Shown: positions 1 to 64,000, counted from the stretch's first letter. The stretch: DNA of 64,000 nucleotides from the human T2T-CHM13v2.0 reference genome, Homo sapiens (GCF_009914755.1 NC_060938.1); one strand, 5' to 3'. A program made the numbers and translations. The notes: generated from the sequence alone by a model not told the origin.

Positions 1-275
<275 letters not shown>

Positions 276-766
276 TAGAACTCCTTCTTTCCACAGTGTA
301 GAAAGTACACATTACAAAGCTCAGTCAAATGCCAGGAACTTAAACATCCACACATTAGCATAAATTGTTAATTAATTTCTCAAAAAAAGAAAAAAATGCA
401 TCTCACTTGAATTCCAGGGAATCAACCTAAAGTATACTGAGATTCCTAAACTGAACCTTAAAACACAAGACACAGAATCAAAAGTCAAAGAACAAAAGGA
501 ACATTCTTCAGCAGGAGATAGGGAGCTGGTTTTAGAAACAGGGGGAGATCACCGAGTCTCAGCATAAGCAAAAGCAACACAGAAACCTAGGCTTTTGAAA
601 AATGTCTAAAATACAGCAAAAGAGAAGGCATTCGAATGTTTTTGTGTAGTAATAGCAGGCTACTAATACAGGAATACAGACTATATTAATCCATGACATT
701 TCAGTGAAACAATAAAAACAACTCTTTGGACATCCAGAAACAAAGGATGTTTTATCTAGTTAACTT

Positions 767-1059
767 TTTTTTTTTTTGAGACAGGGTCTGGCTCTGTCTC
801 CCAGGCTGGAGTGCAGCAGCCCAACCTCGGCTCACTGTGACCTCCACCTCCTAGGCTCAAGCGATCCTCCCACCTCACCCTCCTGAGTAGTCGGGACTAC
901 AGGCGTGTGCCACTACGCCCAGCTAATTTTTGTATTTTTTGTAGAGATGGGGTTTCACCATGTTGCCCAGACTGGTCCCAAATTCCTGGACTTAAGTGAT
1001 CCACTCACCTCACCCTCTCAAAGTGCTGGGATTACAGGCATGAACCACTGCCCCTGGCC
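767..1059 (-). mobile_element. Alu (AluJ-like)
   Basis: polyT then gagacagggtct...ggctcaagcgatcctcccacctca; ORF 905-1144 is Alu-derived. Confidence 0.85.
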
Positions 1060-1353
1060 CCCTTTTTATTCATATGTGAAGACAATAGAAAGACATTCTT
1101 CCATCACTAATATTTACTTAATTAACATTTCTGAGTGCCTTTGATATGACAAGCACTATGCTAAGTGCCATATAGGGAGAGGTGAACAAAACAGACAGGT
1201 GCTTGTATCCTAGAAAACTTTGCCTCTGCACACCTTGCTTGTGATAATAATTATAGGGCATATGCCAAACACTGAGCTATAAATCTATGAAGGAAGGATG
1301 TTGCTTACTTATCACAAGTGATAACCAGTGATACCAGTATCTATGAGCCATAG

Positions 1354-1716
<363 letters not shown>

Positions 1717-2169
1717 AAGAAAACTCTTTCTTTATTGCAGCATTAGGCACCCCCAATAAGAGCCCACTCACATCATCATGATAGACAGAAACACTGCAGG
1801 GGGAAAAATGATCTTGCCTTTGGGCACCAGGACATTGGGACCTCCCAAGTAGTCTGCATCAGTGGATCATAAGGACCAACCATTTATCAAATCTGGGAAA
1901 GACAAAAGGCAAGCATAAGATTAAAAAGTAATGCAGGTCTTCACCAGATGGCTCTGCTGCTTAATAAGTAAAATCACAATCACAGAAGGTGATAACCAAG
2001 GATAATTAGGTAAACGACCACACTCCATTTAATCACAGTTCAGAAGATCTTCCCTAATTTCTGCTGAAGTCTCTTCAATAATTTCACCTACCTCTGGAAG
2101 AAACTAGAGGACTAATGGGAAGAGTCCATTGGTGTTTATGTGGGAAAAGGAAGGTGCAAGCCATTTCAG

Positions 2170-2302
2170 CTCAAGGAAAGAAAGGAAGGGAGGGAGGGAG
2201 GAAGAAAGAGAAAGAGAAATGAGGAAAGGAAGGAACGGAAAAGAGAGAAAAGAAGAAAGGAGGGTAGAAGAAAGAAAGGAGGGAGGGAGGAAAGAAGAGA
2301 AA
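2170..2302 (+). repeat. Purine-rich (GA) low-complexity tract
   Basis: aaggaaagaaaggaagggaggg... almost exclusively A/G. Confidence 0.9.
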
Positions 2303-3000
2303 CTGACTTTCCAAAGACACAGCTGAAGCAGCAGCTAAGAGGTAACATTATGAAAGTATGGGGTATCATTCTTCAGGATGCAGTGTATTTATTAAATCAG
2401 AGGCCTGTAAAGGGTACTGTGTTCCCAATAGGAAGAATACACGGATCCAGGAACCGAGAAGTAGAAGCAGGAGTAGCTCCACTTACCATCTCTCTGATTG
2501 ACCCACTCAGATATGTTGTGCTTTCATTTCTGTAACTCTGGGCTCTGCAGGGTCAAAGGTCCAGGTCCCCAAAGAAGATGCACCCTTGCCAACTTACACA
2601 GAAAGGTCTCATTGAACTGCAAGCTACAGCTTTTCCCAGGACACTTTGGATTTCTCGTGTCTAGGGACCAGCAGACGTGAAGAGGAGTTGCCATACTGTC
2701 AAGGCTAAGTAACCTTGATTAGCAGGAGGGAGGTAGGGCTGCTTTTACCCAATAGAGGCAGAAAAGAATTTATGTAGAACCCAAGTAATCTACTTGGGTG
2801 CTTTCTGTTACTCCCATGCTCCATTTTAACTGTGAATGTAAGTGTGTAGCCACCTCAGCCTGAGAAAAATATGATTACCAAGGGCTTAACCCTCAGAACT
2901 GGTGAGAGGGTAAATAAGAATAAGCAACTAAGACCTAAGGGTAAAGGGAGATTAGAATACATAGTAAAGGAAGGAGTGGATGGGTGCTAGTTACAGCCCC
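2303..3000 (+). mobile_element. ERVL/MaLR internal fragment (integrase C-terminal region)
   Basis: Translation WGIILQDAVYLLNQRP..GTVFPIGRIHGSRN.EVEAGVAPLTI matches the ERV-L pol integrase end as I recall it; disrupted. Confidence 0.7.
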
Positions 3001-3156
3001 AAGATCTGCGGCATTGACAGTGACTACAGTTTGTTTGTCCACAGTAAACTTCCTCTTAAGTTTCCCTTCAGGAACAGAGACTGGTAGGAAGCCTGGAGGA
3101 GTTGTCTCTTGAACCTGTCTGGGGAAGCAGATCTGTGTGGCTCAAGAGGTGGACCT

Positions 3157-3459
<303 letters not shown>

Positions 3460-3499
3460 CTAAAAAAGTTTCTACATGAGTTTATAAGTACTCGCTTCT

Positions 3500-4525
3500 G
3501 CATGTCTGAAAAAATCTCTGTCTAATAAGAGAGACACACCTCAAAAGTTTTATCAATAAAAAAGGTACAAAAAAGTCAGAATAAAAATAGGACATAAAAT
3601 CAATGCTATAAATATTAAACAGATTATGAATAACTTTGTGCTAATATATTTGGGAACTTTAGACGAAATGGATAAATTCCTACATGGGAAAAAACAATCT
3701 ACCAAAGCTTTCTCAAGAAGAAATGGAAAAGTTAGCATCTCTTTAACCATTAAGGAAATTGAAACAGAAGTTTAAAATAGTTTGAGGCTAAGCCTGGTGG
3801 TGTGTACCTGTAGACCCAGCTACTCTGGAGGCTGAGGCAGCAGGATTATTCGAGATCAGGAGTTCAAGCCCAGGAGTTTGAGGCACCTGAGACCGAGTGT
3901 TCAAGGATCAGTTGAGACCAGTAATTCGAGGTATGCTCTGTGATTGCACCTGTGAATAGCCACTGCACACTAGCCTGGGCAACATAGGAAGACCCATCTC
4001 CAAAAAAAAAAAAAAAGGAAAAGAAAAAAGAAAAAGCAGTCTCAAAGAAAATAAGAAAATATCAGGACCAAACAGCCTTACATGTGAGTTCTACCAAGTA
4101 TTAAAATAACATATAATTCCAGTTACAAAATAAAGAAGGACTACTCCCCAATTCATTTCTGGAAGCTAACATATAACCTAGATACCAAAATTAAACAAGG
4201 CAATACAAAAAATTACAGACCAATCTCATTCGTGAACATAAATGCAAAAAAAATTTAACAAAATATTAGCAAATTAAATTTAGTCATATATAAAAAAGAT
4301 TATATCACATAACCAAAATGGGTTTATCCCAGGAATACAAGGTTGGTTTAGTATTCTAAAATCAACTAATCTAATTCACCCCATTAACTGATTAAAGAAA
4401 TATGCTGTATAATCCCATCATTCAATGAAATTCCCAATCCATTCAAGAGACATAAACAGGAGCAGAAGGGAAGAAACTTTTCTAATCTAAAAATGGGCAT
4501 CTACAAAAGATCCACAGCAACAACC
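3500..4525 (+). mobile_element. Old L1 (L1M) ORF2 fragment interrupted by an Alu-type monomer at ~3786-4035
   Basis: Degenerate L1 ORF2 phrases: gaaatggataaattcc, agaccaatctcattcgtgaacata.atgcaaaa, gggtttatcccaggaatacaaggttggttt. Confidence 0.75.
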
Positions 4526-5224
4526 AGACCTACCAAAATGGCCCCTTAAAGATTTCTTGAAGGCACTTTTATAGCGAGCATTAGGCTAAGTGCTGAATGT
4601 CAAGAACAAAGGCAAAACAGCTATACCTCCTGGCATCGGGGGAAGGAATGAAAGTAATAGTATCCAGTTTTGTCACTGGATTATTCCAAAAGGGTAAAAT
4701 CCTCACGCAACTCTGTTCCACAGGCACCGGGCTAGTCAGTTAATGGACGGCTGCCCTAGAGTCAAGTGCCCTCCTTTGCTTCAAAACCTTGTCACCATTC
4801 TGCTGGAGTCACAGGGTAGAGAATATGAACACCTTTGGATGCTTCCTCTCGTGGATAAAATAACCTCCTTCAGAAGGGGATCGGTGATGTAATGGATTCC
4901 ATGAAAGAAATAAGCTCTTCTCCAGCGCAGCTGAACTGTAAAGCTCATAACACAAGTAGGTCCTCAGTGCATATTCACTTCCTTTCCTTCTTACCTGAGG
5001 TGCTGCAGTGTGAATCTGAAGGTGGCAGGTTCAACGTTAAAGTGCTGCAGTGTATGAAAGTTATGGTAGACTCAGAAATCTGTTCTTCAACAGTTAGACT
5101 GTATTTATGCTGGCTGGATTTTGTTTATTCACCTATTATCGTCTACCCGTGTCAGCAACCAAGAAACCTGCAGCCTGTCTCAAAGGAAACCAAGAAAGAA
5201 GTTTTGGACTCTTGTGCAGGAAGC

Positions 5225-5420
5225 TTGTGGCGCGGCGCCCCCTGCCGACCAATACGACGGCCACGGGAACTGGGAGACCACGAAGGCTCTGGGCCTGCGG
5301 AGTTGCCCAAGCTCCTCCGGCTTCTCCGGAAACGGCTTTTTCCGGTGACACCCCTGGAGCCACAGTGATTTGTTTCCCTAAAGGAAGCGGTTTCCCGCCA
5401 GGGTATCGTCCCTAATACCC
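5225..5420. promoter_or_regulatory. Small CpG-rich promoter-like patch with CCAAT and ETS (CCGGAA) motifs
   Basis: Dense CpGs (gcgcggcgcccc, cgacggccacgg, ccggaaacgg, ttccggtg), CCAAT at 5249-5253, in a CpG-poor window. Confidence 0.5.
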
Positions 5421-5838
5421 TCCGAAGGAGCCCATTGAGGAGAAAGGCATAGAATGTCCCGCAGAAGGCAGAAGGACCCTATGATCCAGGAAACCTAGGG
5501 CCAGCCATCAGGGGGTTTTATGAGAGCAGCTGGTGGGAAGATCAGCCCCAGGAGAAGGGGATTGTCTAGCAGCTTGGTTGGAGCAAGTCTTTTCCCGAGT
5601 ATTATTTCCGTAATTCAGGCTCCCTCCCACCAACCCTCCACTGCAGCCTTATCCTCCACCAAAAGCCCTGACACTGTGGCAGGGGTAGGGCACATGGGGT
5701 TGGTGGGGAACAGGCTGTAAGAAAGACGCAGGAGCCTGCGTGCAAAGGACGAAGCATTTACAAAGAAGACCTTGACAGTGCTGCACAGATTTGAAGGCGT
5801 AGGGTGCAAGTCATTCAGGTGCCGTTGTCAGGAGGAAC

Positions 5839-6267
5839 CTAGCCATCCAGGTGAACAGATGCCCCCTTCTTGCAGCCCACTCGCATGGGCCTGGTGGACT
5901 CCTTCTTATTTTTGGTAGTGGCAGTGAAGAGGTCGGGTCCCTGTGCTGGCAAAGCAGTCAGTGACATTGACATCATGAGTACTGTTGTGGCAGCTGCACA
6001 TGGAGGGGCTGTTGGTACAGGGCAGTGGTGGAGTTCTGCAGAAATCTGCTATGGTGGTCAGATTCTATGAATGAATGTGTGGATCTGCTCGCATTTACCC
6101 CTATAGATCAGCCAACGGCGCCTCATCATCACATCACAGTATCGGTGGTGTCCTCTAGGGACCCACGACCTGGGGTTGTCTATATGTCGTGTTGAGAAGG
6201 GCAGGGCTGGAATGAAGACAGTTACGTCCAAAAGGAGGAAAAGGAGGAGGGTCCACATCAGATTTAT
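5839..6267 (-). pseudogene. Divergent RNase A superfamily pseudogene (signal peptide, 8 canonical Cys, two frameshifts)
   Basis: Manual reconstruction: [I/M]NLMWTLLLFLLLDVTVFIPALPFSTRHIDNPRSWVPRGHHRYCDVMMRRRWLIYRGKCEQIHTFIH/NLTTIADFCRTPPLPCTNSPSMCSCHNSTHDVNVTDCFASTGTRPLHCHYQ/KKESTRPMRVGCKKGASVHLDG*; acceptor tttcacag|GAAAC at 6273. Confidence 0.9.
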
Positions 6268-6972
6268 GTTTCCTGTGAAAGCATTTCAAAGAAGAGCAGA
6301 GTCAAAAGAACAAGCCACGGTCCCTTGTCCTGTTCCTAAGAAGTCTTGGCCCTATACTTAATGTTCCCAGTTCTCCCCTCCTGCCTTTTCTACACTTATT
6401 CTTTGTGTACTCTTGGCAACAAGTGTTCTCACATCCTTTTCCCACCTCCTTGTCAATAACGGAGATGACTACCGCCCTCTCAACCCTTTATGGGATTGTC
6501 CTATGTACAAGGTTATTTCCAAACCCCAAAGTGATTCTTGCTCCTTACCTAAGCAGACCAGTTAAACTAAAAACTTTCATCTCTGAGGTGTTTGCATCTA
6601 TCAGTCCATCTGCTGCTCACCCATAGCCTGTGAGGTGAGGCAGGTATCATTGCCAACCCCTTTTTAGAGTGACCTAACTCAGAAGAGAATTGACAGATCC
6701 ATATGACCTGCATCTTAGAAAATATTTTCACTTCCTTAAATACAAATGTCTGTTTAAACGCTGTTTTTAAAAATGTGAGCATTTCAATTCTAAGGGAGTA
6801 GAGTTTATGTTTCCCCCACATATTTCTCTGCCTCAAAATAAAGATTCCCAACTCTTCCATGTATAGAGCCCATCTTCCAGAAATGTTCTAATTCTTGGTG
6901 ATCAGGGATTCTGGGTGACTGTGTGTGAGCCTTCTGTCTCTAGGTCTAATATCTGACTCTTTTTTTACATAC

Positions 6973-7035
6973 CTGGTAGTTCCAAGAAAGGGTTTTCTGC
7001 AGAGCAGATGACATCCACAGAGATGGATATATCCC
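6973..7035 (-). promoter_or_regulatory. Candidate non-coding exon 1 / TATA-like region of the 5839-6267 RNase pseudogene
   Basis: Minus-strand donor CAG|GTATGT at 6973/6972 and gatatat ~55 nt upstream; would give a 700-nt intron to the acceptor at 6273, matching the two-exon RNase layout. Confidence 0.35.
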
Positions 7036-7576
7036 TCTCAGAGGTTGATACTCCTAGTAGAAATGGAATCCCCGTTGCCTCTCTCCTTCCTCTAATCTTG
7101 TAGAAATTTCATTGTGGATATTTTCTTCCCAGAGGTTAGGGTGCAGGCCGTATGGAAAACTCTCAGGCCTGTCAATGATCTTAAACAGATTGCCAGGTAT
7201 TACTAATTTTATGCTTACTATTTCACACCTAAAGTGTTCACCAGCATCACACAGAGTGCCTATGACATCACTGCAAATATGCAGAAACTTGGGGTTTAGT
7301 GTCTATCATAAGCTTGCTAATGGAGCTTGGCAAATCACCTTATCCTTCTACTCCTCATCACTAAAGTGAAGATTATAGACAAAAGATCTCTTTCAGCTCT
7401 CACATTCTGTATTTTTTTTATACATTACTGTGTGGGTTCATGTGTGATTTTGTATATGTGCATATTGGTATACACATGTTCAAGTAAGGAGAAATAATTA
7501 GTTTGCAAATTGAGTTTCCATTTGAGAATTGTTAATCTAATTAAGTGCAATTTTTCCAATTTTAAAACTCTATGAT

Positions 7577-7878
<302 letters not shown>

Positions 7879-7879
7879 T

Positions 7880-8470
7880 TATGGGTATGTAGTAGGTGTA
7901 TATATTTAAGGGGTACATGAGATATTTTGATACAGGCATCCAATGCCTAATAATCACATCAGGGTAAATGGGGTATCCATCCCTTCAAGCATTTTTTCTT
8001 TATGCTACAAACAAGCCAATTTAAATCTTTTAGTTATTTTAAAATGTACAATAAAATTATTATTGATGATAGTCACCCTATATTTGTGCTATCAAAACTA
8101 GATCTTATACATTCTTTTTTCTTTTTGAGACCGAGTCTTGTTCTGTCGCCCAGACTGGAGTGTAGTGGCATGATCTTGGCTCAGTACAACTTCTGCCTCC
8201 TGGGTTCAAGTGAGTCTCCTGCCTCAGCCTCCCAAGTAGCTGGGATTACAGGCATATGCCACCATGCCCAGCTAATTTTTGTATTTTTAGTAGGAACGGT
8301 GTTTAGCCATGTTGGCCAGGCTGGTCTTCAACCCCTGACCTCAGGTGATCTGCCGCCTCAACTTCCCAAAGTGCTAGGATTACAGGTGTGAGGCACTGTG
8401 CCCAGCCTATTCATTCTATTTTTTTTTTTTTTTTACCCATTAACCATTAACTTCCCCCTCACCCACCCTC
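7880..8470 (-). mobile_element. L1MA 3' end fragment interrupted by a minus-strand Alu (~8113-8406)
   Basis: ggggtacatgagatattttgatacaggcat...taataatcacatcagggtaaatggggtatccat is typical of L1MA 3' ends. Confidence 0.75.
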
Positions 8471-8474
8471 CAAT

Positions 8475-9660
8475 GCTAGGCACTTTGAATCAAATAAAAT
8501 GAAAGGGTGTTAGAATCAGCCTCAGAACCAAGGACTTTCTTAACTTCTCCTGTTTTGCCCCTAAGTGCAGGATGAAACTCTTCCTTTCTGAAGTTACCTT
8601 ATCCAAAGCTCCTCCAGAAAGAACCCAGTGGACTTTGATCACCTCCCTGAGATTTTCTTAACCAGAGAAGATTAAACTCACAGCAGAAAGTGAGACTGAG
8701 GGATGTCACCACACCTAGGCAGACTTTGTCAGAAGCTGTTGTCTATTCTTTGTCATACTCCAAAGAGTTTCCAAAGAGTATAATTTACAAACTATGGTAG
8801 GTTCTTTGGGCCCATTCAACTCTCCTAAAAATAATTTCCTATTCCTCAAAATTGCCTACATTCCGCCATCTCTCTCTCTCCTGTGAAGAAGGGCATATAG
8901 ATTCTGAACCTCACTGGGTTACTGGGAAGTCACTCTCTCATCATTCCCCCATGAATACAATAAACTTGCCTTTTTCTGCAGATAATCTTCCATCGGTTAA
9001 TTTCGGCAAACTCAAACCTTAAAGGGAAAGGGAAATTCCCCTTTACCCCTACATATGCAAATTAATTATTTAGATTAATAATTGCTAGATATAAAATTGG
9101 CATATGGTTTATTTATTTTTATATTTCAGCACAGGGGAGGGAAAAATGACTTCCTTCCACCCTCTTAGGTTTTTTGTGGCTGGGCTACAAGTTAAATTAC
9201 ATAAGACGGATTAACACAAGAAAAACTGTATTAAATTATGTGTGTATACATAGGAGTCCCACAAAAATATAAGACTCAAAGAAAGGCCAGATGAATAAAG
9301 CTTATATAGCATCTTAAGCTACAGAAAGAAACAGAGGCTTGGGGCTTCTGGAGAGTGGTGGTGCAAGTTACCGGAGCGTGAGAGGAGGAAACATATAGTA
9401 AATACATGGTAAATAAAGGTTGCCTTGTTATGCAGATAAGAGTCTCTCAGGGGATAAAAATTGCCTTGGAGCAGCTCTCTTCCTGATCAAAAACACCTTT
9501 ACCAGTGAAAATTTCTTTTATAGATCTAAATTTCTTTTACAAAAGGGCAGCTTTTCAGAGCTAACTCCTGTGCGGGCAGTTTCTCTAAATAAATAGTTAA
9601 TAATCAATATGCTAGAGAGGAATATTTTGGAGTGATGTGTTCTGAGCCCTAACCCCAGCA
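8475..9660. mobile_element. Two ERV1-class solo LTRs (MER39/MER34/MER4-group-like), ~8475-9053 and ~9135-9663
   Basis: gcctcagaaccaagg, aataaa, cccctaca terminus; reverse piece ending ttctgagccc...caaca. Confidence 0.5.
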
Positions 9661-9884
9661 ACAGGCAGAAACTGAAATGTTAAAATGATTCAATTTGCAA
9701 TACTATTAAAAATATTAAGTTCATAAGGAGAAAAACTAGGAAAAGATAAACAAGAACTTTATGGACAAAAGTACAAAACTTTATTGTGAGACATTAAGGT
9801 AACCAGAGAGTTAGAGCATGTTTATAGATTGCAAGACTCACTAATTTAGATACATCAATTTTTCTGCAAATTGACCTATAGATT

Positions 9885-10610
9885 TGTAATTGCCTGATGG
9901 GTTCTTCCTGCCTGCTGCACAGACAAAATCAGTTCACTGAGACCATGGCATTGCAGTAAAGAAAGGGTTTCATTGACACAAGACTGGCAACGAGGGAGAC
10001 AGAGTTATTACTCAAATCAGTCTTCCTGCAGGCTTGGAGGTTAGGGGTTTGCGAGGATAGTTTGGTGGGCAGGTGGCTAGAGAATGGGTGCTGCTGATTG
10101 GCTGGGAATGAAATCATATAGGTGTGAAAAACAATCCTCGTGGGCTGCCTCGTGGGCTGAGTCTGCATCTGGGTGGAACCACATGACTGGTTGAGTTATG
10201 AGCCCTGGTTCCATAGGTTGCCAGAATGCAAAAATCTGAAAAAACATCTCAAAAGACAAAACTCAGGCTCCACAGTAGTGATGTTACCTATAGGAGCAAT
10301 TGGAGAAGTGACAAATCTTGTGACCTCTGGTCACGTGACCCTTGAGCAGTAAGGGATTATAGAAAATACATTTCATCAGAATTCAGGAGCCTCTCATAAT
10401 CCTAACCTTGCAGCCTTTCACTAGTTTTACAGAGTTTTGGGAAAGGCTACTATCATCCTCACTTTACAGTTGAACTATAAACTAAATTCCACCTGATGTA
10501 GGTTGGCCTATGCCCAGGAATGACCATGGACAGCTTGGAGGTTAGAAGCAAGATAAAGTCAACTATGTCAGATTTCTCTTACTGTCAAAATCTTTGCAAA
10601 GGCAGTTTCA
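9885..10610 (-). mobile_element. LTR8-family solo LTR (ERV1) inserted in an old L1
   Basis: Minus strand begins TGAAACTGCCTTTGCAAAG and ends ...CAATTACA; 4-bp target site duplication gatt/gatt. Confidence 0.8.
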
Positions 10611-12294
10611 GATTCAGTACAATTCCAATCAAATTCTCAACCCAGTTTTTGTTTGTTTAGTTTGGGAACTTACTGATTCTAGAGGATATATAGATGTATA
10701 AGAATAGCAAAGACACCTTCAAAAAAAACAAACTAAAAAACAAGGTGAGAGAGTTTGTTCTACCAGAGTACATATAAAATAGAAAACAATATCTTGTTAC
10801 ATAAAAGCCTAGTATTGCTCATTGACAGGTAGCCTTGTTCCATGTATCATTCAGAGACACAGATTACTTCCATCTTGTGGTTCTGTCATTTCCTCATCCA
10901 TTTAATGTAGCTGGCAAACAGAATAGAAGGTGGAGAAGCACACTTTCTCAACTGCGTTGGCCATTTTTCACTGGCATGGCCTTCAAGTGGGAACTATAGT
11001 TCCTACCTGAGCTGTCGCTTCTCAGCATCAACCCTACACCATGCAAGAGTGAGCATAAGCCTGAGGGCAGCTAGTTACTACAGCCACAGCAATGTAAATG
11101 GTGTTGCCAGTTTCCTCTTTGTCACAGATAGGACAAGAATAGATGCAATACAGTTAAATATGAAAGTAGAGAGAAATCTAACACAGAGTTTCCCAAAAAT
11201 GAGTTAGATAAGACCCAGGAACTTGTGCAAACTCTCATCAGTGATCGACACCATGTCAACAAACTTGCAAGGAGAAAGAAAGGTCAATCCCAAAACTGGA
11301 CCAAAAACACTTTATCTCCTTATTAGAAAACAATGGCAACATTAATAATACTACACTGCAATATCATATTTAGATGTATGGGCCAGAGAAGTGGGACGTG
11401 GACATTAAAAATGAGTCCTAGGAGGCCTGTGATAATTGGGTACTGGCTGCTCAAGAGAGGCCAAGTAACCAAAAAAAGAGCTATCATGTAGGACAGCACA
11501 CATTTAAGGAAGCCTACCCTGTGCCAGAACAGGGCTGGGAGACGGACTCAAAGATAACCAAGACATGGACCCTTCTCTCAGGAACTGTCAGCCCAGTGGT
11601 TCTGGTACCAGAGGGGAAGGACCTCCTCTTAGCAGGTGCAAAGGTGAATAAAGTGATGATGGAGCTGTGGCCCACTAGAGGATGATGCAAGTACAGACAT
11701 CGGGATGGGGAATACTGGTTGTTTGGAGGTGAGCTAGTTTTCTTTTTGAAAATCATATTCCTGTTTTATTTGAAAAACCAGTCCTCCACCTTGCTCCCGT
11801 CTGTGGCTTGGATGGACTGGCTCCACCCCAGCTCCAGTAATGAGCTACTCAGTGTGTGTGTCTCATTAGATGAGATGGGCACTTGTCCCAGTCAGAGACC
11901 TTTGCTAGGAATATTGGGAGATGAAGGCAGGACTTCATCTTGAGAGAGTGGAAGATGTGGAGTTGCTGCTGTCATCTTACAGATATACAAGGAACATCTG
12001 CCTGATAGTGGGACTATGATAGAGGAGAAAGAAACAGGAAAATACAGAGAAACCATGTACTGTTTTCATCGTCTAAGTTCTGATAAGCTGCTCATTAAGC
12101 CATAACAGTTTGTTATGGCTTAGGAGAGTTTAACTGTACATTCAGGTTCTTAGGCCCTCAGAAGAGATCAAGTTCTTGGGGGTAAGGGGTTTCAGTTGTG
12201 CTAAGTGGCCAAAAGAAGGTTCTAGAGAATTTTGTCTTAGAAATCCATGAGTGTCATTTATTCATTTCCATACTGGTAGCCTTTAATTTAATAT

Positions 12295-12790
<496 letters not shown>

Positions 12791-12799
12791 TGAGAAAAT

Positions 12800-13558
12800 T
12801 ATTTTTAAGCAAAGACTTAGAGAGAGAGGAAGTTAGCTATGCACATTGTGGGTGCGGTGTGGTTAGGGTGGCCCTGAGATAGAGATATGCCTGGTGTGTT
12901 TACGGAACAGCTAAGAGGACAGGGAACTAGAGGAAATTGAGTGGGAAGGAGAAGAGTAGGAGATTAGTTTTGAAAAGCAAATGGTTTGGGAATATGGATC
13001 ATGTAAGAGCACATGAGATTTTATAAGGATTTCATTTTACTCAGGGTGAAATGAAGAAGCACTAAAAGATTTTGAGTAGAGTTTCATGATCTGACTTATG
13101 TTTTAAAAGGACCCTCTAGCTGCTTGGGCTATCAGTGGTGGAAGCAGGAAGGCCAATGAGAATGCTTTTCCAGTAATTCTAGTGAAAGGTGATGGTGGCT
13201 CAGAACGGTGGTAGCAGTGAAGGCCATGAGAAGTGGCCAGATTCTGTGTGTGATTTGAAGGCAGAAAAAGACTTCTCTGACAGGTTGGATGTGGGATATA
13301 CGAGAAAAGAAGGTTATTCAACAATTAGAGAAAATGGACTTACCTTCTCTTGAGATGAGGAATACTGAGGGAGGAACAACTTCGGGGGAAGAGTAGGAAA
13401 AGATGATCAGTGTTTCCTGGGGACATGCTAGGTTTGATATACTTATTAGACATTTAAGAAGAAATGTCACATAGAAAGTTGCTGTACAAGTATAGGGTTC
13501 AGGAGAGAGAGGTGTACTGAAGATTTGGGCATTGTTAGAAAATTAATGATATTAAAAG
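12800..13558 (+). mobile_element. L2 fragment
   Basis: Degenerate L2 phrases: atgatctgacttatgttttaaaaggac.ctctagctgct, ggacatgctaggtttga. Confidence 0.6.
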
Positions 13559-13559
13559 T

Positions 13560-26741: not shown

Positions 26742-27125
26742 TTCTGTAAGCCGGCAGGGAGGGTCTCCAGGAATTGTAAGAATTTAATCAACTTGAGCAA
26801 TCAGCCTGTTTTACAAGCTTGCTGGTGGGAACCAGCTCCTGGCATAACCCAGCAACTTACAGACAAACTGGCATGAACATTCCTCATTATCATGCTAAAG
26901 TCTCCACCCAAGGAGGAGGCTCATTACCATAACATGTGAACTATGTGCTGGCAGAATCACTCACTGTGTATGGGCAACTGGGACTCCTCCTCTACAAGTG
27001 ATGATACACCCTCTGCCCTCTCCATCACCACATAGAATGTTCTTCTCACTTTCCATCAGGAAGACACTGCTTTGGAGAATACTCCCAGTGGGCTTCTTAC
27101 TTGAACCAAGTAACAAAACTTATTT
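26742..27125 (+). mobile_element. Probable ERV1 solo LTR; paralogue at ~55279-55670
   Basis: LTR-like phrases (gagcaatcagcctgttttac, acactgctttggagaatactccca, aagtaacaaaact). Confidence 0.45.
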
Positions 27126-27590
27126 ATCAAAATGTACATTCTCATAGAGAGTCTTTGTTACTCACCAGGGAAACAAGCCCTGGTTTTTTCAGCTACCAGC
27201 TCTAACATATTCTGTAAAGTCCAGCACAGAAGGAAGGTTAATTCACAATGCTATTGCTTTCATTTTATTTCACTTTTTAATAATTGGGTACATATCAGGG
27301 CAGATGTCTTTAGGTGGGGGTTGAATGGAAGGTCAAGGAGACAAATCATCAACCTTGGAAAGATATTCTTGCAGAGATTATGACTACACTTGGGATTCAT
27401 GAATATGAGACCCCACCAGCAAAGTAGCCTGCAATGTTCAAGGATATCCAAGTAGATCAAGCATTTTAATGAGAAAACGACAGGCTTTGTCTTTCAAGAT
27501 GTCCATGAATTGACTTTCCAAAAGGGAAAGAAGGACCCATTTTCAGGGCAGAAGAGAGAAGAGGAGAGGGGTTTAGGCTAAACATTGTAA

Positions 27591-28050
<460 letters not shown>

Positions 28051-28467
28051 TGATACTCTCATTTTATGAGCTGTGTTTCCACTCTGATTACATAAGGAAG
28101 TGAGGCAATTAGTAGGGATAGGAGCATAGAAATTCTGTCTACATTCCTATTTCAAATTACCTATGAAAAACAGACTTGTTTCTAAACTAAAACTGGATTT
28201 TGGTTAATAAATGTTTTTCTTTATTAAAATGCATTAGACTTATGACAGAGTTGTCACTTTTGTCTCACGTCTGATCTACAATGATTTCAAAAGAAGATCA
28301 ATTGACTACTTCAAAATTCTCATTGTTTCAAAGATATTATGGATGTAAAACTGGGTGATCTGAGATAATTTAGCATATAGGGCCAGCCAGGTTACCCAAA
28401 TGAATATCTGGGAAACTGAGTACATTACATGCTTATCACACATCTCCACTGATTTAGAAAATATGAC

Positions 28468-28985
28468 TGTATTAGTCAGAGTCATCAAGAGAAACATTGC
28501 AGATGTAGGTAGAAAGAGACAGACAGAAATATAGATACAGAAGGATTTATCATGAGAAATTGGCTCAGGCAATTATGGAGTCGGTGAAGTCCCACAATCT
28601 GCTTTCTGCAAGCTGGCAGACCCAGAAAAGCCAGTGGTATAATTCGGTTCAAGTCCTAACGCCTGAAAAACAAGGGAGCCGATGACATAGATGTCAACCC
28701 AAGTGTGGGAACGATGACACAAGATGTCCTAGCTTAGGAAGTGAGGCAAGAAAAATGATGAATTCCTCCTTTCTCCACTTTTCATTCTATTCTGGCCCTT
28801 AACAGATTGGATGATCCCCATCCAGACTAGCAATGCAAACTACTTTACTTAATCAACCAATTCAGCTGCTAGTCTTATAGAAACACCCTCTCAGACACAC
28901 CCAGAAATCATTAATTATTTAATTAATTATTAATCTGGGCACCCACAGGCCCAGGCAACTTGAAATATAAAATTCACCATCATGA
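28468..28985 (-). mobile_element. MLT2-type (ERVL) LTR; paralogue at ~56966-57465
   Basis: tgtattagtcag...gaaattggctca.gcaattatggag...aagtcccacaatctgc...aaacaccctc.cagacacacccagaaat. Confidence 0.7.
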
Positions 28986-29786
28986 TGACCTATGGTTTCC
29001 CAGGTGCACCAGTAGATGTTACCAAAATGGCACCACCAGCCAGAACCCACATACATTCACCAGGTCAGTGCACTTCTCAATTCGCCGGAGATTCATTTTC
29101 TTCTGTGACATCACGTTCACCTGGAGTGGAGCCAAGAACCAGGCCACAGCTAATAATGAGAAAGAAAGGATTCTTTATTTGCTTTTTTACAAATGAGAGA
29201 AAAATTTGCCAAAATCCTTTGGTAATAAGTAGTTATCTCAAAGACAAAGAGACTCAAAATGAAAATGAAAAAAGTCAGTTACCCTTCCCACTGCCCATGT
29301 TCTTCCTCCACATATAAAAATAGGTATTAAGTTCACCCTTTCTGGTATTAAGGACTAGAGTCTAACCCAATAACTCTGAATCTGAGTGTGCAGATGTTAC
29401 CAGATTTTTCATTACAGAAAATGACAGAGACGTTCTTCCACTACAGTAGCTATTTTGTGGTGACAACTTTTACTTTCCCAGGATTCTTCGGTTAAGTGAC
29501 ACACACGGGCAACTGGAAGTATTTACTGTTTTCACCCACAGCTTCCACACTTCACAGATGTGCAGGAGCTTCAGTACAGCAGTTCCTAGGAACATGGATA
29601 GGACATGCGTGACTTGTTAACCACAATGCAATAGCAAATATATGGGGTTCGGTGTTGGTCTTTCATTCGGAATATACAGTTCAGAATTGTTTAAAATAGT
29701 ACATTTAGAAACAAATAATATATCCTGCTGAACTGGTTAAATTGGATTGTATATCTTTACAATGGAATTTTATGCAGCATTCTTTT

Positions 29787-30124
29787 AAAATTATACTTTA
29801 ATTTCTAGGGTACATGTGCACAACGTGCAGGTTTGTTACATATGCATACATGCGCCATATTGGTGTGCTGCACTCATTAACTCGACATTTACATTAGGTA
29901 TATCTCCTAATGCTATCCCTCCCCTCTCCCGCCAGCCCACGACAGGCCCCCGGTGGTGATGTTCCCCTTCCTGTGTTCAAGTGTTCTTATTGTTCAATTC
30001 CCACCTATGAGTGAGAACATGCGGTGTTTGGTTTTTTGTCCTTGGGATAGTTTGCTGAGAATGATGGTTTCCAGTTTCATCCATGTCCCTACAAAGGACA
30101 TGAACTCATCCTTTTTTATGGCTG
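29787..30124 (-). mobile_element. L1PA 3' end stub, specific to unit A
   Basis: ttatactttaatttctagggtacatgtgcacaacgtgcagg...; target site duplication ttat(g/a)cagcatt(c/t)tttt; empty site at ~58252-58270. Confidence 0.9.
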
Positions 30125-30231
30125 TTATACAGCATTTTTTTAATGCAAAAAAGTACGGTTGATCCCTTGCTACTGGCATGGAATATTACCAAAATATATT
30201 GTTAATGAGAAAGAGGAATGCTGTAGGCCAC

Positions 30232-33220
<2,989 letters not shown>

Positions 33221-34348
33221 ACACTATATATAGCATATTACTGTCTGACAGGGAAAAAAGAGGAATTAACACAGAAATCTATGAAAATGAGAAAAAGCCT
33301 TATACGTATTATTCATATATGCTTAGACTCAGCATATGCATTATAGAAAGGGTACTAAAAAACTGAATAATTATTCTTCCTAGAATACAAATCTAGCTTC
33401 CATAAAGAAAGGTAAATGAAGACATCCTTTTCACTAGATACCATTTTTAATTATTGAATTTACATTTTCACCATATGAATGTATATGCATTCTATATATG
33501 CACTTACATACGTATGCACGTACTTATGTGCATATATCTATATATGTAGAGATGTATACATTTGTTAACCACAGACTCCCTACTACTAGAACATTCAAAC
33601 AAAGGAGATGTAATCAAGTAAAACTAAAAGAACCATAACAAGGCAGCACTGGATGACCTGGAAGGCTGAGGGTCACTCAGCTCGCCACCCCTCACCCCCC
33701 AGCTGGGAATCAGAGAGTGATGGAGCTATCCCTCACTCCACCTCCTGCTCTCTTCCTTCTGCAGTCCAGCCACCTGGTCACAGAGTGAGGCTCTAAACTG
33801 GCCCGTATTACATGTGTCTGTCCCTCCCCTTCTCACCTCGGAGGAAGAGTGTGACTATCCCAAGTCAGCACGTAGAGTGAGACAGAGCGTGAGACCTGCT
33901 AGCTGAGGAACCGTAAGAACCTTGTGCTTTGAAAGCCGATCTGCTTTGTGATATTGAAATCCTCCGAGTCCATTCTCTCATTATTACAGGAAAGGTGTGT
34001 AAAATATCCAGGTCATGTCACTACAGGACAAAAGCTCTGGATGTTCAGCCATAATCAAAGCTCTTGAGATCCAGCAATTTCCTTGAACAATTTTTCTACC
34101 ACACACACTTCTCAAAATATAGTGCATACCCATATTTAGGATTGTGGTAGAGGGCCATTACATGATCTTGACTGTATCAATAAAAGTCTCAGGGCAAAAC
34201 TCTGGGGGATTCATGCAGATGGCCTACCATTTGGATGTGGAATCTGAGCAAATCATCCTAACATTCTGCTACCCATCTCCAAAAATGGGCTTCAATAAAA
34301 TGGCTATCTCAGACACTTTGCAATCTATGAGTCTGCAATGAAGAATGA

Positions 34349-34382
<34 letters not shown>
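34349..34382 (+). repeat. (TG)n microsatellite; paralogue at 62485-62532
   Basis: Perfect TG run. Confidence 0.95.
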
Positions 34383-34385
<3 letters not shown>

Positions 34386-35654
34386 AAAGAGGCATATATG
34401 TGGTTTACTTGGTTTATGTATATGAGTTACTTGATTACTTATAAGGGAGTATTCTGAATAATGGATTAATTGAATAAATGAAATATAATTACACCATGTA
34501 CAAAACTTTACATAGTTTTTTCTGCTTGATCATTATTCCTGTAAGTCTCCATAGTAATATCTAATTGTATTTTTAGTGAAGAAGCTATTTTGGTCTGACC
34601 TTCAAAACTGTCTTTGCATTTGGGTAGGACAAAAGACTAGCAAAAAAAAGCCTGAGGGATTATCTTAAGTATTCTTAGGATTTAGTGTTCTTCAGACTAT
34701 CTGGGTTAGCTGACTTGTGAAAAAACTAATAGTTCACTCCTCAGTATTTCTGGAACAGGAAGGATTTTTCCTCATGCCCCCAACTGCCTCTAGCCAAATA
34801 AAAAAGCAAGAGGACAAAATTCTTTAAATATTAAAAGGAAGTTATGGGTAAGCAGTGACATATAGAGACATATAGAGACATATAGATGAGCACGTAGTTC
34901 ATCAATTTTGTCTCCCTGGGATATTCATAATTAATCCCTAATGACTAATAGCCAATCTTCTATAATAATAAACTATATAATCAAATATTATACACAAATT
35001 CATTCATAGTGTTCTCTGCCAGCATGTAAGTGGCACACCTAAAAAACTTCAAACATTAAGTATTTTCCATTTGGATCACATGGGGGAAGTTTTGCACTAT
35101 GGATTCGTGAGCTCCATTCCAGATATACTCACACAGAATGTCTGCACATGGAGCTCAGGATTCTGCATTTCCAATCACATCCTCAAGTAGTTTTCCAACA
35201 ACCTATCTCCAGCCCAACTTTGAGATCCATTTGTTACCAAACATTGACTTCAGAAGCCTTCATGTGCATCGGAAGTAATCTTGGCGTAGGGAAATTCTGA
35301 AGCACAGGAGGCAGCGATACCATTTGCATTATTCCTGAGATGATTCTAGCTACATACACCTATTATCCAGCATTTATGTCTTGATTTGAGGCTTCTATTC
35401 AGTTGACCCTATTGATATCCAAGTGTACACAACTGACCTGTCAGGCTATAGCAACACTCTTCACTTATATGTAGGGAGAATTTGTACAGGGCTTAACTGA
35501 AGCTCATCATGGGGTATGAATTGACTTGGTCTCATTGCTGTAACCCTTGGGTTCAGAAGACACTGAGCAAATGCTTAAAAAACTCTTTTGGGTTAATACA
35601 TGAAGAGATATTAACTCCTCAGATAGCCAAAGAATCAAGGGGAAGGGGTAAAAG

Positions 35655-37190
35655 AGGATGGCCATATAGAAGTATCCATTGATTTCACCCCCACACATAC
35701 CAGCAGAAACACCACATTTAACAACTATCTACACACAAAAAAGGACCTACATAGGAAATAAAAATCAGGTCAACCATCATTGTACCTGATTTTAACTTCG
35801 TATCACTGAAAAAGGCACTGAAGAGATGAGGAAAGACAATTTTGAATCACTGAGGCCACCACTCCCCCATGTCCCAGTAGCTGCCACTGGAGCTGAGACA
35901 GAAACTCAGTGCATGGGGGAGGGAGAGTGCAGCAATTGTGAAAATCTGCATTGAACTCAGTGCTGCCCTGTCACAGCCCACCCACAGAGGGAGCATTCAG
36001 ACCAACCTTAGCCAGAGGGGAATCAATCGCCTATCCAAGCAGTCAGTATGTGAGTTTGGGAAAGCCTTGCCAAAGCAGGCTAAAGTGCTCTGGGGTCCTA
36101 AATGCATTTGAAACTCAATCTAGGCCACAAGAACTACAACTACAAGGCAAGTCCCAGTGCTGTGCTGGGCTCAGAGCCAGTGGACTTGGACACCACTAGT
36201 GTGACACTTGTCAGGGCAGCTAAGGGAGTGCTTGCACAACCACTCCTCCAACCCCAGGCAGCACAGCTCACAGCAGTGAAAGTGACTGCTTCCTTCTGCT
36301 TGAGGAAAGGAGAGGAAAGAGTAACTAGGACATTGTCTTACATCGTAAATGTCAGTTCAGCCACAATAGGATAGGGCACCAGTCAGAGTCATGAAGCCAC
36401 CATTCCAGGCACTCGCTCCTGAAGGACATTTCTAGACACACCCTGCACCAGAAGAAAACCCACTGCCTAGAAGGAAAGGACCCAGTCCTGCCAGGATTCA
36501 TCACCTGCTGACTGAAGAACCCTCAGGCCCTAAATAACCAGCAGCAATACCTAGTAGTACACTCCATGGGCCTTGGGTGAGACTCTGAGATATGCTGGCT
36601 TCAGGAGAGACCCACCATATTCACAGCCATGGTAGTCATGAAGAGAGAATCCTTCTGCTTGAGAAAAGCAGAGGGAAAATAAAGGGGACTCTGTCTTGCA
36701 GCTTAGACAGCAGCTTAGCTACAGCGGGGTAGAGCACCAAGCCAGCTCTTGGAGTCCCCAGTTCCAGATCTTGGCTTTTGGTTGGCATTTCTGGACATGC
36801 CCTGGGTCAGAGGGGAGCCTACTGCCCTGAAGGGTGAGTCCCAGGCCAGGCAGCATTCACCACAAGCTGGCTAAAGAACTCTGGGGCCTTAAGGGAACAC
36901 TGGCATCATCCTGTCAGTATTCCCCTTGAGCCTGCGGTGGAGGTAGCTGCAGGGAGAGGCTCCTCTGCCTGTGGAAGAGTAAGGGAAGAGTGGAAGGACT
37001 CCAGCTCAGCCACAGTAAAACAGAACACCATGTAAACCTCCCAGGTTGTTTACTTCAGTCCCTGGCTCTCAGACAGTACCTCTGGACATGCCTGGGCCTA
37101 GAGGAACTCATCACCCTGAAGGGAAGGACACAAGCCTGGCTGGTATTGCCACCTGCTCTAGGGCCTTGTAGAGCTCTAGGGCCTTGAGTG
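35655..37190 (+). mobile_element. Old L1 5' region (L1PB/L1MA-like), cut at the duplication junction; its paralogue begins at ~63820
   Basis: aacaactatctacacac, tttaacttc.tatcactgaaa, repeated cttctgcttgag.aaag.agagg modules. Confidence 0.55.
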
Positions 37191-38014
37191 AGGCCCTCAC
37201 TTCCAAGAAAGAAATAAACTCTTTTCCACTGCAGCTAAACTGTAAAGCTCATAACACAAGTAGATCCTCTGTGCATATTCACTTCCTTTCCTTCTTACGC
37301 AAGGTGCTACAGTGTGAATCTGAATGTGGCAAGTTCAACACTAAAGTCCTGGAGTGCAGGAAAGTTATGGTAGACTCAGAAATCTGTTCTTCAACATTTA
37401 GACTGTATTTATGATGGCTGAATTTTCTGTCTAGTCACCTATGGTCCTCTACCTGGGCGACAGAGTGAGGCTCCGTCTCAAAAAAAAAAAATAGTTTAGC
37501 ATGCCAAAGTACCATCCTTTGGAGTATAGTGTGCTGAGCCCCAACAAAAGCCATGAGATTAGATATGATCATGAAGAGAGTGCATGAGTCCATAGAAAAG
37601 AAAGAATAGCTAACCCCTAGGAACCTCCACCATCAAGATGCTGGAGAGAAAGGGGAAGAATTAATGAAGCAGACTGAGAACATGAGTCCAGGGACTTAGA
37701 AGAAATGATCAGGAAAGGGTGGGGTGTTGTAACTCAGCACACATCCTTGACAAGACTGTCTGCCTTGAGGGCACCAGGCCTGATCTCACCAGACTTTTCA
37801 TTCTGTTTCTGTCACAAGAAGATCATTCTCAGGTCAGCTTCATCAAGGAGCAGGGAGAAATCAACTCTGTCAAATGCTGCTGAGCATGGAAAGTTAACAC
37901 TGTCAGGGGAGAAATGTCTTACTCCAAGTGCAAACCTTCCCTCATGACCACTGCTGATGGGGTGGAAGAGTCTGGGCAATTCATTGAAGAGGTATCCAAA
38001 TTTCTGGGTCTAAG

Positions 38015-38090
38015 GAAAGACAATCTTACCAGGAGGTGAACAGGAAGAGGGTCCACATGTGAGTCACGTTTTCATCTCAGTGGAGGGAAT
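38015..38090 (-). pseudogene. Duplicate of the RNase-type signal-peptide remnant
   Basis: gaaaacGTGACTCACATGTGGACCCTCTTCCTGTTC on the minus strand. Confidence 0.45.
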
Positions 38091-38269
38091 AAGGCAAAGG
38101 AGAGTAGGGTTTCTGTGTCTCAATGCCCGGAGATATTGTTCTCCTTTTAACCATATCCCAGACCTCAGTACTTCTCACATTTGTCTCCATCTCTCTTTGC
38201 TCCTGTAAGGACCCATCTGAGCAACTCACTTCACCACATCATCCTTCATTCATCTCCATATCACTCTCT

Positions 38270-38284
38270 TTTCTTTTCTTTTTC

Positions 38285-38335
<51 letters not shown>

Positions 38336-38608
38336 AGACTGAGTCTTGTCTTCTCACCCAGGCTGGAGTGCACTGACGTGATCTCGGCTCACTGCAACCT
38401 CCACTTCCCAGATTCAAGCGATTCTCATGTCTCAGTCTCCTGAGTAGCTGGGATTATAGTTGCCCCACATCATGCCCAGCTAATTTTTGTAGAGACAGGG
38501 TTTCAATATGTTGGCCAGGCTGGTCTCGAACTCTTGACTTCGAGTGATCCACCTATCTCGGCCTCCCAAAGTGCTGAGATTACAGGCGTGAGCCACCATG
38601 CCTGGCCG
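38270..38608 (-). mobile_element. Alu, hybrid of the two unit-A Alus at 14490 and 15235
   Basis: Left flank matches 14470-14495, right flank matches 15555 onward. Confidence 0.8.
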
Positions 38609-38806
38609 CAAAAAGATATTTTCTAACATTCAGTTCTATCAATTTGTTTAGTGTGCTTAACAGATGACTCTACCATTACTCTTCCTCAGCTGGAAAGTGA
38701 GGGGTGTGGTATAAATGTCTTTAGGAGTGCCTTACAGCTCAGACTATTTAGAAATCTGATACTCTGGAGCATAGGTATGTGTGTATGCCTGTGTGTGTGT
38801 TTGTGT

Positions 38807-38838
<32 letters not shown>

Positions 38839-40650
38839 AGGAAAAGATGTAAAGGAAATTTGGTTGACATCTGTGCATCATCTGTCTATGTAAATCTGAT
38901 TTTCCTAAATCATTATTAATTTAGGCAGAAAAAAGCATAATTCTCTGAAACAAAATTATTATATACAATTACATCATTATTTTTAAACTATGCAAAAAAA
39001 CATGCCTATAATCGATTTTATTGTAGAGAAGATGTGAGGTCTTGTTATTTAGAACTGTTATTTAATGGAGCAAGATAAAACACTAGCACAAAGACTATGT
39101 GATAATTTCAAGCCCCTGAGAGCTAGATTAGAGGACTAATTTTGTGTTCAGTTTCATGTAGAGCTATAAATTAAACAATTCTACCTTGAAAAATATTTTC
39201 ACAGAAGAATAAAGGATCCAAGGACAGTAGGAAAAAAATGAAGCTCAAGGTGAATGATTTGGCTAAATTCATCAAATTCTGTACAAAAAAGAGACTAAAT
39301 CATGCAGGAACTATATTTTTATCATGAAAATGCTCTAATTATTTGCTAAGACAGTTCCTCAAATTTAGCACCAAATTGATGGAAAATATAATTTTTATGA
39401 TAATCTATTTCCCTTTGTTCTGACTTCACAAGTAAATGCAAGATGTTAAAAGGTGATTTATTCTATCTCAGATTGGGAAGGGTCCCTGAGAAACAGCGGT
39501 CCTATCAAAATGACTTGTCCACCTAAGCAGCACTTGGTCAAAAAGAGATAAAACCCTGAGTTCTATTTCTTATGCCTTCACTTTGAGGAGTAAGGAAAAG
39601 AAACAAGCATACTGTCTTATTGTAAATACCACAGAGAGGATAGTGCAGTAATGGATACTACATTAACACCTTGATGCATAAGACTGATCATCCTTATCAA
39701 GATTTCTTTTTCTTTTTGCAATGTTTTATGCTACATATTTTGTTATTTCATACACACACACACACAAATTACCACATTAAATTTCTCCTACAAACCAATG
39801 TATGTGTTGTTGTTTTTTACAGATTATAAAACAGAGGCATAGAGAGGACGAATAACCGTGCAACTTTTTTTTATTTGTTTGTTTTTTTTAAGAGACAGAG
39901 TGTTGCTCTGTCTCCCAGGCTGGAGGGCAGGGGAATGATATCAGCTCACTGCAGCCTCTGACTCCTGGGTTCAAGAGATCCTCCTACCTCAGCCTCCTGA
40001 GTAGCTGGGATTACAGGTGCAAGTCACCATGCCTGACTAATTTTTGTGTTTTTGGTAGAGATGGGGTTTCATCATGTTGGGCAGGCTGGTTTCGAGCTAC
40101 TCGCCTGAAGTGATCCCTCTGTCTAGGCCTCCCAAAGTGCTGGGATTACAGGCTTGAGCCACCACGCTTGGCCCTGGACTACTGTTATAGTAAGAGTGTC
40201 AAATAGAAAAAGTCAGAGCTGGTATCTGGACAAGACTATACAAAATCTACACCTGACATCACTGTGACACAAAACTTATATAATAACTGCATTTACAGAG
40301 ACACTAACCTATATAATAATTCATTTCCTATAAGCCCTGAAATCTCAGCAAATGCATCTATGTGCTCAAAATGCAATGAGGATGAAGAGAGGTTGATTAA
40401 TGAGTATAAATATAAGAAGTGATATAAGAAATAAGACCTGGGGTTTGATAGATCAGGAGGATGGCTATAGTTAATGATAATCTACTGTACACTTCAAAAT
40501 AGCTTGAAGACCAAAATTCGAATGTTTCTAAAGTAAAGAAAAGTCAAATATTTAAGGTAATGGATATCCCAATTTCCCTGATATAATCTTTACACATTAT
40601 ATGACTGTATTAAATTATCACATGTACCCTGAAAATATGTACCTCTCTTA

Positions 40651-41080
<430 letters not shown>

Positions 41081-41978
41081 ATATTCTAAAAACATGCAGT
41101 GGTACATGAACGCAACTTTCCAATTTATTCGGAAACACACTTTATTTCATCTCTTCTAAGACACACCTCTCCATAATTCCATCTGAGCTCTATTTCCATT
41201 TCTTCCCTTTCCAGAGAGGGAGAGGACTTTATAGTTGAGGAGAAAGAAGAAAGCCTTAGTTCTTTCCTCTTTCATGCCAGAAACTTGATCAAAGATGTCA
41301 GATCTACTTATTCAATGGCTTTCAGAGGAGACATGCAGGAGGCCCCACGCAAGAAGGAAGGCCTAGGGCCACCTTTCTGAGGTTCAAGAGACCAGGAAGA
41401 GCTCAGTACACCAAATATCTTTAGAACTTAGGTAAGTTAAATATTACTTCATTTGCTACAATTTAATTAACCTGCACCATATTATTATGGAAATCTTGTG
41501 TTACTTTTAAAGGCAAAAATCTCAATTACTTTTGCACCAACCTAATAAATAGTGTGCATTGTCTTTCCCATAGATAACCACTGCTGCATTAGGGAAATCT
41601 GTGTGCAGGAAGGTATTGATGGTGTGGTACCTCCCTGTCAGCAGGTTAAGAGCAAATATTTCAAGGGTACCCTGGGGCTGAAGAAATTGCAAGCATTGAA
41701 CACTATATTTTTGCACATAAATGCTATGCAAAAAAGACATTGATCAATGCAGTGTACTCAACAGTGGTTTTTACCATAAATGCAGAATTCTTTGTCTGGG
41801 ACAATATTTTAAAATGTTCATCAGTTTCCCAAAAAAAGACTTAATACTGGGACATAATTCCAACTATTCCTCTCAGTGGAAGTGTGGATCAGGTCTGAAA
41901 ATGTGTCATTAAATTAGGCTGCAAGACAACTTATACTAATAAAATAAAGAGCCCAGGTGTGTTAAAGACAAAATCGTG

Positions 41979-48124
<6,146 letters not shown>

Positions 48125-48521
48125 AAAGACAAACGATCATGCTGAAGTTACAGAGAATTTTGTTTAATGTTGGCTTACACTTTATTTCTGCTTCATATAA
48201 AACATCTTCTCCCAAAGGTCATAAATATCAAAGTAGATCATGTGTACTAGTTCTGCAGATAAATGAAGGTAGTTAGAAATGTACACAGGAAATCTATACA
48301 GGGGAGAATCAGAAAAATCTTATGAGCATGTTCTGAATACAATTTTAGTGATCAGGAGCAGTGTCTCACACCTGTAATCCCATCACTTTGGGAGGCCAAG
48401 TGGGGCAGATCACCTGAGGTCAGGAGTTTGAGACCAGCCTCGCCAACATAGTGAAACCACATCTCTACTAACAATCTGAAAATTAGCCGGATGTTGTGGC
48501 AGATGCCTGTAATCCCAGCTA

Positions 48522-48929
<408 letters not shown>

Positions 48930-50584
48930 TCATGTGATTTTTAAAGATAAGACAGTAATGAAAACTTTTAGTGAACTATTCCAATGTCAAACTTTATCTT
49001 CCAAACCAAACATTATAAATAACACTGTATATGCTGAAAAGAAGCACTGTTTAGCCGAGTACCTGCCCTGGGGCTGCAGTCTATGTCTTTTGCCTCACAC
49101 TATAGACACTTGAGTGCAAGTCTTTCTACCCAGTGTGCCTGTCAGCATCACAGAGGGGATACTCTACGTATCATTCACCTTTACATTCTCATCACCTGCA
49201 AAAATGATCTCCACACAATATACATGAAAAAAGAATTTGCTTCATGATAAAGCTGCTAATGAATGTCGGCCAGAAGAGGACTTCAAGGCAGAGTACTGTT
49301 AGCTGTGCATTGAATCCTCACCTGATGACCATTGTGTCCACATTTACCTAAGGACTCCAGTGATAAAATTATTGCATTTGTAAATGACAGGAAAATTGGA
49401 TGGTATATGATATCATTTAAAGGTCTGATTTCCATTTTCTAATCTAGAAGCTAGACCAGAGATTTAACATCTTTTTGTACCTAGGTCTTACCCCTGCAAT
49501 TCACTTTCCACCTCTGTACAATTTTCCCACATCATCCCCTGTGCCCAGAATGCTCATCTCTTCCCTAAAGTCCCTGAAAACCACCTGCTTTGCCTTTAGG
49601 ACCCTGCTGAAATGAAACTTTTTTTTTTTGAAGTCTTCCTTGTCCCTCAAGCGAAGTGATTTCCTTCACCCTCGGCGTCCCCATGAAACCATGTTCACAC
49701 AAATGCTATTATCTCTATCATACTGTAATACAATTATGTGACTACAATTACTTTCCTGTATATCTCTGAGGTCCAAGAATAAGTCTATGCTTGGTGTATG
49801 AAATTGTACAGTTGACTTCTATACTTTCAGGAATACAGTGCTCTGTCCTTAAATGTTCATTTGTAAATACAGAACCATTTTCTTGTTGATATCACAAGAT
49901 GAAACCTACCAGGAAGATGAATGACAACCCCAGAACACACTGTTTTGTAGAAAATACCATAGGCTGAAAAGATCACAGGAATACCGAGTGCTAGGTTGGA
50001 ATCTTTCATGACACCAAATGTTCATTCATTCTCTGCCAGATTTTACAACTGTCCTCGGTGTGTTTTTAGGTTGTGTAACTTTACACAAAGTGGAAGCAAT
50101 AATCAGGGCAAGACTTAAGAGAAAGTGGATCCAATGCAAGAGGAGTAAAGAAAAAAATCCCTCAAATGTATGGAGCAGATTGTTTTAATTATCTACAGAA
50201 TCTTGTGCCCCAAGAAATTAATAGCTCAAGTTTCCAGCAAGAGTGGTGGATGAGATGGAGAGCATTTATGTGAGAGAGAACCAAGGATATTACTAAAAAT
50301 GGAAGGGAAGCTGGGTTCCTCCTGGGAAAACAGATCTCTGTGGCTCTATTTGTTCTAACTACTATGCCTGCCTTCATGTACTTTGGTCATTTAGGGGCCT
50401 GCCAGAGGACAGTTATAAAATCTGTGGTCATTCTGCCGGCAGCATATAGTTTTCATCCAGAGTCCAGATCCCACCGGCAAAACTCTGTCTAACACAGGAT
50501 GACTTGGAATTAGAGTCCGTATAGCAGAAAGAGCAGCAGGGCTGTCCTTGGGTATCCGTTGCTCAGCCAAGTCATCAAATAAAA

Positions 50585-50720
50585 AGGATGATTGCGCAAG
50601 TGGACCATGTGTCAATCTGTGGGTTTCTGCATGGCCAAGAGCCAGACCCTCCCTCCTGGCTCTGCTGGCCCAACCCACCAAGGGATGCTTTATTTAAATA
50701 GTTCCAAGTAGGGGAGACCA
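50585..50720 (+). promoter_or_regulatory. RNASE2CP: ECRP promoter: C/EBP site ATTGCGCAAG (50591-50600), EDN-type 34-nt GC-rich segment (~50638-50673), TATTTAAA
   Basis: Alignment to 22700-22800 shows 34 extra nt. Confidence 0.75.
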
Positions 50721-50786
50721 GCTGCCCCTGAACCCCAGAACAACCAGCTGGATCAATTCTCATAGGAGCCACAGCGCGGAGACTGT

Positions 50787-51503
<717 letters not shown>

Positions 51504-64000: not shown

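What the first reader, a model, noticed from the sequence alone, without database searches (positions are those of the whole stretch)
5839..6267. Nearly intact pseudogene of a distinct RNase A lineage (not like human RNase 1-13 as I recall them)
Seen: a 429-nt span (142 codons + TAG) with a signal peptide, RHID (His12 equivalent), YCDVMMRRR, C-E-Q-I-H-T-F-I-H in place of CKxxNTF, all eight canonical cysteines plus one extra, and terminal VHLDG (His119 equivalent). Lesions are few: a probable start ATG>ATA (in-frame ATG three codons later), a -1 frameshift after TFIH (~6066), a +1 frameshift after CHYQ (~5910), and Lys41>Glu (AAG>GAG). The acceptor cag|GAAAC is the same as in RNASE3. Inference: few lesions imply a fairly recent primate or hominoid loss of a secreted cationic (Arg-rich) RNase that may still be intact in other mammals. 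It may already appear in comparative RNase surveys as an extra-numbered lineage, which must be checked.
Basis: partly seen in the sequence, partly recalled or inferred. Interest (0 to 1): 0.8.

Follow-up and report, generated by a model that had tools for sequence, protein, structure and literature searches.

The report
Human RNase14 pseudogene, already published
This is a dead copy of an old secreted ribonuclease gene (the "RNase14" lineage) that still looks intact in bison, tree shrew and marmot; it was already counted in a 2013 survey, and it broke before apes and Old World monkeys split, so it is not a recent loss.

Summary
On the minus strand, window 5839-6267 reads as an RNase A-family coding exon in three frame pieces, and two of them pass Pfam RnaseA.

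It is not new. Goo & Cho 2013 (PMC3845642) define an extra-numbered lineage, RNase14, lying between RNase1 and RNase2/3. They found it intact only in cow, and their Table 1 lists two human RNase14 pseudogenes. The human assembly holds exactly two loci of this lineage: this one, and a second about 60.5 kb further on beside RNASE2. The second copy was carried along by the RNASE3/RNASE2 block duplication.

The loss is old. A macaque protein model ends at the same premature stop after CHYQK but keeps the ATG, Lys41 and the unbroken TFIH region. The Lys>Glu change and the 1-nt deletion are shared by both human copies. ATG>ATA is found only in this copy.

Intact-looking orthologues exist in bison, tree shrew and marmot, and in alpaca with His12 replaced by Arg.

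Verdict: an ordinary unprocessed pseudogene that is already in print; low interest.

The parts
5839..6267 (-). Remnant coding region of the RNase14 pseudogene (copy 1 of 2 in the human genome), read in three frame pieces
   Evidence: The bison orthologue P0006 matches 6267-5845 at E 4e-38 within the window and at E 1.8e-38 genome-wide.
6273..6275 (-). Splice acceptor cag, followed by GAAAC and then the former start codon. This is the same context as in RNASE3 and RNASE2CP, and it coincides with the exon boundary 6272 of lncRNA model LOC100507513.
   Evidence: and the hub annotation table.
6265..6267 (-). Former start codon, now ATA. It is ATG in human copy 2, and Met in the macaque, bison, alpaca and marmot models.
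6256..6258 (-). In-frame ATG three codons downstream. It opens only a 66-codon ORF that ends at the TGA at 6058-6060.
6184..6186 (-). CAT, the His12-equivalent codon (RHID)
6088..6090 (-). GAG, the Lys41-equivalent position changed to Glu. It is Lys in 6 of 6 relatives examined (macaque, P0004, tree shrew, bison, alpaca, marmot) and Glu in human copy 2 as well.
6079..6081 (-). CAC, Asn44 of CKxxNTF changed to His. Macaque, P0004 and human copy 2 share the change.
6064..6066 (-). Site of the 1-nt deletion in the codon after TFIH (frame A to frame B); TGA follows in the old frame at 6058-6060. The deletion is absent in macaque and P0004 and present in human copy 2.
5906..5913 (-). 4-nt insertion after CHYQ (frame B to frame C), which creates the TAA at 5906-5908. 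The macaque model ends exactly here. P0004 and human copy 2 carry the same reading.
5851..5853 (-). CAC, the His119-equivalent codon (VHLDG), now downstream of two frame changes
4995..6272 (-). Exon of the predicted lncRNA LOC100507513 that contains the whole pseudogene ORF. It has a canonical acceptor and a donor CAG|GTAAGA below 4995. An AATAAA lies at about 5124-5129, 712 nt past the TAG.
   Evidence: Hub annotation table.
6973..7179 (-). Upstream exon of the same lncRNA model (donor CAG|GTATGT). It may be the former non-coding first exon of the RNase gene; this is inferred only.
   Evidence: Hub annotation table.

Best explanation
Window 5839-6267 (minus strand) is the coding exon of an unprocessed, non-functional pseudogene of the RNase14 lineage of the RNase A superfamily. 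It is one of the two human RNase14 pseudogenes counted by Goo & Cho 2013.

The ancestral gene encoded a secreted, cationic, 8-cysteine RNase with the full His12/Lys41/His119 triad and the CKxxNTF signature, as still seen in bison, tree shrew and marmot.

In the primate line, a 4-nt insertion after CHYQ created a premature TAA that removes the last cysteine and His119. This happened before humans and macaques split (inferred). The Asn44>His change and an extra cysteine are equally old.

Later, on the human side, came Lys41>Glu and a 1-nt deletion after TFIH. Both human copies share these two changes, probably through gene conversion.

ATG>ATA arose in this copy only. The sister copy, about 60.5 kb further on, lost its AG acceptor instead.

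The two copies exist because the block running from the pseudogene through RNASE2/3 was duplicated as a unit.

No RNase can be made from it. At most, the exon is carried as part of a predicted lncRNA that uses the old RNase splice acceptor.
For: Family membership: Pfam RnaseA hits on 2 of 3 pieces at consecutive profile positions.

Orthology: over pieces A and B, identity is 107 of 119 aa to macaque P0009, 91 of 115 to tree shrew P0005, 89 of 119 to bison P0006, 85 of 119 to alpaca and 84 of 119 to marmot. These sequences form a 100/99 clade that excludes human RNASE1, RNASE3 and three further human paralogue loci.

Position: the locus lies between RNASE1 (about 66 kb before the window) and RNASE3 (22.8 kb) in the hub table. 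This equals Goo & Cho's consensus order 'RNase6-RNase1, RNase14, RNase2/3' (passages read).

Copy number: the whole-genome search gave 14 matching rows. Four of them are two frames each of two loci of this lineage; the other 10 are weaker paralogue rows. Table 1 of the paper gives human R14 (2) against R15 (1).

Lesions.

Shared truncation: macaque P0009 is 120 aa and ends CHYQK. P0004 reads ...KNKKE... in the human frame C.

Duplication: window 4.9-23.8 kb is collinear with 65.4-87.9 kb at 89-95% identity.

Conversion: the ORF has 9 mismatches in 429, against 132 in 2221 over the rest of the aligned 2.7 kb (Fisher p 5.8e-4). The tract 5839-6110 has 2 mismatches in 272.

No constraint since duplication: 8 of the 9 ORF differences between the copies change the amino acid (read from the alignment and translations).
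Against: I could not read the paper's Supplementary Table S2 or its sequence dataset (PDFs), nor its figures. The match to 'Hs-RNase14ps' therefore rests on map order and copy number, not on coordinates or sequence.

I had no cow RNase14 record (BC111643); the bison protein stands in for it.

One paper labels a cattle locus LOC782739 as 'RNASE15, RNASE4L', and the bison protein is named 'ribonuclease 4-like' by its source, so the number 14 versus 15 is not proven by name.

One sentence of Goo & Cho calls 'RNases 13-15' noncanonical, whereas the bison protein has the full triad and motif.

The macaque lesion is inferred from a protein model that ends at the same residue. Without macaque DNA, a separate nonsense change cannot be excluded.

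Identity between the two human blocks is uneven anyway, with 200-nt bins ranging from 87.5% to 99%, so gene conversion is suggestive and not proven.

No expression data were examined; the lncRNA model is a prediction.
Confidence: 0.88

Rival explanations
1. It is the human RNase15 pseudogene (the other extra-numbered lineage of Cho & Zhang 2006 and Goo & Cho 2013), not RNase14.
For: The porcine immunome paper writes 'LOC782739 (RNASE15, RNASE4L)' for a gene shared by cattle and pig. The bison orthologue is named 'ribonuclease 4-like' by its source. I never saw a sequence labelled RNase14.
Against: The consensus order puts RNase15 after RNase7/8, at the far end of the cluster, and RNase14 between RNase1 and RNase2/3, where this locus lies. 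RNase15 is single-copy in all 7 primates of Table 1, whereas R14 is (2) in human, and the human genome holds 2 loci of this lineage. The R14 counts are 0 in gibbon and marmoset, the two primates with only one RNase2/3 gene. That fits a pseudogene duplicated together with the RNASE2/3 block.
Confidence: 0.07
2. One reading: a recent hominoid or human-lineage loss of a gene that was functional until lately.
For: There are only five or six lesions in 429 nt. Three of them (ATG>ATA, Lys41>Glu and the 1-nt deletion) are absent from the macaque model.
Against: The macaque model stops at the same CHYQK position and lacks the C-terminal cysteine and His119. P0004 carries the same frame-C reading. Asn44>His in the signature motif is shared too. 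Human and macaque differ at 12 of 119 aligned residues, and 8 of 9 differences between the two human copies are non-synonymous. This looks unconstrained. Goo & Cho count RNase14 pseudogenes, with no intact gene, in 5 of 7 primates including rhesus, and none at all in the other 2.
Confidence: 0.04
3. The locus still does something. Either it acts as RNA (an exon of lncRNA LOC100507513, or an enhancer-bearing segment that regulates RNASE3/RNASE2), or it encodes a short secreted peptide from the 66-codon ORF starting at the ATG at 6256-6258. This is not exclusive of its being a pseudogene.
For: The RefSeq lncRNA model uses the old RNase acceptor at 6272 and canonical donors (hub table). RefSeq marks enhancers at 5228-5327 and 5438-5487 inside the same exon (hub table). 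The ORF is more alike between the two copies than its flanks are. A GWAS signal lies in an intron of the lncRNA, upstream of RNASE3 (passage read).
Against: The lncRNA model is predicted, and no expression data were seen. Copy 2 has lost the acceptor AG, and copy 1 the first ATG. 8 of 9 ORF differences between the copies are non-synonymous, which argues against a conserved peptide. The excess similarity is explained as well by gene conversion. By my arithmetic from the paper's coordinates, the GWAS variant lies several kb from the pseudogene.
Confidence: 0.1

Closest known systems
Human RNase14 pseudogenes of Goo & Cho 2013 (Genome Biol Evol 5:2124, PMC3845642); the lineage was first named in cow by Cho & Zhang 2006 (not held here)
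   Same: The map position between RNase1 and RNase2/3 is the same. There are two copies in human. It is a pseudogene in primates, and it is orthologous to an intact bovid gene.
   Different: Nothing was shown to differ. The paper's coordinates and sequences are in PDF supplements that I could not open. RefSeq annotates no pseudogene here, only a lncRNA (hub table).
Bovid 'ribonuclease 4-like' protein P0006 (bison; 32-member cluster), taken as the stand-in for cow RNase14
   Same: 89 of 119 residues are identical over pieces A and B. It has the same MNL..W signal start, the same cysteine framework and the same ...VHLD end.
   Different: The bovid gene has an open 141-codon frame with His12, Lys41, Asn44 and His119 in place. 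The human locus has ATA for ATG, Glu41, His44, a 1-nt deletion and a 4-nt insertion.
RNASE2CP (ECRP), the annotated pseudogene at window 50723-51558
   Same: It is also an unprocessed RNase A-family pseudogene in the same cluster, produced by local segmental duplication, with the same cag|GAAAC ATG exon start.
   Different: It belongs to a different lineage (RNase2/3). The tree shrew and bison orthologues match it at only 25-29% identity. The RNASE2CP block is a partial copy (14.1-37.45 kb) that does not include an RNase14 pseudogene.
Human RNase 1, RNase 4 and angiogenin (nearest functional and solved relatives)
   Same: They share the RNase A domain over its full length, the 8-cysteine pattern of RNase 1/4, and motifs of the YC..MM.RR and NTFIH type.
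   Different: Similarity is only 65-77 bits to solved RNase 1, RNase 4 and ANG chains, and 36-40% identity to the human paralogue loci. They sit on separate branches of the tree. The 'ribonuclease 4' names on the orthologues are best-hit labels.
Marsupial RNases (wombat P0017, with Tasmanian devil, opossum and koala relatives)
   Same: They are the sister group of the eutherian clade at 100/98 support. They share the unusual MWTLFLLLLLDLT-type signal peptide and the H.DYP...PG..YCNVMM N-terminus.
   Different: They are only 40-46% identical to the bison protein. Only P0017 has a name from a source; the other six rows are unnamed. RNases 9-13 and RNase15 were not in my tree.

Membership tests
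RNase A superfamily (Pfam PF00074) | Significant match to the RnaseA profile | tested here: met
   Pieces A and B score 32.9 and 32.3 bits against a cut-off of 23.1, at profile positions 5-46 and 48-96. Piece C (27 aa) gave no hit. Orthologues score 102.6-112.8 bits over the full profile.
RNase A superfamily (Pfam PF00074) | Catalytic triad His12 / Lys41 / His119 | tested here: not met
   In the human locus the His12 codon is present, Lys41 is Glu, and the His119 codon lies behind two frame changes and a stop. The triad is complete in bison, tree shrew and marmot; alpaca has Arg at His12. The human locus is therefore a member by descent, not a working enzyme gene.
RNase A superfamily (Pfam PF00074) | CKxxNTF signature | tested here: not met
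   Human has CEQIHTF; macaque and P0004 have CKQIHTF; the 4 non-primate full-length orthologues have CKQINTF.
RNase A superfamily (Pfam PF00074) | Six to eight conserved cysteines | tested here: met
   The read-through has 9 Cys: the 8 that align with RNase A-type positions, plus one extra in SMCSC.
RNase A superfamily (Pfam PF00074) | N-terminal signal peptide; coding region in a single exon after a non-coding exon | tested here: inconclusive
   A hydrophobic N-terminus is seen by eye, but no signal-peptide predictor was run. The acceptor 5 nt before the start is identical in context to RNASE3.
RNase A superfamily (Pfam PF00074) | RNase A fold | not testable with these tools
RNase14 lineage (Cho & Zhang 2006; Goo & Cho 2013) | Map position between RNase1 and RNase2/3 | tested here: met
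   The hub table has RNASE1 before the window and RNASE3 at 22.8 kb. The RNASE1 locus is confirmed at chr14:14999064-14999417. The consensus order comes from the paper.
RNase14 lineage (Cho & Zhang 2006; Goo & Cho 2013) | Two pseudogene copies in human (RNase15 has one) | tested here: met
   There are two loci of this lineage in the T2T assembly; Table 1 gives the counts.
RNase14 lineage (Cho & Zhang 2006; Goo & Cho 2013) | Orthology to cow RNase14 (mRNA BC111643) | not testable with these tools
   The record is not at hand, and the supplementary dataset is an unreadable PDF. The bison protein of the same clade was used as a proxy.
Unprocessed (duplicated or unitary-type) pseudogene | Sits in the parental cluster, retains intron-exon structure, and the frame is disrupted | tested here: met
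   The acceptor is retained. There are two frame changes and three in-frame stops. The locus is collinear with its sister copy over at least 19 kb.

The most novel reading that the evidence does not exclude
RNase14 is not 'cow-only', as the 2013 survey concluded. Open, triad-bearing ORFs persist in scattered eutherians (bovids, tree shrew, marmot; alpaca with His12>Arg). The marsupial 'species-specific' RNases are its co-orthologues. That would make RNase14 an overlooked, catalytically canonical, therian-wide fourteenth RNase, whose repeated independent loss (here in stem catarrhines, just as the EDN/ECP block began to duplicate) needs a functional explanation.
Probability: 0.4. Interest if true: 0.35.

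Novelty: already known. Interest (0 to 1): 0.15.

Why it matters
It matters little for human biology. The locus is a long-dead gene, and its existence, lineage and copy number were published in 2013.

There are three minor gains:
- RefSeq gives no pseudogene annotation here, so the lncRNA exon 4995-6272 could be misread as novel coding potential. This report says what it is.
- The order of lesions, and the evidence that the pseudogene travelled with the RNASE2/RNASE3 duplication and was partly homogenised, add detail to a classic example of primate gene-family evolution.
- The intact tree shrew, marmot and bovid ORFs suggest that the 'retained only in cow' statement is outdated. They also offer natural proteins for asking what RNase14 does.

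Tried and rejected
- A second copy inside the window: none was found. tblastn with P0004-P0006 found only RNASE3 and RNASE2CP as weak paralogue hits. A 48-aa, E 0.57 hit of piece B at 35806-35949 was not reproduced with the intact orthologues and is treated as chance.
- The 152-bp match 4998-5147 to 37302-37453 looked like a second locus. It is better explained as the repeated edge of the duplication unit.
- LOC100130571, a 477-bp pseudogene beyond the window, was considered as the second RNase14 copy. No RNase similarity was found there (L013, 0 hits).
- Literature: searches for RNase14/RNASE14/'RNase 14', RNASE14P/RNase14ps/RNASE15P/RNASE1P1/RNASE4P (0 papers), BC111643/RNase15, LOC782739/RNASE4L and a broader RNase-survey query found only Goo & Cho 2013 describing this lineage. 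Cho & Zhang 2006 is not held.
- The supplements of Goo & Cho (coordinates, sequences) are unreadable PDFs.
- The protein atlas gave only generic RnaseA clusters.
- A Pfam scan of the third degenerate locus by reference failed because of stops. I only listed its ORFs.

Full report
**What is in the sequence**

The feature lies on the minus strand. Read 5'->3' on that strand, a polypyrimidine tract and cacag are followed by GAAAC and then ATA AAT CTG ATG TGG ....

From 6267, one frame gives 69 residues: a hydrophobic leader, then STRHIDNPRSWVPRGHHRYCDVMMRRRWLIYRGKCEQIHTFIHRI, then TGA. A second frame from 6064 gives NLTTIADFCRTPPLPCTNSPSMCSCHNSTHDVNVTDCFASTGTRPLHCHYQK, then TAA. The first frame resumes with ...KNKKESTRPMRVGCKKGASVHLDG, then TAG at 5839-5841.

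Pfam RnaseA matches the first two pieces above its cut-off at consecutive profile positions (5-46 and 48-96 of 121). The 27-residue third piece gave no hit alone.

Against solved RNase A chains, the H of RHID aligns with His12, the E of CEQ with Lys41 and the H of QIHTF with Asn44.

The exon start is the same as in RNASE3 and RNASE2CP in this window (cag|GAAAC ATG), except that ATG is ATA.

**What it is orthologous to**

A word-indexed search with the first piece returned three full-length proteins at 79-88% identity. A second search with the bison protein returned 12 proteins at E <= 0.001 among 37 candidates. These include the following:
- bison 'ribonuclease 4-like' (141 aa, a 32-member cluster);
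- alpaca (141 aa);
- tree shrew 'Ribonuclease 4' (137 aa);
- marmot (142 aa);
- a macaque model 'seminal ribonuclease-like' (120 aa);
- partial cetacean, yak and camel records.

All six proteins scanned pass Pfam RnaseA. The four full-length non-primate orthologues score 102.6-112.8 bits.

Bison, tree shrew and marmot carry His12, CKQINTF and PVHLD. Tree shrew and marmot have eight cysteines, and bison has a ninth. Alpaca reads RRRID, that is Arg in place of His12.

Over pieces A and B, the human reading is identical at 107 of 119 positions to macaque, 91 of 115 to tree shrew and 89 of 119 to bison.

**A lineage apart from RNases 1-13**

In the human genome, the bison protein finds this locus and one other at E about 1e-38. 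It then finds RNASE1 at 38% identity and other paralogue loci at 29-40%.

I built a 44-row maximum-likelihood tree. It held the human read-through with X at both breaks, five orthologues, four human paralogue ORFs taken from fetched loci, RNASE3 from the window, mouse RNase6 and 32 unnamed representatives.
- Human, macaque, tree shrew, bison, alpaca and marmot form one clade with 100/99 support.
- This clade is separate from the RNASE1, RNase4-like, ANG-like and RNASE3/6/7-like branches.
- RNases 9-13 and RNase15 were not in the tree.
- Its sister, at 100/98, is a set of seven representatives. One of them is a wombat protein with Tasmanian devil, opossum and koala relatives.
- These share the lineage's distinctive signal peptide and N-terminus.

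**It is already in print**

I read passages and Table 1 of Goo & Cho 2013 (PMC3845642); I could not read its figures or supplements. The paper recognises 13 ancient lineages, including two extra-numbered ones, RNase14 and RNase15, first seen in cow by Cho & Zhang 2006.

It gives the consensus order '...RNase6-RNase1, RNase14, RNase2/3, RNase13, RNase7/8, RNase15'. [quoted passage not shown]

Table 1 lists the following pseudogene counts:
- R14: human 2, chimpanzee 1, gorilla 2, orangutan 3, rhesus 2, gibbon 0, marmoset 0; cow has one functional gene.
- R15: one in each of the seven primates.

The present locus lies between RNASE1 and RNASE3 (hub table). The T2T assembly contains exactly two loci of this lineage. 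Both facts point to RNase14 and not RNase15.

Caveats:
- I could not see the paper's coordinates or sequences.
- One other paper attaches 'RNASE15, RNASE4L' to a cattle locus.
- One sentence in Goo & Cho calls 'RNases 13-15' noncanonical, which does not fit the bison protein.

My searches found no other paper describing the lineage.

**The second copy and the duplication**

The sister copy lies at chr14:15132359-15132781 on the minus strand. That is about 60.5 kb further on, roughly 2.4 kb past the window end, and about 20 kb before RNASE2.

Window 4.9-23.8 kb (pseudogene through RNASE3) is collinear with 65.4-87.9 kb (sister copy through RNASE2) at 89-95% identity. The RNASE2CP block (37.9-64 kb) copies only 14.1-37.45 kb and has no RNase14 remnant.

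The pseudogene was therefore duplicated as a passenger of the RNASE2/RNASE3 block duplication. The paper, citing Rosenberg et al. 1995, places that duplication in the catarrhine ancestor.

This also explains why the R14 counts are zero in the two primates that have a single RNase2/3 gene.

**Order of the lesions**

The two human copies differ at 10 of 452 aligned bases, with no gaps.
- Both copies have Glu41, His44, the 1-nt deletion after TFIH and the 4-nt insertion after CHYQ.
- Copy 1 alone has ATA for ATG.
- Copy 2 alone has AA for the acceptor AG.

The macaque model keeps Met1, Lys41 and an unbroken TFIH-K-NLT. However, it has His44 and the extra cysteine, and it ends at CHYQK, exactly where the insertion creates TAA in human.

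P0004 is an unnamed primate-like record. It shares one derived Arg>Cys change with macaque. It reads ...KNKKE... in the human third frame, so it carries the same insertion.

From this I infer the following order:
1. The insertion, Asn44>His and the extra cysteine predate the human-macaque split.
2. Lys41>Glu and the 1-nt deletion came later, on the human side.
3. The start-codon loss in copy 1 and the acceptor loss in copy 2 are specific to one copy each.

If the duplication predates that split, then two later lesions present in both human copies imply gene conversion between the copies. In line with this, the ORF shows 9 mismatches in 429, against 132 in 2221 over the rest of the aligned 2.7 kb (Fisher p 5.8e-4). 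The tract 5839-6110, which holds both indels and codon 41, shows 2 mismatches in 272. Identity is uneven elsewhere too, so this is suggestive only.

Eight of the nine ORF differences between the copies are non-synonymous, and human and macaque differ at 12 of 119 residues. Both figures look unconstrained.

**How it 'works'**

It does not encode an RNase. From the remaining ATG at 6256-6258, the longest frame is 66 codons, ending before the third cysteine.

The exon survives as exon 4995-6272 of the predicted lncRNA LOC100507513. That model uses the ancestral acceptor, has a GT donor below 4995, and starts beyond the window near the sister copy (hub table). I saw no expression data.

**Verdict**

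This is an ordinary unprocessed pseudogene of a published lineage.

The modest additions here are the lesion chronology, the passenger duplication with likely conversion, and intact-looking ORFs outside cow.

Noticed in passing
outside the window: chr14:15132359-15132781 (-), window-equivalent about 66359-66781 (L002, L009): This is the second human copy of the same pseudogene. It is 97.8% identical over 452 nt. It keeps ATG but has the acceptor AG changed to AA. It shares both indels and Glu41 with the copy in the window.
   Followed up: yes
window 14095-37453 versus 37885-64000, and window 4897-23837 versus 65376-87890 (beyond the window): The window shows a tandem segmental-duplication architecture. 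One full unit runs from the RNase14 pseudogene through RNASE3. A partial unit carries RNASE2CP without the RNase14 remnant. A second full unit ends in RNASE2. The 152-bp match 4998-5147 to 37302-37453 sits at the unit edge.
   Followed up: partly
L012 about 1333-1760 (-), chr14:15186333-15186760, roughly 120 kb past the window start, within the METTL17 span: This is a third, much more decayed RNase A-like remnant in several frames. The pieces include ...YCDVII and ...PVHLEG followed by a stop. It is 33-45% identical to many representatives and close to none. It may be the human RNase15 pseudogene, but its position does not match the published consensus order.
   Followed up: partly
protein P0007 (alpaca), residues about 26-30: The alpaca orthologue has an open frame but reads RRRID where the others read RRHID or TRHID. 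The His12 equivalent is Arg, so it may be catalytically dead or decaying.
   Followed up: no
protein P0004 (unnamed source, 139 aa): This database 'protein' with a Pfam RnaseA tag is really a pseudogene read-through. It switches to the out-of-frame reading after SPSMCS and returns in frame through the shared 4-nt insertion. The result is an uninterrupted but meaningless ORF.
   Followed up: partly
Goo & Cho 2013 text: The paper states that RNase14 is functional only in cow among 20 mammals. Protein models from tree shrew, marmot, alpaca and bovids, species outside that sample apart from cow, look intact. The paper's sentence calling 'RNases 13-15' noncanonical does not fit the bison protein's full triad and CKxxNTF.
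   Followed up: partly
intron of LOC100507513 upstream of RNASE3 (about window 19 kb, by my arithmetic from hg19 coordinates given in the paper): A GWAS of LGI1-antibody encephalitis (PMC11884648, one table row read) reports rs78719136 as an intron variant of this lncRNA in the RNase cluster. It is not in the pseudogene itself.
   Followed up: no
marsupial proteins P0016-P0019, P0023, P0024, P0029, P0163-P0165: A marsupial RNase group (wombat, Tasmanian devil, opossum and koala names where given) is sister to the eutherian RNase14 clade and shares its signal peptide. The 2013 survey lists 15 opossum genes as belonging to none of the 13 lineages.
   Followed up: partly
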